63,996 nt of DNA, filler included, from Porpidia crustulata (GCA_964255105.1; 13 parts of 13 records of this genome joined end to end with filler, not necessarily neighbours in it); one strand, 5' to 3'. Positions 1-63,996 are shown, numbered from the whole stretch's first letter. The notes: a model not told the origin generated them from the letters alone. Made by a program: numbers and translations.

Positions 1-949
1 ACTTGGACCTGCTCCTCCAGTACCCAGTCCACCAGTACTCGGTCCACCAGCACTCGTACTACCTGTACCAGCTCCACCTGCACCAGCTCCACTAGCGCCA
101 GCCCCGCTGGAGCCTGTACTAACGGTACCCGCACTACCGGCGCCCCCACTGCCAGCACTCGTTCCACCGGTGCCCGCACCACCAGCGACAGAAGCACCAG
201 AGCCTGCAGATGAAGATCCGACTCCAGGAGAGCTTGGGGTACCCTATATCAGATTCAGCATTATTTCTATCAAGCTTTGCATGTGAGGTTCATGAAATGT
301 TGAGAGCAAGCAAAGCAGATCGCTGGCTCGATAGCCCGATACCTCAGAACAGGGGCTTGAAGGTGATGGAGAGGATCTTGAGAGTGCTAACCTGACTGGG
401 GGTGCCGGGCGACCGCTGCCCAGACGAGATGCTGTCTAGGTCGGACATGTGCACACCTGAGCCTACGCTACCGCGGGAGGAGGACGAGGAGGAATCGAAG
501 GGGTTGCGGCCATCCGACGAGGAAGAGGAGCTTCCTGCGGGACGAGCGCCCCCGGGTGGTGCGGCTTGGCCGGCTGGGGGAGCAGCTTGACCAGCGGGGG
601 GTGCGGCATTATTGCCACTCCCCGCAGAAGCTGGACTCCCGGGAGCTTGAGCTGGACCTCCATTGCTGCCGGACGAGGAGCTTGAACTTCCTGGAGCTTG
701 AGCTGAACCTCCATTGCTGCCGGATGAGGAGCTTGAACTTCCTGGAGCTTGAGCTGGACCCCCGGGAGCTGAGGCTGAGCTCCCTGGAATTGCGTATGTA
801 TTACCCGAAGAGGAGACAGATGGTTGTGTGGTGCTTTCACTGGGTAGTGTAGCCCAACCAAAGGGATTTTCCATTTGGGGAGCTGGCACGGGCCGGGCGA
901 GGAGGCCTTGAGCGAAGAGGAGCGGAATGAAAAGTGAATGATAATGCAT
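1..949 (-). CDS. Secreted Gly/Ser/Ala/Pro-rich low-complexity repeat protein, 3' end outside window (exons 949-392 and 243-<1)
   Basis: N-terminal signal peptide (MHYHSLFIPLLFAQGLLA-RP). Phase-0 intron 391-244 (GTTAGC donor, GCTGAA branch-like site, TAG acceptor) joins PSQ to an open G/S/A/T-rich exon GTPSSPGVGSSSAGSGASVAGGAG... that runs off the window edge. Confidence 0.75.
640..775 (-). repeat. Coding tandem repeat, 51-nt unit (AQAPGSSSSSSGSNGG[S/P]), about 2.5 copies
   Basis: Near-identical units gagcttgagctg(g/a)acctccattgctgccgga(c/t)gaggagcttgaacttcctg seen directly on the + strand. Confidence 0.9.
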
Positions 950-2983
950 GGTGAGCGGCTGATGATGAGGTAGAAGTCGTCCTTTGATGAGCTGACGACC
1001 AGGAACACGTCGACTGGTAACAAGGAGAGAGTAGGGCCAAGGCGTTCGGTCGCTGCAATAACGCCAGATTTTAGAGGAAAGTGTCAGTATTTGTAGTCGT
1101 CTCCCTCCGTGTGACTTTACTTAAGAGCATCTGCTACAACAATCTCAAACGTGGCGTTTCTGGCTCTCCTATGGCAGCACCCCTTGCTTCGTATTGTCAG
1201 ATTTATGTAGTGAGCTTCCTGAGCTTACGATTCGTTTGATCAGCTCTCTCCGGCATAGCGAGTGGCCGCCGGGAAACTTATCGTCTCAAGTCGATTGGTT
1301 TGAGGCCTGTCATGGAATCCAGGATCGCTGTCAAGTCGACCCGTCTCCACACAGATGCAAAAAAATACATTCACGAGGGGAGCAGAAAAATCCATAAGGT
1401 CAAACTCGATTCTCATCAAAATTACAACTGCACCACTGTCCCTATTGAACACATTACCTGAACATAACAAAGTCAAGTGATGATGAACGAAATGAACAAA
1501 ATTGATCGAATACTAGTAGACTACGTCGAATCATCGAAAAATCTCCTTGAAATAATCGTCAAATCTGATGGATGTTGATAGGAATCGATTTCGCGGTATG
1601 GATTTTCCCTCCCCCAGCGTGGTATTGTAATCAGATATTACATATCCTAACCGATGCAACCATCAGATTCACCACCATTAACGTAACACAACGCTTTCCT
1701 GAGAAGTGTATGGGCTCATCGCAGGACCCGAGATAGCGGCCGAGAGCTGTTTGAAGGCAGACCGACCGAAGCGAGATCCGAAAAAGGCCTTCGGCTGCCT
1801 TTGGCCCCATATCAAAGGAATGCGGAAGCATCACTTGGCGCTGAAACACATGTCGGTACGAGAAAAATTTTGTCGGGAAAAAATTCTGGCCCCAAGCAAC
1901 CTCGTTTTGTGTGGCGATGTTTGTGTTTCAGATCTCGTTTCAAGGCCCCGCTCACGGTAGTGAATGCTTCATGGAACGACGCTTCAGATTAAGTAATGAT
2001 CAATATCTAGGGAAAGATAGTAGGACTTGTCACGATTTGATCTTTGAACGACGTCCTCGGAGGGCCCTATGTAGCGACAATTGCAAGTGGAGATAAGGTT
2101 GACATGTGCATACGATTTTTCTGTGCATCGAACAGAAGCACGTATCACGTACATGAGATCTCAATGCTCTTACCAGTGAAGACTGATGATTCCATCGATT
2201 GATGATATTCTGATATAGGATGTCATAGTAGTTCCGGGGTGCGAAGATATTCGAGATCGGTAATAGTTTGACGAATAGAGCTTAGCGCTTCGCTTGAGAT
2301 ACTAAGGTATAGCGTATCCACCAAGGCTTAACTACTATCACAGTCTGTCGTTCTCGTAGACTTGGACTTGATGAAACTAGTACCAAGTCCTCAGTTGGCG
2401 AGACAAGCTTCCCGCCGCTGACTGTATCGAGAATCATCAAATTCAAGGACGTCTATACCGTCTTCGTAAGATTAGAAATCAGGATTGATATCTGCTATCT
2501 TTCCGGACAACTGACCGCATGTGGACCATGGACGAGATATATGTACACCCAGACAAGGCAGATATGCTTCAAATACGATCAAAAGCTGAGGTATATTGGT
2601 ATTGCACCAAGACTGTATGATCAAGGGCATGCCGAGGAAACGATGCCTCGGAGCTATTGTATTCCCTCCCTTGATCTACTTTTCTTTAACCTATGAGCCG
2701 CAGCCGCTTTGCTTCTACGTAATGTTATCTTTGTCATCTACGAACTATTCCCGGTTGTTGGTGCATTGACAATGATATACACCATTCAATTGTCAATTAT
2801 GTCGGGGTTTGTTCTTTGTGGGGTTGGCTCGCGGCTTTATTTTTCTATATCGTCTTTGGTCTTTAGCAGCTCGTATTTCATTTGAAAACCTGTCATGTTA
2901 GCACAAAACACACCTTTGTGCTACATCGGTTTCACACATTGCCATTTGGGGAGAATTTCCGCCTCACGGAAAACCTTTACACA

Positions 2984-3190
2984 ATGGGCAACATGATCTC
3001 CAACATTGAAAAAGACGATAAAGCTTCCCGACTGCGGATGGAGCATATGCGTCAAGATTGGGAAGAAGTCTTGGAAAAAAGGAACGAATTGCAGATAATG
3101 ATTCAAGAACTTCGAAGAGAGGTGGCTTGGACTAGTGTAAGAAATTTTGGTGGTGTGTTTAGAAAGTGGTCAAGGCTGACCTTGAGGTGA
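2984..3190 (+). CDS. Small hypothetical coiled-coil protein (68 aa) with possible N-myristoylation motif
   Basis: ATG in good context (ACAATGG); starts MGNMIS (MGxxxS); charged heptad-like segment. No recognised family. Confidence 0.35.
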   Translation: MGNMISNIEKDDKASRLRMEHMRQDWEEVLEKRNELQIMIQELRREVAWTSVRNFGGVFRKWSRLTLR

Positions 3191-4583
3191 AGTTTAAACC
3201 TAAGTTGTTGAATGTACTACTTTTAGACTACTCGTTCCATGCCTACTTCTGTTAAGCTATTCTAGATATGCCATCTTCGTCTCTCATCATCGAGTTCAGA
3301 GTTAGAGACTGTAGATACTCTGTCATTCGAAGTTTATTGCTATATCACTGTTTTTTGATGGGAAAATCATAGAACCTGCCGTAAGTTGGAAGGTCACTTT
3401 CATAGGATAAAAATTCCCTTTCATAGGATAACAATTTTGTCTACCCTGTACAACGCCGTATATGTCGAAAAATGACTGCATCGAACGCAAAACCTTATTC
3501 GTGGACTCGCAATATCGCTTTTCATCTCTGGAATCTCTCTGATTTATACGATGACAAACTCGTCTACGCAAGCCAATCTTTTACCGAACGGGACATTCTC
3601 TTGCACGATCGGAGTGTTCCTCGCCAGTCGATAGGAGTGCTAACAAGATTCCCGACATACCCGTCTTTATAAGGAGCAAATTGAAGTTCGAAGGCTAAGA
3701 AGTCAGGAATCTCACCGCAGGACTCGAAAGAGTGCATGCCGACAGGCGAGACAAGGAGTACACAGCTACAATAAAGACTAAGAGCACTCAGTTCTAGATG
3801 TAGAACTCACTCGGTTGAATCTTATCGATTTTCCGGACACTGCGTATATTCTTAGAATCAAGAGTTGCAAGAAGAGATCTGCACACTGCGTCGGATTATT
3901 CGTGGAGTTCAAAGAGAATTTCTCATCTTTAATAATCTTGTAAAGATAAAAAGAAGATAACGTTATCGAAGAAAGTCTGTGCTCGATTGAGACAGTTTTT
4001 TCAAGAGATGAAGCTCTTGGCCTATCAATTGTGGTTCACATCCAAGGTTCATCTGACTGGCAAACTGAGTCGACCTGTGACTTCAATATCCATGTTTGTC
4101 ATTTGTCTGCATAATTGAGACTTTTCTATTTCCTTGATTTGGTAAGTGAACTGTCTCGTGCTAATTCAGCACTATAATACTGACTCCATCTAGCCAAGAC
4201 TAAGTACAATAATTTCAGTCCAAGAAGCACCAACGCAGTCCCGCAATATTCAATCTACTGCAGTGCAGATGACCGAGCGTTTCCCTGTTTCCCCCCTAGC
4301 AGAGTCTTCATCCATGTCTTTCACACATGAAGTAAGGCAAGGAGATCTCGAAATGAGGTCGAGATAAGTCCGTACAATTTCACAACTCGAGGAATTGATA
4401 ACGAACTCAGCGTTTCGATTGACACGAGGCACGACAATAATTTGTTCACTTATCCTTACCAGTCAAAATGAAGGACCGAATGTACCCTTCATGAGAAACT
4501 CACCACCATCAAACAGCCGACCCACAATCAGCAAACCCTCACGCCTCCAGGAAGTCGATGGAGACGTCGTTAAGATCGGACTT

Positions 4584-4859
4584 CTAACCCTGATCGCTCA
4601 TCACACCTTTCGATCCTTTCCTCCCCACATCTTCTTGTCCCGCCCACCTTGAGCTCAAACTTTCGACCACCTGCCTCACCGTCACCCCGTTCTCCTCCAG
4701 CCTCGCCTTCTCCCTCGCCACCTCTTCTAGTCTCTTCCGTGTCGTCTCTTCGATCTCGGGGACGGTGACAAGTTTACGCTGGAGGCGGAGCAACAGCTGT
4801 TTGGGCTGGAGCGGTGGAGTGGGGTAGAGGGGCTCGGTGCTGGGGTCAGAGAGAGGGAG
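4584..4859 (-). CDS. 3' fragment of an unknown protein, truncated by contig end
   Basis: Open frame from the spacer (LPLSDPSTEPLYPTPPLQPKQLLLRLQRKL...) to TAG, with coding-like composition and a charged helical segment. Confidence 0.35.
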   Translation of the reverse strand, partial: LPLSDPSTEPLYPTPPLQPKQLLLRLQRKLVTVPEIEETTRKRLEEVAREKARLEENGVTVRQVVESLSSRWAGQEDVGRKGSKGVMSDQG

Positions 4860-4959
4860 NNNNNNNNNNNNNNNNNNNNNNNNNNNNNNNNNNNNNNNNN
4901 NNNTTAATTAATTAANNNNNNNNNNNNNNNNNNNNNNNNNNNNNNNNNNNNNNNNNNNN
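4860..4959. other. Artificial contig-joining spacer N44-TTAATTAATTAA-N44. Identical copies at 9817-9916, 14768-14867, 19718-19817, 24664-24763, 29609-29708, 34550-34649, 39483-39582, 44414-44513, 49345-49444, 54275-54374 and 59193-59292
   Basis: Identical 100-nt linker with stops in all six frames. Flanked contigs are in non-increasing length order (4857, 4851, 4850, 4846, 4845, 4841, 4833, 4831, 4831, 4830, 4818). Confidence 0.98.
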
Positions 4960-5107
4960 GGATAGGGCTCCATCAAGAAGAAGGGAAAGGGCTTTGGTGG
5001 TGGGGTTTTGTGGATTTGGAGGACATGAAAGGTAGGAAGATACTCAGGCTTTTGTAAGCTAATATGCAAGCAACACTCCAACGGTCGTCCGATCCCTAAC
5101 CGCCTAC

Positions 5108-7359
5108 TCACTTTCCCCCCTTTCCGGTCGGGATGTTAAACAACACCGCCGGCTCCCCATGCCGAAACGCCCGATCCACCCGGAAATACCCCTTCCGCTC
5201 AAACTGAATCACATCGTCCACCTGCAGCGCCGCCACGTTCCCATCCGCCAGCGCCTCGGTGCGGAACTCGGTGTGCTCGTTCAGGAAATCGTCCACGTTG
5301 TCGTCCTTTTCGATCTTGTCCTTTGTGATCAAAAAGTCAAAGTCGACCAGCTCGACGGGGATGAGCTCCTGGGCCTCGGTGGCGAGCCAGGTGATTTTTT
5401 GCTTGGTGGTTTTCACGTCGCCTTGCAGGTGGAGGTCGAGTTCGAGGGAGGTGACGTGGGCGCGGTGTAAGGGGTTGAGGGAATGGGTGATTTTGCGGAC
5501 GATGGCGTTGCCCCAGTTCATGAGGGTGATTTCTTCGTCCTGGGCCAATGCTTGGGCGTCGGCTTGTTCGATGAGGATTGTGGGGCTGTAGGCGACTTTC
5601 TTGGTGCCGAGCCCGGGATTTTTGCCGTGCTTGGGCTTCGCCTCGGTATAAGGTGGAGGTGCGCCGTTGATGGTGGCTTTTACAGCATTCTCTTTTGTGA
5701 TAGCTGTGTGTCTCGGCGCAACGGGATCGATGTATTTCTTGTTGGTTGCCCAGAATAGCGTCCAGTCCAGGTTCACGATGTTCTTGCTCGGGCCTTGCTT
5801 GAGGATGAATTCTCGCAATGCGTCTATAGTCATTCCTCGCCGCCGAATACCACGGATCGTGGGGAATCTTGGATCATCCCATCCCCAGACAACACCATCG
5901 TCGACGAATTTGCTCAGTTTTCGTTTTGACAGCAAAGTACGGATAAAGTTCATGCGAGCGAAATCCCAGATGTGGACTTTGCGAAGGTGCAACGCGTCCA
6001 GCATCCATTCGTACTGTGGGTTACGGTCGCGATACTCAATTGTTCTTAAGGCATGAGTGACGCCTTCCATTGAATCCACAATTGGACAGCAGAAGTCATA
6101 AGTAGGATATATTTTCCATTTATGACCTGTTCGATGGTGCGGCAAGGGGTTGCAGCGGTATATGACTGGATCACGCATCGCCTTGTTTGGGTTATCAATA
6201 GACATCTTGGCTCTTATACACCATTTTATACCATCTTCTGTGCCTTGTTTCATTTCTTCAAAATGCGCCAGATTTTCGTCAATAGTAGCATCTCGACATT
6301 TGCTGGCAATCCCGTCCATTCTCTCGTCTCCCATGGTCTTTTGGTCAGTGTTGTCAGCATATGCTTTTCCTTCCTTCAGCATTCCAATACAATACTGATA
6401 GAGCTCCTCGAAATAATCGCTAGTATAACTGGTCTTATCAGGACGAATTCCCATTAGTGCTAAGTCCTTGACGATAGCGTCCTGAAATTCTTCCTTTTCC
6501 TTAGACGGGTTAGTATCGTCGAAGCGACATATCATGGTACCTTCGTATTTCTCGTGAGCAAAATAGTCATTGAGCAGAGCAGCCTTTGCATGGCCAATAT
6601 GAAGATAACCCCTTTACAATTTTAGTACATCGTGAACGCGAGCAGTTTTGGATGAGCTTACGATGGCTCTGGAGGAAATCGTGTAACCACCCCTCTCTCC
6701 GTGTCTGGAAGGGCAATATCGAAGCTTCCGCCTTCTTTGCTCTTTGCGGTCTTTTTCTCTTGTGCCACTGCATTTAAAGCTTGAAGGGCTGTAGCAATCC
6801 ATGGATTTGACTCATCAATGAAACCGAACCACCGGGTTACATTCAACATGCTGCCCTTTTTCACAGCTGCAAACCCAATTTTGTTTCCTCGTATGGCTCC
6901 CCAGACAACAAGATCTGCAACAGTAAGGGCATAACCTACTACATAAGATCGGAGCGTCAAATGTGAGTCTAGCTCAAGTAGCGGCCCCTCAATAGACTTG
7001 AAATCCGTCGGAACGAAATCTGTAGCCCGACCTAACCATTCATCAACCTGATAGATACTCAGCTTTCTGATGTTCAAGCATCAAAGAGCAGAGTAGCCTA
7101 CGAGCGATTTGTCTTTTCCCTGGATAATGGGATGCGCCGCAACTATTGTCCTTATGATTTCCTCAGATCCGTACACCGGGGTATTGCTAGCTTCTACGAG
7201 CTCGATGACCGCCTTGTTTCCTGATTCGAGATTCTCGACTTCCTCGAATTTTACATTAATAGAGGAATTTGGATCTGCTTCGTTTGCATAGCTGGCAACA
7301 AGTAATGCTGGGACAGTGGTTGCTTGATTAGCTTCTGAAGCTACACGAACAGTCGCCAT
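5108..7359 (-). CDS. GUS1: Cytosolic glutamyl-tRNA synthetase (exons 7359-7102, 7047-6662, 6611-5108)
   Basis: GST-like N-terminal domain; TRFPPEPS|GYLHIGHAK (HIGH motif rebuilt by splicing); RFDDTNP, YPTYDF, LLSKR, WDDPRFPT, QFERKGYF motifs. Confidence 0.97.
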
Positions 7360-7557
7360 AGCTCGAAAATGTTCCTTGAAATTCTAATCTTCGTGCAAAA
7401 CTTGGACTACGAATCGAATATCAGAGTGTTTGTGATGGTGATGATATTATAGCGCTAATACTGTTTGAGTTAAGATGGAGCAACCATTACTGCTTAGTAA
7501 TGAGCTTATCTTGATGCTCGTGAAGTTGGATTTTTCCACTTTCACGATTCGTACGTG

Positions 7558-8571
7558 ATGGCATGCACAATTCCTGTACCTAGATTCTGTGCTCAAGCAC
7601 ATCGCTCTCAATTACACCTCAGCTTCCACCTATCTGTGCTGCAAAGCTCAGTAACACCTATTGCGACACGCCATGCATCAGGATCTAGCAAGTATACATC
7701 CAGGTCGAAAGACCAACCCAATAAGAAGCGAAAAGCCAGAACTTCATTCTTACAACACGATCTCAAGGCTGCTGAGCAATTCTCTTTATGTGATGCCATG
7801 CGGTTAGATAAGCTACGTTCATGAAAACTCGGGATATCCTGCTGAGAGTCTGTCGTCTAGATATATACGGGCATTCGAAGTCGGGCGAGTCGGAACTTCT
7901 CCGAAATATGACTTAGCCGTCAGGCTTCGCACATTGAAAAATGGACCTGCTGTCCGGAATCGCCTTCAGTTGCCACATCCTGTCAACACCAGCCTTCGGA
8001 TATGTGTGATCTGCCCTCCAGATAGCGCTATAGCCGCTACAGCTCTCAAGGCGGGCGCCACCCTTGTGGGCGAAGATTCTATTTTGGATGCTATTAAGGA
8101 AGGTCAAATTGAGTTTGATCGCTGCTTATGCCACCAAGACAGTGTAACAAAGTTGAATAAGTCGGGGGTGGGAAGGATTTTAGGACCAAGGGGGCTTATG
8201 CCGAGTGCCAAACTTGGAACAGTGGTTAAGGACGTGAGCACAAGCGTTAAAAATATGGTCGGCGGTAGCGAATACAGAGAAAAACTGGGTGTCATTCGAA
8301 TGGCAGTGGGACAGTTGCGGTTCACACCGGAGGAGATGCAAAGTAACATAAAGGCTTTTATAACCGAAGTGAAGAGGGATATTTCGAGGCTGAGTGATAA
8401 GATCGCAAAGGAAATACATGAAGTTGTAAGTTTGGTCACCAAAGAGTATTGTGATCTCGGTGGCTAAAAGATCATCAGGTCCTAAGTTCGACCCATTCTC
8501 CAGGTTTCAGTCTTACTGGGGACTTCAAAAGTCCATCGTCGCTGCCGACGCGCGACCTGACAACCCTGTGA
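7558..8571 (+). CDS. MRPL1: Mitochondrial large-subunit ribosomal protein uL1m (3 exons; introns about 7803-7860 and 8426-8478)
   Basis: L1 motifs LPHPV, GRILGPRGLMPSAKLGTV, VVLSSTHSPGFSL; basic mitochondrial presequence-like N-terminus. Confidence 0.92.
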
Positions 8572-8691
8572 TTTACAACATATACCCCTCAGACTATTCG
8601 TTCCTTCAAATTCATTGCAACCGCAACACCTAATTTGATTCAACCCATTGCCTGCAAAGGTGCTGTCGCTATGTCATAAGACTATCCAAGT

Positions 8692-9594
8692 CTAAAGCTT
8701 CTTCTCTCGCAACACGTTCAATGCTTCCCCAGGCTCTCCCATATTTCTATAGATACCTAGGATCTTCATCAGCCGCTCTTTATTGTCTTCGCTCGTCGCG
8801 TTCGCCTGCTTTAGCGCGCTGCTCAGATCCAAGAACACCGTCTGTTTCAGCCTCAGGACACGCTCTTCCTGTTTCACCAAGAAGGGATGTTCAGGACCTA
8901 TTCTCGCCATTAATTTGTTGATGCACACATACTGTTGCATATGCCGCCGCAATCGCGATATTGATATGCCACCCAACTCCCCTTCATCACTGTCTTCGTC
9001 GTATTCACTGGGCTCCACTTCCTCCTCATTCTGCTCGCCGTTCCCGACTGTCGAATTTGATGCGATCATCAATTTTTCCTCGAGGTCTTGAAGCCTCTGA
9101 TCGATTTCCAATAACGCCCTTCCCACCTGCACCTCTTCCCTAATCCTTTTCCGCTCGATCACTAAGCTCTCCACCTGATCCTTCCTCTTTGCAATTTCAC
9201 TGTTCAAGCCCTCGACATCTCTTTTGAATCCCAATAAACCCAGGCGAACTTCCTCAACCTTTTCCTCTCCGCCGTGTAGACTCCTCCCTAATGATAGAAA
9301 ATCTAGGTAATTCTCATTGATCAAATCGAGCAGCTCCTTATTAAGCTCTGAGCTGCGGGTTCGAAGCTCAGCCCGAAGATCTTCTAGGGTTTGGTGACGA
9401 TTTCGAAGGCTTGCGAGGAATGTGGTGGGGTCGAAGTCTGGAGTTAGGAACGAGGCGCGAGTGAGAGGTTTCGGGTAGGGGAGATTGTCATCATCGGAAC
9501 CCGAGGAGTCGGACCCTCCGAACTGAAGACTTAGTTAGCATATGGGAATTCCTTACCTTAATGTGTTCTGACCTACGTAGAATCTATTCGCCAT
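8692..9594 (-). CDS. COG2: Conserved oligomeric Golgi complex subunit 2 (short first exon MANRFY, one intron)
   Basis: Spliced N-terminus LPYPKPLTRASFLTPDFDPTTFLASLRNRHQTLEDLRAEL...LLDLINENYLDFLSLG is typical of fungal COG2. Confidence 0.85.
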
Positions 9595-9916
9595 GGTTTG
9601 GTATTGATTGGCATATAAGAGCTTCAGGACTTGGCGTGTGGGGTGAGACATGCGGAAGCTTGGACCACCAGCGGACCTTTTTTTTTGTCACTTCCGTTTC
9701 ACCACATCACCACCCATCATTTAACAACCTCCAAAGACCTCACAAGGTGTTCACGACCGCACCGGAACTGTCGCGGCTTGACTCAATCAACTCTCGATCT
9801 CAACGTGGCATACATANNNNNNNNNNNNNNNNNNNNNNNNNNNNNNNNNNNNNNNNNNNNTTAATTAATTAANNNNNNNNNNNNNNNNNNNNNNNNNNNN
9901 NNNNNNNNNNNNNNNN

Positions 9917-12900
9917 GGATGGGAGGTTGGTGAGCGTAGGCGATGGTGGTGACGATGCTGTCTAGAATTGCATCGCCCGCAAATTCAAGCCTTGAAGATC
10001 GACGATTAGTTGACAGGTCGAAGATGGACTAGGAGGAACAACCAACCTTTGGTAAGACGCACTACTATGAGAGCCATGGGGAGACGAGTGAGTCATGGCT
10101 TCAATAAGAAGCGATTTGAGGTTGAAAGAGTAACCTATCAATTCTTCTAGTTGGGCAAAATGAGGAGGAAACTGGATGTTGACATTGTACAGAGCATATA
10201 AAGACTCCATTCGTCCAGACAGCGGCAGCCATTGAAGTTCCGGCAAGAAGATTCCAAGGCATGTATGTGCTTTCTCATCCCCACCATCGAGCCAGGCGGC
10301 TCCAATCAGGGCCTCGACAACATCAGCAAGAATTTTGGTCGAAATCTGTCGCTTTTCGGGCATTGGTTCTTTGAGAAGGTTTGAGATGTAGAGAGGTTTC
10401 CATTTATGACCTGTAAACTGCTGCGTGCGGATCCATTTGGCCAGGTCGGTTTCAAGAGCGGCTGTGGCAAGGCGAGCATTGGATACAATGTGATTTTTCT
10501 TGTCCGACAAGATCCCTTCGTGCCAATTCACGTGCTCAGCTAAGAGAGTCAGCGATGTCGAGAGCTTCAGTCGACAATCGCCCTTTATATCGAAGGTCAG
10601 TATCTCGCTGACCGAAAGCATGGATTACTTAAAGAACTCACCAAGAATTCCATGCTTTGGTAGTTGGTTCGCTCTCGAGCTCCTGAAGCACTTATTGCCG
10701 TTTCGACGAGACTAAGGTCATTGAAGTGGACAGAGGACAAAAGGGTCTTGCAAAGGTGCTCAGCAACGAGCCCGATCTCAACTTGATGCATAATGGAAGG
10801 AACGAGCATTGCAAATCGAGCATACGCAAAAGGCAGGTTGTCCACTTCGCAGTTCCTCATCGGTAAGCTCATGAAGCGCCTTGATCCTAGCTCAACAGTG
10901 GTCTCTTGATCATGCAAAGGTAATATATGCAGAAAGTCTGTTCTTTTCGACAGTCTTGCTACTTCCAAATAGTCGACAGCTGGAGCGATCTCACCGTCTA
11001 CTACCATGATACAATCTTCAGTGTTGGCCACGGCCTGAGACCGTCCTCGCAACACATCTCTGAATGTATACGGTTTCCCGTTCTCCTTCAGATCTCGAAC
11101 GATACCAATATTCGCACTCGCTATTGAACCCAATAGCGTCTCGGCTGATGTTGTCCCACGGAAGGGCGCTGTCCATGCCTTGAGGTCTCTCGAATCAGGG
11201 GGGATGAACAAAGCAACGAAGTCTTGTCGAGTAGGATCCATTCGTTGCCTAATGACAGAGGAGAGCAATAACCAAGTGATCTCGCTAGCGGAGGCTATGA
11301 AATCCTTAGCACGTTCCAAGGGAGAGCTCGTACTTATTATGGCGGTGAACGATGTGTTAAGATCCCAGTAAAGCTCAAAGTTCGAAATGCTCGGCAGTGG
11401 CCGAGGCAGGAGCATCGCCAACTCTGCTATGGCTTCTCCATTGTGATGAATCATGACTGTCGACGCATATAAAGTCTCTATGTCCTGCCACTCTTGGGCA
11501 ACTTGAGACCACATGTTTATCGGCCCAGGGACCTCGACGAGGCTCGCAATTTTTCTCACCGCAGAGTGAGCCTCAGCTACCGCTTCATCTGCCCATTTAA
11601 GAGGAAGCAGGTGATCAGAGATTAGACCAGCATGGTACAAAGCTATGTATGCCTCAAATGCAGCGTCTCTTTTTGCAAACTTCTCGGTTTTCCACTCGGA
11701 CAGACTACAAGCTTCCCGCACCGAAGCATCGACGGAGCTGGGGAGAACAACTTTTGCCGTGACTGCTTTTACATTGCCAAACACGACTGATTCCGAGAAA
11801 GTGAAGATTGGCCTTGTATCCACATACGGATCGGATGGCAAGGTGGCGCAAAAATGATAAAGGTGTTGCACGGCATCATTGAGCGTGATTTTCGCGCTAT
11901 TGCCTGTAAGCTTCAACGCCCAGTCTACAAAGCTCGAGACTGAAATCATCGAAACTCTGCAACAGTACATCGTCTCCATGTACACTGAATTTAAAGCTGA
12001 CAAGGTGTCTAAGACGAAAGCAGGACCGACAACTCAATTACCAAATTGTTTAAACGCCAGTTGCATGGTATTTTCAATCGAATTAACCCCTGAAATAAGA
12101 GACCGCTAGAGCCACGACGAAGATTAAACCAGGCAACCCAAAGCTTAATGTAAGTACGAGAGAGTAATCGGACAAATAGATGAGAGGGAACGCACCCCGT
12201 GGACTTGACAAAGAAATCTCTTTCTCCCTCCTCAGCAGCCTCTAAGTCGTGAATATCCTGCAGGATCCTCATGTCGTCCATGTATGCCTCTCTCATTTCA
12301 CGCTCGAGCTGATGCCAGGTTTTTATCACTCTAGTATCGCTATCCCTTTCGAACATTAGAACGAACTTGGACTTTGATTTCCGAGCACGGCCCCTTCTTT
12401 GTATAAATGACTTTAAGTTCATGGTCTGAGGCCGTTCAAAGCATACAACCACGTTGCAAGCTGAGACGTCTATACCCTCTTCTAAAGCCGTTGTGGTAAT
12501 GATCAAATTGGTACTGCCATTACGCAGATTATCTAATGTATACTCCTGGTCTTTAACGTCCACGAGATCGCCCAAGTCAAATTTTCGATTGGGCGAGGCG
12601 GAAGTACCGACAAAGGTACTCACCTTAAGGATACCCTTGGTTTGCGGATGCTGAGACAGGATTTTGGCGAGCATCGCAACTTGGGCACGTGTCTGCACGA
12701 AGACAAGTCCTCGAAGACTTGCACTCTGTTCTCTGACGAGAAAGTCGATGAGACATTGTACTTTGGGTGTTATCTGTATGATATCTCCAAGGAACAGACC
12801 GGCTTCTGCTGGGATCTCTATGCAATTGAGCAATTTCTTCAGATACTTCAATTCTGCATCGTCGAAAGCTTCAAAACCCACAGATCCATCACTGAATCCA

Positions 12901-14215
12901 GTAACAAATTTTCGAATACATGCTCGTAAATAGAAATCCGAGGCCCAAGAACCGAGTTCAGGAAGTATCTTCTCAGCTTTGCTATAAACTTTCTGTAGCT
13001 GCTGCATGCAGTATGTCTTGCGACTGGTCAAAGTTTTACGCAACGTCTTGGAATTTAGCATAGCAGGATCAGATCTCAACTTGATCACATAAGGATCTTG
13101 CATGATATCAGTGTCTGTGCAAAGCCGCCCTAAACTTTGCAGACCTGGACAGTCCATGAGCTCTACTGTGTAAGGAGAAAAATACATTTCGATCAAATCA
13201 GGCTGGAAAATATATCGAAGCATTTCTTCGCGGTGGACTTTTGGGGTCCGAGAAATGGCTTGCATTTTTGCTTCAAGATCCCTACGAGAGACTGTTAGCT
13301 TTTAGAACCTATCAAAGCGTCCTGGTCAACATACTGCAGGCACCCAGGCGTGCTGTTGATGACAGGGCTCGCAGTCAAGCCGAGGATGTTGGGGACATTG
13401 TCCAAGGTATCGGAGGCGTATGGATGATAGAAATCGCTCATGATACGGCTGGCTGGATGGTCAGCCCTAGCATGATGTACTTACACCAATGTTAGAACGT
13501 TTTCAAAAAGTCATCGGTTACTCTGAAAGAAACCTTCGTCGAAAACCAGTAGCGCAAGCTGTGACATCCCAACGAAGCCATGCATCAGTGCGTCCAGGAG
13601 TACCTGAACTATTAGTAAAATAAAGTACCTCTGGGAGCAATGCTTGAATGCTCATCTGTACCTGATGAGTCGAGACCACAATGCGTATGCCAGCAAGCAC
13701 GTCATCCCAGATCTGTTGCTCACTCCAATGGTCGACACCGTCGGCCCCGGATAGAAATCTGGTTGGAAAAGCAGGAAGCTGGGTAGCGATCACATCATGC
13801 TGTTGGGAGGCTAGAGCAACTGTGGGTGCTAGAAACCATACAAACTCCATTAATGTCAGTAGGCAAAGGGGATCATCTCAAGCGGGAGTCTCTTACTTGT
13901 GCTGGCGAACAGCGTTCTAATTCCCTTTCAATTCGCGATACCGCTCTTGCCAGGGATCAGCTAGGATCTATCGCCGTCCAAAATCATGTTCCGTACATAA
14001 AAGTCTTGCCTGAGCCAGTGTCCATCTACATTGTCTTTAGCGTCCCAAACGTCAAATGGCATGATATAACGTACGGCAATGATGAGGTTTCGCCGCATGC
14101 TCTCATTCAACATCTCCAGTTGATACGGCCTCAGCTTGAATGCGTGAGCACCGACTAGGCTAGCTACATCTTTATCGTGTATGGACATATGATCGGTACT
14201 TTCAAGGGCTGGCAT
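9917..14215 (-). CDS. dcl2: Dicer-like protein 2 (helicase, helicase C, Dicer dimerisation, RNase IIIa, start of RNase IIIb); 3' truncated, about 9 introns
   Basis: RPYQLEM, MDTGSGKT, LVFDEVHH, LGLTASP, LEEGIDVSACN, FIQRRGRAR, AVQHLYHFCATLP, YQSMEFL|GD, KILADVVEALIGA, YQR|LEFAGDAILD. No PAZ domain recognised. Confidence 0.93.
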
Positions 14216-15106
14216 AGCTACATATAATAGTTCAAGTCGAATAACAGTTAGCAGTTCCAAGACATGTAAGACTCGATCAAGAGGATTGAAATTTGAATGA
14301 GACTCAAACAAGTGGGGAAAACGGGACTATGTAGACGACAAGTTGCGATGCAAGTGATTGATGCATGTTATTGGACGCTTTCTCGACGAGTCGGAATCTT
14401 GCAAAGCAGGTCCTCGTTGGAGTCGAGCTTTATTGAGGGCCTAGCTTTACTGCATCGCCCTTTATTGTTTCTTTTGGTATAGACTCTTTTTGCAAGGTGG
14501 CTTCCAAGCCTTTAAAGCTTCGATAAAAGATGATTGCCTGGATAGGTCGGCGGTTGGGAGGCAGGCAAAGCGGCACAAGTCACGTGTTAGGTGCCCTGAG
14601 CCACAGCAGGAAAGCGCGCTTGAGCAGTAAATTAAGCCCGCATCCCACCCAGAGATGGCATAGTGATGATCAAAGCCAGTGTCCGCGTGGACATGGCGCC
14701 CAAAGACTACTCCCAATAGCCTAATCCTTTCCCACCTCGTTGAAATTCCACTTTCCCCGTATAAACCNNNNNNNNNNNNNNNNNNNNNNNNNNNNNNNNN
14801 NNNNNNNNNNNTTAATTAATTAANNNNNNNNNNNNNNNNNNNNNNNNNNNNNNNNNNNNNNNNNNNNGGGTGGTGGTTAAGAGGAGAAGCATGGGGGATT
14901 TGTAGATAGATCGGAGGTTTAGATGGCTGATACCTGGCGCTTGGGGGTCAAGGTTCCAAAAGTTGATCATAATCGGCATCAAGGTATTCCTTAAATAAAT
15001 GCCGTGACGCTATGTCTCGCCCCGACTCCGGTTTACCGTGCAAGGTCATAAACTCCTCTCGAAGTCCCCGACGCATCTCATTCGCATTCATCCAGACCAT
15101 CATATA

Positions 15107-16632
15107 CTACGAAAAGACAATCTTGAACTTGAACGCAATCGCAAACGCCGGATCCGAGACCGCAATCTCCTCCCCATCCACCACCAGCTCCCTCATCTTC
15201 TTCCCCAAATTCGGTCTTGTCTGCTCCTCCAGCGACGGCGGGAACTGCGAATACAGCGACGTGCGCTCCGTCCTCAACGTCGGTCGCTTCAGCTGCGCCT
15301 CGGCGCGCTCGGCCAAGCTGTCGACGAAGTCGCCCAGCGTTGCCTCCGGATCGACGGCCAGGTTCCGCGCGAGATTGCCGCAGACGGGGCAGTCGTTCTT
15401 GCGCTCGTGCTCGAAGGTGTAGGTGTAGACGGCGTCGTCACCGCTGTACATCATGTAGTTGGCGAGGTAGGGGTTGCAGCCGGTGGCGATCTTGAAGGCT
15501 TCGTTGCAGCAAGCGGCGGCGACGATGGCGTTGGTGGAGGCGATGGCGGGGATGATGTTTTTGACGACGCCTTGGGTGAGGGCGTAGGTGACGCCAGGGA
15601 TGTGGAAGTCGGCGGCGCGGGCGAGGGCTTTGCGGTAGAGCCAGGTGATGTGTTCGGGGTCGTCGGTGTCGAGGAGTTCGTCTTTGCGGTGCTCCTCCCA
15701 GGCGATGATGTGGGCCCATTCGATGCAGTGTTGGGGTTGGCGGGGGATCGTGGCTAGAGTGCATAGTGGAACGGCTGCGCGAGGGGCGTGCATGTCGAGT
15801 TGGCATTCGATGCAGGAGGTTAGGGTGGGGAGGATGACCCTGGCTTGGCCTTTGAAACCTAGAGGGGTGGTAAGAAGGCATCTAACCTGTACGAGCGACA
15901 TCGTAGACCTACCTTCGGTTCCACCGTCTATCAAAGGTTTTAGACTTTCCATGTTGTCTGGGTCAATCATGCCTACCAAAGTGGCATTGATCCATCGCCG
16001 AGCCTCTATACTGTCAAGGCCACAGATCACCATTTTGAATTGCATGTAATAATCCTCATCTTTGTCTTGAATTTTCCCATCGAAAGGTGTGATTTTTACG
16101 TCTTTGACTCGCTTTTCTACGAACGCGGCTGCACACTCGGCCTTGGACTTTCCCACGTCGGCTTCTCGAAATAGGAATTGACGGTTGAGATTAGAGACAT
16201 CGATAGTGTCTGTGTCCAATAAGAAATGAGAAAGTTGGACTACTGAGTTACTCACCCATATCAATGACATGAATGTCTTTAAACCCCGATAAGGCTAAAT
16301 TCTTCAGAATCTCACATCCTAGACCACCGGCTCCTCTAGAAACACTTAGTTTCTGCACGCTCGCTGGAAAATTGCAACATTCCATACATTACTCTGCTAA
16401 GAGTTAGTAATGTGTCTAATCCACCATATATATATTCTTACTGACAGAACCTTGGACGTCTCAAGAGAGGTAATAGTTTCTTCTCCTGGAACAAAATCTG
16501 GATCTGTGAAGGGCCCTCCTTTGTTTAATACTTTATCTAGATACTTCCTATATTCGTCTCAGTGTTTCGAAAATGGGTTTCTCGTAAGAATGCGTACCAT
16601 CTCTCTCTGGTATTTTCCACATCGTTCGCCAT
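15107..16632 (-). CDS. UBA3: NEDD8-activating enzyme E1 catalytic subunit (multi-exon, includes 6-nt micro-exon 16393-16388)
   Basis: [64 protein letters not shown] (catalytic Cys), [16 protein letters not shown]-terminal E2-binding domain. Confidence 0.96.
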
Positions 16633-17020
16633 TCGAAGCTGTGGTATTTTTTCTTGTATAGATTGTGCAATAGCTAATCTCGAGAAAAAGATAAGAATTG
16701 TTAGATACTACAGCCTCTATACATAGTGAAAGTGTTGTTCACAGAGACTTGGGGCGAACCTGATGGTTTCGATGTTTGAAGACGTTCCTCAAAATGATAT
16801 CGGCCGTTGAACTCCATGATAGTGATCATCGCTTGGAACAGCTAGCGCTCCCGTGATGATTAGCGGCCGCTGCCACATACAGCCCTACAGCCTTATCAGA
16901 TATGTTGTATCCGCGTGAAGGTATGTGGTCCACTAGAGCGCTGCCAATTATGTATCTCCCAAAGCTAGCCAATCGTGTACCAAACCACGGTTTAGAAGTT
17001 TCATTCGAATTTTTGGAAAT

Positions 17021-19717
17021 ATGGATGGGCTTCTTACTCCCCTAAAGACAACCTTGATTGCCAACAATCGGCGCGTTGAAGATCACTTAATCCCTGTCGA
17101 TCCCATACAAAAACATCATGTCAGCCTTGATCATAACATCAAATCTTCAGAGGATGTTCTGGGACTTCTGCAATCAAGACCCAGTCTTGAACTTCTCGCA
17201 AAAGCTCTTCACTGGCTCGACCCGAGTCGAAATAGAGATGATGCTTTCAATATCAAAATCCCGAACCCACAAATTGCCCCAATAATCTTCGTACTCATTG
17301 AAGAAATTATTCCAAATTATTGGCGTGTCTTAAAGGAAGGGAAGGGTCAGCTGAGAAAGATTGTTATACGATGCCTCACCAGTGTCGCAGGACTTGGTGC
17401 TATCACTGCTCGACTGCGCGTTCTACTAGACGTTGACAAAGAAGGTGAGAACCAGACAAACATTAAAGGAGACGGCAAGAACCTGTGGACAGAAGATTTA
17501 ATCGACGTTCTTCAAAACATTCTGAAGAAAGATACTTTTGTTGCTGGAGTGTGGGAAGACACCAGCTCCATGGTTTCTCATGCTCCTCAGAAAGCATTGA
17601 TGTGGAAGGAGCTAATTTCGTTCATTGCTGCAGGGAGAATTCTCTCTCTGGCAGGTGAAGCTGATCATTTATTGCATAAATCTAGTAAAAATATTGAGAC
17701 TCGAAGCTGGCTTGCAGACGGAAATCAATATGCCGCATGGCTAGGAAGAAATATTGCCCATCTGATCTCAACAGTAGATTCAAGCGATACAGAGACCCAA
17801 AAAGCGTTGGCGCAGATGCTAGAAAAGGGTGTGAAGCTTGGTTACACTGGCGAGTAAATTAAGTCGTATTTGGCATTACTATCATCTGATTCGTCTACTA
17901 GATAAGCTTGCCGAAGCAGCTTCTTCATCATTGATTCACGGAGAAGATCACTTCGTGAAAATATATCAATTATTGATGCATGACTTAGGTTCTCATGAGA
18001 AAAAGATCTACCTTTATTCGCTGCTTCGCATATTGTCAAGACTCTACTTGGCTCTAGAGAGGAACAATGATATTGATAGAGAGGAACCAAATGGGCCAAA
18101 TAAGAAGGATTTGAACGGAGTGATAGCGCTGATTGCCATGCTTGTTGACGGTAGTCCACAGCTGCAAAACGCTTTGGTAGATTGGCTGGCTGGCACTTCT
18201 AGCGATAGCATTGGCCAAAGCCACAAAATGCATCGAGTTGTAATTGCAGCGCTATCCAGCGACAGGAAAAAGACAGTCCTGCAGAAAACTTTGCAACTAT
18301 TTGGAGACAAGCTGTACATAAAGCATACACCAATATTACACCAAGAGGGTACGATCCCGGATCTTAAGGAAAACGTACTGCCATTTGCAATATCGCTAAT
18401 GGATGACAGTCAATGCTCAAATCCTGCTTATGGTCGCTGGATATGTCCATCGTAATAATGCCTCATACCTTTCCAACATTGCACAGTCAAGTGTATACAT
18501 CAATGCGATATCGAACCGTCTCTCCTCGTCGTCACATCGAGCGTCTTTCCTCGGCATGATTGTTGGCGCAGCAATATCTGAGCTCGTTGACCCAAAGGAC
18601 AAGCGAATGACTTTTAGTTCAGAAGAGATCAAAAGTACAGATGGGCAATGGTACAGAAGTCTAACGAGTGTAGAAGACGTTATTGGCTCAATTGAAGATC
18701 TGAAGCCCAGAGCTTTGGTTTTAAAGAGCCCTTCATCACGTCCAATACAGACGGCCGGAACGAATGGCAAAATCACAAAACCGTCCACCAAAACACCCAG
18801 TACGTCAAAAATCGTCTCAATTGAGGAGATACTGGGAAGTTCAGACTCGGAGGACGATGATCTCCCGATGTACGAAAAGCCGGACTCTGATGAATCCGAT
18901 GAAGATGAAGACCCAACTTTAGTGCAGCGTAATAGACCGACCGTCCCTGTGTAAGTCTTCTCTCATCCCGCATTCCGAGTCTCTTATTCCCTTCCCACTA
19001 ATGATCCTTAGCTATATCTACGACCTCATCGCTGGCCTCCACGACACCGAAAACTTTGACCGCCATAAACTCGCCCTCTCCACAGCCTCATCCCTTATAC
19101 GCCGCAAAGCAACCTTCGGCACAGAAGTCTCCGATCACATCGAAGAATTAGCAACCCTCCTTGTTGGCTTGAGCGACAAATACAACTTGACAAACTTCCA
19201 AGAAATGCGCCTGCAAGGCATGATAGCCGTCCTAGTAGCCCAGCCCCTGAAAATGGGCCAATGGTTCTCGCGCACATTCTTCAATGGCGACTACTCCATC
19301 GGCCAACGGGTCTCCATCCTCACAACCCTCGGCCTCGGTGCCCGAGAACTAGCAGGCTTTCAAAAGGAAGACGCCGCTCTCACCGGCGCTGACGTCGTCC
19401 CCAAAGACTCTTTCCCTTCGAAGAAGCTACCGGATAAATTGCACAAACTCTGGGCACTAGAAGCCAAGCCCATGAACGCCCTGTCTGACCGACTAGAAAT
19501 AACAATGATCCGACCCATGGCCGCCACCGCCGCCGACAAAATCACCGGCCCCAACGCCCTCAAAGTTCGCACCTTTTCCTCCCGCATGGCCGTCGAGAAA
19601 AACCGTCAGAAACCCATCCCCAACGCTCTCGCCAAGATCGTCGCCGAAGGATTCTTCTTCCCCCTGACCGGTCTGTGGCGCATCCACGTGCAATCCTAGT
19701 ACGTCCCTTCCCCACAT
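17021..19717 (+). CDS. TEL2: Telomere length regulation / TTT-complex protein Tel2; 3' truncated (introns 17850-17901 GC-AG, about 18349-18409, 18951-19010, and one starting about 19699)
   Basis: LFGDKLYIKHTPILHQE, ISNRLSSSSHRASFLGMIVG, acidic PDSDESDEDEDPTLV, PV|YIYDLI, LIRRKATFGTEV, GDYSIGQR, LGLGARELAG. Confidence 0.9.
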
Positions 19718-19817
19718 NNNNNNNNNNNNNNNNNNNNNNNNNNNNNNNNNNNNNNNNNNNNTTAATTAATTAANNNNNNNNNNNNNNNNNNNNNNNNNNN
19801 NNNNNNNNNNNNNNNNN

Positions 19818-20447
19818 GGAACAACTCGCCACCTTCCCCTGCGGCGGCCAGGACACCCCGTCCTCGAACCGCACCCTCCTGCCCCTCACCGGCTCCTTCC
19901 CTGTGCAGCTCCTCATGGGCCACGACCACTCCCTCGTGCAGGTACTCCTCGGTCTCGGCGAAAATGTGGGCGCGGCGTTCAACATCACGCTCGTGCCGAC
20001 GGTGCAGGAGCAGGGGCTGGGGAATTTTTGCTTGGGGGGTGTGGTACGTTTTCCTGCTTTCCCAGGACCGTGACTGTTGTAAGAGTCTAAGCCGTGTCGG
20101 AAATTTAGAGTGTGCCAGCGGGCATCCAACCGAATACCAACGCAACCATCCAGGTGGTGACGAACGGTGATCCTAGTGGCGGGTTGTATAACTGCGCCGA
20201 TGTGACGTTTGTTTCTTCTCCTCCTTCGGCACCGATGCAATGCACCAACGGTACCGGCGTGGCGACGACAGCGTATACAGGGCAGACGAAAAATGCGAAT
20301 GGGACGAATCCAGGGTCGAGCACGGCTAGTGGCGGAACGACTACTGCAAGTCCGAGTGCTACTGGAAAATCGGGGAGTGGGAGGATTGCTGTAGATTTGT
20401 GGGGGGTAGCCACTTCGTTTGTGGGTGGAGTGGTGATGCTCTTTTAG
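19818..20447 (+). CDS. BIM1/X325-like (LPMO-like) GPI-anchored copper-binding protein; 5' truncated (intron 20044-20108)
   Basis: Spliced product: ...FPCGG..NRT..P..GHD..VQVLLGLG...FNITL...GLGNFCL..|..NATIQVVTNGDPSGGLYNCADVTF, then a Ser/Thr/Gly stalk and a hydrophobic C-terminal GPI signal. Confidence 0.75.
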
Positions 20448-20970
20448 GAACGAGGACTGGGAGCTGGTATTGGGCAATGAACAGGATGAGCAGCGGGAGC
20501 ATCTATCTATGATACATAACAACCTGAAAGTACCCTTCGCTATGCTTTTGGGATATATTTGGAACCGTGAGAAACAAACAAACACCACGCTATGCTTCAA
20601 GGCACCTATATCCTTCTCGACTGGGCACATTTTCTTCAGTACAGTGACAACATGTGGAGAGACTCAACCCCGGAGATGACTTTTCTGACTAGACATGCTT
20701 TCAACCAGGTCATAAGATACAATCGAATAGTGTAGGTAGCAGGATGCCAGCTCGCACAGCTCCTCTTAAAGGCGTTGGTAAGACCGCGAAGTCGGAGTGG
20801 TACTTGTGGTAGAACAAAAGGACTGTAACTTCAATCCACCAATGCTGTTCCTGGATAAGGAGGATGTAATAGGAAGAATTTTGTGTCATGCGTAGAGGTT
20901 ACGCTGGCAAATTATATATGGCATCGGCACTGCTTTTAAGTAATCCGTTAAATGTCCGATGATCTTCCGC

Positions 20971-22278
20971 TCAATCGTCATCTTTTAATCCACACATATC
21001 GGTTCCAAAGCGGCAGTCAAACCAATAAAGTATCTTCCAGTAGAAGGTCGCAGTTGCCCAGTCGAAATCACCATTCTGCAAGCGAGGCACTGCATGGCCG
21101 ATGATATCGTGAGGGATCCAGCCCTTCTCCGCCAGTAAGCGTAATTTCTTCTGGGTCCACGAGGGCTGTGGGAGGAAAGCCTCGGTGTGAGGACGGATGA
21201 TGTTTTTGGTGGTGTCGGGAAAGCGCTGAAAGTAGCGTTCGTGTTGTGCCTGCTGCACGGCACTGCGGGGAAATGTAGCGGACTGTTTTTGAGTAGGGGC
21301 GCGATGGCGGAGGTCGGGATAGCTAGGGTCCGTAGCTGTCGCTGAGGATGCGGTAGAGGGTGAAGTGGAAGCTGTATTGGCGGGCTGTTGTCCTTCTGGC
21401 TGTGATATAGTGGTGAAATTACGCGGTAGTGTAGAAGCCACTCTAGGTTGAGTCTTAGCGAATTGAGGAGATGCCGTCTGTGGGCGAGAAAGAGGGTTTG
21501 TGGGTTTGGGAGCACCAAGTAAACCTTGGTCTGTATCCTCAGGATGGACTAGGATAGGCTCATCAACTTCTGGCCCTGTGCCTCGATAGAGCTGTGCGTA
21601 GACCCAATGGCCTTGGATGAGATGCGGCGAGTAAGAGATGGCTCTATCAGCCGCTGCTGCTGAATCAAATGTGACCTTGATCCAAGATTTCCCTCCAGCA
21701 TACCTTCGAGCCATTGTAGACTCGGCCTTTGTGAGTGGCCTAGAATGAACGTAGCCAACAGCACTCGAGAAATTCGAGTATTTCCGTCTTTCGGCGGGAG
21801 GTTGGCGCTCGTAGTCTTCACAGATCACGCCGAGTGAGACTTTCTCGTAGAAATCTATAGCCGCCCACTGTGTATTCTCTCCATAGCCATGAAAGTAAAC
21901 TTGAGTGGGCTCTCGGTCCTCTGCCGGTGGACGACGCGAGTGAGTATCTTCCACTGTAGGTACTGTAGCGGAACCATTAATCTGTTGGTCTTCGCTCACT
22001 TTGAGCATGTCATACTGCAGCGCGCGTTCAAAGCCATCGAAAACAGGATTCTCTTTCTTTGCTGGTGTAGCTGTACGTGTGGCTCGTGAGGAGCCTTGAC
22101 GCCGAATGGATTTCCCAAAAGGACCTTTCTCTTCGGGAGGTGGACGCCTCTGGTGGCGGGCATTGGGATGGTCTGGGTCCCATTCGAGAGCCCATGGTAG
22201 TGGTTGTCCTTGATTATCGATGGCCCTCTCTTCGAGCGGAACTGCGTGGAATTGAGTTGGCCGTCCTGATGCGGACAT
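20971..22278 (-). CDS. NUP53: Nucleoporin Nup53/Nup35 (RRM-like domain), single exon
   Basis: QWAAIDFYEKVS.G.ICEDYERQPP, GGKSWIKVTFDSAAAADRA, C-terminal amphipathic DIIG..VPRL.NGDFDW..ATFYWK, as in Pezizomycotina Nup53. Confidence 0.8.
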   Translation of the reverse strand: MSASGRPTQFHAVPLEERAIDNQGQPLPWALEWDPDHPNARHQRRPPPEEKGPFGKSIRRQGSSRATRTATPAKKENPVFDGFERALQYDMLKVSEDQQINGSATVPTVEDTHSRRPPAEDREPTQVYFHGYGENTQWAAIDFYEKVSLGVICEDYERQPPAERRKYSNFSSAVGYVHSRPLTKAESTMARRYAGGKSWIKVTFDSAAAADRAISYSPHLIQGHWVYAQLYRGTGPEVDEPILVHPEDTDQGLLGAPKPTNPLSRPQTASPQFAKTQPRVASTLPRNFTTISQPEGQQPANTASTSPSTASSATATDPSYPDLRHRAPTQKQSATFPRSAVQQAQHERYFQRFPDTTKNIIRPHTEAFLPQPSWTQKKLRLLAEKGWIPHDIIGHAVPRLQNGDFDWATATFYWKILYWFDCRFGTDMCGLKDDD

Positions 22279-23140
22279 TCTCTGCAAACTTGTAACGACC
22301 AGGATCACCAGCTAGACAATGTTCTCTACAGAGGATACGCTCAGTATATTTGCAATACCTCCGATGCTGAAATGTTCAATCGTGGTCGTAGTTCACGTAT
22401 GTCCTCGATATTTTGTGGTGGTTGCGTTTCTGGCGGACGCGTCCAATGAAGCGTCCCGCATTCGGCTAGCCTTGAGTTTCCCGCTGCTCACTTCTTTTCT
22501 ATACCTACCTACTGCCACCTGCCTACCTTATTCATGTTCACCCCCATTGAACCCCAGACTTTCCCAGAGCGAAGCGTTTAAAGATTCATCTGTAAACTGT
22601 TGAAGCGTGAACTCCCTCACATTCTCTCGTTCATTCTGCCTCTCTCTTCGACCGCATAACAAGTTCACCCCGCACAGTGTCGGATTCCAAAGATACATCT
22701 TACCAGGTATTTTCGATACTGGAGAAGCTCGTACATACCAAAGCCCTTTCAGCAGTCTCATTGTCCAAGTAGACGCTGGGTTTGATCTAAAATATGAATT
22801 GGAATATCCAAAATAAAGCATAGTTGTGAGATTCTTAAAAGCCATTGAGAGGAGTTGCAACGGCCCGTCAGGTCCTCGGGCAAAATAAGTGCCTAAGTGC
22901 ACTACTCACTCAAAGATGTTGAACGGAGGGTCCCCTTGTCGAACCTAAAAGATGATGCTTTCGAAAAGGGGTCTTAGATTGAGATCTTTCATGTATTTTA
23001 TGAATACGAGCACTTGTAGGCCATGTTTCATGGCATTGACCCAGCAAGATATATAATAAAACCCGCCAAGATGCCTGTTTGCTTCTCAATATGTACAATA
23101 ATTCTATTCGAGAACGCCCTGCTCACCAGCCCATGCTTGG

Positions 23141-23592
23141 TCATATCCCGGTTCTGACTAGCCCGGCGACTCTGTCCTCAATCTCCTTGTCATTCAGGCC
23201 TTGAAAAAGCGTACATATTAGTTCTATTGTGTGAATATTGCTAACGCAAGTCACCTACCATTCAATGGCTCCATCTTCTCCTTCCCAAACTCTACAGACA
23301 AAATTCGTAAGCCGAAATTTGTTTCGTTCGCCCTCGTAGCTTACCATATCTCGCCCATACCCTCGGCTCTGTACCTAACGCCTCGCGAATCATGATAGGA
23401 GTGTGAGGATTATTTTTCTTCATGGTGGGGTAGGCGCGCGTGAGGAACGACCTACAATACATCAGTAAAGAATTTTGTATATGATGCTTTCGTGGGGGCT
23501 CCGAACCTGGTAGCAGCGCTATGCTCCGAAGTCTGGCAGAACAGGAAGCGGACTTCCTTGAGGGACTTGGTAAAGGCGTACTTGCCCGACAT
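23141..23592 (-). CDS. nuo-10.5: NADH:ubiquinone oxidoreductase 10.5 kDa subunit (NDUFA2/B8), 4 exons
   Basis: Spliced: MSGKYAFTKSLKEVRFLFCQTSEHSAATR|SFLTRAYPTMKKNNPHTPIMIREALGTEPRVWARY|EFGKEKMEPLNG|LNDKEIEDRVAGLVRTGI. Confidence 0.92.
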
Positions 23593-23786
23593 TATGGTAG
23601 CAATTGCACATCTGCCGAATTTGTCGTCTATGAAGTCGTTCAGAAGAGCTTCTGACAAGGATGCAACTTTCGGCAATCACCACGCCGATTCCCCGATATC
23701 GCTGCATCGCCGACGCTGAGATTGCGACTCCTAGATCCGACACAGCTTTCTTCTCAAACTCCAGACACACTCCCTTCTGATAAATC

Positions 23787-24484
23787 ATGTCGTCCCGCAT
23801 TGGTCTTCGCCTGTCGCAGTTCTCTGCCAGAGCTGCCAGAGCTTCAATACGAAAACCCATTGGCAGGCGAGTACAGACTACAGATGCGACAGCGGCTCCG
23901 CCGGCTCAGACTACCTTTCAGAGGCTGTGGCATAGTCCTGTTGGGGTGAAGACGGTACATTTCTGGTACGTATTCCTTTGACTAGAAATACTACAGCCAA
24001 TTTCCCATGCTGACGAACTGGGAAAAGGGCACCCGTAATGAAGGTTTGGGCTTCTGATTACCCCGGGTACTACCACCTATTGACGACCAACAGTGGGCTC
24101 TCGTCCTCGCCGGCGTCTCCGATTTTGCCCGCCCCGCGAAGGACCTCTCTTTGACCCAAAACCTGGCTCTCTGCGGTACAGGGGCGATCTGGACAAGGTG
24201 GTGCTTCGTCATCAAGCCCAAAAACATGCTGTACGTCTCTTCCCACCTCGAGGCATTCGTTACTTTTGCTTACTGACAATCTCTCATGAAACAGCCTAGC
24301 AGCCGTCAATTTCCTCCTCTGCTGCGTCGGCGTCACCCAGGTCACTAGAATCGTCATGTACGAATCAAATGTAAAGAACAAGACGCTGCCGCAACTTGCG
24401 AAGTCGGACGTGAAGGATGCGAAGGAAACGATTGCGAAGGCTGTGGATGATCCGGAAGGTGCGGCCAAGAAGGCGAAGGTGTAG
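23787..24484 (+). CDS. MPC2: Mitochondrial pyruvate carrier subunit 2 (4 exons, including a 16-nt exon)
   Basis: LWHSPVGVKTVHFW|APVMK|WALVLAGVSDFARP..LSLTQN..GAIWTRWCFVIKPKNML|LAAVNF. Confidence 0.92.
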
Positions 24485-25177
24485 GAGGACGGGTATCAGG
24501 GGGTAACACGCATAGGAAGGATTTGTACATATTGGAGGATTGACAAGAAGGAGATAGCTTCAAGGCCAGGGAGGAGACATTGCACTTTGTCTCCATTGAT
24601 TGCTGAGTGTCCGCAAATAACGACGATCAGAGAACGACGCAGCCAAAAATGCACGCTTCGCTTNNNNNNNNNNNNNNNNNNNNNNNNNNNNNNNNNNNNN
24701 NNNNNNNTTAATTAATTAANNNNNNNNNNNNNNNNNNNNNNNNNNNNNNNNNNNNNNNNNNNNGGGATGGAGGGTTGTATTATGGTTGTATTATATGTGT
24801 GAAAATCATCCGTGCTTGCTTTCTGGATTTTTTGGTGTTTATTAGGTGCTTTGTATTGAGCTGTGTGCAAGTGGTGGTTCGGGGGTGCTTTGTTATTAAA
24901 GTCGCATGATGGAAGGCGATATATTCTGAACACACCTCCCCGTCGCTCTGATCAATTCACTCACATGTCTCGACCCTACTGAATAGGACATTTCACGCCG
25001 GATATAGACTTTTCATATTCCACCCCCAAGTCTACAACCCTACTCGTACATTATCTACAAAACCCCACATAGCGAGCTCGCATGTACGCCCAGCAGCCTT
25101 TTCTCCTCTCCCATATGATTTGAGATGGAAAAAGCGTTTGCGATACCCAAACTTTTCGGCGGCCCAAATATCTGTTT

Positions 25178-27027
25178 TCAGCCCATCACCATACCTTTCA
25201 AACCGGCCATGTCACCTTCTTTGGCGGCAATTTCAAAGTATCCGTAGATGATCCTGTCGAGACGGCGTTAGTAATTCCTCTGTTCGTTCTTGGGGGGTTT
25301 CGGAACTCACGTTACAGCCAACAGGATCCCTGTCCCGCTCCCCAAGGCGCCCATCAAATCGCTGGCCACGCTCAAGCCTCCGATACAGGCGCCTCCGAAC
25401 GCCGCGGCGGTCGGAATCACCCTCTTCAGCTCCTTGTACATGCTCTGTTCCCGGTGTCCGGCCATGACGAGCCCCTGCTCCTTAAGCTGCTTTGCGACGT
25501 CGCGGGGAGCGGAGCCGGAGACTTCGATCCAGGTCTTGGAGAATACGGCGCAGGCGACGAGCATGAAGGTGATGTAGATCGCGGTGTGGACGGGGTCGAG
25601 GAGGGCTTCGGTAAAGTCTGAATGATTGTTAACGTGTGAAGGTATTAAGTTCAGGATGATATGTAGGACTGACTCAGTGGGGGACTCATGTAGTAGGCAA
25701 CACCAGAGGTAGCGTAGAGCTGGGCCGAACCTTCGCGGGGTTCCCAGACACCGAGAAGCTTGATGAGAAGGTTGTCCGAGAAGCGAGAGTACAACATCTG
25801 GCTGAAGAGGAAGATGTTGGAGGAAAGAGCCGACTGGAGCATGATAGGCATGTTGGAAGTGTAAAAGAGACGGACGGGGTAGGAACCGCGCATTCCCCTA
25901 CATCAGATTGTCAGATAGCCATCTCACTATCGTCATCATTGCGAGACATTCTGTTCGTGAGTCTACTGACCTTTGCCTACTGCTCTTGACAGGAATCTCG
26001 ACACGGAATCCTTGTAGATAGATGACTGCCGCGAAGACGATGAGGGTCGCTAGGAGGTTCATGATGTTGGGCAGATTTTGCCTGTAAAACGCCTCGCGTA
26101 GTGCTCTTTGCTTGTCAGGCCAAGTAAGCAGCAGATGGAAGAGCGCAACGACGGCTCCCTCAAACTCAGGTCCTCGGCCAGTGTTGATAGTGGTCGGGGA
26201 GAAAGCCTTCCAGATAATGGATTCGCAAATGTTTGTAGCGATGAACAGAGAGATACCACTGCCCAGTCCATAACCCTTTTGTAGAAGCTCATCCAGTAGA
26301 ATGACAATAAGACCTGCAACGACCAATTGGACCACCAAAAGCACGCAGACACCGGCACCAAGGTCAGATGGCTGTCCGTAAAGACCGGTGAGCACGTAAA
26401 CGCAAGCTTGGCCGAACGATATAATGATGGCAAAGAGCTTTTGCGCGGTCTGGTAAAGTTCACGATCGGTCTTCAGGTCCAAATTGACATCGATCAAGTG
26501 GGTACCGGCAAGAAGCTAGGGGTTGATCAGCAGGCGGTCCCAGTCCACATGTGTGTTTTCTACATACTTGAAAGACCATGCCCGAAGAGATGATAGGCGT
26601 AATACCAAGCTCCATCAGCGTCCCCCTGTTACTAGCCAACATCATCCGAAGCCAGTAGAGCGGATCCGAGGTGTCTGACCTGCAATATGTCAGGAGAACC
26701 AGCATGCCCGACACCACTCTCAGACCACTTACGATACAATGCCGTATAAGGGCATCTGGCTCATGACCAGGAAAATGAGTAGCGTCAAGCCAGTCCACAT
26801 TAACCTAATATATATCAGCACATGCCACAGCATGAGAAAGGGCTGAGGCGCCGGACTTTTGGTTGAAGGGGATTTTGTTCTCCGGGCTGGCCACCTCTGG
26901 TAGTAGCGGAGTGAAGGGCTTGATCAGGTCGAGGAATCGTACTGTGCACAGCAAACATATCAGCTTGAATGCTTCACACGGGCAACTCTGCATAGAGAGG
27001 TAGCAAGATTAACTGACAGCCGCTCAT
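25178..27027 (-). CDS. SEC61: Protein translocon Sec61 alpha subunit, multi-exon
   Basis: [105 protein letters not shown]. Confidence 0.98.
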
Positions 27028-27572
27028 GGTCACGACGGTGCCGCAATGCGGACTTCAGCTTCTGGAGGTGTTGGTATAGCTATCAATAGAGATTGGACTT
27101 GAAGGTGCTCCTCCGGTGCCTACAAGAGTTGTTGATGGAATCGGTAGTAAAAGGAGTGTCTGAAATCAATGGTTGGTGCTGGGGTATTATGGAAATTCGA
27201 ATTTGCCGAGAGGACACATTTCACGCTAGCTCCGTCACTACGAGTTCGCACAGGACAGACAACAGACGGCTTCCATGCTCCAAGACAGGATAGAGAGCAC
27301 ACTGAAGGCCTTTGACCACGAAAGACCTCAACAGGCAAGCGAATCATTGATCTTGACACCTATCGTTCTAGAGACAAATGTATTGAAGGATTTTGTTTGC
27401 AAACTCGGCTCGATACTATCCTACGAAATACAATCTTTACAATAAAAACCCAAAGACTTCAGTATACTCTCACAAGAAAGTGATCAATATCTCGACACTG
27501 TCCTAAGAAATATAACCTTTCCAATGAAACCGCAAGATAAAGATCAATTTCCCATTTTCAACCAATGCTACT

Positions 27573-28406
27573 TCATCTCGAATAAAAGCCCCAAGTCTCG
27601 TGCACAAGTTTCCTCTCCGCTGCGTCTCTGGTACCGGTGATTATAACTCGCGTCGTCTTCCAGTACTTTCTAAGTATGGACAATTGCTGGCAGACGATTT
27701 TGATGATCCCCCATCGATAGCAGTCGTCCCGACACCGGCAGTCGTCCAGGGTGAAAGTGAATGATACCAAATTAAACATATGCGCCAGCACTTGTCTCTT
27801 CCACCACCACGAAGCTTCAAACTCACAGAGAAGGTTTACGTATCTTAGGCCTTCTTGTTCACTCTCACTATATTCATCGAAGCCCCGGATGCTCTCATCC
27901 ATCTGCGTCGGTGGGGTTGAAGTCTCGATTCGAAGCTTTTCTGGCACCAAATGTTCAATCGAGGGATAGTCAAGTGTGGGTATGACATCGTTCCCGGCAG
28001 AATAGTCGAAATCCAACGCAGTGATTACATGGCGGAAAAATTGGGCATGAGTAGTCCAAAAGGCGTGTGCGACTTTCCAGTCTATCTTGGGGGGAAGTTG
28101 GCCTCGGAACCCCGGTGTGTACTTCTTGTTATCTCCTGCTCCACGGTAGAGCTGCCATTTGTTGCTACCAAAAAGAATAGCTTTAGCTTCCCAATGGATC
28201 TGCCTGTTGATCAAGGTGACGGAAAGGTCGAGCTTCTTCGAGTTCTTTACGGCGATTTTATACCGCTTTTGACCCACGAATGGATCCATTACTCCGTTGG
28301 CCTGCACAGCGTACTTGTAAATCATATTCCGGATCTCTCGGGGTAGGTCTCGGAAGCGAAATTGAGAGGCATCCGGTGGTAGGAACGCAGCAATAAGATC
28401 ATCCAT
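27573..28406 (-). CDS. Hypothetical protein with N-terminal F-box-like motif (277 aa)
   Basis: FRFRDLPREIRNMIYKY and TLINRQIHWEAKAILFGSN pattern typical of expanded Pezizomycotina F-box-like families; intronless ORF. Confidence 0.75.
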   Translation of the reverse strand: MDDLIAAFLPPDASQFRFRDLPREIRNMIYKYAVQANGVMDPFVGQKRYKIAVKNSKKLDLSVTLINRQIHWEAKAILFGSNKWQLYRGAGDNKKYTPGFRGQLPPKIDWKVAHAFWTTHAQFFRHVITALDFDYSAGNDVIPTLDYPSIEHLVPEKLRIETSTPPTQMDESIRGFDEYSESEQEGLRYVNLLCEFEASWWWKRQVLAHMFNLVSFTFTLDDCRCRDDCYRWGIIKIVCQQLSILRKYWKTTRVIITGTRDAAERKLVHETWGFYSR

Positions 28407-29907
28407 CTCGTTTATAGGCTCCTTAAATATTGGATTCTACTACGCTGTTTGATTAGTCAATCGCTCAAGCCTTGCTCTCGAAGGCTTCCTACCACTTGTA
28501 TTCCTTCAACGCTATACAAATATCGCTCACCACCTTCTCCACAGTCTGCCTACGCTGGTGTACTAGCTCCTGAGATGTTCAAACCGCCGGACTCTAAAAA
28601 TATATCTCTCGTAGAAGACTACTACAATGTTCAAGCAAGAATAAACAGAAGCATAAAAGCTCTATTGATGCATACAAATACGATATGCGTTATGTTAAAC
28701 GATGGACAGTTATTCAAAAGAAATTCATAGCAGGCTTCCCATCTTGTTATATATCTTTTGCTCACAATTCATGACTCTTCCTTGCCATTCATCATAAATG
28801 GCCCCATCTGGAATGGATCGAATTGTCATTCATGGATAACGGACCCTGGGTCTTGACCCGCCCGCCCATTGTTGAAATGCCATGAATCGGGCATTGATCC
28901 ATGGATGGAATTCTTGCATCCATGGGTGCCCGGTTGCGTAATAAGAATCATTTTCATTCACTAGCAGAAGTTCTACCGTTTCATTTCAGCAATAAATCAC
29001 CCCAGTCTTTCCGCTAGGTCAAACCCCATTCCCGACGCAGACGTACCTACAGAAGAAAACTTATTTCCTCCACATCACATGACCCCTCGCGACCAGGATT
29101 CTTCCTTTATTGCAGTCCCTCCTGCACAAACAACCCGTCCAAACCACGGATTAGACATGGAAAAAAAAACCAACAACCAAATACTACCCGCAACACATAT
29201 CACCGCTTAACACATTTCTACCTAAAAATCAAGCACGAACTTTGCCTATCAGGTAAATATACAACAGCCAGCGAACCATGGGATCCGATCAATTCCGATG
29301 AGAAATTCCGAAAAGACTGCAACCAGGAATCAGAAGGGGTAAAAAAAGCCGAAACAATTTGGCCGCGAAAGCTTTTTGGTCGAGGTGCAATGAGTCCCTA
29401 TTTTCTACTGCTTTTGGCAAACAGTCCATTCGGCTGAGTTGGTGGCGTAGTGTTTTGATTAATTGAGCTAGTCCTGTTTGGGGGATTTGGGTTGGGGTGG
29501 TATTTTTGCTGTTGCGTATTCTGTGGTTGGGGGATGATGGGAGTCGAGAAAGAGATAGGATCTGCTGGGAGGTGAAGGGGGCAGGCGGGTGGGGAGTGAG
29601 AGAGGGGTNNNNNNNNNNNNNNNNNNNNNNNNNNNNNNNNNNNNNNNNNNNNTTAATTAATTAANNNNNNNNNNNNNNNNNNNNNNNNNNNNNNNNNNNN
29701 NNNNNNNNGTTTTATCTACTAGTTTTCGGGCAGGGTGGTCCGTCGAGGGGTGAGAACGAGTAGAAGACGTAGCTACTTATGCTGTGTTGCTCAGGCTAGT
29801 TTTTAATCTTCGGACACCTAAAATTAAAAAGTAGCCTGAGTAGACCATGCGGCAATTGGATAGGCGAGCGCTGACGCTATATACATTCATCTTTCTCCTA
29901 CGCATTG

Positions 29908-30828
29908 CTACGTCTTGTCATTATACTCGGTAAAAACCCGCAGGACATCTTCCGCGCCCTCCTCAGCCGCGATCTGCGCCGCCGTCTTACCCAGCCCGTC
30001 GACCGTGTCCGGCTTGGCGCCGCGCGACAGCAAGAACCGAACCATGTCCGGCCGCGAGACTTGTCTTGTTTCGGGCATGTGCGGCCCTTCGCCGGCGCCG
30101 GCGGCGAAATGGAGGGGATATCCCGTGATTTCGACGGTGCCTGCGACGTAGTTGTCGTGCGTGTAGGCCTCGTTGATGTCGGCGCCGTGGTCGAGCAGGA
30201 TGGCGGCGTTGCGGCGTTGGCCATTTTCGGCGGCTTGGCGGATCGCTTGGGATCCTTCGAGTTTGGAGCCGTGGTGGAGGAGGAGTTGGAGCATTTTGGA
30301 GGATGGGCGGCGCGCGGCGGCGCCGAGGTAGGTGTCTTCGGGCTGGATGTAGCGGCCGGTGGGATTGGCGCCGCGGGAGAGGAGGAATTTGGCGAGGTCG
30401 AGTTTGTTTGCTGCGACGGCGCAGGCGAAGGGGTTGATGGCCCGCTCGAGGTTGTGGTCGGGTTGCATGCCGTATTCAAGGAAGAGTTTGAAGACGCTGA
30501 GGGCGTTGCTGCCTTCCAGGGCTTCGTGGATGATGCTGTCTTCGTAGATTCTCCATTGCGGTGAGATTCGATTGGCGTTTTTCAGTAGGCCGGGCTCCCA
30601 TGGGTGTCGGGGAAGTTGTTGGGTGGAGGCAGGAAGCGAGTCGAATACTAGACGGATTGCGTCCGCTTGGCCGTGTTTGGCTGCTGTTTGGAGTAGGAAT
30701 TGAGGAGTCGGCACGGAATTTGGGGGGGTGCGATGGTATTCCGGCAAAAGTAGCTCAAGCTCGGAGAGCTGGCCTGTTGCACAGGCGTTGATAAGCTTTT
30801 GGGCGAGCTCTTGGTTTGGGTCGGTCAT
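29908..30828 (-). CDS. Ankyrin-repeat protein (306 aa)
   Basis: Repeats AAKHGQ, AVAANKLDLAKFLLSRGANP, AAENGQ..AAILLDHGADIN, PLHFAA...VRFLLSRGAKP..DGLGKTAAQIAA. Confidence 0.9.
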   Translation of the reverse strand: MTDPNQELAQKLINACATGQLSELELLLPEYHRTPPNSVPTPQFLLQTAAKHGQADAIRLVFDSLPASTQQLPRHPWEPGLLKNANRISPQWRIYEDSIIHEALEGSNALSVFKLFLEYGMQPDHNLERAINPFACAVAANKLDLAKFLLSRGANPTGRYIQPEDTYLGAAARRPSSKMLQLLLHHGSKLEGSQAIRQAAENGQRRNAAILLDHGADINEAYTHDNYVAGTVEITGYPLHFAAGAGEGPHMPETRQVSRPDMVRFLLSRGAKPDTVDGLGKTAAQIAAEEGAEDVLRVFTEYNDKT

Positions 30829-31508
30829 GGTCAGTGCGGCGTAGTTCTGATTAACAGCCCAAAGACTATGATTTCGGAATGCCGGATGACGGCTTTGGTC
30901 TGGGGCGTGTCGATCAAACTCCTGTCAAAGAGCAACGAACTGACAGTGGAACAAAAAGAGATGGTATTGAGTACGGAGAATACGTTGTACTCGTAGGCAA
31001 GGGTTGACGGGCAAAGCCTAGAGTTGGAAATATCTACATAGATTGACGGACCCAAGGTACGCGCTCACATATGATGAATTGAGATTCAGCCTGCTGCCTA
31101 CACATATTTTGCCTCAGAGAACGGGGTAGTGAAGGGGGAGCAGCGAGGCGTGTCAACAATCCTTCGAGGAGAGAATAGCAACATCAACGGTCATAGCTAG
31201 CTTACTCTAGTATAATGCACCTTTAGGATCACCGAGAACCGATAGAGATGAGAGCTAGGTAAGGGAGAACGCCACGCGGAGATAGGACAGTCAAGCATAG
31301 ATAAACTGAACTACAAATAGAGCGATTAGAGTCGAAGTTGACTGAATTGACTGTTGTTGTTCACCATCGGGATACCTTGAGGCTTAGGTGCGAAAGGGTA
31401 AGACTACACGATTCGATTCGATTAGATTAGATCAGATCTTGGCCGTGGAAATATATTTGCGTTTCCATTTCCTTATATGGATTATCAATTTGGGAAACTG
31501 TTCGAGAC

Positions 31509-33774
31509 ATGGCACCTTCTGTTCGTGGACGAGGGTCGGCGAGGGGAACACAAAGTTTTCGTGCCGGAGGTAGAGGTGGTAGAGGAAGAGGAAGGGGCAA
31601 CGCAAAAGGATATGGCCAAAACCGATCAACTTTCATCTCAACTAGGGTTGAGGAACCGTTCAGAGACGACTCCGATGGAACTCGTGAAAGCCCAGAGCCT
31701 GGAGGCGAGTCGCAAGAACAACTGTCTGAGGATTCGCTGAGTGACAGTGGAGATGAAATCGTGGCGAACGCTAGCATCAATTCTTACAGTATTTTGCTCC
31801 AGTCATTAAACGCAAAAAATGAACAAGGACAGCCGCAAAGGAAGAAGCGTAAGATCGAAGACAAGGAGCACTTGAGAGAGGAAATAGAATTGGAACAAGA
31901 CTTAGACTTTGTTGAGGAGCTAGAGGAAGCCGAGCATCCCGAGTTCGCTAACACCGGGGATGCTGATGAGGTGGATGATGTTGAAGATAGTGAGCTTTTG
32001 CAAGTATATATGCGTACTCCGTCTCATACTATTAGGTGATCCCTTCATAACGCAGTTCGAACCTTCCGACGAGACAGAACTTGCTCGGCAAATTTCAAGC
32101 GTCAAAAATGATAGTTGGTACTCAGCAAAGGGAGTCAAAGAGTCTACTTGGTCATCTTCATTCAAGTATCCAGTCGGCTCTAAACCTGCGCTATCATACG
32201 AACCAAAAAAACCATGGAGTACACAAGAGCTAAATGTAAGACTCTCTCTTGGTAATTCTAACATCACTAACCTGGCACAGCTGAAACAGAAATTGAAAGA
32301 GCCTGCGGCAAGACTATTGCTACCGCTGAATGACTTGTCCAGGAACCTCACCATGTCTATCTTTGACTATCAGGATGTGCTGTTTGCCAATAGATCTCCG
32401 GGAAACGCGGAAGACGTTCGAAAATTAGCTTGTCTACATATACTGAATCACATCACCAAGACCCGTGACAAGGTAATCAAGAATAATGCACGACTTGCGA
32501 AAGAAAATGATGGAAGGGACCTAGAAATTCGGGATCAAGGTTTCACTCGCCCGAAAGTGCTGATCATTCTGCCAACACGTCAATCATGCGTACGCTATGT
32601 TGACACCATAATCTCGTTGTGGGAACCAGAGCAGCAGGAGAACCATAAAAGATTCCGGGATTCCTATGCACAAGGCGAAGATAATTTCTCGGAAGACAAG
32701 ACAGCCGACTTCAGAGAACTCTTTGGTGGCAATGATGACGATATGTTTCGTGTCGGTATGAAGTTCACTCGGAAAACGGTGAAGTATTTTGCGCAATTCT
32801 ATAATTCTGATATCATCTTTGCAAGTCCCCTTGGGCTTCGAATGGCGCTTGGAATGGACGAAGGCAAGAAGCAAGATCATGACTTTCTTAGCTCAATCGA
32901 AATCGCTGTTGTAGATCAAGCCGACGCGCTTTCGATGCAGAATTGGGAGCACATGGATTACATCTTTGACCATCTCAACCTGCAGCCCAAGGAAGCGCAC
33001 GGTTGTGACTTTGGTCGCGTAAGAAGCTGGTATCTCGATGGACATGCAAAATATTTGAGGCAGACTATTCTACTCTCTGCGTTCAATTTTCCATCGCTGA
33101 ACAAGCTCTATAGCTCACATATGTCTAATGTGGCAGGGAAGGTCAAGTTCTCCGGCATATGCGAAGGTGCGATGCTTGACTTGGGCATTGCACCCAAGCA
33201 GACATTCTCGCGCTACGACTACACAAGCCCAGTCACCGATCCTGATGATAGATTCGCACATTTCATCTCCACCATCGTGCCATCTTTGACAAAATACTCA
33301 GATAGTGGCGCCCGAAAAGGGCAAGGTGTGCTTGTATACCTTCCACTATATGCAGATTTCGTTCGTGTCAGGAATTACTTGGCATCGTCTTCGACTACAC
33401 AAAACATTTCATTCGGCTCGATTTCCGAGTACACATCGGTACGCGATGTCGCTCGAGCTAGGAGCCATTTTTTCACCGGTCGCCACTCGGTGTTGCTGTA
33501 CACAGAAAGAGCACATCACTTCCGGCGATATCATCTCAGAGGAGTGAAAAAGGTGGTCATGTACGGATTGCCTGATAATCCCATATTCTATAAGGAAGTT
33601 GTAGGAGGCTTCCTCAGCTCAAGTATCGCGGAGGCGAAAGTGGACGTCAGCGAAGCAAATGTACGAAGCTTGTTCTCTCGACTAGACGTCTTGAAGCTTG
33701 AGAGGATTGTCGGAACCAAACGATACCTTTCGTTACTTAGAAACAAGTTTGGAGATACTTTTGACTTTATCTAA
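31509..33774 (+). CDS. UTP25: U3 snoRNA-associated protein 25 (introns 31990-32035 and 32236-32280)
   Basis: RGG-rich N-terminus; [40 protein letters not shown]...[27 protein letters not shown]. Confidence 0.96.
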
Positions 33775-35521
33775 TACATCTATCTCCCCGAATCTTTGTT
33801 CACACCAAAATGTGGCAAGCAGTTGCACATCATCCCAGGCATTTTCTATTGTCGCTAGTGCGGTCTCTTCCAGATTTCTGTGAATGAAATGACTCTTCCC
33901 GCTTTGCTGTTCATTTCTACTGGTTTTATTCAAAGATCACTTTCAGGCTGGCCATCCCTGATTAGCACATTATTGATGGTCAATACCGCAATCGATGGCT
34001 CAAATCCATCGATTTGGCGGCGGTTCAGCAGTCTCAGATCGCTCTCAACAAGGTGCCCCTTGGTCGTGGAGATTCACTCCAATGTACGCAGAGTGTGGGG
34101 AGTATTCGGATTACTGTTCATATCACTTCACACCAAGCGGTGAGCCTGCAGTGAGGAATTACCGGATTAGCGTTCCTCACGTATCCCCATTTCATCTCTT
34201 GCGTGTCCTTTGGACTTACTGTCACTCCCACCTTATTACATACACAGAGCTTCAATACAGGGCTTCTTATTATTGAGCTTTTGCAACTTCGCTGGTACTA
34301 CCATTGACTTTGTTTTCCTTCCATATTTTTATTTAATACGCTCCATTTTTGCGCCACCAGGCACTTTCTTGCACGAATCAGCCATGCTCTTGGATCTACC
34401 TTTGGGATTTCAGTACCAGCTTTACTCTATTTCTCAGCATCTTGCGATCTCCGGTAAAGCTAGCACTAATCCACGCCTACCAATATATTATGTATAGTCA
34501 TCCGCCTTATCAAAACTGGTCTCAAAATCATAACTACGGTAAGTTGGTCNNNNNNNNNNNNNNNNNNNNNNNNNNNNNNNNNNNNNNNNNNNNTTAATTA
34601 ATTAANNNNNNNNNNNNNNNNNNNNNNNNNNNNNNNNNNNNNNNNNNNNAGATGGGAGTTTGCGAGAGGAACGATGGGGACTGCACGGGGTTTGGTAGAT
34701 GAGGTAGAGGGATTCGAGGGTTGGGATTCTGAATTTATGGAGGATAAATTTTTTTATATGATTTTAAGGCAGTTTTCCGTATTTTGTTTAGCTTTCTTAT
34801 ATCTTTTATCAATCCTAGAAGTAATAGCTACAATTAACACCTAGCCTTATTTATTTATTTTTTGCAAGCGGTTTAGCGTCGAGTACCAAAGCCGGCGTGT
34901 CTAGATTGCCGGTTGTGGTGAGTCGTAAGGAATGGGAGAGAATTGACGTTTCCGGGATATTGGGAGAAACTGTGGCTTGTTGCTGAGACTTGTATGTTTG
35001 TTGAATGGATAGATGAATAAATGAACATTATACGAACGACTCTAATGGCATGCAGAAACTATAACGATACAACGAAAAGCGTGAGGATGTGTGAAACTAG
35101 GTCTCGAGATTGTATTTGGCCAGTCTGTTGTGTTGCAAGCGGGCCATAAGGTCTGAATAGGATAAGGGTTGGATACATAGGATAAAGCTAGAGGTAGATC
35201 CTAATTGCATAAGTCTTTTGACTTGAAGTTGTGCTACGAAGAAGGTGGATCGGAGCTGTTGCGCTGTCGAGATCGGGTTTGTTGTACGTGGCAGCTGTAG
35301 GGAGATCTTGAATAGAGGTAGTGGATGTCGCAGGGGCAGGGTGCCTGTGGCTAGGAAACTCAGGCATTTGAGATTTGGATGAGGGGCGCAATGTCATGTT
35401 GTGGCGAACTCCTGAGATGGCCATTATTGGATGCGGTGGTGTTGATAAACCTGAGGTAATAGGATAGAGTAAAGGAAAGAATAGTGAAATACATGAAAGT
35501 GTTAGAAGGCTTTACATTCAC

Positions 35522-35882
35522 AACGAGTAGCCCCGTTTTTCGTTGAGCGCGACTGCTCGAAAAAAGAATAGGTTTGTAGATAAAATGACAAAAGAGTTCC
35601 CACCCTCCCCCCACAGGGGAGGGTGGTAATCTTTGTCTGTAGTTAGTAGAGCCTCCGATTGCCCCGTGCTCAAGGGGTTCTGTGTCGAAATTCGAACTAG
35701 AGCCACCTTCTCGATAAAGGTGGATGGTGCCAGCCGGGCTCGAACCAGAGCCACCCTGAAATAGGTGGATGTGTCGAGCCCGCGCTGTATTGAGACAGAG
35801 CCACCCCCGATTGGGATGGTTGCTTCTGGCCGGTAAACCCGGCACCCTTAACTGGCTGCCGGGTTGGAACGGGAATAACGTT
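35522..35882. ncRNA. Candidate structured RNA (or DNA hairpin array) of unknown class
   Basis: Perfect stems: 35600-35610/35616-35626 (11 bp), 35703-35709/35717-35723 (7 bp), 35735-35743/35774-35782 (9 bp, enclosing CCACC/GGTGG), 35836-35844/35857-35865 (9 bp). Closing helices 35729-35733/35826-35830 and 35532-35537/35868-35873. AGAGCCACC occurs three times. Confidence 0.5.
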
Positions 35883-36907
35883 CTTATTATGGTATATATT
35901 TTTGAAATGATTGATAATCGAAATGAAGAAGGCACAGAATCGGAAACGCCTTTCAGAGGAGAGATACCCGCCACATTGTAATAATGAGGGAGCTTTTCGT
36001 ACTCAAATATTCCTCCAGAGGCTTATGTGGAACTTGATCATTACACCGACCTCTGGAACACCTACTTTTTGCTCTCGACATTGAGAACTTAGATACGGTC
36101 ACACCTTCCAATGATGGAATTACTCCTACTTTTCTTAAAGCAATTCGAGGCATGACTGCAATCTAGATAGCTAGCATTCAGTCAGCTTATCTTGCGTCGG
36201 ACCGATGATACCCCAACCTCCCCGATGGTTTGAATAGCTGGACATGCGTGATAATTCAATCAATATGTCGATATCGCCAAGCCGCGTACTCGATACTTCG
36301 CTGTTTGACAGTCTTAGAGGATCTTCGGATAGCTTCAATTGTTCGACCTGCACGTGACTCCGTGATTGCTCCTCCTAACTTTTTACAAGATTTTTAATCC
36401 AATAAGGGCCCCTTCCACAAGGCAGGAGGGCTAGCACATGGTCTTGGGAATTCTTTGCAGCACCTGATACTGCGATTGGCTACCTGGGTTAAAGTATGGC
36501 CGAGCTTTTCCCAATCGATTCCATCCAAATACTCTTCCCTGGGCAAGGGCTACCAAAGTCGAACTATTCCTTTTCAGTGATTATATGGTCATTGCGCTAG
36601 GCTTTTTTCGTCTTTAAATTGATCAAAAATCTCCAAAGTTTCGCCACCCAGTTCATGTTGCAGTACTTGAGACTTGGAGATTCTGCAGAAAACAAGTCTT
36701 TCATATTCAGCATATTCCAAGAAATAAAGTTTCATCCAATAGTCACATAAGTTGTACCTTCTTCCCCAACTTTGTCAATATTAATTCCACTCTCATAGCC
36801 GGTCGATCCTTCTAGGTCTCGCAAAAGTTCCACCGAAACCTTCATCAAGTATGTATACTGCGTATTCACTAGCGATAGATCTATCCTAACGGAAAGAAGA
36901 CAGCATC

Positions 36908-37417
36908 ATGTTCTTTATCAAAAACTCTGGATTCAAGAACTTGGCTTTCGTCCAACCAGACGACATAGTCGTGAGTATCGAGGACCCAGCCAATTACACC
37001 AGGAATGGAGGTACGGCCATTGTTAAGTTCGAGGATGAGGGAACCCCACAGCCGGAAGCCACAGACCAAGTGGTCAAAAGGGAGGTGGAGGAAGCGAAGA
37101 ACAGTCCGAAGCCAAAGTCCGAACGAGTTTCAGCTGGCCGGGTGGACAAGAGGTCAGACCGCAGAGCCGTCTCCAGAAGTCTGGGCGGGAACGACGGACA
37201 GCTTCAGGATAGCCGGCCTGGAGAAAAGACAGGCATAAAACTCAAATTTGGAAAGAAGAAGGAAGTTGCCCGCCCCCAGATCATCAACTGTCGATATAGC
37301 GGCCCGGGCAATTATACCACGTACCATTACAAGGGTAAAACGTACTTTTGTCCAGAGGGAAAACGGCCATGGGTCGACAAGGCGGATTTGGAGGACTGTG
37401 TGGTGAGCCTTATCTAG
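36908..37417 (+). CDS. Hypothetical protein, probably the last exon of a spliced gene
   Basis: 169-codon ORF preceded by an intron-like segment (GTATGT about 36849, CCTAAC branch, CAG about 36903); Lys/Arg-rich middle and a three-Cys C-terminus. Confidence 0.55.
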   Translation: MFFIKNSGFKNLAFVQPDDIVVSIEDPANYTRNGGTAIVKFEDEGTPQPEATDQVVKREVEEAKNSPKPKSERVSAGRVDKRSDRRAVSRSLGGNDGQLQDSRPGEKTGIKLKFGKKKEVARPQIINCRYSGPGNYTTYHYKGKTYFCPEGKRPWVDKADLEDCVVSLI

Positions 37418-39373
37418 CGAAGAGATAGGTAGCTGGTCGTCTATGTGGAAGACTGGTCGATTGGGTTGATAGGATGATTTTGGAAGCAAGCCTCTTTTAT
37501 TGTTTTTCTTATTGTATATTGTCGTATATATTAATTAACTCTTGATACGTTGCAAGCTTACTCTCATCCGACTTACAGTAGTGCAATTAGCTCTCTGGAT
37601 GGTCAGTCCATTGAGAACCAAATTGATATGAGGTGAGGGAGAAATGGACGATCTTCCACTCGGTCGATTCAGCCTCATGCAATCTCGGAACTTAGCGCTT
37701 ACTCAAATTTAACGACCGCATATCGCGACTTCCATGTCGGCCTTTTCATCAGACAATTGGACATTCCTCACATGAATAGCTAAACATTTCAAAGATCCTA
37801 AGGTACCTGGATGTTTCGAGTGATCACATGCTGAGCGGATTCACTTTCATGGTGCGCCAGTTCGCTCGCTTCCTGGATTGATTCTAGTTGACTTCTGCAG
37901 GCTCGGCATCTTCATCAGTACTATATAGTGGATCAGTGCGTCCTGACAAAGTGCGAAATATATACAAGCTACCCCTTCATCATCGTTTCTCTGCTTTATT
38001 GATTTGTAGCAGATAATACGTAGATGATACGTACGTGAGATGGACTACGCACAGCGTTTCACTTGGTTCTTTCTTAAGCCCACGCGATCTCGAAATCCAC
38101 ATCTACAATTTCTACATCGTTTCATGCTCAACAGTCTGTTTCATCTTGCGCCCCTGCTTCTCACCTTTCGACCTCTCATCCAAGCAGCAGTTCTACCCGC
38201 CTGAGCCTTGAGCAAAGGTCATGCTACGAGTGAATGCAGTCTCATTGTCAAGGATGAGCTCTGTAATTCCGGACAGTATCAGGCACAGACTCTCGGCTCC
38301 AAGCTCCTGACCTCGATTCAAATCTATTAAAATTCCAAAAACCAAATCGGATACAACAAAATCCTAAGGACCACTGACTGCACCAAGGCTGATTGGTGTG
38401 AATAGCCAATTTCTCTAGGCTGCCATGTTTATCATGATCTTTAACTTAATACCTGGCACCACGTATACTCATGTTTATTCTCTTATTACGGCGATTCGTG
38501 ACGGCCAACAGACTCATCAAGATGTGCACGGTACTCTCTGACCTTCATTGCGGATTAGGCGGGCAGGTTTACTGCTGGCGGCGTCTACTGCAGAAGATGC
38601 TGCGGCTCATCATCAGCACCATCACCGATGACTAAGTCTTTTTCCATGTCCCTTCCCACTCCTGATTGAGATGGAAGTTGTGGTAGGCAATGCATATGGG
38701 CACGGGCGAGTTGTACACCAAGAATATTTTGGTCATATTTACTGGGAATCCTGTAATAGATAGTACTTTTAGATAATCCTAACTGCGTGAGACATAGATA
38801 CTCTACGTGTACATCATAGTCATGACCTACTTGTATATCAAATCGGGTTTCTACGTCGTGGACCTCCTAGCTTTAAATACGAGGATTGAAATGATAACAA
38901 CACCGTACTCTTCTATGTTTGTCTCGCCAGATTGAGTCCGGGATGATTCAGCATTTAAAATAATCATATAAGAATTTACATGTGAAAAGCGTGCGGTACC
39001 GTTCCGAACCGCCCGCCATGACAATTTCAGCCGTCAGCATTTCAACATGATTATGAATAAAAGTCTCTTCTCTTCCCAAAACACAAATCAATTATATATC
39101 GATACATTGAATTACTTCATTACACCCTTATAGACTATGTAAATAAGTATTGGCGACTTGGAAACCCCGAAGACCAGTAGAACCGAGACTGCTGCGACTT
39201 TTCCTTCCGATACCGAGTTCCGATACCGAGTCCCGTTGTCGATATAGAAGAATCGCATATCTAGAATAGAGAAACTGTTTGCTTGAATCTACTAATATAT
39301 TGATTATTTGAGTTACTGTCGACTACATTAGACCTGCTCAACGACGCACCCGCAGGTGGGCTTAGTTGCGCAT

Positions 39374-39437
39374 ATGACGGTCAATGGCATCACCAAGCTA
39401 GAGTTCGACTCAATAGAGGACTCCATAGCAGCCTTCA
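39374..39437 (+). CDS. RIB3: First exon of 3,4-dihydroxy-2-butanone-4-phosphate synthase (riboflavin biosynthesis); truncated
   Basis: MTVNGITKLEFDSIEDSIAAF followed by a GTACGT donor resembles the fungal Rib3 N-terminus (FD.I...I.AF); only 21 codons visible. Confidence 0.6.
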
Positions 39438-40029
39438 GTACGTCCCAACCCCCCCAGAAAACCCAAAACCTCTCCCCAAAACNNNNNNNNNNNNNNNNNN
39501 NNNNNNNNNNNNNNNNNNNNNNNNNNTTAATTAATTAANNNNNNNNNNNNNNNNNNNNNNNNNNNNNNNNNNNNNNNNNNNNGGTGTTTTCTTGGGGTCA
39601 AGTGTTGCGTATCGGGGTAGATACCACCTTACGACTAGTATTTATTTAATTCGTCCTATGCTTTCCGGGTTTCTCTCAGCTCGTTGGGCCATTTGCTGAC
39701 TGATAGAAAAACTTTCGTTCGCTGGAGAGGTTGAAGCTTGAGCTTCACCTTTTCGCTTTGGATGAATTTGATTCTAAGGGTTTGGCCGCAGGAAGATCAT
39801 TTGTGGCGGTTTAAAGAGGGATACTTTTTAGGTGGGAATTAAAATTGTTGTTGTAATTCGTTAATTTTAATATGAATCGCGCGGTGATAGAGAGATCCAT
39901 GATGCTTTAGACCGTATAGTTCTGAAATTTTATAGCGGATGGGCTGGAATCGTATCAACTTAAAACTGAGCTTGTTATAGAAGAATTTGTGTATTAGCAA
40001 CGGGATGAAATATGATCGACCCTAGAGGT

Positions 40030-40232
40030 TGACTAGGTGCAGACTTTTACAATTTTGCTCTCTTCATGCAGTTTGCACAAGCGCTCTCACGGAATCCTAC
40101 CAAAATTCTGCAGAAGACGAAGTATCCGTTGCCCTTTGTACAGTTCTCGCAGCATTTTTTGGCTTTATTGAAGCGATACTCATCCGCGCGGGATTGGTGC
40201 ATGATGATTTCTGGAACGTAGTGACGTTTCAT
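40030..40232 (-). pseudogene. DUF3716-like Cys-rich domain remnant
   Basis: CENCTKGNGYFVFCRILVGFRESACANC matches the C..C..G.G.F..C...ACANC spacing; a stop follows a few codons later, where a terminal CS is expected. Confidence 0.55.
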
Positions 40233-40835
40233 GTTCTGTATAGATCAGTATACAAGACTGAAGATTAACTGTGAGTACGAATCAATCCATTGGCCTTTTC
40301 ATTGTTTCTGAACCGTACGTTTTCTTCATTTCAAAAGATATATTTAAGTTTCAACTATACCTTAATCTTGTCCAAACTTCAAGCAGCCAAGTGATCACTT
40401 TTGTATATGTTGATCTGCACACGAGTACCATGGACTTTTCTTGCCTTAACACTTTCGAAGTCGGTCATGTTTGGTACCCGGTCGAGAGAGAATGGTCTGC
40501 AGTTGGAGATGTCTTGAAGGCTGACACTTGGCTGGTTTCATGTTGTAAAGCGTGATTTAGGAGATTGTTGTCCCAGGGAAAAAATAGTCCGGAATGCAAT
40601 CTTGCGGCAGAAAGATCAATGTCTCATAATAATGTTGAATATCCTATTTGTGCCACACCATGTGAAAAGGTAAAACCTTTCCTTTCTCCGGTTGAGGTTC
40701 TGATGACGTGAGAATGCCTTTTGAGGTGAAATGTATGAGTCTAGAAAATAGGGAAGATTATGGATCTTTCCTTCTGCGGATTCAAGAGTTGAGTGACACT
40801 TCCGAATCTCTTGGTAATGCTTTCCCTATCCTTGT

Positions 40836-41273
40836 TTAGTACTTGGTCGCTTTCGTGTTTTGAAAACCTAAGTCAACAGTTGCGAGGGCCGAAATGGTTT
40901 TGCCCATACCCATGTCATCGGCGAGGATTCCTCCACCCGGCGGAGATGTCTTCATGAACGTTAGCCAGGTCACCGCCGGGACTTGTCAGATCAACAATTT
41001 GACGCCTTCGGCGCCGTCGGCGCCGTCGGTCGCTGGACTGTGATGCTATATGTTATTGAGTGTTTGCTTTCGATCTATGCGTTCAGTCCCGATCCCGAGT
41101 AGCATAAGTCTTTCGTTGCTTAGCAATCGAATTAGTATTTCCTGAGCCAATGAGTTCTTCGCTCTTGTGGCCAATCCCTCCCTGATCTTCTCCACGGTTC
41201 GAATGTCTATGAACTCATCGTGGAAGTTCGTAACCTTGATCCTGATGATCAGAGTCTTTCCGCCGTGGGACAT
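40836..41273 (-). pseudogene. SNF2-family helicase pseudogene fragment
   Basis: One frame reads ...NNI*HHSPATDGADGAEGVKLLI*QVPAVTWLTFMKTSPPGGGILADDMGMGKTISAL...KY*: Q-motif region and motif I, interrupted by TAG (41046), TGA (40986) and TAA (40836). Confidence 0.8.
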
Positions 41274-44200
41274 TTCCTTTAAATTCGGAAAGTGGTTTGT
41301 TGATATAAGGATACACCTCCTCGAACTAGTTTTCCGTTTGCTCGTTGTTCTTTTAAGAACATCTGAAGTTAGGATAGTGATGGAATTTCTTGTGTCCAGA
41401 TTTAGACGCGGTTGTAGATGTGACTTTGCAATAGTTTAGCGATGTTTTCTTCTATATTAGTGGCCAAGATAGATGAGGGAGTCGGGGATAGATATAGAGA
41501 CACAAAATTTTCGAATCAATCAGGGCTTTATTGAGGTTCTTGATATCTTATGAAAGTCGCGTTCAATCGATGTGGACCGTTGATATGAAGTTTGTCCTTG
41601 GACTGAAAGTAGAGAGATCAATGTACGGAGCCATGGCACTAAGGACTTGATTCAATTTCTATTGTTCTTGACATCGTTTAGCGATTTGACTCCTGAAAGT
41701 TGCAAACATCTCAGCTCGTCTCTTGTAGTATCAGTGATAGTTTCTAAGCTCGTGATAGTCATCTAGTAATCGCTTCATTTCTTTGTAGAGGAACCGGACT
41801 GAATTTTTAAATCTTCGGTAATTCGTTTTTGATTCAGACAGTTCTTTGTTGTAATATATTCCCTGCGCTGAACGTTCTACCTCGGTCTTTTCATGATAAC
41901 TCCGTATTTCTTCGCCAACAGCTCAAGAAACTGGGTATGTCATGGTTGATGCTAGATATTCCCAGGGCCGCAGATGTAGATAATCTTATGTAGTATTCAG
42001 GAGCTATTTTTTTATGTCATCTTAGAATAAGCTAGAATAGGGAAAAAGACATCAATCTTTCTTTAGCAAAAACCACATTTGCTGAGCAATATCGATTATA
42101 GAATATAGAGCCGATGTGACCATCCTCGGGCTTTCCAGCGGTACGTTGGCACCAATACTCGACTTCTTCATCGTCCGCTCCACAGTCGACACATGTTTTT
42201 GGCTCATGATTACATTCGGGGAAACCGGTTTTGATTGATAGCGACTGGTTAAGAAATAATATTTCGGGAATGTGTCGCTCTGTGACATTCTCCTCGTCGA
42301 TTGACGTGGAGGGAGTAATTATCCATGGTTCCAATTCCAAGTGGAGGACGATTTCTCTGGAACGTCGAGACGAGTTTCTCGCCTGAGGCAGTCGAAATGA
42401 CCAGATATTTGATTTCTTGATATCTATCTCCAAGCACCACGAAGCTGCTCTGCATCTAGTTAATTTAATGTTGGCTGCCAGTACAGGTGCGCAAGCTGAG
42501 TTTGAGATCGATATTTATAGAACTGATTCTTCAGCTGTTTCATTACTTCAGTCTGTGAAGTAGACTCTGAAGGTGATCCCCACCTGTTGGCATACCAGCA
42601 CCCCATGGTGCTGATTTCCTTGGGTTGGTAATTTCCGGCCCTACCAGGCTAGCCTTACCCAGCTAGCCCTATCACATTCGCTTATTTAGCGCTAGTGGGA
42701 CTGCAGAGTTTTACCTCTCCAGACCCCCTTTCGTACATACCATCTGCATCAATATAAACCACATGTATGATCACCATAATAAATGCTTCATGTTGACCAA
42801 TTGCCTAATTGCTGCCACCTGATTCGCCAACACCACCGTTGTTAACAAAGTCAAAGATTTAAAAGGCTGAGGGAGCTTGTTGATGCAAGGGCAATGCAGC
42901 AGGAGCAGCCGTGGATACTTCATTCTGTGACGTGATTAACAATGTCCCTTGTAGCTCCAAGTAATTCACTTGATAATTCAATAAAGCTGAGGATATTAAC
43001 TATTGTTGTTCTTATGTTTTCGGATGAAATATAAGTCACAATAGGATCCGAGGAAGAGATTGATAAAACAAGTCGGAATCAATGTTCCTGATTGAACAGA
43101 CCCTGAGTTCTTAGCCGCTTCTAAGAGCCTTTTGTCGTTTGTCTTCCTCATTACGTCGAAGCGTTCATCTCAACATTTTCCCCATGTGCCTCCCTACCTT
43201 TGTAGCTTATTGCACTATCTCTCAAGTAGAAATTTCAGTGAAAAGCTCATGTCGTGCATCACGGCATTAGGGAAGAGGACTTGATGATTGTGTAAACTTT
43301 CAGACTAAACATAGTAATCGTAACTCAAAGACCCTCATTGTCAATGTGTTCGGAGAACAGTCGAGAGTCAGGTCTAGGGGTAACACAGAGAATATCTTGA
43401 ATTGGAAAATGATACAACCATATTAAATCTTGAGATGGTTTATGTCTATCGAAGAAACTTCACTCGAAGGAATACTCGTCGAGTAGATAGTTCAGTGCAG
43501 TTGACGTATCCAGTGGTGGTGTGAGAATGACGGTCGTTGTCCCAGTGATGGTGATAGTCGGAGAATGCTTTCTCTAAGACTGTCTCCGAGACTTAATAAA
43601 GTCTTGAAAAGGCATGAGTATCTAGAGCTGTAATTATTGACCTTTGATTTAGGAAAAGGACTCGGCTTCCTTTCGGGACCTCCTTCTTCTGTATAATATA
43701 GAAGGGAGTTCTGGAAGTAACAAGAGCAGAAACAGACCACCCAGGTTTGGTAACAAAAATGGGATCAGATGTAGAGACAAAATAAGAAGCAATACTGGCA
43801 ACGATATCAGGCACGAGTCAGGCTTGGGTCGATCGAGCCCCTTGGTGAAGTAGGGTGGGCAGGTGCTCTAGCATTTAAAGTCATGCTAAGGACTTAAGTA
43901 AATGCCTGCTTGAGGTCATCAATTTCCTTACAATGATCCTATGTAAGGATTACTGTTAGCAGCTAGTATCAAGATTGGGAGCCTTGGAGCGATTGTCACT
44001 CGTAGTATCATGATCTGAGGTTTAAAGGTTAGATACAGCGGATCTGGTCCGTTCTTCGGCTCTTCCCCGGCGCCTTCGAGTAGCTGCTCGCGAGGTATGA
44101 AAATTGGGTCAGGCCAACTGCGTATATAAATAAAAATTGGTTGATCATTTTATTAAGAGATTTGTCTGGCTTTCGCAGGGTTTGGGAAAATTATATAGAT

Positions 44201-45265
44201 TGCTTTATGTCAGGAAACTAACGTCGGGAATCGGATGAGAGCCGCTGAGCGCAGAAGGAAGCATTCTAGAATTACAATTGACCTTTCGATTATCCGATGC
44301 TCTAAGTTTCCTTAAAATTATATAAAAACATCCACAATAGCTAGACTTTACTCTCTTTCTGTGATGGGTTAGACCCATTAATTGGATTAGGTACTATGTA
44401 CCTGCATTCTCGANNNNNNNNNNNNNNNNNNNNNNNNNNNNNNNNNNNNNNNNNNNNTTAATTAATTAANNNNNNNNNNNNNNNNNNNNNNNNNNNNNNN
44501 NNNNNNNNNNNNNCCATCTCAACTCCTCACAACTCCCCAAAAGCGAAAAGAAACAATACCGAATTACCGCAGGAACTCCAATATCTCCATCGAGGCAGTT
44601 CCGGCACATGTGGCCGGTGGATTCTCCTCCGCTTCTTGCATGTTAAGTACAACACGCTCGATGCATATTACCAGATCCGAATAAAGGGGGCCATGAAGAA
44701 CTTAGACGGGCTTTGAAATTATGTGTGTATAACGCGTATAATTGTCCAAGCTGGTTGATTCCCTCGAAAGCATAGGCAGCACCACTGCGCATCGTCTGTG
44801 ACTCGGCTTGATACGTGGCCCTCTTGTTGTTAGTTTTTCTTCTTTTATTTTGATAATGGGTATTTGGAGGTGAGGGAAGGTGTTGGAGCGCTTTTCTGAT
44901 GGGTCTGGATATGATGCCTGATATTATCATGCTGGCCGAAGGTCCTAATGATATTGAAGTCTCGCGCACCCTATTGTAAATACCATCAGGCTTTTCTTGA
45001 TCATTGAGGTGCTCGTCGAGAGGCTCTCTCACATGCTCCGGAGACGCTTTGACTTTCATACCGTCCACTCAAGGACGTGTTAACAAGGATAGTGTCAGCC
45101 CTACTGGGCGCCGCTAGGCCTGCCGCTGCCGCATTAAGAATGCGCGAATGACCGAGATTGTTTCATCAAACAGGTTATATCCACCCGATATTGAAGCACC
45201 TAGCCGAAGCTTCAAAGGATTCTACCTCTGTTCGAGGTGGAAGCGTTGAACATGCTAATGCCAGG

Positions 45266-48200
45266 ATGATTTCTGCTGCGAACGGGGGCGGTGTACCCCC
45301 AAGGACCCGTCGCCCATGTAGACCAATCGTAAGTCGCTCGGGTACGTCGTGGTGCCTTTTTCGGAAAGAAAAGTACGGCTCACAAAGTTCACTGCAGCTC
45401 CGTGAGGCGACTCTGATCTTACCCCGAACCGGAGAGCGTGTCAAAAGAGCAGTGACCTTCGGAAACCCTTTAGGCCTTGAGGGTGCCAATGATAATGTCT
45501 CATCCGAAGAGCATACCCCTTTGCTTGGCTGGCGGAGCTCAAGATATCCAGAGTCGCGGAAACTGTGGAGACTCAAGGACACGTTGACGAGGTTTCGAAA
45601 GCAGGCATGGTCGTTTGCAAATTCCAAAACTGGACGTGGTATTCTGAAGTGCAGTCTAGCATATCTCCTTGGAAGTCTGGCGACCTTTTTGCCTTTAATT
45701 GCAGCATTCTTGGGGCAGCAAGATGGCAAACATATGGTAGCAACAATTACTGTATACTTCCATCCCGCGAGGTCAAGAGGAAGCATGTTTGAGGCCATCT
45801 TACTCGCCGGCCTTGCCTTTCTCTACGCAGTAATAATCTGCTTCACTAGCATGGGTGTTTCAATCTTCTTTGGTCGAACTTTGGATATGATAGTGCTGGG
45901 CCACGTCATCGTACTTATAATCTTTTGCGGTGGAGGGCTTGGCTTTGTCGGCTGGACGAAGCAGCGACTGGGTAATCCTCTTGTAAACGTTGCTTGCTCG
46001 TTGACCAGTCTCGCAATTATAACTGTAGTGACAAAGGAAGGAGCAGTTCAGGCTGCGGTATTTTCGAACGAGAAAATCGGGATGGTTCTCAAAATGATAA
46101 TATTAGGATGTGCTGCGTCAACAGCCGTGTCTTTTCTCATATCTCCTGTCTCAGCCAGGACAGAATTGCGAAACGACTTGATTCAAGTCACGGACCTGTT
46201 TGCGGATATGCTCACAATGATTACTCGAAGTTTCCTGACGGGATCTGAAGCAGAACTTCATCAGAAGCAATTCTTGGATGCTTCCAACCAGTACAAGGCC
46301 GTGTTTGTTTCGATGATCAAAAACTTGAGGGAAGCTCAATTTGAGCACTACGTTGTTGGTACGGAGCGCGAATATAGCATCGAAGCCAGACTTGTCAATT
46401 GTATGCAGCAATTGGCACAGAACATGGGCGGTTTACGTAGCGCGGCATCTACCCAATTTCTCCTCTTAGCACAGCCAACGACGCTCGAGGGGCAATCGCC
46501 ATCACTTCACTTGAGTCCCTCTTTTTCGACCATGGCGGATGGCCTTAGGTCGCCCTCAGAAGCGTACGGGGTGTTGACCGCGATTGACGAATCACTAGAG
46601 GACGACGGCGACTGTTTAGAGAGCCCGAATAGAAAGAGCTGGCTGTCAGCAGGCGACGAAAGCTATTTGCCTTCGGCGAACTCTCCAGCTGGTATATTTT
46701 CCAGGTTCATTATACATCTGGGCCCTTCGATGGTAAGAGAGATTATCTCCGGTATAATGTGGCGGTTCTATTGCGACTAAATTGATCAACAGAAATCGCT
46801 CGCAGTCACATTGAAACAAATTTTGGACGAGCTTCCGTATGGGCCAGGCCCAGAATATTGCATTGCTCCTAACACCCAGCTACGGGCCAGTCTTGTCGAA
46901 GCCATCGCACTATACGCTAAGTCTAGGGAGGAAGCTTTGGCACTGCTGTACAAGAACAAAGAGCTTAATCAAGCACGTCCGGTCGAGGTAGAAGCAGATT
47001 ATGAAGAGGTTGCTGCCAGCTGTGGTCACTTCAGTTTCTCCCTTCAGTATTTTGCCAATGAGATGAAGGCTTATCTTGACATTCTCGATGATTTGAAGCT
47101 AGAGATCGATGAAAGACCCGGAGGAAAGACCTGGGGCTGGCTAAAGATATGGCGTAGTAATCGAGGCGCCAGCAACTCTGACTGTGGGATAGACCCTGGT
47201 AAGTTTCCAACCCCCTTCCACGATTTCTTCCCCCAGACCCTAAACGTCCGCAGAACAAGAGAATCCTCTAAACCGCAATGTCGATAGCGGCAACCCCGTC
47301 AACGTGCCCATCCCGAGCGGGAGGACGACTTCAACGACCTTTGGGTTTGAAAGTCATACCCGAAATGCATCCCATAGCTATCGGGTATGGAAGGCTATAG
47401 GCTTCCTACGCAGAGATGACACCAAATTCGCGATAAAAGTTGGTGTAGGGGCTGCACTGTACGCTCTCCCTTCGTTTCTCGTATCAACTCGTCCCATATA
47501 CCAGCACTTCCGCGGTGAATGGGGCCTTTTGTCTTATATGTTGGTGTGCTCCATGACCATCGGTGCGTCAAATACAACAAGCTACGCCCGGTTTTTCGGC
47601 ACTTGCGTAGGTGCAGTCTGCGCAATTTGTGCTTGGCTTGCATCGCGAGGCAACGTGTTTGCATTGGCGGCCTTCGGTTGGCTTATGTCACTATGGACAT
47701 CTTATATCATTGTGGCACAAGGAAAGGGGCCCATGGGTCGTTTCATCATGCTCACATACAATCTCTCCGCCCTCTATGCCTATTCGCTGTCTGTCAAAGA
47801 CATGGATGACGACGACGACGAGGGTGGAGTTACACCAGATATTGTGGATATAGCGTTCCATCGCGTAGTTGCGGTACTCTCAGGGTATGTATCCTGGTAC
47901 CTGTCTATTCTCCGTTTCCAAAACGCTGACTTATATGGACTTAGCTGTCTCTGGGGGCTTGTCGTAACTCGATTAATCTGGCCCATTAGTGCCAGGCAAA
48001 AATTCAAAGACGGCCTTAGTCTACTATGGCTGCGCATGGGTCTTACGTGGAAGCGCGACCCTCTTGCCATGTTTCTGGAAGGAGACTCACCCAATGCTTA
48101 CATGGATCTCCGGGAAGAGTTTGCGCTCCATGGCTTCCTGGCTCGATTGGAAGGCCTGCGCAATTCGGCATCCTCAGAAATGGACCTTCGCGGGCCCTTT

Positions 48201-48818
48201 CCTGACGAGGCATATGGAAGAATACTCAAGAGTACAAGCAGCATGCTAGACGCCTTCCACGCAATGAACGTTGTGATCATGAAGGATCTTACGGCATCGA
48301 AGGGAGAAGCCGAACTTTTGCAGTTTACTGTAAAAGAGAGATCTCAGTTGTGTTCGAGGATAAGCCACCTATTTCAAGGTAATTTGGAACCCGAATGCCT
48401 GTCGATATCAGTTATTCATTTCGAATCACCCAGCACAGACTCGCTACTCTAAGAGATAATATGGTGCTAATCCCACGCATCTAGTCATGGCATCATCAAT
48501 GAAACTCGAATTTCCCCTAAACGACGCTCTTCCAAACACAGACCACGCGCGCGATCGGCTGCTAGCCAAGATCTTCCGCTTCCACCACATGGGAGACATC
48601 GCCAAAGACACCAAGGACGACGACTACGCTCTGTTATACGCTTACGGTGAGCGAAAACCTTTCCGCTCCCGAAACGCCCAAAGAATTTTCATGCTGATTT
48701 ATTCCGGATTTTCACAGCATTGATCACAGGGCAACTCTCCAAGGAAATCAGCGACGTCGGCAGGGAAATCGAAAAGTTGTTCGGTGTGCTCAATGAGGAT
48801 CTGCTTAAGCTGCAGTGA
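45266..48818 (+). CDS. Multi-pass membrane protein, aromatic acid exporter / FUSC-like family (about 7 exons)
   Basis: GILKCSLAYLLGSLATF, HMVATITVYFHPARSRGSM, FAIKVGVGAALY, RGEWGLLSYM, RFFGTCVGA, RLIWPISAR, ASSMKLEFPL, LLYAY. Confidence 0.85.
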
Positions 48819-50494
48819 TGTAGACATTGGAGGCTTGGGGGACCGTCGTTGGGTTTGCTCCGTGGTTTTACAAATTGCTGGGACAGGAAAGGAAGTGAAT
48901 AGCCCATTCATCCAGTACCCGTCCGTTCAAGAGCCATCGCAGGAACCATCGACCTCGACAAAGCGAAAAAGAGGCAGGACTGCGGGACCTTGGGCTGAAT
49001 GAATACCCAAGCGGCTACATCGAAGAGATGTAACTCATCGCCAAAAGCATATCTCACCGCCGTGCCTGTAGCCATATTAATTATGAAAAATTTCAAAACT
49101 GTAGCTGCGATCATAAATGCGAATTCATATGAGCATGACAGTGGACGCGCTCCCCAAGGACCCGTTTAAAGCTCACTGTTGTCTTGCACCATATCTACTG
49201 CTTTATAGCTTTACTCGTTGCGTTGCGTTAAGTTGCGTGATGGATGAACATTATGCGTGACGAGATATTCGGGATGTTGGAAGGCTGGTGGAATGGGAAG
49301 GTAAGGTAAGTTATGTATTTGTATCTACTTCGTCGCTCCTATCCNNNNNNNNNNNNNNNNNNNNNNNNNNNNNNNNNNNNNNNNNNNNTTAATTAATTAA
49401 NNNNNNNNNNNNNNNNNNNNNNNNNNNNNNNNNNNNNNNNNNNNGGAGGGGAGAGTTTCATTTTTTGGGAGCTTCTCTTGTGATTGGGTGTTAAGAAGGA
49501 GGACGGAGAGGAAGGCTTGAGGGGAGGAAGCCGTAGTGTTGGAGCTTAAGGATGAGGAAGCTCAAGTACGGAGGTGGCGGTCGCTTCGACGGCTATCAGG
49601 ATTTCGGGCAGCCGCGTGGGTAACAGCGTACGTCGAATTCTAGAAATGTTTAATCCGCGCGCACCACACCGATATGCGCTCGTCTTTCAGTCGCGCCGGA
49701 ACCATGATGATGGTATCATGATTGACATGGGCAGCCAGCGTCACATCTTTGCGGCGAGACCTCTCACTGGTAAGGCCCCACTGGATATGAACGCGGTCAA
49801 CTCATGCCCGCAGTATTAGGCGGGCAAGCCTGACAGTCGATACGACAATCTTGTTCATGTTGATATATCATCCATCTCCTTGCCGTATCGTCAGTGCTCC
49901 AGAGCGCGACTGACACCAGCCTCGTTTCAAAAAGTAGAGCCCCAACTCAGAGAACGGAATACCATTGCTCTATGATATCAAGGCCAGGGAGTTTCACCAG
50001 CAGGCAGTAATCGACAATCCTCTTGACTGGAAGTGTGCTTTCCATAGCACCCAATTACTCACATATTCCACTACACTTCTTGACCAGTCCATCGTTGTTC
50101 ACGGTGACATCCTTCGCTTTCATTCCACCGTACATAGGACTTGTGAAAAATCACTTTAAGCATCGCTCGGTGTTGCGTCGACGGATACTAAACGATAAAT
50201 TCATAAATCTTGATGCTATTTGAATATTTTCTTTATGATAATACTAATTTGGTAAATTGAATTGCGGAGGCTTTAAGGCTGTAAGGCTGGCGCAGCCGCC
50301 GCGGCGCGTCCAAGTTCATCACAAAGACCGCCATGCAAACATAGACGGTCAAAGATCAAATCACGTCGGCCTTAGGCCTGGACTTCTGCTAGATGTTATA
50401 GCAAGCCCATGGCCTTGACAATTCACCACGAATGAGATCTTGATCCAGCAGTATACTAATTTGACCACTACTAACCAATAGGAGCTCTGAAAAC

Positions 50495-51354
50495 ATGTCT
50501 GTTGTACCATCGACCCCCAGGCCTCAGATTGCTGGAACGGTTTTCTCGACTCCGTCTCCTGGTAACTGGCGCCACCCCAAATTTGACGAAATCGCGAGAA
50601 GACAAGGTGCGAGTATCTTTGATGAAAGCAATGTCCGACGAATCATGTGGAACGTGGGTGCTTTACTTTCCTTATGGGCCACACGTAGCTTCCTTGGGTA
50701 ATCTATTCTAATGCTTAGTGTTGAACGAGGGCTAATATGCAGTAAAGTTCAGATATCCAGGAAATCGTTGTATACATAAGAGCCCAAGCATATACGCGGC
50801 CTCTTTTCATCCTAGTGACTCTGGTCTTACTCTTCAATATTGGAACAGCCCTTTGGCCGCTAGTCAAGCCAAAAGACGATCTCACGGATATTCCTTTGAC
50901 TCCTACTCAGCGAGCGTTACTAGGCCTCAACCCTGATCTCACACCCTCGTCAACTCCCACACCTCAATATATCACACCTCCACGTTATGCGCGATCGCCT
51001 ACACCACGAACGAACTCACCCAATAGCAGGAGCGGTAGCAATTCGAATTCACCTTTATCACGGAAAGAAAGTCCATTAGGGAGGCTGGAAAACGGGTCAC
51101 CCTATTCTCCAGCCGCGAGTCCAATGTGGTACAAGGCTGTTGGAGGCCCCCGAGAAGCTTCGAGAAGTAACAGCTACGGTACACCGTCACCGCTCGGGCG
51201 TACTTTTGGAGGGAAGGATACCAGTGTTTTAGGGGTGCCGAGCACGCCTAGTCCGTCTGCTGGAAAAGGAGCAAGTGTTGGCTTGAATAGTAAATGGCTG
51301 TACGAGAGGGGTAGGGCGAGTCCTAGGAGTAGCTTCATATACTCTGGTCTATGA
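50495..51354 (+). CDS. POM34: Transmembrane nucleoporin Pom34 (intron 50698-50747)
   Basis: TPSPGNWRHPKFDEIARRQ, two hydrophobic segments, DDLTDIPLTPTQRALLGL, YITPPRY, SVGLNSKWLYE. Confidence 0.88.
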
Positions 51355-51758
51355 AAATCACCAATACAATAATGCTTCTTCTGTTTCCAAGGCGTGGAGG
51401 GTGGAGCTTATAATAAATAACAAGCCATTCTCATAGATGGCACTTTGATGTTTTAATGTCGTGAATGCATCCATCTTCACCCAATGATATGGCGAAAAGA
51501 AATGAAGTCTAGGGTCTTTGAACTCGTCAATTACCTCTGTAGACATATTTTCATCAGAGACTCGTATTTGAAAATAGCTGATGATTGATATGACCGAACT
51601 GTATCTAGCGTACTCCACTATGTCCGAAAAGTCCGGGAAGCTTTCTGACGATTTGCTCAAACACCAACGTGGACGAACATTTAACTTTACACTCTTGGTT
51701 CACAATGATAACTTGAGACTGGTATCTGTTCGAAATTGTTGTTTGAGAATTCCCCGCC

Positions 51759-54274
51759 ATGGGCAATTCAGACTCGAAGCTCGTATTCAAACAAGGCATT
51801 CTCAGGCTCTCTGAGCCAGGTGTCATACCAGCAGAAGATCCCTACTGGAAAAGCGTGAGCTGGTTCAGATGCGTAGTATAAGGTAGCCGTTGCTGATCTG
51901 CAAGCAGTTTTGGGAATTGCCCGAATCCAATGAGGATATATTCAGTCTTTTTTCTCCGGTCGACGTCCGCAGAGCACGCGACAATTCCCTTGGGAACCTC
52001 GAAAACCTTATAACAAAGCTCATCTATCGACTTTCTATCCTTCGACATCTTCCCGCATTTCCGGACCATGATATTGCACCTCAGAAACATGCCCTCAATT
52101 GTATTAGAGTGCTTACGCGCATCCTGCCGTTTCTATACGAAGCGGATAACCTCGAAGTCTGGGAGGACAAATTCTTTTGGCAAGCCAAGAGAAAGCTCTC
52201 AAGCCATGAAAGGGCGAGAAAAACAGAGGTACTCTTTGATGAATCTCAAGAGGATGACGTCTCAAAGCCGGAGCCAAAAGAAATGTATGAGGATGCCAGG
52301 CCTTTAGGTGAAGAGCTGGTTGATATATTGATCGACTTATTATTCTGCACTGGCTTTACGATAGCACACAACAGTCAATTAAAGAAGAAGGTCACCTACT
52401 CAATTTGGCAGAAGGGCGTAGGGTGTAATACTCAGTTGGGCTCCAGCAAGGAAATGGAAAGCAATAGAACGGACATATTACGGTTACTTCTGACCCTCTC
52501 TAGCAAGTCCTTGTACATGCCCGCCAGTAAGTTTCATCACGACCACGATATTCGCTTTTTCTGACAAAGAATAGATATCCTCCCGGTCAAAGGTGTAAAA
52601 GCCCTCACATATATTACCACTTGCCCTGACAAGCAAGTTATCCTTTCGTTACTCTGCTCTCTGCTGAACACGGTAAGTCTCCTGGCTTGGTGCACATGTT
52701 TTATACATACGTTGACTGAAATGATGCTAGACTCTCAACTATAGTTCTACTCTTTGGCGACTGCCTTACGACCATGTAGTATATGATGATTCCAAAAAGG
52801 TCCTCGTGTCATATAGCCTGCAATTCCTTCTCGCCTTGCTTTTATACTCTGTACCAGAACAGAGCCGTGCAGCTGCTCCAAAGAATTATGTTCGGCATTT
52901 CCTAGGTAGATTGCATCGTTCTCATGACTTTGAATTCCTGGTAGAAGGGATGGTGAGGACCTTGAATCAGCCGGTATTGGCCTAAACATGATGCACTTAT
53001 AGGGGAATATGCTAATCTATGAAATAGCTGCAAGCTTCTGCATCGTATCTACCTGGCAGTCAGAAGTCGGTGGCGTGGGCCCCTGAAATGGTCATGCTAT
53101 TCTGGGAAACACTTCAATTTAACAAGCGATTCCGGTCATTTCTTGTTGAGACTGATAGAGCTCAAGAGTTCATGATATTAGTCCTTGGCTACGCTCTGGA
53201 ATACAAGACCGATCCGGCGAAACAAGGGATCGTGCGAATGTGTGTCTTTATATTGCAGACACTGAGCACCGAAGACGGCTTTGGTGAGCACTTGAACCAA
53301 AAATTGGAAGGTCAAGATAGACTGCCTACCAGTATGAGACTAGAAAAATTTGCTGGCACTTACGCTGATTTCTTCGTTACTGTAAGACAATCTCCTCTCG
53401 AAAGAGAAATATGCTGATATGGACAGTTAATCCATAACCTCATAACCACCAGTAAAGGAAAGCTCGATGCCATTTATCCAGCACTTCTCGCCACGCTCAA
53501 TAATATTGCGCCATATCTCAAGAATTTGAGCGCTCAATCGAGTATGAAGCTCCTGCATCTATTCTCGTCCATGTCATCACCTAGCTTTCTTCTCGCGAAT
53601 GAGACGAATTACTCACTCTTACAATCTCTACTCGAGTCTATCAATGCTGTTATAGAACATCAGTATACCAGTTAGTGAAGCCTTTGTTTGTCCCATCAGA
53701 GGGAGCTAATACGCACTCAAGGTAACAGAAGTCTTGGCCTGGCCATTGTCAAATCACGAAAAAGATTTGAAGCTCTTAGATCTTTTACTTTGGAAAGTGG
53801 GAAAGAGGAAATTGCACTCTTAAAGCAACAGAAAAAAGATGCTGCAGATGCTGCCGAACCCGCAGATAGCCCCTCAAGGAGATCACGCAACAGTTCAATC
53901 GACAACATCCGCAGCCCGCAAATTGCCAGAACTCCGACCCTCAGCAACGTCCCCGAGGAAGGCGGTGCATTTGCAATTGGCGATGACGAGGACTCCGATG
54001 ATGACGAGAACCATGAGATACACCCCACACCTTCACATTCATCACCCTCGAACCACAACTCCCGAACACCCTCAGTATCCTCGTCACTCGACGAACCCCT
54101 TCCCACTCAACTCCGCGGCATGTCGGAAAAAGCCCGCGGTAAGATGCCAGCAGGGCAAGCTACCTTCTCCCGCCAAAGCAGCACCACAAGTCTTGTCAAC
54201 CATGCCGCAAATATCATGTCCCCAAACCTCGGATTCGACCCCACAGAACACTGGGTACGCTCATCCCCCTTCCC
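51759..54274 (+). CDS. HID1: HID1/Ecm30-family Golgi protein, multi-exon, 3' truncated
   Basis: MGNSDSKLVFKQGI (myristoylation motif), FWELPES.EDIFSLF, LNCIRVLTRILPF, IWQKGVGC, LLCSLLN, GMSEKARGK. Confidence 0.9.
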
Positions 54275-56757
54275 NNNNNNNNNNNNNNNNNNNNNNNNNN
54301 NNNNNNNNNNNNNNNNNNTTAATTAATTAANNNNNNNNNNNNNNNNNNNNNNNNNNNNNNNNNNNNNNNNNNNNTATTAACTAGGCCTTCCAGAATGATG
54401 CACTACCAACTGCACCACTCCCCCGTCGGAGTCTCGGAGCTCTGATGAACAACACAGCGCTCTCCTCCTGTAACATCAACCCTCCGATATCGAATCTTCC
54501 AAGCCAGACCGAGGAGTCTGTACCCTTACGACGAATACTAATCCATGATGTCCTCTAAGTCATGGACGAAAGGAGGCACCGCTTCTGTCGATTTAGCGGG
54601 GTGCATGATTCTTTAAGCTACAACTCTAGATATCTACGAAGTGTAAGCTAAAGAGTTGACCTTTGATGGATCTTGGTCTCCGAGACGACTTTTTCTGAAC
54701 ATGTTATCATTCAATAACGACGACAATGCCAGTTCAAGGACATTTTCTCAACTTTGACACCATCAGGCTGCAAGCCGCCACTTTCTCCCAATTCAAACTG
54801 TACGACACAACCGATATACTGATCGGCGGGTGATTGGTATCCTCAAGGTTTGCATTGCAGTCGATGACACTTACGCCCCAAGGTTACTCGCTCATTGTTG
54901 GACGAGATGACAGTTACAGAAGAAATGGGGTTGACAAATCTCTGCAGCTTCTACTTTCGGCATTCCTATTTGTATGATTTCCATCCAAAGAATGACCACA
55001 GAGTCACAGACCATGTCTCTGACTAGAGTAAGCCCATGTTTTAGATGGACATCACGAGAGATCTCGGAGGCTCCACCACATGATTGTTAGAGAATGTCTA
55101 GCAGATGAGACAATCCTCGTGGTATCAAGAAGTGCGGCCCAGCTTTATGCCTACAATGTAGAGGCATTCATTGAATCATGCTACTTGATGAACGTAGAAC
55201 GGTGAAGAATAACAAGATCATACTAAACACTAACATACCATCCTCTGTATTCCAAAATTCAGTGGAACCGGTTTTCGATCCTGTAAACGACTAGGTAGTG
55301 AAGCATGAAAGAATCACATCGTGTATCTAGATATGGAACGCGTCTGACCCCACAATACGAACATGAATACACCTTGCCGATTCAAATGCAAAATACTCAG
55401 CGATATGGAAATGACCATAGACGATAGACGCCACGAGACCTCTAGGTAGAAGTAGAGAGTAATTAGGGATGGCTGTGAAATATTCTCATTCGAACATTGA
55501 TATAAATTCATTTCTATGTACAGAATTATACTAACATAAATAACGACAATTGTTCCAGACTTTCGACCAATAGACGACTGTAATTCGACGAAGTTGAGTC
55601 AGCCATTCCAGGCCAAAGCTCAGGGTCATTGCAGTATATGTCGGCTTTGATTGGTGGATTATCTGTGAGCCTTGGCGGAATAACCGGGTATGATTGTTTC
55701 GGTCGATCGATTCCGGCCTTTCCCCCACTTTATTCGGCTCTCAGATCGAATAATACGAATACAGTAAAGTACGGAAAATCCCCACAGGGTTCGGGGATAC
55801 CTACGAAATCCGTCTGGTGGTTCAGCTAGAGAGTAATTAATTGGCCGACTTCATACTCCAGACGTCGAACTCAGACTCCCTCGACATCTATCTATATCCG
55901 TCAATCAACAGTAGCATCCTCTACTGCTGCACTGCAAGCAGCAGCAGAGGCAGCTCACTCATCCAACCGCATTGTACTTGGCTGCAGCTGGCCTTGTAAA
56001 TGCCCGTGCGTTACAGCTCCCAGTACCTTATCCTCGTCCTTTCTTACCACGCCTGCCAGCACGGGGCACGCAGCGATCCTTTGCATTTAATTTGGTTTCC
56101 ATAGTCCTCGTGCAACAACAGATCATCATTGCCGGCTCGCTTCCCTACATTGTGTCTTGCTCTCATGCCTTGATTGAGCTTCTGCAAGAGTCTTCGGTAC
56201 GGACCGCTGGGAGAGGAGCATCGATCCCCACCCGGACCTTAATTGCTGATTCACCACTCTGTCCAATTCCCCTGGCCGTCACTCGCTACACCGTATCCTT
56301 CGATTCTGAATTTGGGAAGAAGTCATTCCAACGCGTGTCATTTGCAGAGGTGGCGACAAGGCTAGGGCCGCCGACGATCAAACAATAACAGCAGGACTTG
56401 TAAAAGAAAGCTGTGAATAACGATTCCATCCGACGTCGCTCGTTTGCAATTGAATAAGATAGATACGAACATTCATCCGTGGTCCGCAACATTTCGTCCA
56501 AAGGTGGTTGCTCCAGCAAATAGCTGTTAGGTTGAAACACCCTTCTCGTCGAGCTTGGATTTCGATTTCGGCCTGCTAGGCCTTTCTAATCATACTCTCA
56601 GCATTCGGCTGTTCCTGGTAAGGTAAATCCGAGCTAGCCTTGGAGCCTACTATTAAAATAACGATTTTGCGGCACCACCTCCAAACGGTGACATTAGCCC
56701 CACCGGAGGGGATTGACAATAAAGCGTACGCTCATCGACACATAATCTTGATACGTC

Positions 56758-58078
56758 ATGGGGGCTTGTCAAAGTTCCCAAGATGGGGAGGAGGAGGAGA
56801 ATAAGAAGAGAAGCCGGATGATAGACGCGAAGCTGGAAGAAGATTCAAGGAGGCTACGCAAGGAATGCAAGATCTTATTACTGGGTAAGTCATGCCAGGT
56901 AGAAGCTTTAGGATATACTGACGAACAGTAGGCTCTGGAGAGAGTGGCAAGTCGACCATTGTCAAGCAAATGAAGATTATCCATCAGAATGGGTATACCA
57001 AGGATGAATTGGCGTTGTACCGTCTTACGATTTACAAAAACGTCCTTGACTGCTCCAAAGCTTTGATAGGAGCCATGAGGCAATTTCAGATTGAACCGGT
57101 AGATCCACGGAATGTTGGAAATAGCGATTATCTCCTGGAATACCAAGTCGATCCAGACCCACATACGCCGCTTGATCCAAGAGTTGGGGCATCCGTTGTT
57201 TCGATTTGGAAGGATCCTAGCATTGCGGATATAATGGATCATCAAAGCGAATTCTATTTGATGGATTCAGCACCATAGTCAGTCGCAGTTGGATATTGAA
57301 GAAGAGTGCTAATATATTCAGCTTCTTCGACGAAGTACTGCGAATAGCGGGACCGGATTATATCCCCATTGAGGCAGATGTATTGCGAGCTCGAACAAAG
57401 ACGACAGGTATCTACGAAACACGGTTCAAGATGGGTCAATTAAGCATACAGTATGTTCAATAATTCCAGAAGGGGAATATGCTAATGGATCATAGTATGT
57501 TTGATGTTGGCGGTCAACGTAGCGAACGGAAGAAATGGATACATTGCTTTGAAAATGTCACCTCGATCATTTTTTGTGTAGCACTTAGCGAATACGATCA
57601 AGTGCTTCTGGAAGAAAGTAATCAGGTGAGTTTATCCATTATGATCATAGCTGTAGCTGACATGACCAGAATCGAATGATGGAAAGTCTGGTCTTGTTCG
57701 ATTCAGTCGTAAATTCGAGATGGTTTATGAGAACAAGCATCATTCTCTTCCTAAATAAAGTCGATCTCTTCAAGCAGAAGCTTGGTAGATCACCCCTGGG
57801 GAGTTATTTCCCCGACTATTCCGGCGGCAACGATGTGAATCGTGCAGCAAAGTATCTACTCTGGCGATTTAATCAGGTCAACCGAGCGCACTTGAATTTA
57901 TATCCTCAGTAAGTCCTTTCGTCCGATCAACGTCTTGTCTCCTGTTTATATCGAGAGAAGGCTTACGATAGCCACAAGTCTCACGCAAGCGACGGACACG
58001 TCCAACATTCGTCTTGTCTTCGCAGCCGTCAAAGACACAATCCTTCATAATGCACTAGCAGACTCTGGAATCTTGTGA
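56758..58078 (+). CDS. gna-3: Heterotrimeric G-protein alpha subunit, group III (GNA-3/GanB/MagA type), 6 exons
   Basis: MGACQS N-terminus, [83 protein letters not shown] stop. Confidence 0.96.
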
Positions 58079-58914
58079 GCATTTCATTCCCCACGCATCT
58101 TTAAAAAAGACACAACCGGTGTTGTAATCAAGATCATAAACTTTGTACATACCTGCCAACGCTCAGCCAGGCTCTATTGATCTCGAGAATAAAACCCGCG
58201 TTTTCATCACCCAACACTTGTACCTACCTACACCACATACACGCCCTTGTTGGATATATGTAAGGAATACACCGAACCACAGCCTGGCTCTTTGCACCTA
58301 CAGTTCAGGCGGCAACCACACCTCTTGACTCACCTACCTTGTTCGTTCAATCAACCATTTTTATCATCGGGGAAATGTCATGGAGGGATCTATCAGATGA
58401 AATCTATTACTACAACCTACGGGGCGAAACCTTTTTGCGATGGAGTTTCTGTTTTGGACTATCAGGGGAGAATGGGTGGTTTTTTGGATTGGGCCTTTTT
58501 GGGTTGGTTGGGGGCCGATTATCGATATCACAATAATGTCGAAAAGTTGCTCTCCCGCGTTTTCGGTGGCTTCGGATCCGTCAGAGCTGCCTTATGCAAC
58601 GGAGTATCCCTCGCCTCACCCCACCGACGGCAACTTGATGGCGGCAGCGGAAATCCGAATCCGCTGTCGACAAACGGCCACCGGGAAACGACCGCGCAGA
58701 CGTGTCCGGGCATTTCGAGATGGAATGAAGCCAGCGCAATTCCATCTCGAGTTTCACATTTACATTGAAAATAAAACCACAACTTTTTGTATCCTGTGCC
58801 GCAGCCACCACACACACACACGATCAGAGGCAGAAGATCCGTTTCCCAATCTCCCATCCTCTTCCCACACTCGCGTCCTCGCCTTCTCGCCGTCTCGCCC
58901 TTCTAGTGCTTCTA

Positions 58915-59095
58915 GTGCTTCCCTTCTCCTCCCCTCCCCCCAAACCTTTTTCAAGACCCTATATTTTTCTTCCCTTCTTCTTCTTCTTCTTCTTCCTCTC
59001 CTCCTCCTCCTCTCCGCGCACGTTCTTCCTTTTCCCTTTTCCCTTTTCCTTTCCCTCGCTTTCACTCGTTTATTTTATTTTATTTTATTTTGCTT
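58915..59095 (+). repeat. Pyrimidine-rich low-complexity tract with (CTT)n, (CCT)n and (TTTTA)n runs
   Basis: Seen directly; typical of CT-rich fungal promoter or 5' UTR sequence. Confidence 0.8.
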
Positions 59096-59292
59096 CGTTT
59101 CATTGCATCGGCGTCTCTCGCATTGATATCGCGTGGATCTTTTCCCTTTCGCGATTTTCAATTCTGTGGGTTTTTGGGGAGGGGGAGAAGGGNNNNNNNN
59201 NNNNNNNNNNNNNNNNNNNNNNNNNNNNNNNNNNNNTTAATTAATTAANNNNNNNNNNNNNNNNNNNNNNNNNNNNNNNNNNNNNNNNNNNN

Positions 59293-60622
59293 GCGGTAGA
59301 GGGCGTTGACGGCGCTTTTGACGCCAGGGATGTCTTTACCGTTGATTTCGGGGTAGCTGTAGCCGAAGGTTTTGATGTCCCGCACTGAGGTTGGGGTGTG
59401 GAAGTTGTTGTTTGTGTCTTTGTGGAAAGGGGTCAATGGGCTGTTTTCGTCCAGGGTATCCCCAGCTTTGAAGGTAGCGGTGCCCGTGGTGGCCACAGCG
59501 TGTCCCATGTAGCTGTCGGGGTAGATTGCCTGCCAGATGGAGAATAGTCGGTCCACGTTTGTATGATGCAGCCAGAAGACGGGATCAAAAGCTGAATAGT
59601 CAAGATATGACATGTGACCTCCGTTACCGATGAGTCCATGAAGTTGGTCGTGTAGACTTTCTAGGCTATCGTATGTTCCAGGGGAGTTGGGATACCACGC
59701 TTCGTTGCTGAACTGCTCATACAGTGGATATGCTTCTAGTAAGTTCATGAACCGCTTGCTATAAGTAGCCTGGGATTTATCAATCTGTTGTACGACCCAT
59801 GAGTCTTGGCTCAAGGCATCACTTTCATTTGTAGTTGGATATCTCAACGTGGTGGGATAAGTAGCAAACTAGATAATGTTAGGATTTCTACTGAATTGCC
59901 GTATACTACCATGCACTCACCGGCTCATAGACCATCTCCTCTTTACTCAATGAATGAAATTGATATTGGTAGAGAGGGTTCGATATGACTTCGGTGCCAT
60001 TCTCGAAACTCATCATAATCCAAGGTGTCCCACTGATACTGGAAGGAAGTACATGCTCGCCTGGCGCAGCTGGGGCAGCCCAATCCCAATATGGTATCCT
60101 GAACGTGGCGGCCGCTGCCAGATACTGATCCTTCTCACTCCCAGAGAAAGTATTAGCAACTTCCAGGGCCATGGCAGCCATCTGCTTTTCATAGAGGGCC
60201 AGGTAAGGTCGATGCCACACTGGAAACAGTGGCGACGAATGGGTACAATAGCCTCCTTGGACACCTTCGGCAAAAGGTACATTGTCCCATTGTGTATATG
60301 GGCGCCCGTGGATGCCAGAAATCTGGTAGTAGCTCATCATATCCGACTGATCCATGTCCTGGAACCGGCGCAATGCAAGAAGGTACAGGTTCCACGGGAC
60401 ATTGCTTTTCTGAAGCTCCCGAATCTCAATTCGATTTGGCACCGTTCCATCTGGAGTGATGCTTGTACTTACTCCCGTTACTGGGAACGAGGAAGAAGCT
60501 CTTTTTGGTAAGTTAATTGGGGTATCTTGTTTATCCTGCACCGGTACTCCATTCGCTATGCTGATCAAAAATAATATGCAAGTCCAAAAGAAGGGGAAAC
60601 GCAATGCTTGAACAAAACTCAT
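59293..60622 (-). CDS. Secreted tyrosinase (type-3 copper protein); 3' truncated (intron 59920-59869)
   Basis: Signal peptide then LPKR; CuA region GIHGRP..GYCTHSS.LFPVWHRPYL; RIPYWDW; CuB region LESLHDQLHG..GHM..SAFDPVFWLHHTNVDRL; FGYSYPE. Confidence 0.95.
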
Positions 60623-62024
60623 GACGGTAGTGACTGTTTAAAATTGAGTCCACCTTGCTGCGAAGGGCAATGTATAGGCTTCAGAAGATGCAAAGCATAG
60701 AATTGATCTCAATGGCTAAAGAGACGCCAAAATGAGACCGTAGCAAACAGTAAACGAATGTACAGACAGCAAGATGGACAACGTTAATGACTGTAAATTC
60801 TCAAAAAAGCGACAAAGAGTATATACGACTTGACAGAGACACGAAAGAAATGATAAGGATGGTTCCATACGAAATAGAGGATTGAGAATAATAACGAGCC
60901 CTGCGGCGAAGGCCCTTCGCCCCTCAAGCTGGACATCATCATGATCACCAACAGGGCCCTAAGGAGGTAAGGCGGTCAGGGTCTTATGGAGGGGGTGGAG
61001 AGGTAGTGATGGATTGGGAGTTTGGGATCAGCTTTTGCCTGAAAGGGATGAAACGAACTGAAACTTTGGTTGATAGGCCTCCCGCTCGAGCCCTTCAGCC
61101 ACCCACAGCGCGGTATGTCACCACCAAACCAACATCATCAGATTCGATAGAGTAAGCCCATACGACGCTCTATCGAATGACATTAACGCTTCAGTGGTAG
61201 GGCGAGCTGTTGCGGCAAGAGGCTGAGTCTTTCGGTCCTCGTGTCAGCAAATTATCCACGCCATGAAAGTAATACAGTAGGTAGATAGCTTTCACCAGCA
61301 GTTAGCATTTCCTACTCAATTCATTGTGGACTGCTCAATGTATCTTGGTAAGTAGAACGTAGAGAGACAGCGATGGATAGGAAAATATACCTGAGACTCG
61401 AGATTCGATAGTCTTTCCAAATTGAGTCAATCGTTCCGACGAGCGAGCGGTGCCTTTTCCATCTCTCCCCCTTCATCTCTTCAACCTGGAACAAGATTCT
61501 GTTTAAAGTAGAGTATCTTACGACAAACTTAATACGGTAGTAAGCTGCAAGTCATGGGCTGATGGCATCTCAAACACGGGGAATAAACATTCTTAAATAC
61601 CCGAGATGAGACCTACTGAGGCCGTACGATATAACTTACATAAGGGGCACTGCGCACTTTTCAGCTTTGATTCCTACTTCTATTGTTGCATCGATAATAG
61701 TGAGTCCTTGCGAGTTATGCATGTTGTACAATATCACTATGCAAGAATATATGGCACCCGGATTTCAGACTGAGGACTTGCTGACCCAACTTCAATCATG
61801 ACTGTAAAGGCTATGGCGTATGCTCTCAAATCTGCGTTTCGCAACTTTCCAAATTCATTACTGCAACTATTTTGTAATTACCCAAACACCTTGATACTAT
61901 ATAAGTCGTACGATTGTAAGAGACTTGATATTTTCTTCAAGGCCTCCCGAGAGAGTAAATTGATACGAATGAAAACGCCCACTAACGCCCACTCACGCCC
62001 ATAGATCAGTGTGGCTACCGTCTT

Positions 62025-63996
62025 TCAAGACGGCAAGATCTCACTGTCGTCTGCGGTACCCGTCCCGGTGCCAGCGTCCCCAAACGCATCTCCAAATGCC
62101 GAGTCCTCCAATCCCAAATTCTCTTGCTCATCAAGCCCCATGTCATCATTTGCTTCGCCATAACCGGCAAGAGCGTCTCCTGCGGTATCGAGGTTACTGA
62201 AGTCGACTGTCTCACTGAAGTCGTTCGTCGCAAAATCCGACGCCGTGGTGTCATGAACGTCCGGTGTAAAATCCTGTAGGGCATCGCCGGCAGTGTCCAT
62301 CATGTGATCGACAGCTGAATCGACCCCTTCCATTGCCGTTTCGTCCACCAGATTGTCCAAATTGGGCAGCTCTTCATTTTGAGGGGTGGATGCACCGTCC
62401 TTGTTCACCATGATCCAATCTCCAGCGTCGGTATCTTTGTTCTCGGATTCATTGGGCATTTTAACAATCGTACCATCTCCTCCCACTAGGCCTCGGGCTT
62501 CGGTTGAAGGCTCGTTGATATCCGCACCCCCACCATACGAAAATTGAGGCGTGTGGCCTATCGAGGGTGGATCGTTTGGAATATGGTACGACGCCGACTG
62601 GGACGACCGACGGCTAAGATCTGCCGTTGGATTTATCATGCTGTAGTCTTGGGTTTTATTGTCGGCAACTTGGCCCTTCTCTTCCAGCCCACCTCTTTCG
62701 ATACACTCCAGCTTTTTGACAACCACAATACTCTTTCCCATTTCCTTCTCCACTCTTTGAACGATATCCTCAATTTTGGCAGGTTGCCCCACAGCATTTT
62801 TTGCAGCCATTGCGCTAGAAGGACTGCGCGTCCGCTCGTCGAATTTCCAGCCATTGGAATTATCAATTGTCAAGGCTGCAAACCTCAGACTCTGCTCTGC
62901 TTCTCGCAATCCAGCACCTTTCTTAAACTTAGCCATGCGTTTAGCGTGTTGCCGTTTTAGTTTTTCCATTTCCTCATGCATTTCCGCAATCTTTGCCGTT
63001 GCTTTCATGGCAAAATCATCCGCTTTTCCAGGCTCCATCTTGCCAACTCGTGGAGGCAGAGGTACGGGCCCGGTTTTCGCGATTGGTGTCCCGCTGGTCG
63101 GCGCGTCGAAGAAGTCTTTCGTGAGAGCTTCAAGCTCGCCCTTCCGGCCGAGCCCTAGATGTACCGGTACAATCTGGCCAGTGGTGAATGGAGAATTGAA
63201 TACCTCCTCAAGCCATTCGTGGTGTTGTATGTACCGCGTTGTACTAATGTCCTTAGGTGTAAGGAAATCCATAAAATCCCCCCTCGTCGTATCCTCTTCA
63301 TCATTGGTTACAGCGTCTTGCGCCTGTGCCATAGTTGCAGCTGCAATGGACGAATTCGGTCCCACCGGAGGAGCATGTCGTGGACGCTTCGATGGAGAAG
63401 GGCCAACACTTGAATGACCAGTGCCCATTTGCTGCGGGTGCATATAAGGTTGCTGTTGACTCCTGTTCATGTGCGAAATGACGTTACCTGGATATCCACT
63501 CGCCTGAAAACCACCACCAGGAAGGTTTATTGTAGGCCAATTGTTACGGTCGTGCAGCATGAATTCTTTGCGCACTAGCTGGCCATGTTGTTGAAGGAAT
63601 CGTCGCTCCGTTACTGCTGTCTGAACCTGTGCATTCACTTGGATGCTTCTTGCAGGGTACAGGTGGTTCGCGTCTGCTCGGGAGTAATGTACAATCCACA
63701 GGGACGGGTCACAGGGAGGTAGGTTTGGATTTGGAACGCGAGCTGGCATCAGGCGATAACGGCGTCGAGTATGGGTGGACATCTGCTCGTTTGGCGGATG
63801 GAACCCACTTTGGTGTACGTACATTTCTACCGTCTGCAGCTTCAAGTCAGCATGTAGTCGTTGCTCAGTGATAATCAAAGCCATACGTATCCTCGGACTT
63901 CGGAGCTGAAAGCCTGCTCGGCATCCGCCCAAATGTACCCATCGCTCGCAGCTTGAGTTTGCAACTGAGCAAGCGGCTGCCAGACTAGCATAATAG
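62025..63996 (-). CDS. SSR4: SWI/SNF-RSC complex subunit Ssr4; 5' end outside window (intron 63886-63834)
   Basis: Spliced VWQP..AASDGYIWADAE..|TVEMY..SGF..E..STHTRRRYRL, DPSLWIVHY, RKEFMLHDR.NWP, RYIQHHEWLEEVF.SP; acidic tail. Confidence 0.85.
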   Translation of the reverse strand, partial: YYASLAAACSVANSSCERWVHLGGCRAGFQLRSPRIRMALIITEQRLHADLKLQTVEMYVHQSGFHPPNEQMSTHTRRRYRLMPARVPNPNLPPCDPSLWIVHYSRADANHLYPARSIQVNAQVQTAVTERRFLQQHGQLVRKEFMLHDRNNWPTINLPGGGFQASGYPGNVISHMNRSQQQPYMHPQQMGTGHSSVGPSPSKRPRHAPPVGPNSSIAAATMAQAQDAVTNDEEDTTRGDFMDFLTPKDISTTRYIQHHEWLEEVFNSPFTTGQIVPVHLGLGRKGELEALTKDFFDAPTSGTPIAKTGPVPLPPRVGKMEPGKADDFAMKATAKIAEMHEEMEKLKRQHAKRMAKFKKGAGLREAEQSLRFAALTIDNSNGWKFDERTRSPSSAMAAKNAVGQPAKIEDIVQRVEKEMGKSIVVVKKLECIERGGLEEKGQVADNKTQDYSMINPTADLSRRSSQSASYHIPNDPPSIGHTPQFSYGGGADINEPSTEARGLVGGDGTIVKMPNESENKDTDAGDWIMVNKDGASTPQNEELPNLDNLVDETAMEGVDSAVDHMMDTAGDALQDFTPDVHDTTASDFATNDFSETVDFSNLDTAGDALAGYGEANDDMGLDEQENLGLEDSAFGDAFGDAGTGTGTADDSEILPS

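Follow-up and report, generated by a model that had tools for sequence, protein, structure and literature searches.

A Row of Repeated Hairpins in Porpidia crustulata That May Be an Undescribed RNA Gene

Introduction

To our knowledge, the repertoire of RNA polymerase III (Pol III) products in filamentous ascomycetes is short: tRNA, 5S, U6, SRP, and RNase P RNAs, a few microRNA-like RNAs (milRNAs), and SINEs. A TATA element combined with a B box is the layout of the yeast U6/SCR1 kind. The Pol III milRNA genes of Neurospora use TATA-like elements and T runs (PMC3547838, in excerpt). The features of fungal SRP RNA include a long helix 5, a 5′ Alu domain containing UGUNR, and a helix 8 whose symmetric loop has A-C and G-G/A (PMC4605306, in excerpt); RNase MRP RNA has the motif gaaAGuCCCC with acnnnanGGGGCUna (PMC1796607, in excerpt).

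A preliminary description of DNA from Porpidia crustulata proposed that one segment encodes a structured noncoding RNA with repeated modules and no known family. We followed up that proposal computationally. The lack of a family and the modules stood, whereas the strand and the ends need revising. As judged from its sequence, the element may be an undescribed RNA gene.

Results

Location of the element

The window (the whole stretch of DNA analyzed, 63,996 nt) consists of 13 contigs of the P. crustulata assembly, each ~4.8 kb, arranged in falling size order and joined by N-TTAATTAATTAA-N linkers. Because the joining is artificial, only the contig at 34650–39482 (G000:C1986) provides true context for the hairpin element, and neighborhoods across all 12 gaps are meaningless; an adjacency of the element to UTP25 was dropped for this reason. 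The closest named homologues of this genome's UTP25, with 62–67% identity, are those of lichen-forming ascomycetes, and other relatives reach 75–84%. The assembly is fragmented and incomplete, with 22.9 Mb in 2447 contigs. The tetranucleotide profile of the element's contig was no outlier (rank 16 among 93 pieces), and one of three sequencing runs contains the stretch and may be its source. In a comparison of contigs at 80%, that run gave 2 pieces free of differences, one contig covering the element without a break. For the remaining two runs, which belong to the same study, the outcome was in one case a single 36-nt piece (6 differences, flanks unrelated), which we judged to be a chance match, and in the other case none.

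Pfam and homolog searches of the neighboring frames revealed no recognizable gene adjoining the element on its contig, the only Pfam match being one at E 0.015; the earlier suggestion of a structured leader is therefore weak. The frame at 36890–37417 (plus strand) is an orphan of 169–175 codons with coding-like codon usage (+13.6 bits) and only itself as a homolog. The frame at 35188–35511 has a single marginal match of a low-complexity type (E 8e-4), and the minus strand from 36000 to 36900 contains broken frames of 50–69 codons that resemble a decayed gene and have no Pfam hits. Identity of the element as an rDNA 5′-ETS was dropped, because an Rfam scan of the window showed no 18S following it on the contig.

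Secondary structure

Folding energies of the region were compared with those of shuffled controls for both strands, giving z-scores of −6.67 (plus) and −6.77 (minus), with 0/100 shuffles equally stable. On the contig, 120-nt windows with z < −2.9 started only at 35530–35730, and the signal was limited to about 35530–35880. The predicted 311-nt minus-strand unit described below had a z of −7.5 (0/100 shuffles) and an MFE structure identical at 15, 25, and 37 C. Its fold lay 6.4 SD past a composition regression on same-genome DNA, with 1 of 1199 windows equally extreme; the top outliers among those background windows contained long inverted repeats, not rows of hairpins. Folded as DNA the unit scored equally well (z −8.2), so that folding alone is no proof of RNA. 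Elsewhere in the genome, the strongly folding windows L214:2970–3281, L183:1–311, and L211:6600–6911 have a hairpin that terminates in CCCTAACCCTAG or something very similar; these hairpins, which recall the 3′ end of a Helitron and include a telomere-like word, are probably one dispersed repeat family.

The hairpins are real. All of the stems listed in the preliminary description were found in place: CCACCCTCCCC at 35600 with GGGGAGGGTGG at 35616, GACAAA at 35587 with TTTGTC at 35632, CCACCTT at 35703 with AAGGTGG at 35717, CGGGCTCGA at 35735 with TCGAGCCCG at 35774, and AACCCGGCA at 35836 with TGCCGGGTT at 35857. Its recurring module was found in part. The sequence AGAGCCACC occurs at 35699, 35747, and 35797, and AGAG occurs also at 35593 and 35648, but the third module has GGGATGG instead of GG(T)GG and thus a C-A mismatch on the plus strand. 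The GC-rich island exists but is mild, with a GC content of 0.52 (core 0.57) versus 0.46 and 0.44 in the flanks. A multibranch junction closed by GCCAG/CTGGC is improbable because CAGC/GCTG pairing wins, leaving it a pairing probability of at most 0.003 on the plus strand and 0.035 on the minus strand. Pairing between the ends of the segment (35522–35537 with 35868–35882), also proposed earlier, was at chance level against 2000 shuffles (p 0.12 for the minus strand, 0.51 for the plus strand), and when 3264 pairs of real segments from the genome were examined, 36% paired as well as these ends.

When the flanks are included in the minus-strand fold, that same end helix has a probability of 0.5–0.95, which speaks for a reading in which the element is part of a Pol II transcript and the end helix closes a domain of ~361 nt lying in an intron or UTR or in a coding exon. 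In the intron version, the intron would end at the CAG at 35451–35453. Sequence reading and a motif scan of the minus strand from 35506 to 35451 identified a CTAAC (35506–35501), an AG-free pyrimidine tract, and that CAG (35453–35451), the CTAAC and tract starting 16 nt after 35522; an intron 3′ end, or a CT-rich core promoter of a downstream transcript, is possible there. The distance of ~48 nt from branch site to AG, however, is long for an ascomycete intron. For the exon version, a 220-codon stop-free minus-strand frame extends over the element (35363–36022), a length reached by just 0.9% of 2000 block shuffles; against it are a codon score of −17.5 bits (the 8 training genes all scored above 0), the lack of a homolog, and a sole Met near the end of the frame, which is probably noncoding. 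The chance level of the end pairing and the lack of C/D boxes and of correctly placed H/ACA boxes also argue against the Pol II reading, which we regard as improbable. An H/ACA snoRNA (hairpin-H-hairpin-ACA spacing) or C/D snoRNA (terminal boxes C and D) as such was rejected because the positions of the motifs disagree with the predicted folds and for want of an Rfam match.

Strand and promoter signals

The evidence favors the minus strand as the likely RNA, opposite to the plus-strand reading made initially. Four plus-strand C-A mismatches, located at inner or internal positions of the helices designated M1, B, C, and D below, are U-G pairs on the minus strand; one G-U favors the plus strand (the outer pair of D), and in the lower stem of M1 each strand is favored once. 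The minus-strand ensemble is also tighter, with a mean base-pair distance of 50 versus 78 (37.5 for the 311-nt unit). The shuffle z-scores are practically equal for the two strands.

The minus strand contains Pol III-type signals. The TATA block AAAAATATATA (35893–35903) is the sole match to AAAAAN{0,1}TATATA in the window (0.09 expected), with 0 in 400 kb of background, and GGTTCGAGCCC (35736–35746) is the sole match to the B-box consensus GGTTCGANYCC in the window (0.30 expected), with 1 in 400 kb of background. Minus-strand runs of five or more Ts occur on the contig at 38341, 36924, 36629, and 35565; only the last of these is a T6 (35560–35565), and it is the first such run past the TATA block and the predicted terminator. 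The TATA block, B box, and T6 run share one strand, follow the correct order, and enclose exactly the region that folds: the first hairpin begins 33 nt past the block's first T, and the final hairpin stops 21 nt ahead of the T run.

A strict combination of TATATA, the 11-nt B box, and a first T≥5 run at 150–450 nt, defined after this locus had been viewed, occurred once in the window, at the element, and 0 times in 40 × 10 kb of same-genome DNA; with a loose B box there were 3 matches in the window and 6 (at 3 sites) in the 400-kb background. None of five A-box patterns matched near the predicted start, the sole match being at +118. TATA-rich blocks are found at similar distances elsewhere in the genome: a U6 copy has AAAAAGTATATAA (TATATAA) at −30, and a tRNA-Glu gene has such a block ~20–40 nt upstream. 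The U6 copy used for this calibration may be a pseudogene. Because of that possibility, the post hoc criteria, and the missing A box, the Pol III signals constitute good circumstantial evidence only.

Together with the G-U pairs, these signals indicate that the unit lies on the minus strand, is ~305 nt long, and lacks a closing helix. From the TATA position, the B box, and the first T≥5 run, the predicted transcript of ~305–310 nt would span 35562–35870, starting between 35870 and 35865, ~28–33 nt past the TATA block, and ending within the T6 run. The segment 35522–35537, one of the two ends paired in the preliminary description, falls outside it. The computed fold is a row of six hairpins. 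The first structure past the predicted start is a 5′ hairpin, E (35836–35865), of 9 bp + 2 bp with pair probabilities of 0.97–1.0. It is followed by module D (35794–35823), a 7-bp stem CCAUCCC/GGGGUGG with one U-G and then CUCU, and by a long arm (35731–35787) composed of CAGC/GCUG and a CGGGCUCGA/UCGAGCCCG stem (probabilities 0.91–0.99). Within the arm lies module C, CAU-CCACCU-loop-GGGUGG-CUC, with a 3×3 internal loop. The B-box match, at +125, is inside the arm stem and would thus act as DNA. Module B (35696–35728) has an 8-bp stem, CCACCUUU/GAAGGUGG, with one U-G and then CUCUAGUUCGA. The region from 35648 to 35701, in which repeat families D1, D7, D8, and D10 are located, is predicted to form a weak UCGA hairpin and a degenerate module A ending in GGAGGCUCU, with an inner CCCC/GGGG hairpin (probabilities 0.6–0.88). 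The 3′ long hairpin, M1 (35587–35637), combines a 12-bp upper stem, one pair of which is U-G, with AGA/UCU and GACAA/UUGUC; with about 20 bp in all, it has a pre-miRNA-like shape.

Internal repeats

The body of the element is made of ~50-nt units. A 16-nt repeat family occurs three times, at spacings of 48 and 50 nt, with partial copies at 35647–35661, and four ~50-nt units end in G(T/A)GGCTCT, which indicates tandem duplication. On the minus strand, units B, C, and D have the form CA(U/A)-CCA(C/U)C-loop-GGUGG-CUCU, unit A being the degenerate one. The CUC loop is predicted to be open only in module C (unpaired ~1.0) and is partly paired in B and D. In a comparison of units B, C, and D, 20/21 cells pair and 2/7 pairs are changed on both sides, a result attained by 105/500 shuffles and drawn from paralogous units only. 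These numbers do not bear out the earlier claim of selection on structure; the units suggest, at that strength, selection on the module. In the window, a model of units B–D matched these three alone, and a search of 418 kb of same-genome loci with it gave no match below E 0.5; because 418 kb is less than 2% of the assembly, the latter null carries no weight. A single-module pattern had 6 matches in the genome, 2 of them inside the element, and 4 in the control.

The clear duplication of the units (the 16-nt family in three copies) bears on the main rival explanation, which is that the element is a decayed relic of a mobile element (a dead SINE-like copy or the end of a transposon) or that a single palindromic unit was duplicated neutrally in tandem. 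Copying, not selection, would then have produced the hairpins, and the Pol III-like signals would be leftovers or chance. The nonsignificant covariation of the modules and a stretch after the B box that reads like a tRNA 3′ half are consistent with this, as are the frequent absence of repeats from fragmented assemblies like the present one and the observation that fungal SINEs can exist in few copies, their boxes degenerate and their duplications eroded (PMC5063351, in excerpt). Several observations argue against it, however. The element was found as one copy in the assembly with no second copy up to E 10, a count that is a lower bound for a fragmented assembly, and it has no RIP signature. 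Its predicted ends have neither a target-site duplication nor inverted termini, the best direct repeat being one of 7 nt located ~55 nt outside both; the B box is at +125 with no tRNA-like head, and ARAGORN finds nothing. An upstream TATA at −30, present here, is not carried by retroposed copies. The SINE-like option of the preliminary description is weakened by the single copy, the lack of an A box, and the lack of a target-site duplication at the predicted ends, and we rate the relic explanation as a whole as unlikely.

Known RNA families

In agreement with the preliminary description, no Rfam family matched at gathering score anywhere in the window. On the element region, searches up to E 10 gave 6 and 9 weak matches, all miRNA-type hairpins far under the cut-off. 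M1 gives the sole Rfam signals, and their miRNA shape is one point in favor of a Pol III-made microRNA-like precursor, in which the ~20-bp M1 would be processed by Dicer or Argonaute to a discrete small RNA of 19–25 nt, by analogy with Neurospora milR-1 to milR-4. Two others are the TATA-like element and T run, which match those of the Neurospora milR genes (PMC3547838, in excerpt), and a Dicer gene fragment in the assembly (Pfam Dicer_dimer). The Rfam scores are only 18–27 bits, however, compared to cut-offs of 88–100, the M1 stem is short and GC-rich, and the repeated modules are left unexplained; we consider this precursor quite improbable.

The preliminary description had noted no hallmarks of U3, SRP RNA, a telomerase template, or a hammerhead, and box C, helix 8, TAACCC/GGGTTA, and CUGANGA are all absent from the element. 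U3, U6, RNase MRP, and telomerase RNAs sit elsewhere in the genome. U3 snoRNA (RF01846; boxes A, C′, B, C, D) was rejected for lack of box C, the true U3 being on contig C1177 (157.5 bits), and RNase MRP RNA (RF00030) for lack of the 5′ P4 strand, the true MRP RNA being on C372 (99.8 bits). Ascomycete telomerase RNA (RF02462; template, CR4/5) was rejected for lack of the template sequence; its CR4/5 match is on C561. A hammerhead and the HDV and twister ribozymes had no Rfam match up to E 10, the cores of the last two being compared by eye with the consensus. By-eye comparison with consensus sequences also led us to drop a group I intron P7-like GACAA/UUGUC, an Sm site, snR30 m1/m2, a Helitron end, and a tRNA with an intron.

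The genes located in the course of these searches have features of their own. A spliceosomal intron of 66 nt interrupts the U3 gene (L169:1434–1781; G000:C1177) past nt 13. The RNase MRP RNA (L145:1344–1852; G000:C372) is 509 nt long, with a large specificity-domain expansion and an extra hairpin in P3. At the telomerase RNA locus (L146; G000:C561; minus strand), a template-like stretch, CTTAACCCTAAG, lies ~1.3 kb upstream of the CR4/5 match. There is a full-length U6 copy at L170:196–295 (minus strand; G000:C1171) and a 5′-truncated one at L171:155–216 (minus strand; C1103). Both end in an A run, not oligo-T, and have ~60 further downstream bases in common, and no normally terminated U6 turned up in this genome; the copies may form a family headed by U6, either a chimeric repeat or pseudogenes.

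SRP RNA (RF01502) and nuclear RNase P RNA (RF00009) had no match in the assembly and were therefore raised as candidates for the element, which would be a highly diverged form of one of them. The element has the right size and promoter type, and noncanonical fungal SRP RNAs have been overlooked before (PMC4605306, in excerpt). Motif searches of the genome for the two RNAs gave 24, 3, and 2 matches, which is the control level, and yielded no other candidate; the 2 matches of one search include the MRP gene itself, and 20 of the matched loci gave 0 hits when scanned with Rfam. Against the SRP identity, neither strand of the element has the helix-8 pattern, UGUNR near the 5′ end, or the long 5′-3′ helix, and the reported helix-8 changes are limited to Basidiomycota (PMC4605306, in excerpt). 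Of the features of RNase P RNA (a P4 pseudoknot of CR-I and CR-V, P1 closure, and an MRP-like P3), no P4 or CR-I motif was found on either strand, and neither model scored on the element up to E 10. Because the assembly is incomplete and the RF01502 and RF00009 searches matched 0/14 control genomes, the absence of the two RNAs elsewhere means little; absent contigs or divergence may explain it. We regard either identity as extremely improbable.

Beyond this genome, a strict pattern had 0 matches in prokaryote genomes, and viral contigs gave 18 and 56 single-motif matches, none extending. A two-module pattern found at least 119 metagenome stretches; among the matches listed, all were chance, coding, or REP-like, there was no nhmmer match, and the pattern was too loose to address fungal relatives. 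The REP-like sequences (L026, L027, L034, and ~25 other metagenome loci) are GC-rich bacterial tandem palindromes, GTAGAGCCACCCCATGGGTGGCT, presumably from Stenotrophomonas. They share AGAGCCACC with the element and differ in the stem, and we judged the likeness to be a coincidence.

Complementarity to U3 snoRNA

The repeated GUGGCUCU would pair with U3: an 11-nt segment of module C (35744–35754, minus strand) is perfectly complementary to nt 57–67 of U3 from the same genome, a match noticed post hoc. These U3 nucleotides form the 3′ strand of helix 1b′ and the start of the 3′ hinge. Modules D and B have perfect complementarity of 9 and 8 nt, respectively, and the plus-strand motif AGAGCCAC is identical to U3 nt 60–67 (11 nt in unit C). 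The element might therefore be an antisense partner of U3, with this segment mimicking the 5′-ETS site to titrate or chaperone U3; in yeast, U3 nt 62–72 pair with 5′-ETS 281–291 (PMC3239212, in excerpt). The 8-mer is present in the Rfam fungal U3 consensus, the probability of finding a random genomic 8-mer in the 5′ 80 nt of U3, on either strand, is 0.003 (0.011 for all of U3), and the element ranks top among 970 windows for 8-mer complements (7 and 9; runner-up 6). However, the match was noticed among four RNAs compared, and RNase MRP RNA and the telomerase region gave single matches of similar length (10 and 11 nt). The three matches to U3 have one duplicated origin and are not independent, by whole-duplex energy the element is only at rank 109 among 970, and its own stems enclose GGUGG. 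Moreover, the match is mostly on the linker, which is reported to be unneeded for Mpp10 binding (PMC3239212, in excerpt). A role as a U3 partner thus seems very improbable to us.

The boldest form of this proposal, to which we give an equally small chance, would be a new fungal Pol III RNA family whose tandem hairpin modules are antisense, in their repeated strand, to the conserved U3 hinge and which, as a multivalent 5′-ETS mimic, holds U3. If this were true, U3, and hence ribosome synthesis, would be kept in check, for example in dormant or desiccated lichen; functional complementarity would make the element an RNA regulator of a core ribosome-assembly RNA. A narrow literature search returned no such case.

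Discussion

We consider it fairly probable that the element is a Pol III RNA of some kind. The more specific reading that explains it best, an orphan minus-strand Pol III RNA presenting repeated protein-binding hairpins, we place at about even chances. According to this model, the element would be a stand-alone, lineage-restricted Pol III gene. TBP would bind the TATA block (35903–35893) and TFIIIC the internal B box at +125; Pol III would start at ~35870–35865 and stop in the T6 run (35565–35560) to produce an RNA of ~305 nt, which is computed to fold into the hairpin row without a closing helix. The body would have been born by tandem duplication of a ~50-nt unit, as the observed repeats suggest, and three to four units retain a CCACC-type stem next to which G(U/A)GGCUCU stands as the 3′ strand. 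These units would display one small surface several times over, so that multiple molecules of a single protein would be bound by the RNA, which would serve as a scaffold or sponge.

If the model is correct, a 300-nt orphan with repeated modules would represent a new small-RNA family caught while forming by tandem duplication of a hairpin unit. As a relic, in contrast, the element would be ordinary. The Pol III model yields sharp predictions for the strand, both ends, the size, and the repeated motif.

The fungal genes with a TATA element and a B box (U6, RF00026, and the yeast SCR1 type) are like the element in having a TATA at ~−30, a B-box match, and an oligo-T end. U6 and SRP RNA differ from it in that neither matches it in sequence or structure; the element has no A-box match, and its body consists of duplicated hairpin units. 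The tRNA-related fungal SINEs, such as AfuSINE2, resemble it in size (140–493 bp, a range that includes the element), B box, low copy number, and T run, whereas the element is single-copy, has no end duplication and no tRNA-like head with A and B boxes, and has a TATA at −30 (PMC5063351, in excerpt). Among the excerpts of the literature examined, no described fungal motif resembles it, the candidates of PMC8216456 and PMC5640933 being compared by their descriptions. The conserved structural RNAs proposed for fungi by Gao et al. (PMC8216456, in excerpt) and Li and Breaker (PMC5640933, in excerpt) are likewise intergenic, single-copy, and structured. In Table 1 of the former, intergenic structures average 92–144 nt, and just one, an H/ACA RNA of Saccharomycotina with 343 nt, comes close to the element in size. 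The Neurospora crassa milR-1 to milR-4 genes (PMC3547838, in excerpt) are alike in having a Pol III-type unit with a TATA-like element, a T run, and a hairpin; compared to them, the element is longer and contains six hairpins and a repeated module.
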